Assembly (NCBI RefSeq): GCF_001447785.1
Contig: NW_015169181.1
Coordinates: 989,643-1,053,642, forward strand
DNA: 64,000 bases
Source of the DNA: Gekko japonicus
Taxonomy: Eukaryota
Direction: 5' to 3'
The position numbers and the translations under genes were made by a program. The notes beneath the pieces are model-generated. The model had not been told where the DNA came from. It made no database searches and saw only the letters and a list, made by a program, of their open reading frames with translations. Positions 1-64,000 of the stretch are shown here, in pieces. Positions within the stretch are counted from its first letter, which is position 1, and every line of letters begins with the position of its first letter.

Positions 1-442
1 CTAGTGTTAACTGAAAGGCTGCTTTAGAAGTGATAACGGCACAGAAAGGCACGTGCACACAGAAGCCTGACATTTGTGGTTTACTTGAAGACACCTGAAG
101 AAAACACAACTACCCATAACACAGGGAAGCACCACAGACTACTCCTGCCCCACCCCACGTTGCTGGTACCAATCCAGAACAGTGGAAGGGCAATGGGGGG
201 GGGCTCCATTTGCAGCCCCTTACGTGACAGCCTGAGCTCCCAGTTTCCATCAGTAAAAAGAACTGGCTCCTTCCCAATTTTCTACTGTGTCAATTTGAAT
301 GTGAATTTGTTTGTACACTTTTGATTTGCAAGCACACTGATGGAAAGGTGGAACAGAACTCTAAAATAAAAGTTCTTCACAGTAGGACACACCACTCAAA
401 TGGACAGATCACTGCCTACGTGCGCAGAATACTCCTGAGACA

Positions 443-922
443 CCTGCAACTGGAGCGTGTCCAGAAGAGGGCAACCAGGAGGGTGAGAGGGTTGGAATCC
501 AAGTCTTATGAGGAAAGGCTGAAAGAGTTGGGTATGTTTAGCCTGGGAAAGAGAAGGCTTAGAGGGGACATGATTGCAGTCTTCAAATATTTGAAGGGCT
601 GTCATGTAGAAGATGGAGCGGATCTATACTCTCTTGCTCCGGATTGCAAGACTAGATCTAATGGGTGGAAATTACCAGGGAGTCGTTACCAGCTAAATAT
701 CAGGAGAAACATCCTAACTGTAAGAGTGGTTGAGCAGTGGAACAGACTGCCTCGGGAGGTGGTGGATGCTCCTTCGCTGGACGATTTCAAGCGGATGCTG
801 GGCGACCATCTTTTGGGCATGTTGTAGGGCTATCTTATGGCTATGCTCCTGCAGAGTGCAGGGCAGGGGGCTGGACCAGATGATCTGCAAGGTCCCTTCC
901 AACTCTGACATTCTATGATTCT
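443..922 (+). mobile_element. CR1 LINE 3' fragment
   Basis: LERVQKRATR...[24 protein letters not shown]...WNRLP; ATTCTATGATTCT tail. Confidence 0.92.
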
Positions 923-1161
923 AACTGCCTCGTACTACACCAGAGCACTGGTCCATGCAGGGCAGGAAAGTAGCTCTCCAGAGTCTCGAGCTGGTAACTG
1001 CCTTTCCCAACCCCCTGCTACCTGGCCTCTGGAACCAGAGCTGTCAGAGACTGAACTGGAGATGGTCTGTACTCAAAGATCTCAGGCTCTGAGGTGATGC
1101 GAGATCCACTGCAAGTCAGAACAGACAATTCTAGGACCGGCAACCGACACTTGTGTAAGAC

Positions 1162-1822
1162 TAGAGATGTGAAGGCCCAGAAAAAACCCGGGAAAATTCA
1201 GAAAAAAACCGTTTTTTTCCTGAAGCCTTTTTGGTTTTTTCCGAAAAATTGGAAAAATTGAAAAAAGAAAAGAAAAAAAATTGATTTTGGAACGTTTTAT
1301 TTTAACATGATGAATAAAATATTTTAAGACAAGGTGTTCAAATATTTTCCAAATCATTTCTAATATATATATATATATGCAAATCATTTCTAAAAAATAT
1401 GTATGGTATCAGATTGATCTAATTTCTGTGCACTGAGGACAAGCAAGTCCTAGGTTACAAACTGAACTCTCCAATGCAAGAACAAAATGCATTTCTTCCT
1501 TTAGGAGGTGCAATTGTCAGAAGAAAATAAAAAAGTTTCAGTTTTGTTTTTGCATGTGTGTGGGTATTCTGTTTGTAATAATTGTTTGGATACACTATAT
1601 TTTTAATATGCTAGTTGTGATTATTTCATGCCAAGTAAAAATGTTCATAGTCATATTTTATGTTCCTAAAGTTCCTAAAAAAGATGACTTTCAATCTAGA
1701 AAAGACAAAAGAAATGCTAATGTGTCATTTTTTTCCAAAATTTCCAAAAATTTCCGTTTTTTTCCGGGAAAAACCGGGTTTTTTTCTGAGCTTCAAAAAT
1801 TTCCGGAAATTTTACATCTCTA
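1162..1822. mobile_element. Non-autonomous hAT-type DNA transposon (MITE)
   Basis: TIRs TAGAGATGT...ACATCTCTA; 8-bp TSD TGTAAGAC/CGTAAGAC. Confidence 0.85.
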
Positions 1823-3182
1823 CGTAAGACTACTCAGCTACATTCAGTTTGTACAAGAAAAAAAATGTTAGAGAACCCCTGAATTATTTTACAAAGTTCA
1901 AACCCCAATAGGCAGAAAATTCACCAACAAAGACCAGTTTCAAAGGGGAACAAAACCAGATTTATTTTTTAAAAAAGCAAGGTACACAAGACAATATACA
2001 AAACAGAAACATTTTACCTCTTGCTAGATATGTGAAACTACAAGGATTCTTTTCCGGGAAGATGCTCTGAAGCCAAATGAAAAGCCAATGTCCCCCAAAA
2101 TGTTGTTCGGTAGACAGGGGGAAAATCCCTCAAAAACACGTTTGCACCTAGTTATTAGAAGACACTTAGGAAATTCTTTTTGAAAGGCAGGGTATAAAAC
2201 GTTTTTTGAAAACACACACCAATCTCCTGCTGTAGGTGCATTTTGCCATTCACCTGGGAAAGTGACAGCTGCTTCATCCCTCCCACAGAAGCAGTCTGGT
2301 ATCCCTGTGGCTGTTACACCAAGGAAGGAGCAGCCGGCGACCGCTGCCTGGCGCTGCAGAGCTACACTGGCTGCCTCTTCCAGTTTTCACAAGCCACAAG
2401 AGGCAGCCAGGGGAGTGTGAAGGGAACCAGCTGTGTACAAGTGTCAGCTAAGACCAATTTGCCAAAGGAAGGGCGAGGGAACCCTTGAACCCAGCAAACT
2501 AGCAGTGTTCTTGCTCCTCACAGACAAGTCGAAGTTGGTTTTGATATCTGGATTTATCTCCCTATCCCCCAAAGAAACTGCAGTGTTCCTTCCAGAGTGG
2601 ATCAGTGCGCAGTCTCTTGTGTGTGTGTGGAGGGGGGGGGAATTGTCTGGGAAATCAGGAAGGAGAGACAATGGGATGCGCCTCACCCTGCTCCACTCTT
2701 CCCCCACATCCCTTTCATCCAAGGGGGTGCGAGAGAACGTCTGCCTCGCCTCCTCTCCAGAACCAAAGAGTATCATACTGCCTACCACTCTTGGCTTGCT
2801 GAAACAGTGCACGAGAAGGGGAGGTGGAGACCACTCGAACCTCCCTCCCATAATGCTTCACTTGGCCCCTGGGGATGTCTGCCACTAGTTACTTCCCAGT
2901 TCCCAGCAACCCACAGTCCCCCAGTCCACCGGACCTGGAAAGGACGGCTCGTGAACAGGAATGAACTGCAGCTTCCAATTTGGATGCGAGGGCTCAGCAC
3001 CGACTTGGCAGAAGAGCCGAAGTGGAACTGAAGCCCGGTCTGTTCAAGCAGCAGACTGAGGTGGTGCAACTTCAGAATACAGGTGCAGTGGGGGGGGGTG
3101 CCGTTTTTTACATGCTCCCCACATGCAAAAAAATAAAATTTGCTGCAGGTTCAGATGGAAGCTAGCATGGTGGGGAGAACGG

Positions 3183-3375
3183 TTCAGGTGGGGTAGCCGT
3201 GTTGGTCTGAAGCAACAGAACAAAGTTTGAGTCCAGCGGCACCTTTGAGACCAACAAAGTTTAATTCTGGGTATAAGTTTTCGTGTGAATGCTCAGTGTG
3301 CATGCACATGACAGCTTATGCCCAAAATTAAACTTTGTCGGTCTTAAAGGTGCCCCTGGAATCAAACTTCGTTCT
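3183..3375. mobile_element. Penelope-derived palindromic short element
   Basis: GTAGCCGTGTTGGTCTG...GGCACCTTT..GACCAACAAAG inverted arms; homologous to 24650-24842 and 31668-31882. Confidence 0.7.
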
Positions 3376-4936
3376 AGTAGGGAGAACGGTTCGAGTCCAA
3401 CACCAAACCCTGCTGTGCTAGTTTTCCACATACAGCATTTAGGGCAACTTGTAAAATTTGACTTTTACCTGCACTCTGAAGTGGTACAGTCTGTTCAACC
3501 TCCCCTCCCTGAACTCATAGTATCACCTGTGTAGATCAGGGCTAGTCCACTTGCGGCGTACAAACAGAAGGACCTCAAGGCCCCTGTCAGGCTTGTTCGC
3601 AGAGTGACCTGGTTTTGGTGTGACGTCAGAGCTGTGGCTTTGTGTGGCAGAACAACCCGGGCCAATCCACTCGCTGAGAATCTGGTGAGTCATCTAAGTC
3701 AGAAAGGCACTAGTCCTAAAGGATTCTCTCATATTTTCCCAAAATGGCGAGTGATTCACTTGGAAAACTATATTCCGAAAACATTTAACTGTTTGGCAGC
3801 GAGTGGAAAAGAACAAATGGCCCTAGAGAAAGAGGAATCGCCAAATTTGCTCAACTTACCTGCATTCTCTTATCCCGTGTCTTCTAAAACAATGGCAACC
3901 TACAGGGTGCATTCTGAAGAAGGCTCTTAATATATAACTTCTATGCCAAAATTTAAAACATTTGCTAAAGCTGAGAACCCTCTGCATGTTTATTCTTTGA
4001 GCTCCACACTGCTTTTTTTCCTGGAACAAGGATCTGAATGTACTCTGAATCCCAGTTCAGAAGATACGCTGGGATAAAGCTCAGTGAAACCTGCAACACA
4101 GCCCATCCATTTGAGGATGGAACCTCGGATGTCCAAAACTTGGTGCACGAAAAGTGAGAACACCTAGGGGTAGGAAAGCTCCAATTGCCTCCTCATTGGC
4201 CTTAGATAAATCAGCACATGGCTTCGATTGTCCAAGGCCTGACCGTGGGCATGAAGGAGGCACTCAAAGCCCCATGGCACTCATAGCATTATGACTGCTG
4301 TGGAGCTCCATCCCAATTTACTTGCTTTTCTAGCAATGGGCCAAGAGCAGGCAACTGCCAGGAAAGAAGGAAGACCTTCCCCGCCCCCCCCAATCACGCG
4401 GCCCTGTGCCAAGGTCACAGCAGAGCAGCAGGTGACACTTTTCTCTGGCTGGAGAAGATTTTCGGGGCTGCTGTCCTCACCTTGAGGAACAGGCGGGCTT
4501 TGCAAGCAGCCAGAGCTGGTACCCCCACCATGGGGAGTGCAAACTTTGGCAGCATCGCCAGAAGCAGCCATCGCCAGCCAGGGTTGCAAAACCCAACGGC
4601 ACTGTGAAGCAACAGGACATCTGGTGGTAAATAACCAGGCCTCGGGTGTTGCAGATGCATTTTATCACCCGCTCCAAAAGCCCACAGGAAACAGCACCGG
4701 AGTGTAACCTTTAATACTTACAGGGGGGTCCACATAAGAAGAGTTAGTCCCAAGGGACACTGCAAACAAGCCTCTGACAACGTGGCTTCTCTTGAGGTGC
4801 TCTCAGCAGTGACTAACTTTTGTTGGGCACCACCTGGAGAGCTGACAACTAGTTAACACACACACACCCCCGCCCATCCCCTTGGCTCATCTGCTAACAG
4901 TCTGTGGTCCTTTGGGTTCCGCTCTCCCAAAGCCCG

Positions 4937-5250
4937 TTAATGGTCACCGTCCTTGTGATGGTCACTGGCCGCCTCCTCCTCGGCCGTCTCCACGTGAGGC
5001 TCTTGGCCCTCCGTCTTCCCCTCGGCCAGGCCGGCCCCTTCCAAGCTGCCCTCCTGCGGCGCCTTCGGGGCGCCTGGTTGCCCATCCCCTTGGCTGCCCT
5101 TCACCACCTCCTGGAGGTTGTACTTTCGGAAGAGAACGTAGTCCTTCACCACACTCAAGCAGCAGATGTTCTTAATTATTTCCACCACGATGGTGAACTC
5201 CGGGTTGCTCAGGTCAACTTTGTTTTCTGGATTGAGGTGGCCAACCACTC
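4937..5250 (-). CDS. THUMPD1: THUMPD1 last coding exon
   Basis: ttttgcag acceptor; GVVGHLNPENKVDLSNPEFTIVVEIIK...; TAA stop at 4939-4937. Confidence 0.95.
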
Positions 5251-8200
5251 CTGCAAAACAGAAGAAAGACGGAGGGGAAGGGGAAAAAAGATCAGGATTT
5301 GTAGAATTGTGAATATTGGGGAGACGGGAGAGATAATTTGTTCCTTCCTCTAACTGCTGGAATTCGGGGGCACTCACTGAAGCTGACGGACAGCAGAGTT
5401 GTGTCCGACAAAAATGACCCAAAATGGGAAAACCCCAAAACAAAACACATCTTCTGGAACTCATTGCCACATGTTGTCTCAACAACTGATAGCTCAGGTG
5501 GCTTTAAAAATGGAATTAGGTAAATGCTGGGAGGGCGGGTCCACTGACGAATACAAACCATAATGAATGAAACCCCCAGGTTCGGAATCAAGTCTGCCTG
5601 CTTCTAGGAGACATAACTTCACAAGTCAGCCTCCTTTCCCTCCTTTTTATTTCCCAGGGGAAGGTGTCCTTGAGAAACTCTCCGTACCAACTTGGACTGC
5701 AGATAACCAAGACATTTATCTTTCACTTGGTTGGCAACATTAGGCGTGCTGTGAATGTGACCTGTGCCTGGGAGGGGAAGGAAAAGGGGCTTTTATTCGA
5801 ATTATCTATATTAAGCTTGTGTCTGCCAAAAGTCTTCAGTTCTAACACAGTGGCTTTCTGGATCTTGCATATAACTCAATAAACGTATCACTACCAAGAG
5901 AGAGCTGTTGAGTGTAACTAGACGGGGGGGTCTGACAGGGAACCCCCCAGCTTTCCAGAACCCCCCCCCCAAAAAAAAAAAACAACAGGTAAAGGGGCTT
6001 CACCACTGAAACTGTTGAAAAATGACACCACATGACACTACACTGTGAGACCAGCAACCATTTAGCAATTGCAGGAAAACAAATGCAGCCACGTGAGAGT
6101 GGTGGGGAAGAAAGATGGCAGCAATGACAGATGGAGAAAGACGTAGGGACGAGGAAAGTCATGGAGGAAGAGGAGCAGGTAGTAAAGAAGGTGGCCACAG
6201 TAGCGGGAGAAAAGAGGACAGTGCTGGGAGCGAACAGGCAGCGAATGAGGAGATGAGGAAGTGGCGGCAACAGGGCAGGGAAGAGACGGAAGCAGGGAAG
6301 AGACGGAAGCAGCCATGGCAGTAGGGAGGAGAGACGCAAGAGAAAGCAGGGACGGGGTGTGTGTGATTTTGTCTGCTCCTGCAAGTTTCTCTCAGGTTCT
6401 CTTTGTCACCATGACAAACCATAGAACAAAGTCGGCCAACACAGGACTCCACAAACCCTGAGGCCGGCAGAGCCCACAACTCACCCCCACTCAAAAAGAC
6501 ACGCCGGGGCTCACAAAGGACCCAAGTCGCCACCCAGCAACTGCGCACGACTGCAGAATCTTCAAACATCTCATCACCAGAAGTTAGGGAAAGTGTTGCG
6601 TGACAACATTTGGTTGCAATCACAAAGCCTGATCACATAATGAAACCTTCTATAAAGGAGCCCTGCTTATATCCAGATCAAAGACTAGAGTTGAGCAAAT
6701 TAGTTTTTTAAACAAATAAGCTGAGAGTGCTTTTATGACAGACCCCGCCCACTTCCCTCCTTTGAGGCAAGGGTTTCCCCTCTGGTTTTCTTTTGTGTCC
6801 CTTCACTGACTGAGCAGCCCTGGTAGCATGTATTCTTCTCCATAAAGTAGCTTTAGCAGTCCCGCCCTGGGTCAGTAATATATAATGGCTATTTTCTCAG
6901 CCCTGGACCTGAGGGAACGGTTAAGGTCTCCCTTTAACTCAAATGACAGAAAATGGAACTTGAGACGCTTTTTAAAATTCAAAAAAACCAGAAGGTTGTA
7001 TTTAACACCAAGGGGAAAAGGTTAGGTGAAGGCAAGGGTTGAAAACACGGCGGTAAAATTATTCTTATAGATCAGGCTTGAGAGTTTCTTGAATTATTCA
7101 CAGCTACGATAGTTCTTTATTTTGAGAGGCTTATGTTCCTGAGTTTTCCCAAACCACTCCAATTCACTTTATTTGTATAGCAGCAGGCTCTTTTGGTGCC
7201 CAGAAGGCAGGTACCCCCTTCCCAGTACCCAAACCCCTTCTCTTGGAGCACCAGAAATCTTCTCCAGTTGTTAACTGACTTTCAAAGTCTCCACAAGCAG
7301 TTTCCAATCACACTAGACCAGGGATCTCTACTCCTCAGAGATAACTTTCCCTGTTTGACTGGGAAGGGATTGTTCTTCTCTCCCTAGAAGATCTATCCGC
7401 TTTTCCTTTGGCCTGGACGGGAGACTTCTTATGCTACCCAAGCCTCCTCGCCAAACCTTCCCACAGGACACTATGTTCAAACTGCTCTCAGCTAATGCTG
7501 AATTAAGACTATATTCAGTCACGGATGAATTCTGACTTTTGTCAGCACAAAAGCCCCTTTTCTGTCAGGGGGGCTAGCCTAAGATGATCTCAACACACGT
7601 CTCGACACAGTTAAGGCAGGAGTCTGACTCAATTTTTTCAGCAGCCGGCTCTCACCAAATTTTCTTTGCTCAGCTGATGCCAACCAATCAGATTGCCTGG
7701 AACAGCCTGTCACTCAAGGCTCTGTGAAGTATTAACCCTTCACAGTCCTGTAGTTTTATGTACAATACTTTATAAGTCTCTCAAAAAGTGCAGTCCGTCT
7801 CAGCCCTACATTTGACAAATTATTTGAGGTGCGTGGGTTGGATTCCTAGTAGGGTTCCCTTCTGCTGATTGCCACTGCCACTGCTGTTCTGAGTGGTGGT
7901 GGGAGAAAAATAAAAGGGCTGTCAAGCTTCTGTGCCAGTACCTCACTTCTGGGTACAACCCTGAAGGGCAACGGGTAGCTCTAGGAACTGCTGGACAATC
8001 TAGGGTTTTACCATAGGTTCCCACAGTTCCCAGGGCTACCCATTGTCACTTCTGCACTGGACCCAGAAGCGGCACAGCGACATCCCCATATATACCCCCA
8101 AGAGAACTTCGGTCCGGGGCACAACATCGCCTGGTGGTTCCAGGCCCCCGGGAGGCAAGGCTCGCCACAACTAGGACCAGATCCTTTTCAGTGGTGGCCC

Positions 8201-11200
8201 CTACCTGGCGGAACGAGCTCCCGGAGGAGATCAGGGCCCTGCGGGACCTTATGCAGTTCCGCAGGGCCTGTAAGACGGAGCTCTTCCGCCAGGCTTTCAC
8301 ATAGGGGCCACCACTACCACCGCCACCAATGAAGTGGACAACATTGGGGTTAAGGATGGCCCAGGAAGATCTGCCACAATTTCTGCGTGGCCACTGGATT
8401 TACCTGGTTGAGCTATAGGATAACATCACCCTGGAGAACCATCCGGAGACCATCTTGTTAAATTGAGTATAATTTTTATTAATTGTCATTAATGTTTTAT
8501 TACTTTTATCTGTTTTATATGGGTTTCCCCCTTGTAAGCCGCCCTGAGCCCGCTCTGTGGGGAGGGCGGGGTATAAATCTTAATAAATAAATAAATCACC
8601 CCCTCCCCGTTTTTTTGTGTGCATCCCCCCCCCCTGGCTGTTGCACCTATATCGAACCCAAAACATGCCCATCCACTGTCACACTGGAACCTTTTGCAAG
8701 AGAAGTTACCGAACCCACAGATGACCTCCATTTACACAAAGAACTATCAGAACCTACTTCAGTCATTTACACAAAGAATTATCAGAATCTACTTCAGTCA
8801 AACAATGCTTGTGGCTACTTATTTTCTCCCTCAAAATCCTTAGCAACTGACCCAGTGCCTTTTTAAACTCACCCCGCCCCTGGTGGAAGGTTTTCAAACA
8901 ATCCCTCTGAGCCTGTTCTCAAAAGCAAAAGGTTAAGCTTTGAATCAGTCTGGAATCTTGTTTCACCTGTAGCCCGTATGCCATCCTGACCATATATAGC
9001 TGGCGTACAACCAAGCTGGACCATGAGTCTTCCTTGCACAATATTGTTTCTGCTGCAACTGGAGGCTGTTCCCCGATGTCTCAGGCAGATAAAGGTCCCC
9101 CACACAAAAAAACCCAACAACACCTGCTGCATGTGATCCTTGGACTGGAGGTGCCAAGGATTGAACCCGGGCTCTTCTATGTGCACAGCAGCTCCTCTAC
9201 CACTCAGCCACAGCCCCCTCCCATCTTGCCACCTCACCTCAGCAAACAAACCACATACCTGCCAGTTCTTTGATGACTTCTTCCCGACTCAGGTGATTAT
9301 TATTGCGAGCCTTGTACACAATCTGGAAAGTGCCCTTCTTAGGAGCCTTAAACCAGGGCTCAAAGAAGGTCTCCGTGTAACGCTTCATGTCCTCCAGGAA
9401 GGCTTTGCAGGAGCCGGAAACGGGCAACATGCGCAGAATCACCCTGGTTTTCTTCTTCTTGGTGGCATGCATGTCCTTCAGGATGTGATGCACCAACTTC
9501 TCGGGTTCTACAAGAAGAAAGCACCCATTTTTCATTGACTTAATGGGAAATATAGAGCAACAAGGCTAAAATAACCAGCAAAACCTTTAAGAACAGAAAG
9601 AACCCAAACAGCCTAAAGCAAACAGTAATTTAAAGCGTAAGAAAGACTACAGTTAGTAATGCCTGCAGCAGGTCAGAAAACAGCAATTTCATATAAAGAA
9701 AATGTATATAAAATGTTTTATAGATGGTATATTACTTGAACATTTGGCTAAGTTTGACCCTAAATGTTTAAATGTTTGTTGGAAATGTCAAAATAAGATT
9801 GGTTCCTTTTATCATATGTGGTGGCTGTGTGAGAAAGCAAAAAAAATACTGGGCATGGATTCATGAAATACTACAAAAATATCTGTAATGTTTTGTACCC
9901 TTTGTTCCTGAAATGTTTTTGTTAAATATTATACCTGAGAGATGTAACAAAAATTATTCATATCTCATTTTGTACATAACTACAACTGCTAGAATACTAT
10001 ACACCAAATATTGGAGAAGAACCGAAACACCCTTGAAAAAAGAAATTTTAAATAAAATCCTGGAAACAGCCGAAATGGACAAACTAACCTTAACTTTGAA
10101 AGGCCAACCAGAAACAACTTTTGAAAGTACCTGGGCAAGGTTTTACAGTTGGTTAGAAGACTACTCCAAGTGAACAATATAATTATTGGAATCTTATTAA
10201 GGACAAATGAGCTTCAGAGCTGTTATTTTTTGCAAGAGACTTTATTAATGCTACAAGGTGAAATTCATAAATGTACTACAATTTAGACATGAGTTTGTAA
10301 AAGAAAGAACTGATAGATTAATATATCTCCCACTGCATGTTTGCTTTGTCTTTAAAAATAATAAAAATCTTTAAAAAAAAGAAAACAGAGAGGGCTCCCC
10401 ATACACACACCAATATTAACTACAGAAGAACACTCCAACTTTTATTCTAGCCCCATACAGCCAGTGCAGAGTTTTCCCTTTTTCTCTTTCAGCCTGTTCC
10501 TTCCATGGTATTTTTTTTTACAATGAAAAGACCTGTTCATTTTTATTCCTGTACCACACTTAGTCCATCATAGATATTAATGATAACAAGACTGGCCTCC
10601 CCCTGGCTGTTTTTAGTTTGGGGAGGGAGGTGGCACCGTAACCCGTCTTTCCCTCGCACTGTGGCTAAAAGCAGCCACAGGTCAGGGCTATTTTGATCAG
10701 GGGAAAAGGTGTCACGCCAAGAGTTTAAAAAGAAACCCGACCCAATCCACACCTGTGACAGACATGCAGAGGCTGTGAGGGGCTGGAAGAGGGCAAACTA
10801 ACACATAATCCAGGCAGTACAGAATTGCTACAGATGGATAGCTGTGCTGATCCTCGAACAAGTGTCAACCTGCACTGGACTGGACTCCCTGAAACAGAAA
10901 GCCACCAAATGCCCAGGTGACGGAGGGGTCCGAAAGAGGGTTTTTCACAGAGGTCATTTCGGGGGGGGGGGGAGTCGCAGTTCCCCCGGGTGAGGTGCAG
11001 GGGGCGGGGCACATGACGAAGCCCCGCCCCCTGCTTCCAGCCGCCCCGCTTCCAGCCGTCATTCAGCCAGGAGGAGGCAGGAGAAAAGGGAGGGTAAGTT
11101 GCTTCCTCCCCGCCTCTCCCCACCCCTGCCTGCCTGGGGCCAGGGAGGGCCTTGGCGGGGCTTCCTCGCACTCCCGCTGGCCTTGCAGGTCCACCGCCGG

Positions 11201-14200
11201 GCCCCTGATGTCAGGGGGTGTGGCATATGCTAATGAGTTATGCTAATGAGTTCCCCTAGCTCTTTTTCTACGAAATGACCCCTGGTTTTTCAAGTTCCAG
11301 CTGGAGCACCAATTGTGCCTGTTTCGAGAAAAGGCAGGCCCGACTGCAATCACAAATGTCTCAGGGACATCCGGGCTAGACTTCCGCAAGGCATTTTCCT
11401 GCAAATGATTCATAAAATTTAGCAGGTTCAGCCTGTGGCAGCTGGCTACACTGGTAACAAAAACCCGTCACAATGACTGCATTGCGGTTGTTCCAGGCAA
11501 ATCTCACTGGCTTTGAGCTTGCTTCCGGGTCCCACTTCGAATTGCTGGTCATAACATTCAACTCTTCGCAGGGCCTGGATTCAAGATAAGGAAGCTCTTT
11601 TTTGCAGGAACACACGATGGCTGAGGCTGGCCTCAAGGGAACCCTCTCCACAGCCTTCTCAGCACCCACAACAGCTTTCTGCAGGTCACCCCCCATCCCA
11701 CCCAGGTACGATCTCCTTGCTGGACCCTTTCTGGGTCCAGCTGAAGACTCCTTTATTCCGTAAGGCCCCTTTTAGCGTTCACTCCTCAGCCTAGTTTTGC
11801 TAGGTTCTTACATGTGAATTTTTATGGGTTTTGTTAAGTTTATATTGCTGTAACCAATACTCCCTCTAAGCTGTGGAGTCTTGTGAGCAAAAATTCTACT
11901 TTGTTAGCTACTAGCATTAAAGTTGTGAGCAAACGATTTTGGCTACTGCATAAATTAGTTGGCTCTGGAGCCATCCTCCCGGAGCTAAGACAAAAATGTG
12001 TGAACTGAAGGCTAAAAAACTGAGCTAGCTCACACTAACTCAGCTTAGACAGAACACTGGCTGTAACCTGTCTTCAGCCACGAGCCGATTCATAAAAACA
12101 AATATTGGAGCTCCTCCAGAGGGCTGCTAAACGTGAGTAGTTTGTCACCAGCTCATACTGACAATATACTTTCATTATGCAATCACATTCCGCGGTTCAT
12201 GTACACACCTACGCCCAGCGTCCGGATGAAAACGACATTGTTAGCACCACTTTCCACTGACTGGAAGCGTCTCAGCTTCTGTTCTGTCGAAGTACGGATC
12301 TGATCGACTTCCTTCTTCACAGCAGCTTCGGCATCATCTTCCTCCTCTTCCTCCTCCTCGCTTCCTGACCCTCTGCTGTCGTCGTGCTCTATGAACTGTT
12401 CACACACAGCACAGCATTGGGCCACAATCAGAGAATTGCCAGAGCTAGAACTGTGCATTAAAATATTTGCATACAGCCTTTGTCTACTCAGCAGGCCCCA
12501 AGATAGATCACAATATACAATCAGAGAACGAACTGCTAAAATAAAATATTTGCAGATGGCAACAGATTGGGAGGAGCAGTGAACACAACGGAATATAGAG
12601 CTAGAATTCAACAAGATCTGAACACACTGGGAAAGTGGGTAGATGTGAACAAGATGCAACTTAACGAGGATAAGTGCCAAGTTCTACATCTGGGTAACAA
12701 AAATGAGGAACATGCATACTAGATGTGGGATACACTTCTGAGTAGCAGTGTGTGTAAACAAGATCTTGGGGTACAGGTGGACAAGTTAAATATGAGTAGC
12801 CAGTGTGATGCACCAACAAAAAAGTGTATCAACAGAGGCATAATATCCAAATCACAAGATGTCATAGTTCTGCTGTACAGTGCCTTGGTCAGGCTGCACC
12901 TGAGTACTGCATTCAATTCTGGAGGCCTCACTTCCTAAAGGATGTGGACAGAATGGAGCAGGTGCAGAGGAGAGCAATGATGATGATTAGGGGCCTGGAG
13001 ACCAAGATCTAAGAGGAAAGGCTGAGGGGAATGTTCAGTCTGGAGAAGAGGGGGCACACGATTGCTCTCTTGAAGTATTTGAAGGGCTGTCACTTAGAGG
13101 AGGGCAGCAGAGGATAGGACTCACAATAATGGGCAGGAAGGTACTGGCTAGATATCAGGAAAAACTTTTTTTACAGTAAGAGTATTTGCCAAGCTACCTA
13201 GGGAAGTGGTGAGCTCCCCCTCACAGGCAGTCTTTAAGCAGCGGCTGGACAAACACTTGTCAGGGATGCTCTAGGGTGAGCCTGCACTGGGTGATGACTG
13301 AGCAGGGGGTTGGATTAGATGGCCTGTATGGCCCCTTCCAACATCTATGATTCAATATGATTATGTGCTGCATGGTAACTAAAATCACAACACATTCATT
13401 ATGATCCAAACAAATACAATGGGGGGGGAAGCAATTCTAAACAGCACTGCCTTACAAATGTTTTAAGCCCAACTGGAAAGCATCACAGGTCCATTTAAGT
13501 AGCAAACTGCCCCAGAGCATCGGAGAATGCCCATCACCCTCTTTCCCACAATAGCCAAGGTGCAAGGAGGCCCAAGTTCCCCTACCCCATAGGAGGTATT
13601 CAGAGAGGTATGCTACCTCTAAATGTGGCAATCCAATTATGGAGCTCCCCCTAAATTAGGGAAGAACTCCATGCCACATTTGTGGGGTTCCCAGAGACAC
13701 CTGGTTGACCACTGTGGGATAGCAGGGTACTGGGGCATATACACACTTTCACCTCAACCACCAGAACGACTTCTGTTATTAGCTATGACATCGAAATGGA
13801 TCTTCCACAATCAGTGGCAGTGTACCTCCCTGCAGAAAAGCCCCATGTACTGCTGGCGGGCATCAAGCTGGCCTCTGTTGGAAACCAAGATTCTGGACCT
13901 TTTGGCTTGATCCGGTATAGTTCCTTCTTCTGCAACAAAAGGGCCACAAAAACAGAATCTCCAATGCTCCGAGGCAGTGCACCCCTCTAGGTTGGCCTGA
14001 CCCAGGAGAGCTTGTTCAGCTACTCGGTACGGTAACGAAGCAGAACCTCCCTGCTCTGTATCTCGTTAGGGACGTTTTGGGGCTGTCTGCTTGCATCTGG
14101 CTGCTGGATCAGGCAGACCTTTGGCCCACCTGCCTCCCACCCACTCACCTGCTCGGGCCCGTACAGCTGTTCCCCGTACTCGCCCAGCAAGCTATAGGCT

Positions 14201-14373
14201 TCGGCCACGCACTTGCGCTCGTTCATGTTGCAGGTGATGAGGATGCCGCACATGCCGGACTCCAGCTGGCGCGACCCGCCCGGCCGGGCCCGCTTGGCCG
14301 CCGGCACGTACTGCCCTTTGGGCCGCCGCTTGCGAGACGCCGCCGACGCCACCGGTCCCTCCAGGGTAGCCAT
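4937..14373 (-). CDS. THUMPD1: THUMP domain-containing protein 1 (NAT10 tRNA-acetylation adaptor); join(14373-14149,12395-12209,9507-9259,5250-4937), 324 aa
   Basis: Spliced product MATLEG...GILITCNMNERKCVAEAYSLL...RRFQSVESGANNVVFIRTLGVEPEKLVHHIL...KVDLSNPEFTIVVEIIK...FRKYNLQEVVK matches THUMPD1. All introns are GT-AG with consistent phases; CDS is 975 nt. Confidence 0.97.
6730..7745 (-). mobile_element. Possible solitary LTR-like repeat
   Basis: LTR-like composition (CCAAT boxes, minus-strand AATAAA, ...TCACA end); no TSD verified. Confidence 0.3.
8050..8596 (+). mobile_element. L2-clade LINE 3' fragment
   Basis: Homologous to 51530-52020 (...FSVVAP..WNELPEEIR...FR.ACKTELFRQAF); (TAAA)n tail. 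Confidence 0.8.
9259..9507 (-). CDS. THUMPD1: THUMPD1 coding exon 3
   Basis: EPEKLVHHILKDM...RVILRMLPVSG...REEVIKELA; 249 nt; donor G|GTATGT. Confidence 0.95.
9685..10380 (+). mobile_element. L1 LINE 3' fragment
   Basis: YKMFYRWY...CWKC...GSFYHMWW.C cysteine-rich motif; AATAAA + A tail ~10360-10380. Confidence 0.85.
10948..11284. mobile_element. GC-rich non-autonomous hAT element
   Basis: TIRs CAGAGGTCATTTCG / CGAAATGACCCCTG; perfect 8-bp TSD GTTTTTCA; sister copy 20999-21465. Confidence 0.88.
11855..12059. mobile_element. hAT MITE (~200 bp)
   Basis: TIR CAATACTCCCTCTAAGCTG / CAGCTTAGACAGAACACTG; 8-bp TSD GCTGTAAC; sister copy 35307-35496. Confidence 0.88.
12209..12395 (-). CDS. THUMPD1: THUMPD1 coding exon 2
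   Basis: FIEHDD...EEEEEEEDD...FQSVESGANNVVFIRTLGV; AG/GT boundaries; 187 nt. Confidence 0.93.
12540..13362 (+). mobile_element. CR1 LINE 3' fragment
   Basis: Degenerate RT C-terminus (DLGVQVDKLNMS.QC, LYSALVR.HL, MEQVQRRA); TCTATGATT tail. Confidence 0.88.
14149..14373 (-). CDS. THUMPD1: THUMPD1 coding exon 1
   Basis: ATG at 14373 in context GCCATGG; donor CAG|GTGAGT; 225 nt. Confidence 0.93.
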
Positions 14374-14720
14374 GGCAGCCACAGCCGCCGCCAGACAGGC
14401 CACGAACCACGCGCTGCACACGTCCAGGCCGCGGCCCGTGATGGCGTCATCCAGACGCGCCGCAAGAGCGGGCACAGAGACCGGGGGCGCAAAAGGAAAG
14501 GCCAGAGAGGACACTTCCGGTGTAAAACCGAATGGGCTTCAATGCGAACGTGTACACATGTGCCGCAGAAAATCACAGCACTCCGCGGGTTTGTTTTGCC
14601 GGAAGTTGTCTCCATTACAACAGTAGCGGCTCTTCCCCAGACCTGCGGCTTTTCAGTGTTTCCCGCCAGGTCCTAAAGCCGAGCTCTACGCCACCGTGGG
14701 GGGCGGGGGAGCTGATTGAG
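14150..14720 (-). promoter_or_regulatory. CpG-island promoter of THUMPD1
   Basis: CpG-dense; ETS/GABP sites ACTTCCGG 14513-14520 and CCGGAAGT 14599-14606. Confidence 0.75.
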
Positions 14721-16369
14721 GGCCCCACCATCTGTTTCTCAACCAGCTCCCAAAAGCAGTCTAAAACGTGCCCAACGAACCAACTAAAGCGTGTATGATT
14801 ACCCTACTCCAAAAACAAAATTAGGCTCTTGCCAGTTTTGAACACATGTGCGGATCCTCCCGAGCATTCTGATGCCATGCTGGGTGACTCCAGAATGGAA
14901 GCGCCTCGCGGGCAGGGACTTGTCTCCCCCCCCCCCCCCCGCGATTAAAGCACCCTTGACGATGCACTGGCATTTATTGCCTTCCTTCTTCACCCCTCTG
15001 ATTGTTGAGACCAGTTGATAAAATAGTGTCTTATAATTATTTCGTTTCCGACGGTAGCCGTCTGCAGCAGAAGAACTAAATGCAAGTCCAAGTAGCAATA
15101 AGACCACAAGCGCTGCTCCGCGCTCACTCCTCCCTTTTGCCCCGATGGTAGGTGTCAATTTCACACAAGCCGCTGAGGCCGTGTCTACTCAATCCTCAAA
15201 AAACAGGATTGAGTAGAGGGGCGAAAATCGCAGAAGCTGCAGGGCAAAATGCAGTTGCGCAGCAGCTTGTGTGAAATTGAAAGGAGCACATCGGGCCAAA
15301 GAGAAGAGCGAGCGCGGAGCAGCGCTTGTGGGAAAGCACCCCAACTCCAGACCAGTAAAGTTTTTTTGTTTTTTTTTTTTGGGGGGGGGTTGTCCTAAGC
15401 TTTCGAGAGTCAAAAGTCCCTTCGTCAGTATATATGGCTTGCAAAAGCTTGCAAAAGCTAATATCCCCCAAATCTTATGACCACATAGTATTACATACCA
15501 TATATGCTTTATAAGTATAATACTAGTAGCAAAGTTTTAAAACCACCGCTTGAGCCAGCCCGTTATGGAATTCCAGCTCCAAATGCAGTCGGGGTCGACG
15601 AGGGTCAGTTATAAAGCCAGAGAATCTTCCCGGGGTGTGTGCGCGCGCCTCCCCTTCCATCCTGGGTGCCGCTCCCTTCCCAGCCGGGCAGAGTGGGTGT
15701 GACTTGGCCCGGCGCGCTCGCTCTCCCGTCCTCACTCGGCAATTTGGGTCCCCTGGATTACTCGGAGCCGGAGGCAGAGCGGCCGGGGCCGGTTCCGAGA
15801 GTCCCCTCAGAGCTTGCAAGGACTTGGCAGCAACCCTTCACGTGAGTCTTTCCTTCGGGTAGGTGCTTGGTGGTTGTTGCATTCTGGATCCTGGGCATCA
15901 GACTAGGGAGGCAACAGAACTTTACACAGGAGCACAGTTTAAGAAGTCCCGTTCTCTCTCTATTGGAACACCAGGAACAGAGTTGTCACAAAAACCACAG
16001 TTAGCGATCTTTTCTTGTCTGCTAATTTTTCAGGGCTCAAAATGAGAATAATTTGCTTTCAAATGAATGTCCCAGAAGAGAGCACCATAAATCAGCATCT
16101 AAGGAGCCACCCCCAATAAAAAATGCTGCCATTCTGTATTTCAGCAGGTTGAGATTCCCCAAAGGGTGGCATGTCGGTTTTCCATTTGCAGGCTGGTACA
16201 ACAACAGAAACATAAACTGTTCTTTTTTCTTATTTTGAAGGTATGATTGAAACCCTTGGATGTTGCTTTAATTGCGTGAGAATAATTAGGGCCCTCTGTT
16301 TAAGGCTTTACAAATCAAAACCAGAATCTTGATTTGGCCTTGAAAACTAACTGGTAACCCACAGATAAA

Positions 16370-16900
16370 TCTTCGTAGGCCGGATATCGCGGGGGGGGGA
16401 GGCATGGCTGTTTGCCCTGGAGCGAACTACTGCGTGGCCGCCGGATCAAACGTGTAGCTGACGTCCCGTGGATCGGGGAGAGGGGGCGATCATATGTCAA
16501 AGAAGCGGCCTGGCGGGGGTTGTGTGTTTTTTTTAACCAAAGTGTGCGCATGCGCCGTTGGGTGCTTGTGTGCATCCCGTGGAGACTTGAAGAAAAAAAA
16601 CCTTTTTGCGATGGGACATGGGCGGGCGCCGGATGCCACGAGCTACCACCGGAAACGTGATCAGACGCCCGCCCTTGCCCCGCGGTTTCTGGAAACTAGT
16701 ACCTTGGAGGTACTAGTTTTTTACGGTGCATCTTCGGCGGGAAGCCTCGGGTTAGCCACGGGAGCTCTACGCTTCCCAGATATTGCGGTTTGATCGCGCC
16801 TGGAAAATCCGCCTATCTTCCGTCTCTCTCGCATGCCTAATGCTCCGTGTGACCGCAGCCAAATTGACCCTGCCGCCAGCTACTCACCAAAGGTAGGCCT
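16370..16900. promoter_or_regulatory. Second CpG island, candidate ACSM3 promoter / non-coding first exon
   Basis: NRF1 TGCGCATGCGC 16545-16555, CCGGAA 16649, TGACGTC ~16460, ZNF143-like CTACGCTTCCCAGA ~16767, + strand donor AAG|GTAGGC at 16893. Confidence 0.5.
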
Positions 16901-17489
16901 CAGGGTTCTGGACTAGATGAACTGTCTTCAAGGGGCCCACGAGGCCCGGCCCCCTGACGTTTCTTCCAGGGCCCCCAAACTGAGCCTTGGCTTCTCTTCC
17001 CCCTGAGCTCCACAGTAGCTACATGCCTGTCAGTGAAATGGGGGCTGCATGGGATCGCAGGGAAGTCATTGTGCGAGACAAGGCACAGGATTCCAGCTGT
17101 GCGCTCCACAGCTCTGAAGTACACTGATTTGCAGTTAGTCGATCAGCCCCATCTGAACCAGCACAGTCTCGGGCAGGGAGGAAAGAATGCTCATAGCTCC
17201 ATACAGACATATAATGGCTGGCCCCCTGAGCAAAAAATTGGCCCCCCAGCAAAAAGTTGCTAGCTACGGGGCTGCTTCAAGGGTAGCCCCATATGGAGGT
17301 AAAACCAGGACAGTCCTTAAAAATGTTGGACTGGCCTCCTTAACTGATTAAAAAGTTCAGAGTGTTTTGCAAATCACAGAACTCCTGGTACAGCCCAGTG
17401 ATATATTAACTGGTTTACCCCCTGACGGTTACTGAACAGCACGGCACCAAGGCAACAGCCAAGAGAACTTTGACTGGATTGTTTATAAA

Positions 17490-18610
17490 TGACTGTTCAT
17501 TCCTGCAACAGGGTGTCCCCAGACTTCTATGTACCTGTTAGTGGGGAGCAAGAGGCAGAGCAAAGTTGGACTCCTATCTTGCTCCAACCCTATTTAACCT
17601 CTTCTTAAATGATTTAGACCCCTTTATGAGGAGTATTGATAGCCATTGCCCTAAACTAGGCGAGAGGCATGTCCCATTACTTTTGTATGCGGACGATGCT
17701 GTCCTGCTCTCTCTCTCTCAGAAATGGGGATGAAAAGGATGCTTGCACAAACTCTTGCTTATTGCAATAAGAACAAGTTGTCCCTGAACTTTGATAAATC
17801 CAAAATGATTGTCTTCGAGAAAAGTTGGAAGCCCATAACTGGATTATACAGGGGGGGGAATTGAACAAGTTAAAAGCCTTAGATATCTGGGCATCTATTT
17901 CCATTATACTAACAGTTGGGCTACACATATCAAAGAAGCAGTCAAGTCATCAACTAACAACGCCCTTGCTATTGCCCGTTTCTTTTACACCAAAGGACAT
18001 CAATATATCCCCACTGCTTTTGAAGTATTTAACCACAAAATACCTGCCAAACTGCTTTATGGTATCCCAATTTGGGTCTTAGCGTGCAATGAAGCTGTAG
18101 AACGTGTTCAATCTAAGTTCCTGAAGAAAATCTTGGGGCTACCAGCTTGTGTACCATATGCAGTTATGTGCCTGGAGACAACCCAAAGACAGTTAATTAC
18201 GATGGCATGGACCATAACCTTTAAATTTTGGCTGCGCCTTCATTTTAGATGTGGCCCAAACAGTCTTGTGGTACACATGTTAACAGAATCCCATCTATCA
18301 ACTTGGTTGATTAATATAGAGGGGGGGGGGCTCTGTAATTGGCTTTAGTTTTGATGATTTGGTACTTTTGTCTGAGCAGAAGGCTTTTGCCTTACTCAAA
18401 CAAAGACTCCTCGATATAGAGGGGCAAGATCTGAGAAGACCTGCGCACAGACATTGCTCTCCCTTGAGTATGGGACTCTCCTTCAGCCACATTTCCTCAG
18501 GATATCTGGCAAGACTGATTCAGCCCCATCTTCGTAGGGCGTTCATGCTGGCTTGGTTCGACGTCCTTCCCTCAGCTGTTTTATCGGGAAGTTTCAAGAA
18601 AATTCCCTAT
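17490..18610 (+). mobile_element. Decayed non-LTR retrotransposon RT fragment (RTEX-like, clade uncertain)
   Basis: LAPTLFNLFLND, LLLYADDAVLLS and RYLGIYF motifs across frameshifts. Confidence 0.7.
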
Positions 18611-19099
18611 AGTTTACTTTACTTTACTTTACAATTAGATTTATATACTGCCCTTGACCCCTAAGGGGTCTCAGAGCGGTTTACTACGTAGTTTTTGTCC
18701 TAACCTAGGGCCACAATTCGAAGGGGGAGGGGCTGCCTGGAATCTCTGTTGCAAGAAACCATCAAAAACTACACTACCACAGGAAATTACGCTGGCATGG
18801 AAGCCGCCACTGTCTGCATCTGCTTATGGCCAAAATAATTCAACACTGGGGGGGTCCATTGTGTAAATTAGAGGCAGCGGGAGGGGGCTATGGTTTGGAA
18901 TCCCAATAAGGATCACATTTTTCTTGAAGAGGGTTTAAAGATACTGTGGGAAAGTGCATTTTATGATCAAGGAAATTACGTAAGGCAGGAAGCCTGATCC
19001 ATATTGTCCTCAGCATTTGTTTTCGCAGCTAAATTACACGCTTGGGGGATATCTGATCACATTCCCCAGAGTCACATCTCGCTTGGCTGTGATTTCAGC

Positions 19100-19266
19100 T
19101 GTTGTAGCCTGATCTCGTCAGATCTCAGAAGCTAAAGAGGACTGGCCGGGCTCACTATTTAGATGGGAGACCCCCAAGGAAGTCCAGGGTCCCTGTGCAG
19201 ACACATGCAATGGCAAACCACCTCTGAACATCTCTTGGCTTGAAAGTCGGCTGTGACTTTACAGGC
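19100..19266 (+). mobile_element. 5S rRNA-derived SINE
   Basis: 5S-like head GCCTGATCTCGTCAGATCTCAGAAGCTAA...GATGGGAGACC followed by GCAATGGCAAACCACCTCTG body. Confidence 0.75.
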
Positions 19267-19399
19267 CCCCCCAAAATTAAAAAAAACCCCAAACCTCTAG
19301 ATTATGTGTAACCAGGGCTTTTTTTTTGTAGAAAAAGCCCAGCAGGAACTCATTAGCATAATAGGCCACACCCAACAGCAGAAACTCATTAGCATATTA

Positions 19400-19668
19400 G
19401 AAGAAGAGAAGAGATTGGATTTATACCCCACCCTTCACTACCCATAGGAGTCTCAGAGTGGCTTACAGACTCCTTTCCCTTCCCCTCCCCACAACAGACA
19501 CCCTGTGAGGTAGGTGGGGCTGAGAGAGCTCTTGAGAGAAACTGCTTTTTCAAGAACAGCTCTTATCAGAACTACGGCTTGCCCAAGGTCATCCAGCCAG
19601 GTGCAAGTAGAGGAGTGGGGAATCAAACCCAGTTCTACCAGATTAGAGTCCGCATACTTAACTGCCAC
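19400..19668 (-). mobile_element. tRNA-derived Squam3-like SINE nested in hAT-like repeat cluster (19313-20095)
   Basis: GGATTTATACCCC...CCCTGTGAGGTAGGTGGGGCTGAGAG...GGAATCAAACCC; sister copy 36555-36830. Confidence 0.75.
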
Positions 19669-20198
19669 ACCCCTGACACCACAGCTCATTAGCATATTGG
19701 GCCATACCCCCATGTTACCACACCCACCTTTTGCTTCTTATTCTGTTTACTTTGTTGTCAAAACCCTGGGCTTTTTTTGTAGCAGGAACTTCTTTTGCAT
19801 GTTAAGCCTAGGGTTGCCAAATGGGGCCGGGGGGGCGGGGAATCCCCCGCTTCAGAGGCCCGATTTCCACCATGGCGGAAACCCCGCCCCCGAAGCCGTG
19901 TCATATGGTTTCCCCCCCCCGACGAGCTCGGCCACGCCCCCAACATCAGCAACGTCACTTCTAATGAGTTTCTCTTAATGAGTTTCTGCTGTTAGGTGTG
20001 GCCTATTATGCTAATTAATTCCTTCTGGGTGTGGCCAACTCAGGAGCCAGCCGGACCTCCATTCCTGTGCGTTCCTGCCCAAAAATAGCCCTGGCTTCTA
20101 CCATAGAGTTTTTGCCCCCAAACCAGAGCAAGTGTAGCCCCATCCATTCCAGTGGCATCCCTAGTTATCCCTTTTACTTTCTCCTATATGCTAATGTT

Positions 20199-20471
20199 GC
20201 GGTGGCTCCAGTGGTTAAGACGCTGAACTGCAGGCTGTGGAAGGTCGGTAGTTCAGCAGTTCGAGACCCGAGTGTGCCGCATGACGGAGTGAGCTCCCGT
20301 CTCTCGTTCCAGCTCCTGCCAACCTAGCAGTTCGAAAGCAAGAAATTGCAAGTAGATAAATAGGGACCACTTCGGTGGGAAGGTAACAGCGTGCGCCTTG
20401 GTGTTTAGTCATGCCGGCCACATGACCACGGAAACGTCTTCGGACAGCGCTGGCTCTTCGGCTTTGAAACG
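20199..20471 (+). mobile_element. Sauria SINE (cut by gap)
   Basis: tRNA-like head GGTGGCTCCAGTGGTTAAG...GTTCGAGACC; body matches the other three copies. Confidence 0.85.
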
Positions 20472-20998
20472 NNNNNNNNNNNNNNNNNNNNNNNNNNNNN
20501 NNNNNNNNNNNNNNNNNNNNNNNNNNNNNNNNNNNNNNNNNNNNNNNNNNNNNNNNNNNNNNNNNNNNNNNNNNNNNNNNNNNNNNNNNNNNNNNNNNNN
20601 NNNNNNNNNNNNNNNNNNNNNNNNNNNNNNNNNNNNNNNNNNNNNNNNNNNNNNNNNNNNNNNNNNNNNNNNNNNNNNNNNNNNNNNNNNNNNNNNNNNN
20701 NNNNNNNNNNNNNNNNNNNNNNNNNNNNNNNNNNNNNNNNNNNNNNNNNNNNAACCGACTGAACCTGCCCACTCTCCCTGCAGATATTAGGACCTTAGTG
20801 GGTTACATATGCATTATCAAACTAGGGCTGACATCCAATCCAATACTAAACAGGTAATACCTTTCATTCAGACCAGCCACCACTACACGAGATACTGTGC
20901 AAGCTTTATAGTTCCCCAGAATTCTTCATCAAGGACCGGTGGGAAAAAGATGTTACATGCCTTGACCCTGAGCTTGAAGTCTCCTGTTTGCCTCCAGT

Positions 20999-21465
20999 CA
21001 GAGGTCATTTCGGGGGAGATCGCGGGGGATCGCAGTTCCCCCAGGTGAGGTACGGGGGGCGGGGCACATGACGAAGCCCCGGCCCCTGCTTCCGTCCGTC
21101 CCGCTTCCAACCCTCATTCAGCCAGGAGGAGGCAGGAGAAGAGGGAGGGTAAGTTGCTTCCTCCCTGCCTCTCCCCACCCCTGCCTGCCTGGGGCCAGGG
21201 AGGGCCTTCGCGGGGCTTCCTTGCACTCCCGCCGGCCTTGCAGGTCCACCGCCGGGCCCCTCATGGGGCTTAGCAGTGGAGCTGCAAGGCCGGCGGCGGC
21301 GGCCGGGACCGTTGGGGGTGGGGTGTGTGGCCTTATGACACACTTCTGGTGATGTCAGGGTGTGTGGCCTTATGACACACTTCCGGTGATGTCAGGGGGT
21401 GTGGCATATGCTAATGAGTTATGCTAATGAGTTCCCCTAGCTCTTTTTCTACGAAACGACCCCTG
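20999..21465. mobile_element. GC-rich non-autonomous hAT element
   Basis: Same TIRs as 10948-11284; perfect 8-bp TSD CCTCCAGT; internal ~37-bp tandem duplication. Confidence 0.88.
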
Positions 21466-22406
21466 CCTCCAGTGTAGAATGCTCAGCTGGTTCCAATAGG
21501 TAAAGTGGTGCTGGCTGAAGCTTGGTATCGGGTTGCACCAGAGGCCTTCTCCAAGAAAGAGAAGAGAAGCCTCCAGTCGAAAGTATAAAAACCACTTGTT
21601 GATCTCTCTGACGCCAGATGGAATATCCAAGTCCCCTAAAAGGCTTAGAGCAGGGGGGAAACGTGGTAGTCCTCATATTAATAATGCCAGAGAATTAATT
21701 TTATGGCATGCCCTAGCAGAGTCAATGGAAGCCCCACCGAATAATCTTACCTAGTTTCTTACTTTTAATTCAACAGTTAAAATTAAAATGAACGTCACAG
21801 TCATTTCCGTTTGGCAGTTTCACTTCAGTCATTAGTTGAGAGGGACTCGCTGGGGGCTGTTATCTGGGTACAGCTGGGACTCAGAAGGCACTGTCAGCAA
21901 AACCATTCCAGTCCGATACGTGACTCAGCTGAAGACCTGAAGTAGTCGTGACCATCAACCTCTCTCTCATTCCTTGCAGCAGGAGTAAAAATATGCTTCA
22001 CAGATGAGTTTCAGAGGGTTACTATTGTTTTAGGGGGGTGCTTATTCTGATGCTTTAGTTTTCAACATCTTCCTGTGGAGGCCGGCAGCCACCCTGTAGT
22101 TAAGACTGACTCCATAGGAGAGAGAAGACATTTTGGGGTGCTGTCGAACCCCCACCACCACCTTTTCTAGTCTGAGCTTTTCTTGTGGTGGGGTGGGCAG
22201 CCCTGCGGAGCAAGATGGGCTTTTGTTTTGGGCTTTGGTAATTAGCCCCCTGTCTCAAACACTGCCTTTTAACAGAACCAGAATGGCTGGTTTTGTTATC
22301 GTCAGGGACAGCTGGCGTTTGCCTGATTGGCCCTCTTTCAGCCTGGTTTGTTATCTCTTGGGGGGAAAACCAAGAATGTTGCTTTGAAGGAATGTCAGGG
22401 GTCATA

Positions 22407-22752
22407 AAGGTAAAAGGTAAAGGTTCCCTTGCTCGAAAGCCAGTCGAATCCGATTCTAGGGTTGCGGTGCTCATCTCCGTTTCAAAGCCGAAGAGCCAGC
22501 GCTGTCCGAAGACGTTTCCGTGATCATGTGGCCGGCATGACTAAACCAAGGCGCACGGAACGCTGTTCCCTTCCCACCAAAGTGGTACCTATTTATCTAC
22601 TTGCAATTTCTTGCTTTCGAACTGCTAGGTTGGCAGGAGCTGGAACTAGAGACGGGAGCTCACTCCATCACACGGCACACTCGGGTCTTGAACTGCTGAA
22701 CTACTGACCTTCCACAGCCTGCAGTTCAGCGTCTTAACCGCTTGAGCCACCG
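22407..22752 (-). mobile_element. Sauria SINE
   Basis: (ACCTTT)n tail read as AAAGGT repeats; ~345-bp body. Confidence 0.88.
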
Positions 22753-23263
22753 CTTCAGGGGTCATACCTTCTGAATAAATACCTCAACCCGAGTGACTTC
22801 TTGGTTAAAAAAAAATCCTTTTCAAAATACCTTTGTACTTAATTTTATATAGTAGGGGAGTACGTTCTAAACGCTGTATCATTAAAGCCTCCAACAGAGG
22901 CTGAGATAGAGGGACTTTTCTGAGGCTAAGGTGAGATTTTTGAACTCAGGCCCAAGGCTGTAACTGTCCATGGGACCACCCTGACTCTGCAGCTGCGTCT
23001 TGGGTAGCCTTAAATGTTAGACAGCTGTAATAATGGGCACAGGTGGGAGTATCAGGGCAGGCCTGTGCATGGAGCAGAACAAAGTGGTAGAATCCTGAGA
23101 TGGAAGGGAGGACTTTTTTAAAAGGATGCAACAATGCCTAGTATCTGGAGGAATACCAAGCTTTTCAGCATCCTTTTAACCACGTGGCTATTTCCTTTGT
23201 GCCTTTTAGGTAGGTGATTTGTGGAAAGCATCCTGAACCGAGGACACAGTGGAAGGCCCCACT

Positions 23264-23485
23264 ATGGCCTGCGTTGTTGTGCCCATATTGTGGAAGGCCC
23301 CGGCCATTATGGGTCTGCGGGCTCTGGGCCGAGCTCCCGCTAGAGTCTTCAGCCAATGTCACCCGGCACTGGCAGCTCAGAATTTTTCAGACTATGAATC
23401 CATACGAGAGCAATACAAGCCGGAAGTGCCAGAATACTTCAACTTTGCGAAAGATGTGCTGGACAAGTGGGCCGAGATGGAAAAG
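23264..23485 (+). CDS. ACSM3: ACSM3 first coding exon (mitochondrial presequence-like N-terminus)
   Basis: ATG 23264 (ACTATGG); upstream acceptor ~23209 implies a non-coding 5' exon; donor AAG|GTATC. Confidence 0.88.
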
Positions 23486-26400
23486 GTATCGTTTTGGTAG
23501 CTTGACTTCAAGTTTTAAAAACAGATGGCTACCGTGCATGGTGGGCAGGGATTTGAATTTCACAGTGTCTGTGACTGGAGGGAAAACAAGGAGTAGACTT
23601 GGCCAGAAGCAGCACCGAGTACCTGCGCCTTTGCAAAGGAGGGATGGTCTGGAGATTTCACGAGCAACATAAGTCCACAGGAAGAGCCCTGGGGGGCTAC
23701 GCGGAGTAAAGACCAAAGGCCCACCTCCTAGGGAAGTTCCCTTTTCCCGTTTTGTTAGATTATCATCTTGATTTATTTCTATTGCTCATTTTCCTTTAGT
23801 CCAACAGGAAGGCTGTGCTGTCTGTTTCTCATCTGCTGTGCTCTTCTGCCTCTCTCTCTCCCCTGGCCTCCCGCTGGACTTCACCAGAAGTCGATCTGTT
23901 GCAAGAGTAGTTTGCCCGTACTGGTTGGAAAGCTTAGGTGTCCGTTTCAGAACTATTGCTCTCCCGTCTCCACCCCCCCAAAAAAACCCTCCCATTCAAC
24001 CAGATTGCTAGGCAATGGGGGGGGGGAAATGTAATTGGTTCATGTTTCTGTTTACAACACATAATGCAATAAATGCGTCTTTTTCAGTTCCCCACTTTGT
24101 CTCAGGGGGTGGTTAGGGAATGAAAGCACATCCCTACCATTTAGTCTGGAAAGCGTCTGCCTTGATCCAGGGAAGTCAGTGTGTGCCACTGCAAGTGCCT
24201 TCAAGGTCCCGATCTCGAGGACTGACACTGCACTCTTGTTATCCCACCAGGAGGGAAGAGGGCCCTCCAGTCCAGCTCTCTGGTGGGTCGGTGACCGAGG
24301 AGAGGAAGTGAGGTGGAGTTTTGAGGAGCTGGTGGCTGGATCCAAGAAAGCGGCCAATGTGCTTTCTGAGCAATGTGGCCTGCGGAAGGGAGACCGCGTT
24401 ATAGTGATCCTGCCGCGGATACCCGCGTGGTGGCTCTTGAATGTGGCTTGTATGCGAACAGGTGAGCCAGAACGACCTTTGTTTACTGAGCCAGGTGTCA
24501 CTTGGAAAGGAAGATCATGGGGCCCCACCGAGGCTGCCTTATACTCAGCCAGCCCACTGTCCGTCATGGTCAAGTTGCCGACTCCAGCTAGCAGCCGCTC
24601 TCTGGGGTCTCCAGCAGAGGCCTCTTTCATCACCAACTACCTGATAGGTTTTTTTGAGTCCAGTGGCATCTTTAAGACCAGGAAACTTTTATTCTGGGTA
24701 TAAACTTTCGTGTGCAGGCACACACTTCTTCAGATACACACAAAAGCTTCTGCCCAGAATTAAACTTTGTTGGTCTTAAAGGGACCACTGGTCTCAAGCT
24801 TTGTTCTGTTGCTTCAGACCAACACAGCTTTCTACCTGAATCCTCTTAAGTTAAGATGCCAGGGATTGAACCTGGGACTATCTGCATGCAAAACTGATGC
24901 TCTGCCGCTGAGCCCAGGGCTGCTCCACTCATGTATTCTGTGTCTGGGAGAGGGGGAAAGAGGATCACTCTGACTGTGAATATGGGAGAAAGATACCGTC
25001 TGCTCAGGTAAAGGTAAAGGTTCCCTTGCTCGAAAGCCAGTCGAAGCCGACTCTAGGGTTGCGGTGCTCATCTCCGTTTCCAAGCCGAAGAGCCAGCGCT
25101 GTCCGAAGACATTTCCGTGGTCATGTGGCCGGCATGACTAAACACCAAGGCGCATGGAACGCTGTTACCTTCCCACCAAAGTGGTACCTATTTATCTACT
25201 TGCAATGTCTTGCTTTCGAACTGCTAGGTTGGCAGGAGCTGGAACTATAGACGGGAGCTCACTCCGTCATGCGGCACACTCGGGTCTCGAACTGCTGAAC
25301 TACCGACCTTCCACAGCCTGCAGTTCAGCGTCTTAACCACTTAAGCCACCACAGCTCCTCAGGACTCTGCTCAGGACTGCCTTCTAAATTCTGTAGCTGC
25401 TCCCTCCAAAACCTGGAAGCAAGGAACACCTTATCTTCCCAATTTGCTCTCTCTCTCTCTATTAGGAACCGTTCTTATTCCCGGGACGACGCAGCTGACT
25501 GCAAAAGACATTCTGCACCGACTGCAGGCATCCCGAGCCAAGTGCATTATCACTGATGGAGTTTTGGCCCCAGCTGTAGACAGTGTAGCTTCCAAATGCC
25601 CGTCTCTAGCATCCAAGCTAATAGTGTCAAGGGACCACCGGGATGGCTGGCTCAGTTTCTGTGACTTGTTGAAGTACGTACCAGCTTTTCATCCTGGCGA
25701 CATGGGATGCTTCTCCTGGGAGATGGTGTTCAGAATTTGCTGGCTACTGCAGCTAGGCAACATCTTCCTGCTTGCGCCCAACCAAAGATGTGGCTCTCTA
25801 ACAATGTTCCCTTCTTTGGGGACATTTCTTTCACTGTCTGTGAACACTCAGGACAAAACTGTAGTTGTCCTTTTCCCCAAACACATTAACAACATTTGAT
25901 AGAAGAACTGCCGTTTAAAATTGTTGGCTGTTTTTTCATCCGTTGCCTGTAAATGGCTTGTGGTGTAACAGAAACAAACAAAAACAGGACATTTGCCTTG
26001 GCCGGATGTAGGCAGGATGGGAAAGGACCATGCACCAAAAGGACAGGGGAATCGCATTTCTGTGCACCCGAGTGATCCCCTCAGCTTTACAGCAGTCCCT
26101 GAGTATGAACCAGGCTGAGCAGACTGCAACAATGAAAAGTTTGAATGAAATGACATTTTCATCCCACCCTTTCTCTCTCTTTTTTTTTAACTGCCCTCCA
26201 AAGGGGCAGGATTTTATTACATTTTCCACATAACATACATAAACAATCATAACCTATACATACATATACTAACATACAAACAAATACATGGAGGTTATTC
26301 TTAATTCTACCAATATTTATACTAATACCTATTCCGCCTTAATAACAATTTCTCATGAACTGTGTAAGCAACTTTTCATCCCACCCTTTCTCCAAGGAAT

Positions 26401-29400
26401 ACAGGACAATGTACATGGTTCTCTCCTCCTCCATTTTAGTCTCACAGCAACCCTGCAGGGTAGGTTATGCTAAGAGAGAGTGGCTGGGCTAAGGCTGCCC
26501 ACGGGATGTCAAGATGAAGTGAGCTCTGACGCCAGGCCGCCCAACTTCAAGTACAGCATTCCGGCCGCTACACTGCATGCAATCTAGAAGTAGGGGGGGT
26601 CTCGTGAAGTCATCACCATTATTACCACTGCTTTATGAACGCACATGCTTTTATCTCGCGCATCTCTATGTCCTGCAGCCTTGCACCTGCCGACCACAAG
26701 TGTGTGGCCACCAAGAGCTGTGAGCCAATGGCGATCTACTTCACCAGCGGCACAACAGGTGCTCCCAAAATGGCTGAGCATTCCCACAGCAGCCAGGGAA
26801 TTGGACTTGCTCTCAACGGCAGGTAGGCAAGGCATGGTACTCTGGGTGTGTGCGGTGTTTTCTAGCTTCTTATGTCCTGATCAATGTTTCCTCTAAGCTC
26901 CACAGCACTGTGAGCAAAAATTCTACCTCGTAAGCAAAAAACCCTAGTAGCATTACAGATTTGAGTGAGTCTACATTTGACTTTTGCATATTCTTTTAAA
27001 CTACATTTTAAGAATGATTTAATTATAAGAGAAGACAGAATCGTCAAATTTCATTACAGAAAAGGTTGTCCTCTATGGGGGTAGACGAGGCCTCTGGAGA
27101 ACAGGTCTACTGACCCACCCCTTTCCACTATATTGGTAGACCTGGCCTTCAGAGAACAGAGGGAAGGGGAAACACTTGCCGTCTACTTTGGGTTTGTTTG
27201 TTTTTTAGTGAAATATGAGAAATTACAGGTCAAGTATAACAGAGGTGGAACAATCACTGTCAAAACCCTGCCTAACCTAACAAACAGGAAGTTGCTTAAA
27301 TGTTATCAACCTGCCCAAACTGCTTATTTATTTAAATATTTATATCCCACTTTCCCCTGTGACTCAAGGCAGCTTACAAATCATACTGAAAAGCACAGTA
27401 ACACCCGCTGGTGTTAGAGAGCCCCTGGCTGCATGGACATGACCGTTACATTTTGTGGGATGAAGGGAAAGTACAGTTCATCTCCCCTCGGTGCCAAGAG
27501 CACCGCTGGAACACGCAATGGGGGCCCCAACCGGTCCTGGAAAACCCTAGGGCGTGTTTGGCCCAAGAGGAATTACAATCCATTCTCCCCGAATACTGGG
27601 ACTTGGCTAGGGTTTTTGAAGAAGAAGAAGCTGATGAGCTCCCCCCCATAGACATTCAGACTGTAGTATCGAGTTACTGCCGGGTCACAAATTACCTAAG
27701 GGGCGCATTTATGCGATGGGGCCGGCAGAAAAGGATGAACTGCATAAGTTTATCGACAAGAACCTGGCAAGGGGTTTCATCCGACCAGCCTCCTCCCCAT
27801 TTGCTGCCCCAGTGCTGTTCCGGAAAAAGGACGGGGGCTTACGGTTGTGCACGAATTATCGGGGGTTAAATGCTGTGTCATCGACTAATGCCTACCCCAT
27901 GCCCCTCATCAAGGATTTACTAGCTGAGGCGGCTAAAGGGAAGGTCTTTTCAAAACTAGACCTCCGAGATGCCTACTTTCGGGTTCGCATCCGGGAGGGG
28001 GACGAACACAAGACTGCCTTTACTACGCCCCTCGGCAAGTTCGAATACCGCGTGATGCCATTTGGTCTTCAGGGGGCTCTGGGGGTCTTCATGAACTTGA
28101 TTAACGAAGTATTCCACAAGCACCTGTTTAAGGGGGCCCTTATTTACCTAGATAATATTTTGCTGTATTCCCCCGACCTCCCCTCTCACGTGAAGTTGGT
28201 GAGGGAAGTTCTGATGACATTGCACAAGCACAAACTGTTCACGAAACTTTCCAAATGTGAGTTTCATAAGTCACACGTTGACTTCCTGGGGTATCGGATA
28301 AGGGTTTGGAAATGGACCCAGGGAAGGTCTGCAATGTGCTGGATGGGAGACCCTCCGCACCCGCCGCCAATTATAAGCCTTCCTCGGTTTCGCAAATTTT
28401 TACCGAAATTTCCTACCCAATTTTGCTCAAATCAGTTTGCCCCTCACTGACTTGTTAAAAACGAAAGGGAAGGGTCCGGAGGCTACCAAGCCAGGGGCGG
28501 CGCTTACTTGGAGCAAAGAGTGCCAGGAGGCTTTTGACCCCCTTAAATCCCTGTTCACACCTGAACCCGTATTAGCCCCCCCCGATGAAAATAAAAAACA
28601 CATTGTTCAAGTCGACGCCTCTAACATAGCTATGGGGGGCGATCTTGCAAGAGGGGGCTGACGGGTTACTGCACCCCCTCGCTTACATTTCCAGAAAGTT
28701 TAATGACACTGAGCAGAACTGGTCGGTTTGGGAAAAGGAGGTGGGGACGATCCGGTTTGCGCTCGCTACCTGGAGGCACTGGTTGGAGGGGGCCCGAGTC
28801 CTGTTTGAGGTGTGGACTGATCACAAAAACTTGAAAATGCTTAAAACACCTCGGAGCCTCTATGCCAAGCAGCTCCGGTGGGCTGATTTCTTTTCCAAGT
28901 TTCAATTCACCCTTCATCATTTCCCCGGTTCTGCGAACTCCCTCGCTGATGCCCTGTCCCGCCTCCCGCAGCACGACAGCCAATGGGAGGTGATTCTGGA
29001 TTCTATGTTTATGCTCTCTCAATTCGGCGGGGCAGTGACTACGCGAAGCCATTCCAGGCCCTCCCCACCTGCTTCGCAACCTGACCCTGCTATCCACCCC
29101 CCTGCCACTCCCAGCGGGAACCATTGGAACAGTAGGTATATCGCCGCCTTCTCGGAGGGCGACGAGGCGGAGGTGGAAGCAAAAGGGGGGTTGGAAGTCA
29201 AACCCGATGGGTGTTGGTACCGCGGCAACAAACTGTTTCACATTCCCTACGGGGGGAAGTATTGAACGCGGTACATGGATCAAAATTGGCCGGTCACCCT
29301 GGGTTTGTTAAATCCCTGCAGCTGCTGCAAACACAACTTTGGTGGCCGCAGATGCAAAAGGATTTGTCAGCGTTTGTGAAATCGTGCCAGACTTGCGGCA

Positions 29401-32400
29401 TGTGCAAGTCCAGACCGGGGAAACCCCCCGGATTGTTGCAACCTCTCCCAACTCCAAGTAGGCCGTGGGAGGCGATCTCCATGGACTTTATCACGGATTT
29501 ACCCCTGAGTAAGACTGTGTCGGTCATTTGGGTGGTTGTGGACTTATTCTCTAAGCAAGCACATTTTGTCCCATTCGCCTCCCTACCCATGGCAAAAGCG
29601 CTGGCAAAGGCTTCCTTGCACCACGTGGTCAATCTCCACATGCTCCCAGCTAAAGTCATCTCCAATAGGGGGCCCCAGTTCGTTTCCCGATTTTGGGGGG
29701 AGCTTATAAAACTTATGGGAACTGAACCTGCATTAAGCAGTGCTTATCATCCCAAGACTGATGGACAGACGGAACGTGTAAATCAAACTTTGGAACAATA
29801 TATGCGCTGCTTCACTAACTATCAACAAGATGATTGGGCGGATCTCCTACCCCTTGCCGAGTTTTGTTATAACAACACGTATCATTCGTCTACAGGAATG
29901 TCCCCTTTTAAAGCGTTGTATGGTTATGAAAGCCCCCCCGGTACCATTCTTGGAGGGACCCATTGACTTGGGGATGGGGGATGCTGCACAATGGTGTCAA
30001 CACCTGAAGGACTCTTGGCCTTTATAGCTTGCAGCACCATCTCTGGGATCGCTTGGATTACTTCCTCAAGTTCCCGTCTCAGTTGGCGCCTGTCCCTTTC
30101 CACCGCCTCCAGGCGATGGGCCAATTCCAGTCCCTCGTCTGGGGAAGAGCGCCCACTTCGTGCCCTGGAGCGGTCTGTCACCCAGGGCCCGAGCAGCGGT
30201 TCCAGGACTCCCCCTAACGAGGGGAAGCCCCCTGCGGCTCCGGGGGCCCCGTGGAGCATAGATGCAAAGCCCACATCAAACCGGCTGTCCCTTTGGGGCT
30301 CCTGTGTGAGTGCGCACGTTTCCGTCATTGAGTCTGGATTAAAGTGGCCCCACCTTAACGAATTCAGTCGATACCCCTGCCCGGGCAGTTGCCTCGGTCC
30401 GCAGGGGGTCAGGAAAAGGTAGGTCGAGGTCGTTTTAGGTACGGTTCCCAGCCCCGTTTCCTTCCACGGGGTAGTCACCGGTGGTGTGGTCTGGGTGGTG
30501 GGGGTTTCCCCCCCAGTCGTTGTTGGAGGTTTCTCCTCTTCGTCGCTCATCTCAGGTGGCGAGACACGTAGGTAGAGAAGGTGAGATTCCTAACAGAATG
30601 TCGGGTTCCACAGCCAAACAAAGGAGTACACGCTTAACATAAGGTTATACTGTATTGCAAGAGCTATGGAGGCAGTAACATAGTCACTGTTAGGAATGGC
30701 TACTTTCCTACAAGCATAAAGGGATATAGGGTATTCGTATGCACACACCCCCACTCCTAGGCCAATCGGCCTGACTCCTGCACGCGGGAGAATGGGGCCC
30801 CAGGCCGTTACAGCCAAAGCTGGGAATCGAAACCTATCCCATGGGTAATAGATGGGGAGACACTACGCACACAGCTAGCTAGGAAGGTCATAGATAAGCA
30901 AGGACAAAGGAATGTGGCATCAGTTGGTACACAGGTCAAGCAGCTGCACTTATTGAGATATATGTCTGATAGAGGTAGCAAGCAGTTACTATAGATCAGT
31001 TTGATCTGTCTGTCAAGTCTAGCTGTCAGGCTAGTAACCATGTAATTGCAGACAGGTGTTTCTAACAGGTGTTACTCTTTCAAGTCTTGTTATAGTGATT
31101 ACGTCACCTTGTTAGAGATTGGCTGGGGTTCAGCATAATAGCTATCAGCTTGGTAAGCTAGGGGGGACTTAGTTCTCATAGACTAAGGCACGGCATGCTG
31201 TTCTATAGCCTGTATATATCTCTGTATATATTCACCTTTATAACTTTATAAACTCTCTGTGCACTTTCATAACTGGTCAGTCTCCAGCTTCTTATTTACA
31301 ATACCCAATAGCACTCTCACCCATAAACATCATGGCAGCATAGCTGACAGTTTATTTGTTACTCTAGAGACTCTAGGCTCAGCCGCTCAGCCCTCAAGTT
31401 CTGCATCCAAACCCTGCCCTGATCTCAAAGCTGTTTCATGTTGGTGGTAGCCCCATCAATGGGGCTTCTCTGAAGGAATTACACATCCTGTACATTTTTA
31501 AAATTCTTGAGGCACAGTGCAACAGAAAGCTTTCTGGTATACTGTCAACTTCAGCACTCATCTTCCGCCCATGGCTTGGTATAAAAATACCTTTGTGTGT
31601 TCGATGTTTTGCAAGTCAGCAATTTCAAGTTTTGAGCCTCGTCCTACGTGACAAATCCTGCAACCTTTACAGCAGAACAAGTTTTGAGTCCAGTGGCACC
31701 TTTAAGTTTTATTCACCGTTGAGATCAACAAAGTTTTATTCTGGATATAAGCTTTTGTGTGCATGCACAGTATGTGCGCATGAAAGCTTACGCCCAGAAT
31801 AAAACTTTGTGGGTCTTAAAGCTGCCACTGGACTCAAACTTTGTTCTGCTGCTTCAGACCAACACAGCTACCCACCTGAATCAATCTTCACCCCAGTTAA
31901 CAGCAACATACATCTGCTTCCTGTTCCCTAGGTACTGGCTTGATCTAACCCCCAAGGACCTGATTTGGAACTCTTCTGACACCGGCTGGGCAAAATCCGC
32001 ATGGAGCAGTGTTTTTGCACCATGGAGCCAGGGGGCTGGCGTCTTCGTCCACAGCATGCCACGTTTCGAGCCCAAGCCTGTCCTTGAAGTATGTGACAAG
32101 CCCATGGGCACTTCCCTAAGAACAGGGCTTTTCCTCAAAGTCAGTGATAGTCAGCCGGGGCTAGTGGTCTGAGCATCAGACGAGGGCCCCAGTACGAATC
32201 CACACTTGGCCACAAAGCTCACTGGGTGATCTTGGGCCAGTCAGACCCATTCAGCCTAATCTGCCTAATGGGGGAGGTTTTGACAATAAAAGTGGGACAG
32301 AACTTTGTAGACCTCCCTGAGGTCTGAGGGGGAAGGACAGAATTAAAATGTGCTGCCCTGATATGGGGATGAATCCTTGCTGGCGTGTTGAGAATGCCGG

Positions 32401-35400
32401 TTGAACTGATCTGTAGTACCTCTAGCTTGCTGATCTCGAACAGATCTTGGAAGCTAAGCCTTGATTTGTATGTGGATGGGAGACCACCAAGGAAGTCCCA
32501 GGACTGTTGCGCAGGAGCAGGCAATGGCAAACCGTCTCTGTTTGTCTCTTGCCTTGAAAACCTATTTTGTTCAAGTCAGGGGTGAAAGAGGGGGATTCCT
32601 TTGTCCCCGTTATTATTTAATATCGCGATGGATCCACTGATTTCGGAGTTGGAGAATTTAGATGGGGGTTTCGAGGTAGGAATAAGAGGATTTCCGTCCT
32701 GGCGTTTGCAGATGATCTGGCGATATTAAGTAAGGATTGGGCCCATATGGCCCAGTTCCTGAAAGTGGTAGAAACATTCTGTGCTCTCTCTGGTTTGAAG
32801 GTGCAGGCGGAGAAATGTCATGGGCTTTTTATAGCACCTAGTAAAGGTTCTTATGTGGTTAATAATTGTGAAGAATGGTCAGTGGGAGGAGAGAGGCTCC
32901 ATACGATCCCACCTGGCAGTGAGGGGCAGGATCTGGGAGCCGACCTGGACCCGTGGAGGGGAGTCTGTAAGATCAAGACACTGAGTAAATTGGATTCCTG
33001 GTTGATGAAGATCGACTGGGCACCTCTTAAGCCGGCGCGAAAAATCGACCTCCTCACCCTATATATCCTGCCTAGGCTACTATATCTGGCTGACCAGGCG
33101 GATGCGTCATTCATCAAGCCTGAGCCCGATTGATGATTTAATTCGGGGATTCGTGAAAAGATGGTTGCACCTTCCAAGGTGCACCACCAATAGTTTATTA
33201 TATTCTCAGATACGAGATGGAGGCTTAGGTATCGTGTGTTTAGAGAGACTGGTGCCGTCTATCCAGTTGAGACGTCTGTGGAGGGTTGCACAATCAGATG
33301 AAGAAGTAGTAAGAGATTTGTGTTTATTGGGCGGAGTGCAGGAGAAATTTGAGAGACTCTGGTCAAAGCTGGGAGGATTGTTGGATGAGGTTCCGGAGCT
33401 CTTGAAATCGAGAGAAGATCACGTGGAAAGCAGTGAAAGTTGGTTTGGTAGATTGAGAGATTATCGGGATGAGGAATTTGAGAGATGGACATTACTTGTT
33501 TGTCAGGGCAGTGGTGTCCAGCTATTTGGGAATGATGACATCAGTAATTCGTGGTTAAGAGATAGGAGGGACTTTTCATGTAGGCACCTTGAAGATGAGG
33601 GCGAATGTGGTTCCAACTAGGGAATATTGTGCAAGAGGAGGACAAAGCGCTGTTAGGAAATGTAGGCATTGTGAGGCAAAGGTGGAGTCGCTGTCGCACA
33701 TCTTGGGACAATGCCCAAGTGTGCAGAGGATGCGAATCTCCAGGCACAATAAGATCTGTGCGTTGCTAGTGGAGGAAGCGTGGAGCCTGGGATGGAAAAT
33801 TTACCATGAGCCACATTTAAGGACTAGGAATAATTTATTAAGGAAGCCGGATTTAGTTTTCGTCAGGGAAGGGAGGGCATTGGTTGTAGATGTAACCATT
33901 CGCTAGGAATATCTTAAAAATGGCTTGACTCGGGCAGCTAAAGAAGTCCTTTACTATTCTGGACCGAAGGAACAAATACGACATCTGACTGGCGCACAGG
34001 AGGTTGAGTTCTATGGATTCCCCGTGGGTGCCAGGGGAAAATGGTGTTCCGTCAATAATTGCCTACTACGGAAATTGGGCATATGCCCAACAAGGAGAAT
34101 TTGGTTTGCAAAGTTGGTGTCACGGAGGGCCTTGCTGTACTCAATAGATATAGGCTTCCTTAATAAGTTATTCCTAGTCCTTAAATGTGGCTCATGGTAA
34201 AGTTTCCATCCCAGATTCCGCGCTTCCTCCACTAGCAACGCACAGATCTTATTGTGTCCGGAGAGAAGTTGGCTGGGACTCCATGGCACTTTCCACCACT
34301 ACCTCTGACTTCTGCTGAAAGGGTTACGCAATGTCTCTCTTCTTTTTCATTGAACGTGATGGTCTATACGTATCTGGGGCTCAGTGCAGTGTGTGATTTT
34401 GTTTTGTTAAACTTTCCACCTTCTATAATCATCTAGACCTTGTCCAGGTTTCCCATAACGACTTTCTGTTCCGCACCTACTGCTTACCGGATGCTTATCC
34501 ANNNNNNNNNNNNNNNNNNNNNNNNNNNNNNNNNNNNNNNNNNNNNNNNNNNNNNNNNNNNNNNNNNNNNNNNNNNNNNNNNNNNNNNNNNNNNNNNNNN
34601 NNNNNNNNNNNNNNNNNNNNNNNNNNNNNNNNNNNNNNNNNNNNNNNNNNNNNNNNNNNNNNNNNNNNNNNNNNNNNNNNNNNNNNNNNNNNNNNNNNNN
34701 NNNNNNNNNNNNNNNNNNNNNNNNNNNNNNNNNNNNNNNNNCCCTAACCATGGATTTGCGGCATGTAAAAAACCAGCCGTCTGGTCAGGCCCTGAGCAAC
34801 GCTTGGGATCTCATCTGCAGGTATATATATGTGAAATCTGGAATGGGTGAAGAGAATGAGCGGTGATCCCCAATGTCTCTGGCACAGGCTCATGAGGATG
34901 GCCTCAGGCCAGCTGCTCTCTGACCTCCCAGCTGCAAGGTGGGGACACAAATACAGGCCTGCACTGCAGCGGTGTTGTCGGGGTCACACAAAGATCATGG
35001 ACCCAGTTCAGAATGGGAACAAGCTTAAACCCACCCTCTTCTGGTGCCACGATCCCAATCCAATCAGGGCCCTGCTCACCTGATCACTGAGCTTAAAAAA
35101 AAAAAAAAAAACACTGGGAGCTGCCACGCCCAGGGCTTGCTGGTTTGGGGCACCTCGTGCAGCTTTTAAGTTTTTGAACAAGTAAAAATAGTAAAGTGGA
35201 TTGGGCGACTGTAGCCACAAGTTTCCTGAACCCCCTGCCCTGGCACTCCTGACATCTCAGAACATAAAATGCAATGCCTTGCCCTGCTTTTCAAAAATGT
35301 AGGCACCAATGTTCCCTCTAAGCTGTGGAGTCTGGTGAGCAAAAATTCTACTTTGTGAGCTACTGCGAGCGATTTCACTACTGCATAAATCAGTTTGCTC

Positions 35401-38400
35401 TGGAGCCATCCTTCCTGAGCTGAGACCAAAATGTGTGAGCCGGAGGCTAAAAAACTGTGAGCTAGTTCACACTAACTCAGCTTAGAGGGAACACTGGTAG
35501 GCACCCCCCATAAAAACAAACAAACAAACAAACAAAAGTTGGTCCTTTTCAAAACTGGCTTGTTAACCCCGGCCTCCTTTCCTTTCCGTCTTAAGTTACA
35601 CCTTCCACAGTCTGAAGCACTGCGTGAGCGCCGGAGAGCCCATGAACCCTGAAGTAATGGAGGACTGGAAAAGAGAAACCGGCTTAGATATCTACGAAGG
35701 CTACGGGCAGACAGAAACGGTAGGCAGAGTGCATTAGAAGCCAAAAGAACAGGCTGTGTCTGTGGGAAGACTCTTACAACTGTCGTTCATCTTCACTGAT
35801 TCAGACTTGGTGCTGAGAGGAGACTGTTTCCCACCTCCCTCTTTCCCAAGGAGACCCCCGGGGCCTCGGGAACGCAGGGATCGAGCCCTCTGAACAAAAT
35901 GCCACTGTGGGGAATTAGTTAAAATGGGCCCTCTTTGCTCCACCTCTGAGTTTTAAGAGGTTCCCTTGGCAGAAAGAGAAGCAAGGATGATTTCATTCAG
36001 TCCTCCTTCCTTGCAGTATTTTGTTCAGAAGGTGAACCCTCCATCAGCTTTTTGGGAATGTTAGAGGCCTTCTGGGTGGGGGGGGGAGGAGAGAGAGAGA
36101 GAGAGAGAGAGCATGGTGAAGGCCTTCTTGTGGTTCTGTAGACCTCTGCCTGTTGTGGTGCTCACATTTACCTCTCTCCCTTTATCATTATGAAACAGGT
36201 GTTGGTCTGTGGAACTTTCAAGGGGATGAAAATTAAGCCCGGCTCTATGGGGAAGCCCTCTCCTGCATACGACNNNNNNNNNNNNNNNNNNNNNNNNNNN
36301 NNNNNNNNNNNNNGGGGGAGTGGTTTATCGGTCACAGCATGATCTCTTCTGCAAAACAGAGGTGATGTCACAGTGCAAAGTGGTGAGGAAACCGGAGTGA
36401 GAGAGTGGTCGGGAGCCGCTCCAGGGCCATCTGGATTCTGGTCTTCACTCAGTCGTGATGTCTACTGGGTGACCACTGGGTTAGTCACTGTCGTGAGGAC
36501 AAAAAGGGGTGGTGCTGGTGAATTATATAGGACATCCTGAAGTCCAGGCAGAATAAGAGAAGAGACTGGATTTATACCCTGCCCTTCACTACCCGAAGGA
36601 GTCTCAGAGTGGCTTACAATCCCTTTCCCTCCCCTCCCCACAGCAGACACCCTGTGAGGTAGGTGGGGCTGAGAGAGCTCTCTCGAGAACTGCCCTTGAG
36701 AGAACAGCTCTGAAAGAACTTGTGACTGACCCAAGGTCACACCAGCAGCTGCATGCGGAGGAGTGGGGGATCAAATCTGGGTCTCCCAGGTTAGAGTCCA
36801 TGCTCTTAACCACTGCACCAAACTGGCTCTCTAAAAAGGTGACATCCTGACATTCCAACTTTGGACACGCATTTATGACCAACAAAATATTGTACTGGTA
36901 TTTACTCCATCTGTCTATCCTGCCTTTCATCCCAAAACAGCTTACAATCTTTCTCCTCTCATCTGTGCTATTTTCATGCAACCGCTCTGGAGGGAAGGTC
37001 AGGCTGAATGGGTGTGACTGGCCTGAGGTCACCCAGCAAGCTTCATGGCAGAGTGGGGATTTGAACCCAGGTCTCCCAGAGGCTAGTGTGACACTCCAAC
37101 TGCTCCACCACAGTGACTATTGCCGCTGTTGCTTGCTGTCCAGTGCAAGCCTAAGTCAATGGAATCTACTTAGGACAGCACTCGGAGCCTGTTTTTAGAA
37201 AGCTCAGCATCTCTGGACCCATCGCTCAGACCCAGAAACGGAGAGACGGAACACAGGAGTCCTTGTGGGGCCGGCTAGGATTAAACAGCTACAGAGTTCT
37301 GAAAGTGTTGGGGCTTCCTATCCCCTTTGAGCAGGGAACACATGGCACATGCGGGTCCCAATCCAGTCGTCCTCAGTCTTGTTGCAGTGGCACAAGTGTC
37401 ACAGAGCTTAAGTGTGACCGATGCCAGCGAGACTGGGGTCTAGTCTGCTCAGACTCAGAAACAGAGAAGTGGAACACAGGAGTCCTTGTGGGGCTGGCTA
37501 GGATTAAACAACTACAGAGTTCTGAAAGTGTTGGGGCTTCCTGTCCCCTTTGAGCAAGGAACACATGGCACATATGGGTCCCAAACCAGTCGTCCTCAGT
37601 CTTGTTGCAGTGGCACAAGTGTCACAGAGCTTAAGTGTGACCGATGCCAGCGAGACTGGGGTCTAGTCTGGCTGACACACCTTATTTGCTCAGCAGTCAG
37701 CTCATTCTCATCTGCACAGTGTGAGATTTTCCCCACCGATGGCATCGGCTCCAGCCGTGCACCCCCTACAAGGAACAGCCCTCTCTGTCAGTGAGGTGTT
37801 GAGCCGTCCGGACTGAACCAATTCAGGTGGCAGGTAGGGGGTCCCCCCCCACGTGGGAATGTTCTTCCATACACAGCAATTCCTTACATGTTAAAAAAAA
37901 AACCCTAAGCAGTCAAGGAGATGGGTTCTGCCTTCTGGGGAGGGACTATTTTTCTTGGGAGAGCACTGGATCACACGAGCCCCCTCTTGTATACTGGAAG
38001 ACCAAGCAGGTGCTCCCAGATTAATTGGACAGTGGATGGGTTAATATTAAGAAAAAATTAAAATATCCCACAGATGGCATTCTATGGCAGGGGCCTCCGA
38101 TCTTTGTGAGCCTCGGGGGCACCTTCGGAATTCTGATGCCAGGCAGTGGGCACAATCGCAAGTTGGCCGCCACAGGGAGCCAACCCCAAAATGTCCAGGA
38201 GTGGGGTGAAGCATGACTCTTAAGAGTAACTCTTCAACATTTCAGGCAGACGCTTTATCCAACGGGGTGCCTGTCAGTCTGCAGAGCCAATCAGGAGCCT
38301 TGCTGGGCAAAAGCCCTACCCAGCCCCACCTACTTTCTAAAAAGCACTTAGCGGGCAACACGGTGGGGACTCCCGCCCTATGGCATGAGAAAGAAAATCC

Positions 38401-41400
38401 ACTCCCCCTTCCTAAAACAGCACAGTGAAAAAATTCCTTCCTGAAGCTAAGCAGGTCCTGATCCAACCAGTGCCCCAATGAGAGACCACCTAGGACCCCT
38501 ATGCATAAGAACATAAGGGAAGCCAACGTTGGATCAGGCCAATGGCCCGTCCAGTCCAACACTCTGTGTCACACAGTGGCCAAAAATACCAGGGGCCATC
38601 AGGAGGTCCACCAGCGGGGCCACGACACTAGAAGCCCTCCCACTCTTGCCCCCCCCCCGCACCTAGAATACAGAGCATCCCTTGCCCCAGACCGAGAGTT
38701 CCTATCTATCCCTTGTGGCTAATAGACACTGATGGACCTCTGCTCCATATGTTTATTCAATTCCCTCTTGAAGCTGTCCATGCTTGTTGCCGCCGCCACC
38801 TCCTGTGGCAGTGAATTCCATGTGTTAATCACTCTTTGGGTGAAGAAGTACTTCCTTTTGTCCGTTCTAACCCGACTGCTCAGCCATTTCATTGAGTGCC
38901 CACAAGTTCTTGTATTGGGAGAAAAGTACTTCTTTCTCTACCTGATCTATCCTATGCATAATCTCATAAACCTCGATCATGTCACCCCTCAGCCGTCGTT
39001 TCTCCAAGCTAAAGAGCCCCAAGCACTTTAACCTGTCATCATAGGGAAAGTGTTCCAACCCTTTTATCATTCTAGTTGCCCTTTGATGCACTTTTTCCAG
39101 TGCTATAATATAATATGCATGCCACGTGGCATTTCACAATGGACAAAAGGCAGGAGAAAATGTAATATGATGAAATCTCTTTTTTCTGACTGCTTCCATG
39201 TGCGAACAAATACCTATTTAACCAGTCAAATACTATCACCTGAGATATCTTTAACTGGGCTACAGTCCTCCAGTTTGCATTCTTGCAGCGCCCTTCACAC
39301 TGTTTTGAACGATATAGGGATGATTTGACAAGCCAATGTTAATGCTGAAATCATACTTTTACAATACGCCGACTTGTGAATGAGATCTGTACCCACCCCT
39401 TTCCATTGCAAAGGCTAATCCCAGCAAACTGACGCATTTGACAAATAACTGTTAATACCCCAGGAGGATCCCGAGAAGACAGCCTCAACCATACGTGGAA
39501 GCTACTACGTCACTGGAGACAGGGGGATCAGAGACGAAGAAGGCTACTTCTGGTTCGTGGGAAGAGCTGACGATGTCATCAACTCAGCTGGGTAACATCA
39601 CTGGAGGAAACTGTTCAGCGCTATGGCTTCTATGTGGCATATTTCCCACCGACAATTTGTAGCCAGGTAACTCAGAGCCTCTTCTTCCTTCTCCAGGTAC
39701 CGCATTGGGCCATTTGAAGTGGAAAGTGCCTTGATAGAGCATCCGGCCGTCGTAGAATCTGCTGTTGTCAGCAGCCCAGATTCCCTCAGAGGAGAGGTAA
39801 AGGGTTACAGCACTGAATATTTTTTAAAGAAGAGACCTGCAGGCAAGGAGTTGGCTGGACATTCTGAATGCTGGGTGATCAGATTCCCTCTTCAATAACT
39901 ATCCCACTTTTCTGCCCATCACGGAACAGAGGGAGGTTACGTGGGCGGGGTGGTGGTGGTTTCCTCCTACTGGCTTAGTTGTAGAAAGGTGGTAGCATTT
40001 GTCTTCCAGCCTTAGCTCCTCTTAGATGAAGTTTTCCTTACCGCCCCCAACTGCCCTTTCTCTTCCCTCACAGAAGCTGCACTGATTGTCAACGTTCCAT
40101 GACTACACACTGGAGCACACATTGTCTTTGCCACAGGAATGGCACTGTAAAAGGTCTCCCCTCTAACGTGTAGAATGGATTGCTGGCCTTCCTGCTTAGT
40201 TTCTGTGTGCCTGTTCCACAAACCTGGCCACCAGATAACAGAGAACCATGACATGGTGGATGCAATCAACCAGCCATGCAGTTCTACATATTAGTCAGAG
40301 TGAGGCTCACTCAAGAAAAGGAGGGTGCTCTCGGCAACGACCTCCAGAGAATGCACTGACCTTTAGTTCTTGGAAGGGAGGGTACCTGTGAATGCTGCCT
40401 CTCAGCCCAGCAGCAGCTCACCCAACAAACTGTAACTGGATATGCAGGCAGGAAACTAAAGAGGACGCAGCGGCCTGCCTTATCTCAAATTGTCTGGCTT
40501 TCTGAAGGAGGGCTGGACTGAAAAGGGAAACAGAAAGACAGAGAGGCCCCCAATGGTTGCACATTGCTCTCTTTCCTTAGAAAGCACATGCAGGCCCCAA
40601 GCCATGCAGATCACAGACGGCTTACCCTGGCTTGAGGTTTTCATTCTGGAACATGCAAACCATATTCCATCCTTCCCCCAAGTCCAAGTCACTTAAACTG
40701 TGCAAGCCTAGGCCTAACTTGGTTTAGTCTTTGTGGTGGGCTTAAGTACAATGAAATGGCTCGAGACATGCATAGCTGTCAGTGTCCTTCAGCTGCCTCT
40801 GTATACACAGGTTGTTAAACAATGCAGAAGTTCCTGCCGTGGGGGCTCCAGAAGCTGCTGGCAACTTTGTCATTGGGCTCAACGCAAGGGAAGGTCACCC
40901 CCCCCCCCCTGTCAGATGGCTTCTGTTAACCTTCGCAAACTTAAAATTTATCCTCAACATTTTGTTCCTGAAGGTTGTGAAGGCCTTTGTTGTTTTGGCC
41001 CCTGATTACGTCTCGCACGATCCCGAAGTGCTAGCCAAGGAGCTCCAGGATCACGTCAAAAAGGCCACTGCCCCGTACAAGTATCCGAGAAGGGTAAGTC
41101 AGAACCTGTTACCTTCCTGCCCATCAGTTTATTATTAGATGCTGAGACTCTTATGGAGTTTCCAGGTGTTCACCTTCCCCAAGGACAAGCAGCTATAATC
41201 CCCCCACCCCCCCAAAAAAAAAAACTATTTGGATGCACGCGGTCTTATGACTTGCAACCAAATAAGAAAGTTGCTCTGCTGGGCCAAGCCAAGGTCCCAT
41301 CTAGTCCAGTGCTGTGTCCAAGAGGAGACAGTCAGCTAACTCTGGATGACATCTGAAAATCACTGCCCCCACATTTTACAGTCCTTAGCGGCGTTGTTTG

Positions 41401-42634
41401 AAGAGGCAATTTTGCTCACCTTTCCATACAAATCAGCTTGCATCAAGAAACAGCCTCCTGAATTTGACTCTAACATGTGAAATATCAAATGAAATATACT
41501 TCTAAAGGAGATGAAGTGAACATTTTAGAAAGCAAATGGTTTTGGGAACATTTTAGTAGATTGATGGGCTTCCTTTCTCTGGCTTTGGTCTCCTTGTCAC
41601 AATTTATACCCTTCTGAGGCTACTGGGATGATTATCTGCATTTATTACATCTGTTGCAGCCAAATAACAACAGATTACTATTGTTAACCCTTTGGAGTTA
41701 CATCTTGTGATGACCCCTTAACTGGGGAGGTCTGGTTTTACTTTAAAAGTGTTCTTTATATTTTATTCTACTGGGTATTCCGGCTGCCACCAGGAAATTT
41801 TAAAAGGATTTCCAAACCTTTAGGCTTTCTCTATTTCTGGGTAGGTATGTCGAGGGTTTAAGGCGTTCGAGGTACTATGTGGTCCTGGGAAGTATTTCTT
41901 TCAGAGTGGGTATATTTGAATAAAAGAGGATTTATTGAAGTAATTCACAAATAAAATATTAACTCATTGTAACCAGGAAGGCTTAAATACTGAACAAATG
42001 CTTGGTGTATCACACACTTTTCTCTCTTACTGACAGGGATCTGGGCATGTAACTTTGTAACCCTTTTCCCTTCAGGCCATATACGGTTACTGTTTCTTTA
42101 TACTTCAACTTTTCATAACACACAAGACTGTCTCTCCTTCAGACTTCAGAATGAAGTTAACTTATCAACTGTCTTATTCAACTCTAAGACATAGAACTCA
42201 ACAACCCACACAGGGAAGCTTCCCCTTCTCTCTCATACATAGCTTAACTGCCCTTTTTCTGACTTCATCAACTGTCATCCCTAACTGACCCTCTTGATAG
42301 ACATTCAAATCCTCCACACAGCATCCATTCCAAAACCCCTCCCCCTCTCTGTCACTCACCAATCATATCACTTGCCTGATTCCAGCACTCTAGATTATCA
42401 TCACAGCCATGCAAACCAAACTTTTAAAGCCACACACACACAGTTAAACATGAAATCATTACACATCTGTTCTGTGTATTTGCTGTACTTCAATCATGTT
42501 TGGTCCTCTAGTCTCACACTGGTTGTAATTCTCACTCTTACCCACAGATGGAGTTTGTGCCACATTTACCAAAGACCATCAGCGGGAAGATCAGAAGAAA
42601 CGAATTGCGCAAGAAGGAGTGGGGGGAAGCGTAG
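23264..42634 (+). CDS. ACSM3: Mitochondrial medium-chain acyl-CoA synthetase ACSM3; 12 visible coding exons, one expected ~102-nt exon not seen
   Basis: AMP-binding motifs [49 protein letters not shown] and [12 protein letters not shown]-terminal [20 protein letters not shown]. Position between THUMPD1 and ERI2 matches human synteny. Confidence 0.92.
24251..24461 (+). CDS. ACSM3: ACSM3 coding exon 2
   Basis: [13 protein letters not shown]...[17 protein letters not shown]; 211 nt. Confidence 0.93.
24650..24842. mobile_element. Penelope-derived palindromic element with hammerhead-ribozyme core
   Basis: Inverted arms; minus strand CTGAAGA-agtgtgtgcctgcacac-GAAA at 24733-24706. Confidence 0.7.
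25008..25350 (-). mobile_element. Sauria SINE
   Basis: Near-identical to 22407-22752. Confidence 0.88.
25466..25673 (+). CDS. ACSM3: ACSM3 coding exon 3
   Basis: [30 protein letters not shown]...GWLSFCDLL; 208 nt. Confidence 0.93.
26679..26822 (+). CDS. ACSM3: ACSM3 coding exon 4
   Basis: [21 protein letters not shown] (P-loop); 144 nt. Confidence 0.94.
27410..30020 (+). mobile_element. Gypsy (Tf1/sushi chromovirus-like) pol: RT, RNase H, integrase; frameshifted
   Basis: [68 protein letters not shown]...W..M...[31 protein letters not shown]. Confidence 0.95.
30021..30550 (-). mobile_element. Putative gag N-terminus of a Gypsy element, inverted relative to pol
   Basis: ATG 30550 lies ~50 nt downstream of an LTR/PBS; [12 protein letters not shown]... 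ends in a coiled coil ([18 protein letters not shown]). Confidence 0.6.
30599..31349 (-). mobile_element. LTR of the Gypsy element (far boundary uncertain: 30812 or 31349)
   Basis: TGTC at 30599 and GACA at 31346-31349; minus-strand TATAT 30728-30724 and AATACA 30656-30651. Confidence 0.55.
31668..31882. mobile_element. Penelope-derived palindromic element
   Basis: CAGCAGAACAAG..TTGAGTCCAGTGGCA / GCCACTGGACTCAAACTTTGTTCTGCTG inverted arms. Confidence 0.7.
31932..32088 (+). CDS. ACSM3: ACSM3 coding exon 5
   Basis: [31 protein letters not shown]; 157 nt. Confidence 0.94.
32423..34300 (+). mobile_element. 5S-derived SINE split by the R2 fragment (head 32423-32563, tail ~34266-34300)
   Basis: Head GCTGATCTCG..CAGATCTTGGAAGCTAAG...GGATGGGAGACCACCAAGGAAGT...GCCTTGAAAACCT; tail AAGTTGGCTGGGACT matches the 19245-19260 copy. 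Confidence 0.65.
32564..34265 (+). mobile_element. R2-clade non-LTR retrotransposon fragment (RT 3' half + CCHC + restriction-like endonuclease), decayed, with inverted 3' segment
   Basis: [35 protein letters not shown]....[50 protein letters not shown]......[15 protein letters not shown]. Confidence 0.9.
34437..34501 (+). CDS. ACSM3: ACSM3 coding exon 6 (3' end lost in N gap)
   Basis: [21 protein letters not shown] then Ns. Confidence 0.9.
35307..35496. mobile_element. hAT MITE
   Basis: TIRs CAATGTTCCCTCTAAGCTG / CAGCTTAGAGGGAACACTG; perfect 8-bp TSD GTAGGCAC. Confidence 0.9.
35596..35719 (+). CDS. ACSM3: ACSM3 coding exon 7
   Basis: [20 protein letters not shown]...[10 protein letters not shown]; 124 nt; donor GTAGG. 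Confidence 0.94.
36199..36273 (+). CDS. ACSM3: ACSM3 coding exon 8 (3' end lost in N gap)
   Basis: [25 protein letters not shown] then Ns. Confidence 0.9.
36555..36830 (-). mobile_element. Squam3-like tRNA-derived SINE
   Basis: Homologous to 19400-19668. Confidence 0.75.
37224..37669. repeat. Direct tandem duplication, 2 x 223 bp
   Basis: Units start at 37224 and 37447; highly similar. Confidence 0.9.
38503..39110 (-). mobile_element. CR1 LINE 3' fragment
   Basis: [36 protein letters not shown]; CATAAGAACATAAG tail. Confidence 0.9.
39464..39591 (+). CDS. ACSM3: ACSM3 coding exon 10
   Basis: [21 protein letters not shown]...[14 protein letters not shown]; 128 nt. Confidence 0.93.
39697..39796 (+). 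CDS. ACSM3: ACSM3 coding exon 11
   Basis: [33 protein letters not shown]; 100 nt. Confidence 0.95.
40974..41093 (+). CDS. ACSM3: ACSM3 coding exon 12
   Basis: [12 protein letters not shown]...[18 protein letters not shown]; 120 nt. Confidence 0.95.
41706..42463. mobile_element. Solo LTR (758 bp)
   Basis: Termini TGTGATGA...TCATTACA; 5-bp TSD CATCT on both sides; related inverted partial copy at ~62075-62390. Confidence 0.8.
42548..42634 (+). CDS. ACSM3: ACSM3 last coding exon
   Basis: [28 protein letters not shown]; TAG at 42632-42634. Confidence 0.94.
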
Positions 42635-44966
42635 AAGCCTGCGTTTGCTTCCAAGAGTTTGTTCCGAGAACACAAAGTTTTATATTGTTTCCTTGTGTGT
42701 TGGCACCTGATGCAAGACTCGCAAGTCCACTCCCCTCGGCAGAGCTCAGGGGATTACAAGAAAGTACAGGGTCAGACCTTTGGGTGAGGATGAGCAGTTG
42801 AGCCGCCTCCCCCAGCTTCGCAAGAAGTCCTAAGAGATCCTGTCACGTTAACCAATGTCAAGTTTCACTCTGCTTCCAGATGTTCAGTTGCGTAAGGAGA
42901 ACATTGCATGATCCCCTCAAAAGCCACAAACAAGATTTGCTTCCAAAGCTAAAGAGCACCATGGATCTGCCGGGGGCCTTGGGGATGGCGGCCAAGGCCA
43001 GACATGCGATCAAACGCCGAATATTGCTCCTCCCTTCTGCCCTGGGCAAGGTAATGGCAGAGCGACAAACTATCCCCCACAGGGCATGTGCCCAGGATAG
43101 GCCATCCATTCAGACTGCTTCCAGCAGGATGATAACAATATTGGCATCAAATTCTAGCCCCCTTAAGGGTTAGAACTCCAATATGTCACACTGGTAAAAG
43201 TACAGAGCAAACTTAAACCATTTTATGCACGTTGGGTTTCAGTGGCTCTTACACTGGACTGCCTGTTCTCCCTGCATCGCTGACCCTTCTGTGTGCCTCA
43301 CAGTCTTAACCTCACCAGTTCTTACCCATGGCACGTCTCCTTGCCCATCTGAGCCCCTGTTCTACATAGGCCAGGGATGTCCAGCAGAAAAATCTGGCCG
43401 CAACCCAATTTCAGCAAAGGAGACCCCCCCACCTTCGTTTATAAGTGTGCATACAAGCTCACTGGAAAGAGGTCATTCCCACCCCCCGCCCCCCAAGTGA
43501 GAGAATACTTGTACAGCATTGATACTAGTGCTTTCCCCTGATGGCTTCAGTGGAGGACTAGTACCAAAGCCACAAAAATAGGAGGGGCCATTTTGAGCAC
43601 ATGAGGCACAACCCAACCAAAATTAAAGCCCCGCTGATTTCAGCGGGGGAGTTCAGTACACAGGTTTCCCACTGTAATCCATGGAACCTGAATCTGTTTT
43701 CTGTTGGCTGAAATGTGGTCTTAATATCAGTCAGAGGTTTATGAGGGTGCCTAATTATCTCGCCCTACCCCCCAACCCCATTCAATTACAGTTCTAGAAT
43801 TACATATTCCACAGATGGAATATGAATGATGACAACTATGCCCAAGTACCGTGTAAGTTAAAACTGCGAGTTCAGAAGCTACTGGAACTACAAAAGAAGC
43901 TGAAACGTTCATAGCAAAATAATTTTTATTTCATTTGTGAGCCTTAATTCATGCAGATTATGTAAAATGATCTAACTAAAAACCTCCAGTTTCAAGCTTT
44001 CAAGAAGGAATCCACACTGCCTCTTGGTTTGAAAAACACTCTAAGACACAAAACCAGATGCCACTCTTCATGCCTTTCACAGTGAGGGATGTTGGCCGTC
44101 AAGCATGGAAGGCAGCCCAGGCACATGATTCCATAAGCTGAGCAACTGTTCCTAAGCTGAAGTGCTGAAGCCTGTTTTTCCCTTGGCATCCCAGAAACAA
44201 ACCACGTAGCACGGCGAGCATTCGTTCCCTTTAAATAAGCAGCCCAAGCTCTCCCTCCCCAGCTGTTGAAATGTCCTGGCATTTGCATGTCAGTTTAGAA
44301 AATACAAGTAGTGGGATCCTCAAGTTTAATGGCAAGCTGGTGCCGCCCCTGGGCTTTTCGAGGCCTCGCTACAAGCCTTGGATGCCACAGCTTTGAGCTC
44401 AGCTGATGCAGAGAGAACATCCCAGAGACCACAAGGTTATTGGGTTTCCTTTGGAGTTTGTTGCTTTGTTGAAAACCCCCCCAAAAAACTAAGGATCCGT
44501 TTGTAAAGCACCATGCTTTTAATTCATTCCATTAATAAAGGACTAAAAAAGATGTTAAAGCCGTGATAGTTGCATTATACATAACTTCCAAAGGCAGGAG
44601 GAGGACAAAAGCCCTTTGGTACTGTTCTTATTTTTAAAACTCAGGATGTGTGTTATCTAGTAATGTCAGTGTAATCTGTACATTCATAAAAATGATCAAA
44701 CAGTTGTAAGCTCGGAATGTGTGGGCAAACCCAGGAACTGTCTGTCATTACGATCAGTCCTGACCACAGTGTCCAACCCCTCCAGCGTCAGGAACGGTTC
44801 AGTGTCCATCCCACTCTGGCCCATGCCTGCCCCTCTGATTCTTGAAGGTCTGCATCATCCGTGCCATGATATATTTACCAAACAAGCTGCAGGACAATGA
44901 CGTCCCAGGGAACCTCCCGACCTGGAAGTGCGCACACAGGAAGTGATGCCAATGGTGGGCGTGTCG

Positions 44967-46256
44967 TTAGGTTCGCATCGAAGGTCGGAGACCCAGGCAT
45001 TTCTTTTGAACATTTCCCAGTGAATGCAAAATCGTCCCAGGAGATGGTAGCCCTACAGGGCTGGAGGCGGGGGAAGGAAGCGTGAGTTTCTCTTGTCGCA
45101 GCGTATGCTCCCATTTGAAATAGCCACAGCCCTTTCGGCTCCCTTCCTGCTTTCCCGTCGGGCAGCTGTAGAACACTTTGCCTTGATTGGGACCGCCCTT
45201 GGATACGTGGAGCCTTCTAGCCCTCCGGCCACACTTGCATAAAGGAGGGGTCACTTTCCCTGCCTCTGCACACCTGGAAGATAATTTTTGATTGATGGAA
45301 GAGTTTAAAATGCCACAGGGCACTCGAGGTGATCCTGAACTTCTGGAAGAGTTAGCAGATGGTGCGCCTTTATCTTCGTATACGATAAAGGGGGGCTTTT
45401 TTGCTGGGGGAACGGGCTGCGGACTGGAAGGCTTCCTCTTTGGAGCTTCAGAAGCAGAGGATGCGAGGCGAGCTCCGCTCAGTGTCAGGGGACCCGCATT
45501 TGTCTTTGCTGACGGGAGTTTAAAAACAGAAGTGTTTGAAGGCTTACTTGGAGCTGTGCCTTTATGATAAATCGTAGTATTCGGGCTTTTGTACACAACA
45601 GACTTGGAGAGGTCCCCATTCAGAGTCACTTCAGCAACACTTTCATACTGCAAATTTGTCGTGTCAGACTCACTAGAATCTGATCCCTCCCCAGAGACGG
45701 GTGAACTCTTAATGTCTGAGTCGTCCTTGAACTGTGGGCATTCGGAACCCTGCTCATGTTGAGATTCTGGGATCAAGGCAAAATCCTCCCAGTCAGCCAA
45801 CATTGATAAACAATCGGAAGTGGTACCTACATCCACCTCAGAAACACTGATGGAGGAAAGCGTAGTCGAAACCAGCACCAGCCCTGCATTCTGTGTTGGG
45901 GGATTAGCCATCAGGTGCCCGTTGCTTAGTCCGCTCTGGATGCCAAAAGACGGTGGCTGAAGACAGCCAATTGGGGAGCCAAGTCTGCCTGCGAGTGCAG
46001 TTGAATAACTTTGAACACGGCTGTAGCCGCTGGGTTTTGACCCCTTCCTGGATGTAGTGGGGATGCTTCCGTACAAGAGCACAGGCTCAGACTCCTGTTG
46101 TCCTTCTCCAGTGTCACCTTTAATCACTGCAGTACCTTCACAGTCCCGGTTTTTGTCCAAATCTGATGTTTTTGCACCATCGTTGCTTCCCAAAGGACTG
46201 CCCTCAGTAGGCTTTGCGCGCAAAAATCTGGCAATAGAGTTCTTTGCTGGAGTCGC
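44967..46256 (-). CDS. ERI2: ERI2 last coding exon (low-complexity linker + GRF zinc finger)
   Basis: Acceptor ctttag at 46258-46257, in frame with the 418-aa ORF; ends LRPSMRT*. Confidence 0.93.
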   Translation of the reverse strand, partial: ATPAKNSIARFLRAKPTEGSPLGSNDGAKTSDLDKNRDCEGTAVIKGDTGEGQQESEPVLLYGSIPTTSRKGSKPSGYSRVQSYSTALAGRLGSPIGCLQPPSFGIQSGLSNGHLMANPPTQNAGLVLVSTTLSSISVSEVDVGTTSDCLSMLADWEDFALIPESQHEQGSECPQFKDDSDIKSSPVSGEGSDSSESDTTNLQYESVAEVTLNGDLSKSVVYKSPNTTIYHKGTAPSKPSNTSVFKLPSAKTNAGPLTLSGARLASSASEAPKRKPSSPQPVPPAKKPPFIVYEDKGAPSANSSRSSGSPRVPCGILNSSINQKLSSRCAEAGKVTPPLCKCGRRARRLHVSKGGPNQGKVFYSCPTGKQEGSRKGCGYFKWEHTLRQEKLTLPSPASSPVGLPSPGTILHSLGNVQKKCLGLRPSMRT

Positions 46257-49200
46257 CTAAAGATTTCATAAACAGACGAAGAGATTGGTTTTGTTTTGTT
46301 TTTGGGGGGGCGGGGAGCTACAGAAACAAGAGAGTCTAGGACAAGCGAGAGGAAAATCTGCCTTGGAATCCTTCACATCAATAGCAAAGGTCAGAGCATT
46401 TGAGCTTGTTGTTTCAGCAGAATCCTCACTCAGTCTGTGTTCTTCGAGGATACGTGCCAAGAAGAAAGAAACCACGAACCTTATCCAGAGATTTAGTGAT
46501 TCTCATCCCACATCCATCGCCGATCATCCGCCAGGCAAGGCGAGCCGTGTTCCGAGCGTCATCCAGCCCTTCGGAAAACCAGGGATTGAATGGTTGTAAA
46601 TGTATGTGCGTATTAAGCAGGAGAAAGTACAACATGCCCTAGTAAACTGACACAAGGAGTAGCTGAATCGGATGTTTATGGAATGGATCCAGAATTGTTA
46701 TTCCTCAACACCAAACTGTCAGCTTCAGACTAAAAGCTACATGGGTTGACTGTTCTGTTTGCTGCTGCCTTGGCCAATTTTCCATGAGGAGTAGGCGACA
46801 GGGCCAGAGTTTAGCAAAAGAGCACCTACTTTTCATGTGTAAGGTCACAGGTACAACCAATGGCACCACTTAGTTAAAAAGGGATTTCAAGCACTAGCAG
46901 AGTTAAGAAGCCTTTCCTGACGTCTCCTGTGCCTTTCCCCCTCTCAGATGAACCTTTGCAAAGAACCATTCCTGTTCCATACAGGAATTCAAAATAAGTT
47001 TCCCAGCTCTCTTGCGTGCCTTTGTCCGAGAAACACAAACACAACACTCACCAGAATGCTCCCGTCCTGCAAATATGATCCCCACATCCTGCAAAGCGCC
47101 GTTTAATCCCTGGGGCTTCCTTGAGTAAAACAGCTAGAAGAAGACAAATGTAATTGCCAGCTGAATTGCTATGCTCTTCATTTTAACAACTGCAAGTTCT
47201 TGTAGACGTAGAACAGTGTTAATCTCCCAGATATTAAAATGTTTTATCTGGTCTTTGATCTGAAGGCAACCTCCCCCCAATGGCTTACAATTAAAAACCT
47301 CAACTAAAACTATGGGTTCCCCTTTCTGCTGTCCCTGAGGGTCCCTGACACCCCCCCCCCGGAGATCTGGGGGGGGAGATCAACGGCTGCAGTTAGAGGG
47401 GCAGACAAGACAGTTCCGCCAATAGAAACGTCTTCTGTTAGTGGAAAACGGCACTGGTGTCCAATGCATCATCATCACAAATAAAACCCAACAGTGATGC
47501 TGCGAGTGCAAAAGCCCAAGCTGAAATTTTTTTTGAGACAATCAGGATAATGATGTGACTGCTACCACTGCAGAACATGCATCAGCAGACTCATAGAGCT
47601 GGACGGGTCCCTTAGAGACCATCTAGTCCAACTCCTTGCTCAGTGCAGGATCAGCCTAGCGCATCCCTGACAAGTGTTCGTCCAGCCACTGCTTGAAGAT
47701 GGCTACACTTCATACATTAAAAAGGTAAAGGTTTCCCTTGCTCGAAAGCCAGTCGAGTCCGACTCTAGGGTTGCGGTGCTCATCTCCGTTCCCAAGCCGA
47801 AGAGCCAGCGCTGTCCGAAGACATTTCTGTGGTCATGTGGCCTGCATGACTAAAAACCAAGGCGCACGGAACACTGTTCTCTTCCCACCGAAGTGGTCCC
47901 TATTTATTTACTTGCAATTTCTTGCTTTCGAACTGCTAGGTTGGCAGGAGCTGGAACTAGAGACAGGAGCTCACGTCGTCATGCGGCACCCGGGTCTCGA
48001 ACTGCTGAACTACTGACCTTCCCCAGCCTGCAGTTCAGTGTCTTAAGCACTTGAGCCACCGCAGCATTAAGTGATGCTTAAAACAGTAGTGCATTTAACA
48101 TGCAAAAGCCAAAGCACATGGCAAAGAAGATCCAGAGAAGTACAAACCAAGAAAGCTTACACAAACTATCGGTGGAAGAACACATTGATGGAACAGCACA
48201 AGAGAAACAAAAATGGTAAGGAACCAAGCAAACAAAAAGAATTATTACACATGCCTAGAAACATACTACTTCTCTCTAAAAAGGTTACCTAGTTAAAACC
48301 TGCCTAGTCTTTTGAGAGGCAGATGTTACGACAGAAATACATTTGGGTGGCAGAGAACGAAATCAGTAACTCTCTTTTACAGACCTGTAAGTATTTCCCA
48401 ATCCACTGGTGCTCTTACCTTGTAAGTTGCCCTGAGGTCAATCCAGGAATTTAAAATATCTGGTTTTCGCAACTGTTTCCTTTTGCATTCATACTGCAAA
48501 CAAACCCCTAGATCCCAATCTGTGTGAGAAACAGGTACACGTTGCTGTAAATGTTTATTCCCACAACAGTCCAATGAGCTTCATTTTGGTAGCTTGCATT
48601 CAGTGCAAATGCAGAAGTTCACCAGCCTGGAGTCCCTATGACTTCTACAGAGTACAATCGTCACAATTTTTACTTTGTTTGCTTTTTGAGAGGCAGATGC
48701 TGAGCTACACCTCACTGCTCCCAGTGCTGGCCTTCCTCGGACCCAAAGGCGAAGGAATATCCTTGTGCTGGTGAAGCGTGCTGCTTTTTAACAGATCCGA
48801 GTGGTAGGATGCAACCCATTATTGTCTGGGTTATAAAAAACAGGGAATTAAGGTACAGGATAACTAGTGAACAGGGTAGCATGATACAGTAGGCTTACCA
48901 CTGCTATGCTACCACTGTGGAACATGGATCAGCAGAAAATGAATACATCATAGAACCATAGAGTTGGAGGAGGCTACCACTGTGGAACATGTATCAGCAG
49001 AAAATGAATACATCATAGAATTATAGAGTTGGAGGATCCCATAGAGGTCATCTAGTCCAACCCCCTGCTGAGTGCAGGATCAGTCTAAAGCATCCCTGAT
49101 ATTTCTACCAATCAAGGCATGGAGGTTCTCTTTGCCTCTCCTGACAGTCATAAATAAAAAAACTGCACAAGATTGAAACAAGGAACTTCATTTAGCTTCT

Positions 49201-52200
49201 GGAATATGTAGAATTCAGCTTTCCTAGGCATGCATTTAGATTCATTTTAAAGCACATATTACTCATAACCAAAAATTCAAATATAACACATCATCAGCTC
49301 AAACCCAAACACTGCGGAGTAGTCAACAGAAGAAGAGAACTAAAAAGAATCAGCAGGGCTGTTGTATGATCCAGACTCACTGGCTGCCCAAAATCAATCA
49401 AGATTTCCGTTGATGCCAGGAAGCCAGAAAAGGTGTGTCACAGCAAATCTCTTTTTTAGAAAAGAGAAGGTTCCCGAACCTCGGTGCACCCCGGACAGGA
49501 AACATTAGGGAACTTTAGTCATAGTTCCCACAGGCAGACATGGACACCTGACAGTTACACGGATGGGGAGCAGACCAACCCCAAACTGAAGAATCACGGA
49601 GAGATAAACAGCAGGGATCAAATGAGCAGGGATGAGAGATGGCTGGATGAGATCTTATGTGCATAAACATTACCAAATGAACTGTCTAGACAAAGCTACG
49701 GCACAAACGCAAAGCCACCCCAGCTCTGTTAGTTAACTCTGCTCTGCTTTGGGCTCGTTTATAGCAAGTGCTGTTACGTTTAATAAGTACTGGATTTTAG
49801 GAGGAGAAATCTGACTTTTTTTTAAACCCCCCGCCCAAATTTAGAAGGTACTGTGAATTACCTGACCAGGTAACAAAAGCACATAATTTTCCTCCAGAGG
49901 CAGCCACATTTGAACGAACTGAATCAAAAACAACTTTCTTCTCCTTTTGTATCTTTTGAATCCATTTAGAAAACTGAGACAGGCATATAGGCAGAGGGAC
50001 TCCTTCATCAACTTGATTCTTAACAAAAGAGACAAGATACTTTTAAGTATTAAAGTCATTTCACTTGCTGTATTGCCCAGCCTTGACAATATCATTATTC
50101 ACTAAATCCAACTTCAATTCAAAAACAAGTTTCTGCAATTAGTTCTACCAAACAGAATCAAAACCTTACCTGTGTGATGCCTGTTAGCTCAGTACAAAAT
50201 TCAGAGAGAATTGGATGCTCCTGAGGTTGGACATACATGTGGAATTCAGATTCTATCTCTCCATTTGAAGTGTTTAATAGAACTGCTGGGAATTCAACTA
50301 TGAGAAAAGGGTGTTGTCATAAACACTTCCATTTTACCTTTATAATTAAACTAAGGCTCAGGATAACAAACAACGGTTTCACAAGTCATATGATCTAGAG
50401 ATGTTACAGTATTGGAAACATTTTCATTCATATCTCATATTTTGTGAAAACAGAGGATCCAGTATGTGGTATTTCATGTATGCACAGAAGTCTTACCATG
50501 CTCAAGTTTGCAGCCATGATTGCAGACTGTTTTGCATGGGCTAATGAACTACAAGAAGACATATTTGGAGAGAAAACAGCTTCACCAACTACTCAAGCAC
50601 ATAAAATATATGATGTGCATGAATATCAGATGGAATTTGCAATAGGTAGTTAGTAAAAGCTAAGAAATTGCATGAATAATGTCTGAACAGCTTCATTTTT
50701 ATTTTCCAGTTTGTCCAGAAACAATCCTCCAAAAGTTTTCAGCCTCCACTTACTTATTTCTTGACTGTAATGTGTTCTGCCGTCTCTCCAGCACGTAGAC
50801 TCAAAATCAATGACGATTAAGTAGTCAAACTCCTGCCCTGCAGCACAAAAGAGACAGCACGATACTTCTATCAGGAACCGTGGGACCATCTGAACATTCA
50901 CCTTGTGAAATAGATGTGGCACTCACTCTGTTTGGGTCCACTGTGATTCTGATCACCAGGTGATGATTTGGAACTTCTCCGAAGAATACCAAGCTGCCTG
51001 CAAGGCAAACATACATACTAGCTTCCATCAAAATCACATTTCTCAAAGTAATGAAAGGACAGGCTCTTCCACACAAAACCTGACCTTCGATGGGGCTCCG
51101 TTGGTGCCAGCGCCGGAGGTTAGGAGTTTGGGAATGCTCTTGGATACCTCCTTAACAATGGAGGCCCAGGTAGCAGCCACTGCCAAGTCAGCCTTTTACC
51201 ATCTTCGGCTGATTAGGCAGCTGGTTTCCTTCCTTGAACACAATGACTTGGCAACAGTGATCCATGCGATGGTCACCTCAAGATTGGACTACTGTAATGC
51301 TCTCTACATGGGGCTGCCCTTGTCGCAAATCTGGAAGCTACAGCTGGTGCAGAATGCTGCAGCCAGACTGTTAATGGGTCTCCCGATGCCAGAGCACATT
51401 CAGCCTGTGTTGAAGGCATTGCACTGGCTAGTGATAGCATACCGAATTCACTTCAAGGTGCTGGTTCTTACCTTTAAAACCCTTTATGGTCAGAGACCTA
51501 CATACCTGAGGCACTGCCTTTCCTCACATGCTCCCCAGAGAGCGCTGCAACCAGGGTCCCAACAGCGACTGACCCTTCCCAGACCAAAGGATGCCAGGCT
51601 GGTTAGTACCAGGGCTAGGGCTTTCTTGGTGGTGGCTCCTCTCTGGTGGAATGAGCTCCTGGAGGAGATCAGGGCCCTGCAGGACCTTATGCAGCTCCAC
51701 AGGGCCTGCAAGATGGAGCTCTTCCGCCAGGCTTTCAATTAGGAGCTGCCCTGAGGGAGAACCAGGCTCCCTGAACAGCCTGTGCCAGCCACACATTGTA
51801 AGATCTGGGTCAATCACTAGGATGGGATAATGAAGACCGACTGCCGTCTGAAATGTAACTTAAATTGTCAATCTGCTAGCACCTTTTTTAACGTTGAAAT
51901 TGTTTTATGGTTTTAGAACTATTTAAATTACTTCTTGTTGTTTTTATTCTCTCTGTAAGCCGCCCTGAGCAGGCCATGGCTGGGTAGGGCAGGTATACAT
52001 TTAATAATAAAAAATAATAATAAAAATGATTGTTTCAAGTACATGTAAAAAATGGTTGTTTCAAGTACATGTAATATAGCTCCCCAGGGCTGTACTAGAC
52101 ACAATGAAGAATCCACCTGGGGATTTTTAAGCAGGCAAGAGAGGGGATTTAACCTCTGTCTCTTCTTTCACTCCCTGCCTGGAGTATTTTTCTCCCAGCC

Positions 52201-54472
52201 CAGATGCAGCAATAGGAAACTGCTGAGCTGGAAAATAAAATGTTTCAAATGACAGAGCACAGAAACGGTGAGGAGGGGAATTAGGAAGCTGCTTGTTTCA
52301 CCTGAATCCTCCATTTTGTTTTAAGCCGGTCTCTAAAAGCACTTCGTCCAGGAATGACCAGATATGTGAATAAATACATACGAATCTTCTCCTCACAAGA
52401 AGTCTAATTTGGATCTCACTGAGGTTGTAAAACTGAATCTGAGCTATAGCAGAGAGCGAATGCAGCATAGCAGTGACAGTGTTTAATGTGGGACACAGGA
52501 GAATAGAGTGGCAGCGTCCCTAAGAGGTAGAATGGATATCACTAGCCTAAACTGCAGGACTATATAGGGCTATTTATTTTTAATGCTCCTTTGAATGAAA
52601 AATTCCATACAAATAGAAAACTAACACAGCCACAGAGAAAGATTCTATCTCTTGCTTGCCGTGCAGGGAGTTTATCATGTGGAGGAACGTTTCTACCTGA
52701 GGTCTTTTCCCACCAGACGTCCATCTGACCTGATGAGCTGAGTTACAAATTCCACAGGGGTAGCCTGTCTCAGTAAATAGGAGTGGGGGGCAGGAACCCT
52801 GTGGCAGATGCCACATTTTTCTTGCTGCATAAACTTCCTCAGACTAGAGCTCGCCTCAGATGTATGAGCATCTGATGAAGAGTTCCAGTTGAGATTAACT
52901 GAGCCATCCCACATACTTTTGCTCCCAAAGGAGTAGTCACATTGGCTTGTGGCAGAAAAACTAAACAAAAGGCTTAGAACACCTTAAACACTGACAAAAA
53001 CATTTCCAACATAAACATTTGTGGACTAGAGCCCATTTCCTCAGGTATGTTCTAAAGATTAACACACACACACACACACACCCCTGCAGACACAACGCAT
53101 ATAGGAAGGAAAGTTAGGAAAGAAAAATTAAGCAGCAAAGTCAAGAGGCCGGGATGGGCAAAGCAAAATGTAATGATGTGAAATTCTGCAACACAAGTGT
53201 GTTGCAGAAAAGCAGAGACCATCTCTGTAATGTATTCAATAGCTGCCATTGAATGCATAATTGGATTGCCATGTAAAGCTTCGTCCTGGGCTAGGATCCA
53301 AATCCATCCAATCGCATTGCTAGTCCAGGAAGAACCAACCAATCACTTGTCAGCAAGCTCTCTGAGCGGGAATGTCCGTGATTGGTCCTTATGCATACAA
53401 TCTTATTGGTTGGTAATTGTACAGTAGGCGTGGCTACATTAGCCGGGAGAATTTAAAAGCAGGACGTTGATGAATAAAGCTGAATCACTCTCCGCTACTG
53501 ACTTAACAATCTCAACTGCAGTGACTAGTGCTAAAGCAATCTCTGGTTTTGCTATGCTGCTATACAGCTGAATCTTTGCTGAATCACTCTCCAAGTACTT
53601 GTTAAGCCAGCGACTCAACAATCTCAATTGCAGTGATTAGTGCTAAAGCAATCTCTGGTTTTGCTATGCCTGAAGGCACTGAGGAATCCCAGGTTTGTGA
53701 TTTAACCAATCCAGTGAGAGCCACTGTGGTGTAGTAGTTAGAGTGTCAGACTAGGCTCTTCCAGACTCAGGTGCCCACTCTGCCCAATCCCAGGTTTGTG
53801 ATTTAACCAATCCATCCTTTCAACAGTGAGAGCCAGTGTGGTGTAGTAGTTAGAGTGTCAGACTAGGCTCTGCCAGACTGGGGAGGGCAGGGACCTCAGT
53901 GCCATAGAGTCAATTCTTTGAAGCATCCATTTTCTCCAGGGGAACTGATCTCTGCAGTCTGGAGATGAGCTTTCATTCCAGGAGATCCACAGGTCCCGCC
54001 AGGAGGCTGGCACCCCTACTCGAAAGCTCACTGCGTGGCAGGGGCCACGCATACTCTCAGCCTACCCTCCCTCACCGGGCCGTTACTGCAAGGATAAAAT
54101 GGAGAAGGGTGAGAACCACAAAACATGCTGGGTGTTGGCCGTGATACCCGTGAGCACCACAGACCAGGTACTTTCTCAGCCTAATATACATCACAGAATG
54201 AGGATAAAATGGACGAGAGAAGAATGACGCTTTAAGATGCTTTCAGTCCCCGTCGGGATTCAGAGAGAAAAGGGAATTAAACAGCTAAATGAATACACAT
54301 TTACCAGAAACCACGACTAGAACATCGTCTGACCAAAGCAAGCAAACACAAAAACCTCCTCCCTACTACAAACTCCCTCCCAAGACCCACCCAACAAGCA
54401 GCCAACAGGTAGAGAAAGAAGCAGACCCTCCACCACCACTAGGCCTCACCTGGCCAACTGTTTGGTCGCCAT
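44967..54472 (-). CDS. ERI2: ERI1 exoribonuclease family member 2 (DEDDh 3'-5' exonuclease + C-terminal GRF zinc finger); 9 coding exons, 674 aa
   Basis: MATKQLARQLG...DYLIVIDFESTCW...EIIEFPAV...FCTELTGITQNQVDEG...TWSDWDLG...WIDLRATYK...GREHSGLDDARNTARL...CKCG...GPNQGKVFYSCP...CGYFKW. All introns GT-AG; CDS is 2025 nt in frame. Confidence 0.96.
46480..46568 (-). CDS. ERI2: ERI2 coding exon 8
   Basis: GLDDARNTARLAWRMIGDGCGMRITKSLDK; 89 nt. Confidence 0.95.
47052..47133 (-). CDS. ERI2: ERI2 coding exon 7
   Basis: LFYSRKPQGLNGALQDVGIIFAGREHS; 82 nt. Confidence 0.95.
47720..48062 (-). mobile_element. Sauria SINE
   Basis: Homologous to 22407-22752. Confidence 0.88.
48419..48519 (-). CDS. ERI2: ERI2 coding exon 6
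   Basis: DWDLGVCLQYECKRKQLRKPDILNSWIDLRATYK; 101 nt. Confidence 0.95.
48908..49036. repeat. Tandem duplication, 2 x ~65 bp, overlapping a CR1 3' end
   Basis: GCTACCACTGTGGAACATG...TAGAGTTGGAGGA repeated. Confidence 0.8.
49862..50018 (-). CDS. ERI2: ERI2 coding exon 5
   Basis: NQVDEGVPLPICLSQF...CAFVTWS; 157 nt. Confidence 0.95.
50170..50297 (-). CDS. ERI2: ERI2 coding exon 4
   Basis: EFPAVLLNTSNGEIESEFHMYVQPQEHPILSEFCTELTGITQ; 128 nt. Confidence 0.95.
50754..50837 (-). CDS. ERI2: ERI2 coding exon 3
   Basis: QEFDYLIVIDFESTCWRDG (ExoI motif); 84 nt. Confidence 0.95.
50927..50997 (-). CDS. ERI2: ERI2 coding exon 2
   Basis: QLGILRRSSKSSPGDQNHSGPKQ; 71 nt; phase-compatible with exons 1 and 3. 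Confidence 0.9.
51085..52025 (+). mobile_element. L2-clade LINE 3' fragment
   Basis: VRSLG..LD..L.M, SRLDYCNALYMGLP, LQLVQNAAARL, LHWL; A-rich tail. Confidence 0.9.
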
Positions 54473-54960
54473 AACTACCGCTCCCCGGCCCCCCCAACAG
54501 CTCGCGACGCCCTGACCCCGCCCACCTCCTTCGTCTTCCGCCGTCCATTTCAAACTTCCCGCCGGGCTCTTGACGCCCCACCTCCTATCGACGCTATCAG
54601 GGGCTCGGCTACCATTGCCTGCCTGCCCGACTTCCGGGAATTTCTTAGGGAATCCCACGACCCGTCTCTGATCCCAGCGGCTCAGGCAAACCTAGGCGAT
54701 TGCCGAGCCAAGCTTTTCTCGGATTATAGGTTCTCTCTGGTTACTTTATTACAGGAAAGCGGCGAACAGCTGATGAAGGTGAAGCTCTTCTCTTGTAAAC
54801 GATCGCCCTGTTCTTATACCTTTATTTGAATGGGCGTTGGGAAGGGGGGCCCCCTGAAATTTCCTTTCAGAAGGGAAGGGGAAGAGCCGCGGGAACTCCC
54901 CTTCTCACGCACGTGGCTGGAGATCACGGCGCAATCCTCGCAAGGCTTTCCAGGTCCCCC
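54440..54960. promoter_or_regulatory. CpG-island promoter of ERI2 (possibly bidirectional)
   Basis: CpG-rich; GC box CCCCGCCC ~54516; ETS ACTTCCGG ~54630 just upstream of the ERI2 ATG. Confidence 0.65.
54450..54472 (-). CDS. ERI2: ERI2 coding exon 1
   Basis: ATGGCGACCAAACAGTTGGCCAG|GTGAG; 23 nt. Confidence 0.9.
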
Positions 54961-55332
54961 CACCCCAGAAATCAGGAAAACGTATTTTGCAGCATGCGTA
55001 TAATTTCTATTTTGCAGCATGATTATAATTTCGTTTTAAACCCGCTGGATTACGATGCCGTGTTTCACATTTATTTGCTTGGGGTTTTTTATCATTACTA
55101 TTTTTTAATTATTCATTTTATAAGTGTTGCAGTGTTCACAGGGCATTTCTGTCCCCTGCGCTCCTGCTGGCCCCGTTTCTTCATAGGAACAAGCTTGATC
55201 TTTTTGTCCAGGGTGGGGAGGGGAGAGGAGATGGCTTGTTAGAGTGTCTTTAGTAGAGAGTTGCAAAGCCCCGTAGGACTCACTGACACGTGCCTAGGAG
55301 GATTGCTGTTGTAACAGCTCGATCCCATGCAT

Positions 55333-58300
55333 GTTTTTTTTAATAAGTATTTTTATTTGGTTTCCAATACATACTTAACATATAAGGTAGAGTCTCATAC
55401 ATTTAACTTCTCTATCCAATCATACACCTTAAACCATCTTTTATCATACACTTTTACATTTTTGTTTTGCAAAATCAAACTCAGGTTGTCCATTTGCCTA
55501 GATCTAACACTTTCACCACTAATTCCTCCAGTACTGTGTCTAGTTTCCAGTTCTTGGCCAGTAACAAACGGGCAGCGGTTATTATATACACAAGTACATA
55601 TTTATCCTGCTGGCTATATCCCTTAGGTAACATATTTAATAGATATATTTCAGGTTCCAACGCCAAATTTTTCTCCATTATTTCTTGAATCACCATCTCC
55701 CAATATTCCTGAATTTTACTGCATGTCCACCACATGTGGTAAAAAGTCCCTGTATTAGCCTTACATTTCCATAGGGTTGCCAAATGTCAATTTCTTACCG
55801 GCGGGGGATCTTCTTCCTGGTCCGGGAGCCGGTCGCGGATGCACGCGCGCGTGCCGCCAGGACGTCACCGGAAGAGTTTTCCCCTCAAACGGCGTGGCTC
55901 CGGCCTATAAAGGCTATGGCTTTCATATATTTAACCGATTCCCAAGTTTTGGTCCACATATCTAGCTCTATCTTTTTCCCTATATCTTTCATCCAACTGC
56001 ACATTACTCCTTTCACTTCTTCATCTTTTTCGAAGTCTGTCAGTAAAAAGTTATACAATTTCTGTATAAATTTGTCATTTGAGGATAGCCATATTTTATC
56101 TAGCTCATTATTATTGTCTTCAAATCCTCTTAACATATCTTTTTTATACCTATCTTGTAGCATTGTCTTTTCCCACCAGGATAATATATTTTCCCTTAAC
56201 AACTTTTCTTCTATTATTAATTTATTTTCTCTATTTAGCAAGGTTTTATACGTTATTTTCTTATTTGTTGTTATCAATGCTGGTTGGATGAATGCTTCTG
56301 GGGTGAAACCCATCGTGGTATTTTCTTATAAAATTTTTCTTTTATCTTAGTCCAGAATTTATTTAGTACATCTCTTAACCAATGTTTTCTGAAATTTGAA
56401 TGGATTTTATCCTTTCCGTACCATATATATGCGTGCCATCCCATAAACAAGTCATGCCCCTCCAATAAGAGTAACCTCCTATTTTCCAAGGTGACCCACT
56501 CTTTAATCCAAACTAGGGCGGCCGCTTGATAGTAAAGGTACCAGTTAGGTATATTCAATCCTCCTCTATCTTTTCTGTCCTGCAATACTTTCCATTTTAT
56601 CCTGGCCTTTTTATGCTGCCAAATAAATTGCCTCGTAATTTTACTTAACTCTTCGAAAAAGTTCTGTTTCTTTAATATTGGTATATTTTGGGCTAAGAAT
56701 AAGACTCTTGGCAGGATATTCATCTTAATTAGGGCAATTCTTCCCATGAAAGACAATGGTATATTCTTCCACTTTATCAGATCGTTTGTGATTTCTTTTA
56801 ATAGCACCTTATAATTATCCTCTTCTAGCGAACTACTTTTATTTGTGAGATTTATTCCAAGATATTTTACCTTCCTTACCAATTCCATGGTCGTTTTGTC
56901 TTTTATTTCTTGCACAATTTTAGGTAAACAATTTTTAGCTAGAATCTTGGATTTTTTATAATTTATTTTTAGCCCTTCCACTTGTCCGTAATTTGTGTCC
57001 ATTAAGTGTGTTATTGATGTTTCTGGTTTCTCTAGAATGAACACTAGGTCATCCGCAAATGCTAATAACTTATACGTTTCGTCTTTAACTTTTAATCCTT
57101 CAATCAAGTTATTATTCCTTATCCTATCATTCAATGACTCTTAATGCGAATATGAACAACAGTGGTGACATAGGGCATCCTTGTCTTGATCCCTTTTGAA
57201 TTTGTATATTATTGGTTAAATCACTGTTCACTATGACTTTTGCATACTGCGTTGTGTAAAGGGATTTGACCATTTTATGAAAATACTGACCGCACTCCGC
57301 TCTTTTTAATTTTTGCAATAAAAATTCCCACGATAAATTATCAAAAGCCTTTTCAGCATCAAGGAACATTAACATCAGTTCTTTATCTGCGTGCTCTTCA
57401 TAATATTCTAATACATCTATAATTACTCATACATTATTCTTCATTTGTCTCTTGGGAAGAAAGCCCATCTGATCTAGGTGTATTATTTGTGAGAGTACCT
57501 TCTTCAATCTATTTGCCAAGATTCCTGCAAATATCTTATAATCGGCATTTAGCAATGATATGGGTCTATAATTTTTGACATTACTTAAATCCGAGTTGGG
57601 TTTGGGAATTAAAGTAATTAGTGCATGATTCCATGACTCTGGGATTTTTTCCATTTGCCCTATCCTCTAAAAAGTGTCTTTGAACGTTAATCCTATCTCT
57701 TCTTCAAAAGTTTTATAAAATTCCGCAGGAATCCCATCAGGGCCTGGTGCCTTATTTTTTTGTTTGTTTGTTTGTTTCTTAATAGTTTCAGATATCTCAA
57801 ACATTGTTATGGGTTCATTCAAGATCTTCCTCTGTTGATCACTGAATATATTCTTATCCTCTTTCAAATAATTTTTAATTAATTCTTCATCCTGTTGGTC
57901 ACATTTATATAACTTGCTATAAAAGTTTTCTACTATTACTTTCAGTTCTTGCAAATTAAACTTCTCTTCATTTTTATCGTTACATAGTTTAACTATTGTA
58001 CGCTTTGCTCTTTCTTTCCTTACTTTATAAGCTAACCACCTATTAGGCTTGTTTATAATTCTCAAAGTAATATTGCTTCGTATATTCTATTCTGTGCTGT
58101 ATTTCATGATTCAGCAATAAATTCATTTTATGGTGTAGGAGATTTAATTTAATTTTGGCATTACCACTGTTTATAGCTGTTTTCATACTAGTTTCTTGTA
58201 GTTTAATCTGCTGCATTAGGTTGTCATACTCTTTTTTCCTCTGTTTATTTATCCATGCACTTTGATTGATGAAACATCCTCTTATGTATGCTTTAAAAGC

Positions 58301-59416
58301 ATCCCATATGACTTCCTTGGGGGTATCTGATTTATTATTTATCTTAAAAAATTCCACTATTTCCTTTTTACATTTTTGGACAAATTTCTTATCTTTAAGT
58401 AATTTTATATTTATTGAACTTCTATTTTTTCTATATTCTTCTTTTAGCGTCAAGCGAATGGGACTGTGAGCTGCAAATGTATTTGGTAGTATTTCACATT
58501 CCGTCACATCCTTTATTGTCTCAGCTGACAACCATACCATATCAATCCTAGACCAAGTATTATGCCGTGCTGAATAATATGTAAAGTCTCTTTTTTGCCC
58601 ATTTCTTATTCTCCATACATCTAATAAATTGTGCTCCTCCACTATTTGCAAAAAACGTTTTGGTAGTACTCCTCCCATTTTGGATCTTTTCCTAGCCTTC
58701 TTTCTATCCAGTACTGGGTCTAAGACTGCATTATAGTCTCCTAATATGCAAATATTACTAACTATTGTTTGGCTCAAAATTGTTTGTATTCTTTGGAAAA
58801 ATTCCTTTTGATTTTGATTAGGTGCATAAATATTTATTAGAAGAATTTTTTCCCCATTTCTCATAATTGTGATAGCCATTATTCTACCATCTTCTGACCC
58901 ACATACCCATTCGGGCTCTAAAAAATCTTTTGCGTAAATCACAACCCCTCTTTTTTTTCATCAACCGATGCAATGAACACTTTACCTAGCTTTTTGCACT
59001 CTAAGTATTTATCATCAGTCTTTTTAATATGAGTTTCCTGTAAGCATATTATGTCAGCGTTTATTTTCTATAATTGGTGGAATGTTCTCCTTCTCTTGTG
59101 TGCACTATTTAAACCATTTATGTTTATTGAAATAATATTAAATTTATTACCTGCTGTCATTTTCTTTACTTAGTGCTTGTTCCCTCTACTTTTATGTTTA
59201 AATCTGGTCAGAATGTGGTAGGTTGATTTGCTAGGTTTGGGTTTATTTCGTTTTACCTTGTTTTCTTTCTTTTTATATGTCTCTTGGTGTCTGCTTTCTA
59301 CCTCTACTTCCTCTTCTCCTTCTTCCTCCTCTTCTTCCTCTTCTTCTTCTACCTCTTCTCTTTGCAAACCCAGGTCCTCACCAAAATGTTCAAGAAAATT
59401 CTCTACTTTAAACACT
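55333..59416 (-). mobile_element. L1 LINE: ORF1 C-terminus + whole decayed ORF2 (ATG 59160) + 3' end
   Basis: MTAGNKFNIISININGLN..CLQETH, NIYAPN, GDYN, SRID, KAPGPDG, YRPISLLNADYK, LDAEKAFD, RQGCPMSPLLF, FADD, KYLG; stops and frameshifts; A tail at ~55333. Confidence 0.95.
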
Positions 59417-60923
59417 GAACAAGCTTGATCTTTTTGTCCAGGGTGGGGAGGGGAGAGGAGATGGCTTGTTAGAGTGTCTTTAGTAGAGAGTTGCAAAGCC
59501 CCGTAGGACTCACTGACACGTGCCTAGGAGGATTGCGTTGTAACAGCTCGATCCCATGCATGTTTTTTTAATAAGTATTTTTATTTGGTTTCCAATACAT
59601 ACTTAACATATAAGGTAGAGTCTCATACATTTAACTTCTCTATCCAATCATACACCTTAAACCATCTTTTATCATACACTTTTACATTTTTGTTTTGCAA
59701 CATCAAACTCAGGTTGTCCATTTGCGCTAGATCTAACACTTTCACCACTAATTCCTCCGGTACTGTGTCTAGTTTCTAGTTCTTGGCAAGTAACAAACGG
59801 GCAGCGGTTATTATATACACAAGTACATATTTATCCTGCTGGCGATATCCCTTAGGTAACATATTTAATAGATATATTTCAGGTTCCAACGCCAAATTTT
59901 TCTCCATTATTTCTTGAATCAATTTCCTTACCATCTTCCAATATTCCTGAATTTTACTGCATGTCCACCACATGTGGTAAAAAGTCCCTGTATTAGCCTT
60001 ACATTTCCAACATTGGCTGGGGTAACCGGAGTAACATTTTGCTATTTTTTCAGGGGACCAATGCCACCTATGGAACATTTTATATGCATTTTATATACAT
60101 TTATATACATATAGCCTATAAAGGCTATGGCTCTCATATATTTAACCGATTCCCAAGTTTTGGTCCACATATCTAGCTCTATCTTTTTCCCTATATCTTT
60201 CATCCAACTGCACATTACTCCTTTCACTTCTTCATCTTTTTCGAAGTCTGTCAGTAAAAAGTTATACAATTTCTGTATAAATTTGTCATTTGAGGATAGC
60301 CATATTTTATCTAGCTCATTATTATTGTCTTCAAATCCTCTTAACATATCTTTTTTATACCTATCTTGTAGCATTGTCTTTTCCCACCAGGATAATATAT
60401 TTTCCCTTAACAACTTTTCTTCTATTATTAATTTATTTTCTCTATTTAGCAAGGTTTTATACGTTATTTTCTTATTTGTTGTTATCAATGCTGATTGGAT
60501 GAATGCTTCTGGGGTGAAACCCATCGTGGTATTTTCTTATAAAATTTTTCTTTTATCTTAGTCCAGAATTTATTTAGTACATCTCTTAACCAATGTTTTC
60601 TGAAATTTGAATGGATTTTATCCTTTCCGTACCATATATATGCGTGCCACCCCATTAATAAGTCATGACCCTCCAATAATAGTAGTCTCCTATTTTCCAA
60701 GGTGACCCATTCTTTGATCCAAGCTAGGGCGGCCGCTTGGTAGTAAAGGTACCAATTTGGCATATTCAATCCTCCTCTTTTTTTTCTATCCTGCAATACT
60801 TTCCATTTTATTCTAGCCTTTTTATGCTGCCAAATGAATTGTCTCATGATTTTATTTAAATCTTCAAAGAAATTCTGCTTTTTTAATATCGGTATACTTT
60901 GGGCTAGAAATAAAACTCTTGGC
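59417..60923 (-). mobile_element. Duplicate of 145-bp flank + L1 3' end
   Basis: 59417-60650 nearly identical to 55187-56439 apart from one replaced segment; remainder is a diverged L1. Confidence 0.9.
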
Positions 60924-61770
60924 CAAAATACACTCGCCACCTAAACAGGGTCGGGGAGGGATATTCAGATGGGCCTTCAGGGCTAGGTGATCTGACCATG
61001 GTACAGCCGAAGCTGTAATCCGGTCCAGTGTTACCCCAGCCACGAAGATCAAATTGAGTGTGTGTCCAGCCTGATGAGTCGGGGTCGTTACAAGTTGGGA
61101 GAGTCCGAGCGCCACCATGGATAACACCAGGTCCGCTGCCAGCATGCAGGTCGCATCATCGGCATGGAAGTTGAAGTCACCCAAGACAATAAGCCTAGGG
61201 TGCTCCAGCGCCCAGCCTGCTATGGCCTCCAGCAGGGACGGTAGGCCATTGGCTGGAGCGGTAGGTGGTCGGTACACCAGCCAAATAGCAACACTCTCCC
61301 TGGCTTCCCACACCAGGCCAACACACTCAATGCCCGTGATTTCCAGCGGTGGGAACGCCCTGAAGGAGTAAGCCTCCCGAATGAACATCGCCACTCCGTC
61401 CCCCCACCCCTTAGTCTGAGATTGGTGAAGGACTGAGAACCCAGGGGGGGAGCTGGGAGAGAGCAAAGGTCTCCCCGTCCCGCACCCAGGTCTTGGTCAC
61501 GCAAGCCAGGTCTAGCCTCTGCTCCTGCAGGAAGTCCCATAGGACCATGATCTTATTATTTACAGACCTGGCATTGCACAGCACCATTGTCGGAGAGGGG
61601 TTATCCATCCTAGCCCCACCGCTGACCACCTTCGGGATGGTTGATAGGCTGGAAGGACACCAAGCCAACTTATTTTTCAGTGCCCTTCCCTTATCTCTTG
61701 GCCTCGACCCACCGCTATACTTTCCCCGCCCCATGAGCACTGGGATCTGTCGGGGAGACATTACCATACC
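60924..61770 (-). mobile_element. L2-clade LINE endonuclease (5') region
   Basis: VLCNARSVNNK, LACVTKTW, VYRPP, LGDFNFH, PTHQAGHTLNL, WSDH. Confidence 0.85.
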
Positions 61771-62074
61771 AGCAGCCTTCGCCAAGCCTCAGACTGCCGA
61801 TAGCAGTAGAATGAACCCTGAGTATAATCAAGTGGAAGTCCACTGTTTTCACAAAACAATCTAATTCCAAATTGTGGGTAGTCAATCTGCCTAACCTACA
61901 CTAATACAGTACTATCATAAACTAAGCAACAGCTAACAATGTTCCCCGATTAATAAGATGTAAAATCACAGCCCCTCCCACCAATTTCATCATCATGAAT
62001 TAAAGTATAACATCCAGTCCCGGGACAGTGGCCCTCCACTTCGAGCCTCCCCCCAGATACCAATGCAGCATATT

Positions 62075-62390
62075 GTGTGTGATACACCAAGCAATGGTTC
62101 ATTTATTACACTTTACTAGATACCTTGTTCCACCCTTTTATTTATGAATTATTTCAATAAATCCTCTTTTATTCAAATATACCAGCTCTGAAAGAAATAC
62201 TTCCTTAGGACCACATAGTTCCTAAGAAGCCTTGAACTCGGCCTACCTAACCAGCAAGAGCAGAAGTAAAAGTATAAAGGTTTGGAAAGCCTTAAATTTC
62301 CTGGTGGCAGCCGTATATACATAGTAGAATAAAATAAAGAACACTTTTAAAGTGAAACCAGTCCTCCAGAATAAGGAGGTCGTCACAGGC
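62075..62390. mobile_element. Partial LTR related (inverted) to 41706-42463
   Basis: Shared blocks such as TTCAAATATACC..CTCTGAAAGAAATACTTCC and CCTGGTGGCAGCC. Confidence 0.7.
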
Positions 62391-62991
62391 ACGCTTTACC
62401 ATTTCACGTCATGTATACTCCACCTTTCTCCCCAATGAAGACCCAAAGCATCTTACCTCTTTCTCCTCTCATCAGGCCTAGCTACAGTGGTGCATTTGGG
62501 GGCAGAGCCCCAGCACCCACGAGCCCTGCTCCACCACCTGATGCCAGAAACCCCCACCCCCGGTGCACCTAGCCCTGCAGCCAGGAAGCTGCCCTGCAGT
62601 TTCTGGTCAGTCCCACAGATCAGCGGTTAGGTTTAACAACTGAAAGGAGGGGAGTGAAACTGACCAGAAGCAGCAGAGAGAAAAGGCATGGTGATGGTGG
62701 AAGGAGGAGTGGGGGATTTGGTGATGGTTGGGAAACCAATCTCTTTCTCTCCTGTAACGTTCCATGGCAGGGGGGTGGGGAGGGGGGTGATGGTGGGGGA
62801 AGCCAATCTCTTGGGGTTGCCTATCTCCAGGTGGTGTCTGGAGATCCCCTGGCATTACACCTGTTCTTACACCTGTTCTCCAGGTGGACTCTGTGGCATC
62901 GTATCCCATTGAAGCCCCTCCCCAAACCCCGCCCTCCTCAGCCTCCACTCCCAAAATCTCTATTTTTTATTTTAAAGAATTAGTAAAAGCA

Positions 62992-63641
62992 CAAGACGGG
63001 GACCCGCGATACTCCGCGGGGGGGGGGGGAGAAGAGCGCCGGCNNNNNNNNNNNNNNNNNNNNNNNNNNNNNNNNNNNNNNNNNNNNNNNNNNNNNNNNN
63101 NNNNNNNNNNNNNNNNNNNNNNNNNNNNNNNNNNNNNNNNNNNNNNNNNNNNNNNNNNNNNNNNNNNNNNNNNNNNNNNNNNNNNNNNNNNNNNNNNNNN
63201 NNNNNNNNNNNNNNNNNNNNNNNNCTCGGCCCCCCCCCTCGCCCCTCTCTCTCTCTCTCTTTCTCTCCGTCTCTCTCTCTGTTTACGCCCCCCCACTCTC
63301 TCTCTCTCTCTTTGCCCCCCCCACCGGCTCCGACCCGAGGCTTGGAAGCCGCGCGGGCCTCGGCTCCGTCTTTTTCCGGCTCTCCCCCCCCGTCTCCGGG
63401 GCACCTCGCACTCTCTCTCTCCCCCCCCCCGGCGGCGGCGGCGACGTTCCAGAGCGTCTGCTCTTGCACTTTTGGGGGAATTTAAACATCCCCCCCAAAA
63501 AAATTTTCAACTTTTTTATTTTTGTGCACACGTGGGGACTGGCCCACGTGTGCACAAACCTCCTCCGGCCCCCCAGCTGCCCCCGGAGCGCTGATTTAGC
63601 GATCCGCACTCCGGGGGCAACTTGGCTATTAGATATATAGA
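62992..63641 (-). mobile_element. Non-autonomous Helitron (contains gap)
   Basis: Minus strand A|TCTATATATCTAATAG ... hairpin CCCGCG-gagtat-CGCGGG 11 nt before CTTG|T (CTAG variant); no TSD. Confidence 0.7.
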
Positions 63642-63935
63642 TAATGGGTGCCACACACAAAAAAAGTTGCCCCACGAAACGAAAAACCCTGGCTATGACC
63701 CTGCCTCCCATCTATTTTATCCTCACCACAACCCTGTGAGGTAGGCTAGGCTGAGAGAAAGTGCCTGGCTCAAAGTCACCCCACCACCTTGGGTGGCAGA
63801 GTGGGGATTCAGTCCTGGGTCTTCTATACCATACAGGCTCTCTATAAATACCACACCAATCCTTTATGAAAAAGACTGAGTGGTTTTGTTCACATTAAAT
63901 TACCTACCCTGTGCTGTTATGCTTCCTCCCCCCAG

Positions 63936-64000
63936 GTACCTGAATCTGACACTGTGCTTCAAAACAAAATGGCTGCAGCAATCCAAGCCATTAAAAGCAA
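63936..64000 (+). CDS. Possible first coding exon of the next gene (REXO5 by synteny), runs off the window
   Basis: Polypyrimidine tract + CAG at 63933-63935; ATG 63969 in strong Kozak (AAAATGG), open to the window end. Protein not recognised. Confidence 0.25.

What the first reader, a model, noticed from the sequence alone, without database searches (positions are those of the whole stretch)
32423..34300. R2-clade retrotransposon outside 28S rDNA, embedded in a 5S-rRNA-derived SINE in an ACSM3 intron
Seen: 32564-34150 translates across frameshifts to RT motifs, a CCHC knuckle and a PD..D restriction-like endonuclease, with R2-typical signatures ([21 protein letters not shown]). No 28S sequence flanks it. 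The left flank is the head of a 5S-derived SINE, and that SINE's tail resumes at ~34266 with no TSD. Established: R2 elements are normally sequence-specific for one site in 28S rDNA. Inference: either this lineage has an R2 family with relaxed or switched targeting (possibly toward 5S-like sequence), or R2 cDNA was captured at a break in the SINE.
Basis: partly seen in the sequence, partly recalled or inferred. Interest (0 to 1): 0.75.

Follow-up and report, generated by a model that had tools for sequence, protein, structure and literature searches.

The report
Stray R2 fragment forming edited hairpin
A dead middle piece of R2, a jumping gene that normally inserts only into ribosomal RNA genes, sits inside a short repeat in an intron of a lizard metabolic gene; it most likely arrived as a one-off DNA-repair patch rather than through a change of target, and it left an inverted repeat that is likely edited by the cell's RNA-editing enzyme.

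Summary
32561-34152 is a decayed internal piece of a vertebrate lineage-A R2, lacking both ends and the 3' UTR. Contigs of independent runs span all three junctions. The insert lies 48 nt past the 5S-like head, in the SINE tail. About 13-15 SINE bases are lost, the left join has 2-4 nt microhomology, and there is no TSD. This is the anatomy of break-repair capture, not target-primed insertion. Depth over the fragment is single-copy; the few other R2 pieces are 81-91% identical and their flanks were not seen. The lost SINE bases resemble the 28S cut site (10 of 15; about 3% by chance), so an off-target R2 nick stays possible. Side finding: in RNA-like runs both arms carry dense A>G changes (likely ADAR editing), and one run shows this intron unspliced next to a spliced one. 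The scan has already noted stray R2 fossils in other vertebrate genomes.

The parts
32561..34152 (+). Internal fragment of a lineage-A R2 ORF, from RT motif 4 through thumb and CCHC knuckle to the RLE. It stops about 20 codons short of the ORF end and has no 3' UTR; 4 frameshifts, 1 stop
33737..33848 (+). Left arm of the inverted repeat (part of the R2 fragment); 16 A>G changes in run X3
34153..34264 (-). Right arm: inverted duplicate of 33737-33848, 7 mismatches in 112; 8 of 9 A read as G in a 25-letter loose end of X3
32424..32562 (+). 5'-truncated SINE: 5S-like head (Rfam match 32409-32512, weak) and the first part of the tail; 2-4 nt shared with R2 at 32561-32564
34266..34299 (+). Remainder of the SINE tail; about 13-15 nt of the family's majority sequence are missing between 32562 and 34266
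   Evidence: tables 5, 5c, 7
32417..32423 (+). Left copy of the SINE's own 7-bp target-site duplication
34300..34306 (+). Right copy of the SINE's own 7-bp target-site duplication
32089..34436 (+). ACSM (ACSM3 by gene order) intron that holds the SINE and R2; GT donor, AG acceptor
31932..32088 (+). ACSM exon upstream of the insert
34437..34501 (+). ACSM exon downstream of the insert, cut by the assembly gap at 34502
26679..26822 (+). Previous ACSM exon (144 nt); its length equals the unlaid part of X8 contig 22 plus the shared AG

Best explanation
This is a dead internal fragment of a vertebrate lineage-A R2 retrotransposon that was likely captured once, as a repair patch, at a DNA break in a SINE already sitting in the ACSM intron. 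Shown: the insert lacks both R2 ends and the 3' UTR, has no TSD of its own, shares 2-4 nt with the SINE at its left join, and ends in a 112-nt inverted copy of itself; about 13-15 nt of the SINE family's majority sequence are missing at the site. Shown by geometry: read inward from either host end, the strand that a host 3'-OH would extend is sense R2 (top strand 32561->34152; bottom strand 33737->33848). In target-primed reverse transcription the right host end would instead carry antisense cDNA starting from the 3' UTR. Inferred: the template was DNA (R2 first-strand cDNA or a genomic R2 copy). Either both broken ends primed on it and were then joined, or one new strand snapped back on itself for 112 nt before rejoining the SINE. 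Inferred age: the arms differ by 6.3% (95% CI 2.5-12.5%), about 3% per arm, older than the 1.5-2% split between the window's allele and the sequenced runs. Inferred consequence: the arms pair in ACSM pre-mRNA and are A-to-I edited; a function for this is not shown.
For: Lineage-A identity: E 2e-44, 4e-34 and 5e-37 to the best of the zebra finch and turtle R2 chains, against 3e-7, 7e-4 and 3e-11 to the silkworm-type chains. In the tree the fragment is sister to full-length P0001 (100/98), inside a 16-row clade (98/99) with the named Platysternon R2 and fish proteins. Junctions are spanned in runs of two studies. Depth over 33226-34188 is 73-99 in X1 and 62-70 in X2, against 76-100 and 83-106 for flank contigs: one copy at 85% likeness or more. 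Another R2 copy continues upstream of 32561 with RT-like codons, which fixes the left breakpoint and the microhomology (table 7). PMC11371274 (passages) says fusions of an internal template region to a genomic site arise from snap-back or other non-TPRT events, because TPRT needs the 3' module. PMC1920257 (passages) defines endonuclease-independent L1 inserts by 3' truncation, no TSD, no tail and divergence from the cut consensus, with target deletions. The SINE's own TSD brackets the whole.
Against: The missing SINE bases resemble the 28S cut site: 10 of 15 at -2..+13, reached by 2.7% of random 30-mers of the window, and the loss is centred on that would-be nick. R2's own endonuclease may therefore have made the break. 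The empty allele was not seen. The 13-15 nt loss is inferred from the SINE family's majority, and the sister copy at 19082 also lacks this segment. Only 2 of 21 human endonuclease-independent inserts had internal rearrangements (PMC1920257 passage), so the inversion is atypical of that class. At 80% likeness 24 records (X1) and 27 (X2) lay on the fragment, 13 of each under 90% alike, so several other decayed R2 pieces exist. Their flanks were not seen, and contigs that run into 28S may be filtered out as human-like. The tree holds no named NeSL, Hero or Utopia row.
Confidence: 0.6

Rival explanations
1. Off-target R2 event: the R2 protein nicked a 28S look-alike in the SINE tail and began insertion, and the intermediate was repaired badly, losing the 3' UTR and a few target bases and gaining the inversion.
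For: 10 of 15 match to the 28S cut core in the SINE majority sequence, p about 0.03, with the deletion centred on it. R2 lies in the orientation that the look-alike predicts. Avian R2 proteins make about 0.1-1% off-target inserts at sites that resemble the target only just downstream of the nick (PMC11371274 passage). Earlier scan notes describe shark strays at look-alike sites (e1-9811425, unchecked).
Against: No match to the upstream recognition region: best 11 of 22, reached by 22% of random stretches; lineage-A proteins bind upstream (PMC11601368 passages). The downstream primer bases and the R2 3' end, which TPRT keeps, are exactly what is missing. The test was made after seeing the match and on a majority sequence, not the true empty site.
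Confidence: 0.2
2. A relaxed-specificity R2 family once spread through this lizard genome, and this copy is one rearranged member.
For: Several other decayed R2 pieces at about single-copy depth, 81-91% identical, some with internal deletions (skips of 60, 85, 237, 284 nt). Non-specific R2 families exist in flatworms (PMC5035012, text read).
Against: Single-copy depth at 85% likeness over most of the fragment. Only a handful of copies even at 80%. No intact 3' end here. The known non-specific families have copies over 98% identical to consensus (PMC5035012). Squamate R2s in print are 28S-flanked (PMC5035012; 8 of 34 Squamata rows seen in Table S2 of PMC13188248, all with upstream 28S).
Confidence: 0.1
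3. SINE and R2 entered together: the reverse transcriptase copying the SINE RNA switched to R2 templates and back.
For: One 7-bp TSD brackets the whole composite; R2 and other non-LTR enzymes jump templates (PMC11371274 passage).
Against: It needs three switches, one onto an antisense template, and a return within 15 nt of the point left. The SINE looks older: the two window copies are 71% identical against 94% between the arms. This comparison is weak because subfamilies were not resolved.
Confidence: 0.06
4. Switched targeting to 5S rRNA-like sequence.
For: The host repeat has a 5S-like head; 5S-specific LINEs exist (Mutsu, listed in PMC10946416).
Against: The junction is 48 nt downstream of the 5S match, in the tail. 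One copy only; no 3' end.
Confidence: 0.02
5. Assembly artefact (chimeric join or false inversion).
For: An N gap lies 240 nt downstream (34502-34741). The window differs from all laid runs by about 1.5-2%. No single contig spans the insert.
Against: All three junctions are in independently assembled contigs; the arms differ at 7 sites; A>G clusters in both arms in RNA-like runs require a real inverted repeat.
Confidence: 0.02

Closest known systems
Vertebrate lineage-A (A3) R2: Platysternon megacephalum R2 (PDB 9nl2; P0004), R2Tg (9dou, 9nl3), and unnamed full-length P0001
   Same: Same RT-thumb-CCHC-RLE order; 46% (P0004) and 52% (P0001) identity over about 490 residues; same clade.
   Different: This copy is an internal, decayed fragment with no N-terminal zinc fingers or Myb, no UTRs and no 28S flank, and carries an inverted self-duplication.
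Non-classical (endonuclease-independent) L1 insertions, Sen et al. 2007 (PMC1920257)
   Same: 3' truncation, no TSD, no tail, loss of target bases, microhomology.
   Different: The donor is a site-specific RLE element, not L1. The inverted duplicate is atypical (2 of 21 L1 cases were rearranged). The empty allele is not verified here, and a weak cut-site resemblance exists.
R2 snap-back and off-target products in PRINT (PMC11371274)
   Same: Internal template region fused to a genomic site in antisense orientation; rare non-rDNA inserts.
   Different: There the snap-back is at the 5' junction with the 3' module intact; here the inversion is at the 3' side and the 3' module is absent. This one is natural and germ-line.
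Non-specific R2 families R2NS-1_SMed and R2NS-1_CSi (PMC5035012)
   Same: R2-derived sequence outside 28S.
   Different: Those are D- and C-clade flatworm families of many young copies; this is one old fragment of lineage A.
5S-Sauria / SINE3 of squamates (listed in PMC10946416 and PMC5786205)
   Same: 5S-like head followed by a tail that I recall as Sauria/Bov-B-like.

Membership tests
R2 lineage A | RT, thumb, CCHC knuckle and PD..D restriction-like endonuclease in one ORF, in that order | tested here: met
   (read across frameshifts)
R2 lineage A | Groups with named lineage-A R2 proteins | tested here: met
   sister to P0001 (100/98), in a 98/99 clade with the Platysternon R2. 22 rows chosen from the 72 of 150 hits covering 75% of the query or more; distant rows unnamed, no named NeSL, Hero or Utopia row
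R2 lineage A | Three N-terminal zinc fingers and Myb domain | not testable with these tools
   region absent from the fragment; sister P0001 has 3 zinc-finger patterns and aligns to 9nl2 from residue 4
R2 (canonical insertion) | Inserted at the conserved 28S site | tested here: not met
   so it is filed as an R2-derived fragment, not a canonical R2 insertion
R2 (canonical insertion) | Intact 3' UTR at the downstream junction (TPRT start) | tested here: not met
   the sense fragment ends at P0001 residue 1315 of 1336 and is followed by the inverted arm
Non-specific R2 family (R2NS type) | Many near-identical dispersed copies with varied flanks | tested here: not met
   single-copy depth at 85%; other pieces 81-91%; contigs drop rare variants and human-like records
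Non-specific R2 family (R2NS type) | Flanks of the other copies are not 28S | tested here: inconclusive
5S-targeting element (Mutsu-like behaviour) | Junction inside 5S rRNA sequence | tested here: not met
   5S match ends at 32512, junction at 32561
Endonuclease-independent (non-classical) insertion | 3' truncation, no tail, no TSD | tested here: met
Endonuclease-independent (non-classical) insertion | Site unlike the element's cut consensus | tested here: inconclusive
   core 10 of 15 (p about 0.03), upstream region at chance
Endonuclease-independent (non-classical) insertion | Pre-insertion allele verified in a relative | not testable with these tools
   no related eukaryote genomes are held
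5S-derived SINE (SINE3 / 5S-Sauria) | 5S rRNA-derived head | tested here: inconclusive
   17.9 bits, E 0.23, below gathering 38; sister copy 31.1 bits, E 0.019
5S-derived SINE (SINE3 / 5S-Sauria) | Sauria/Bov-B-related tail | not tested
   recalled resemblance only

The most novel reading that the evidence does not exclude
The tail of this very abundant SINE carries a decoy of the 28S cut site, so the lizard's lineage-A R2 nicks SINE copies across the genome. This locus and the other decayed R2 pieces would be the scars: a natural intermediate in the escape of a vertebrate R2 from rDNA onto another repeat. Here the scar also made an edited hairpin that holds back splicing of an ACSM3 intron.
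Probability: 0.1. Interest if true: 0.65.

Novelty: new member of a known kind. Interest (0 to 1): 0.33.

Why it matters
As it stands, this is one more stray R2 fossil, with an unusually readable repair scar. Lineage-A R2 proteins of birds and turtles are being developed for rDNA gene insertion, so natural germ-line cases where R2 sequence ended up elsewhere are a small real-world record of mis-insertion routes. The inverted duplicate dates the event and appears to create an ADAR substrate in a host pre-mRNA. It would matter much more if the other R2 pieces proved to sit at the same SINE position, which would give a vertebrate case of target drift.

Tried and rejected
Whole-genome flank table: no genome is held, so copy number and flanks come only from two read lays, whose tables are truncated. 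28S flank: none. TSD for R2: none; the only clear TSD belongs to the SINE. Upstream 28S recognition motif in the left flank: chance level. The search for homologous proteins among longer proteins gave 1 hit among 581 candidates. P0001 is unnamed and four of its motifs were absent from Table S2 of PMC13188248 (cells cut at 400 characters), so whether the sister element is 28S-specific is unknown. None of the 10 distant tree rows looked up was named as NeSL, Hero or Utopia; 9 had no name. The 73-row careful tree did not finish and only the quick tree was seen; the 22-row careful tree finished. No RNA holder is on record. Raw RNA run X22 gave 0 reads in 12% of the run (no test). X21 gave thin cover (0-3x) on R2 and none on the flanking exons in 3% of the run, which I could not interpret. 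No gecko family name was found in the searched supplements of PMC13188248 (files 14-16 not searched). Literature searches for a squamate R2 outside rDNA or in a SINE found no such report in the held library; the gecko/5S-SINE search was uninformative. No look-alike of this sequence among the scan's earlier windows. No structure prediction was run, since identity was already clear by sequence.

Full report
What is there. The ACSM-family gene in this window lies between a THUMP-domain gene and a GRF-zinc-finger gene, which fits ACSM3 by the human gene order (recalled). Its intron 32089-34436 holds a 5'-truncated SINE with its own 7-bp TSD at 32417-32423 and 34300-34306. The SINE head resembles 5S rRNA, weakly in this copy (17.9 bits, E 0.23) and better in a sister copy at 19082-19198 (31.1 bits); the two are 71% identical over 139 nt. 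The host is called a lizard in earlier scan notes (unchecked); I did not establish the species.

The insert is R2. Three reading-frame pieces hit the zebra finch and turtle R2 chains at best E 2e-44, 4e-34 and 5e-37, and the silkworm-type chains at only 3e-7, 7e-4 and 3e-11. A full-length unnamed relative, P0001, maps residues 783-1315 of 1336 onto 32561-34152 at about 50% identity, with four frameshifts and one stop. The fragment thus starts in RT motif 4 and stops about 20 codons before the end of the ORF; there is no 3' UTR. The exhaustive protein search listed 150 of 522 hits, of which 72 covered at least 75% of the query. In a finished tree of 22 rows the fragment is sister to P0001 (100/98), inside a 98/99 clade with the named Platysternon megacephalum R2 and fish proteins. 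No named NeSL, Hero or Utopia row was available, so their exclusion rests on 46-52% identity to lineage-A R2, not on a rooted test.

Between the R2 sense fragment and the SINE tail, 34153-34264 is an inverted copy of 33737-33848, with 7 mismatches in 112 (95% CI 2.5-12.5%). The order is SINE head, R2 sense, R2 antisense, SINE tail.

The locus is real. At 85% likeness, contigs span the left junction (X8 record 22, 31930-33772; X1 and X2, 32531-32747), the forward-to-inverted junction (X1, X2: 33755-34246) and the inverted-to-tail junction (X1: 34227-34500, no differences). No single contig spans all of it. 16 of 24 listed runs hold half or more of the stretch's words, in 5 studies. The runs differ from the window by about 1.5-2%, in flanks and insert alike (for example 39 in 1842 letters for X8), so the insert is shared by diverged alleles, or the window carries errors.

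Copy number. Over 33226-34188 the depth in the two large DNA-like runs (73-99 and 62-70) matches single flank contigs (76-100 and 83-106). At 80% likeness more appears: 24 records in X1 and 27 in X2, 13 of each under 90% alike. These include a 912-letter piece about 81% identical at single-copy depth and pieces with internal deletions. So a handful of older R2 relatives exist. The loose ends shown are short and mostly continue as R2-like sequence, so their flanks are unknown; 28 loose ends and 44 pieces were not shown, and contigs running into 28S may be filtered out as human-like. This argues against a young dispersed family like the flatworm R2NS families, whose copies are over 98% identical to consensus (PMC5035012, parts 1-3 of 5 read), but it does not tell where the old relatives sit.

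Junction anatomy and mechanism. Other SINE copies bridge 32562 to 34266 with about 15 letters, so about 13-15 SINE bases are missing and nothing is duplicated; this is inferred from the family majority, not from an empty allele. Another R2 copy continues upstream of 32561 with RT-like codons, which leaves 2-4 letters shared by SINE and R2 at the left join. The junction is 48 nt past the end of the 5S match, so 5S targeting is contradicted. Target-primed insertion would leave the R2 3' UTR at the right junction; it is absent. The strand extended from each host end reads as sense R2, which points to a DNA template (inference). The PRINT paper attributes fusions of internal template sequence to genomic sites to snap-back or other non-TPRT events (PMC11371274, passages). 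The features also match endonuclease-independent L1 inserts (PMC1920257, passages), and L1 cDNA intermediates are known to recombine with distant breaks (PMC13526784, abstract). I give one-off repair capture 0.6.

The case for an R2-made break. The missing SINE bases resemble the 28S cut site printed in PMC11601368 (passage): 10 of 15 at -2..+13, which 2.7% of random 30-mers of this window reach on either strand, and the loss is centred there. The upstream region that lineage-A proteins bind shows only chance similarity (11 of 22; 22% by chance). Off-target sites of avian R2 in cells (about 0.1-1%) resemble the target only just downstream of the nick (PMC11371274). The test was made after seeing the match. 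I give this rival 0.2.

A side effect on the host RNA. Run X3 (RNA by the tool's guess) has 19 A>G places, 16 of them in the left arm: 16 of 35 A there against at most 3 of 309 A upstream (Fisher p 3e-15). The locus's own contigs in X1 and X2 do not show them. A 25-letter loose end of X3 matches the right arm with 8 of 9 A read as G and all other letters identical. X8 shows A>G at 33742 and 34234, and its contigs break inside both arms. The arms fold into a long stem (-283 kcal/mol for 33737-34264). This is the pattern of ADAR hyper-editing of a plus-strand transcript (established knowledge); DNA and RNA come from different animals, so it is not proven. X8 contig 22 leaves the genomic sequence exactly at the acceptor at 31930-31931 with 142 unlaid letters. 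With the shared AG these equal the 144-nt previous exon; I saw the length only, not the letters. The same contig runs through the donor at 32089 into the R2-bearing intron at the depth of the exon, while the upstream intron's unique part has depth 0. This suggests the intron is retained or spliced late in that sample: one run, and no causal link to the hairpin is shown.

Novelty. Severely mutated bird R2 copies and 28S-flanked gecko and snake R2 are in print (PMC5035012). Full-length squamate lineage-A R2s are catalogued (PMC13188248: passages, part 2 of 9, 8 of 34 Squamata rows of Table S2; long cells cut, files 14-16 not searched, so a closer relative could be hidden there). My searches found no report of a squamate R2 in a SINE. 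The scan itself has six notes of R2 fossils outside rDNA in other genomes (unchecked). By the definition that includes the 28S site this copy is not a canonical R2 insertion, but it derives from one. It is a new example of a known kind of event, with a well-preserved scar and a likely edited hairpin. Interest 0.33.

Noticed in passing
window 33737-33848 and 34153-34264: Dense A>G changes in both arms of the inverted repeat in RNA-like runs X3 and X8, absent from the locus's contigs in X1 and X2: likely ADAR hyper-editing in ACSM pre-mRNA.
   Followed up: partly
window 26679-26822, 31932-34436: X8 contig 22 appears spliced at the upstream intron but runs unspliced into the R2-bearing intron, and no separate spliced contig lay on the two flanking exons: possible intron retention.
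   Followed up: partly
window 32690-34050 (raw RNA run X21): Thin read cover on the R2 fragment but none on the flanking exons or unique intron, in 3% of the run; the source (this locus or another transcribed R2) is unexplained.
   Followed up: no
runs X1/X2 laid on 32548-34215: Several other decayed R2 pieces, 81-91% identical, some internally deleted, at about single-copy depth; flanks unknown.
   Followed up: partly
window 19082-19260: Second copy of the same 5S-headed SINE; it lacks the same tail segment that is missing at the R2 site.
   Followed up: partly
window 27638-29966 (+): Broken pol-like frames (RT, RNase H and integrase-like by eye) of an LTR retrotransposon in the ACSM intron upstream; not tested.
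   Followed up: no
window 55775-60940 (-): Decayed L1/Tx1-like LINE frames with a duplicated 3' part; weak RT match to P0001.
   Followed up: no
window 3238-3354, 24673-24778, 31700-31890: Copies of a very abundant palindromic repeat that give spurious miRNA matches in Rfam.
   Followed up: no
protein P0001: Unnamed, apparently intact 1336-aa lineage-A R2 protein, the nearest relative of this fragment; four of its motifs were not found in the visible part of the published R2 table.
   Followed up: partly
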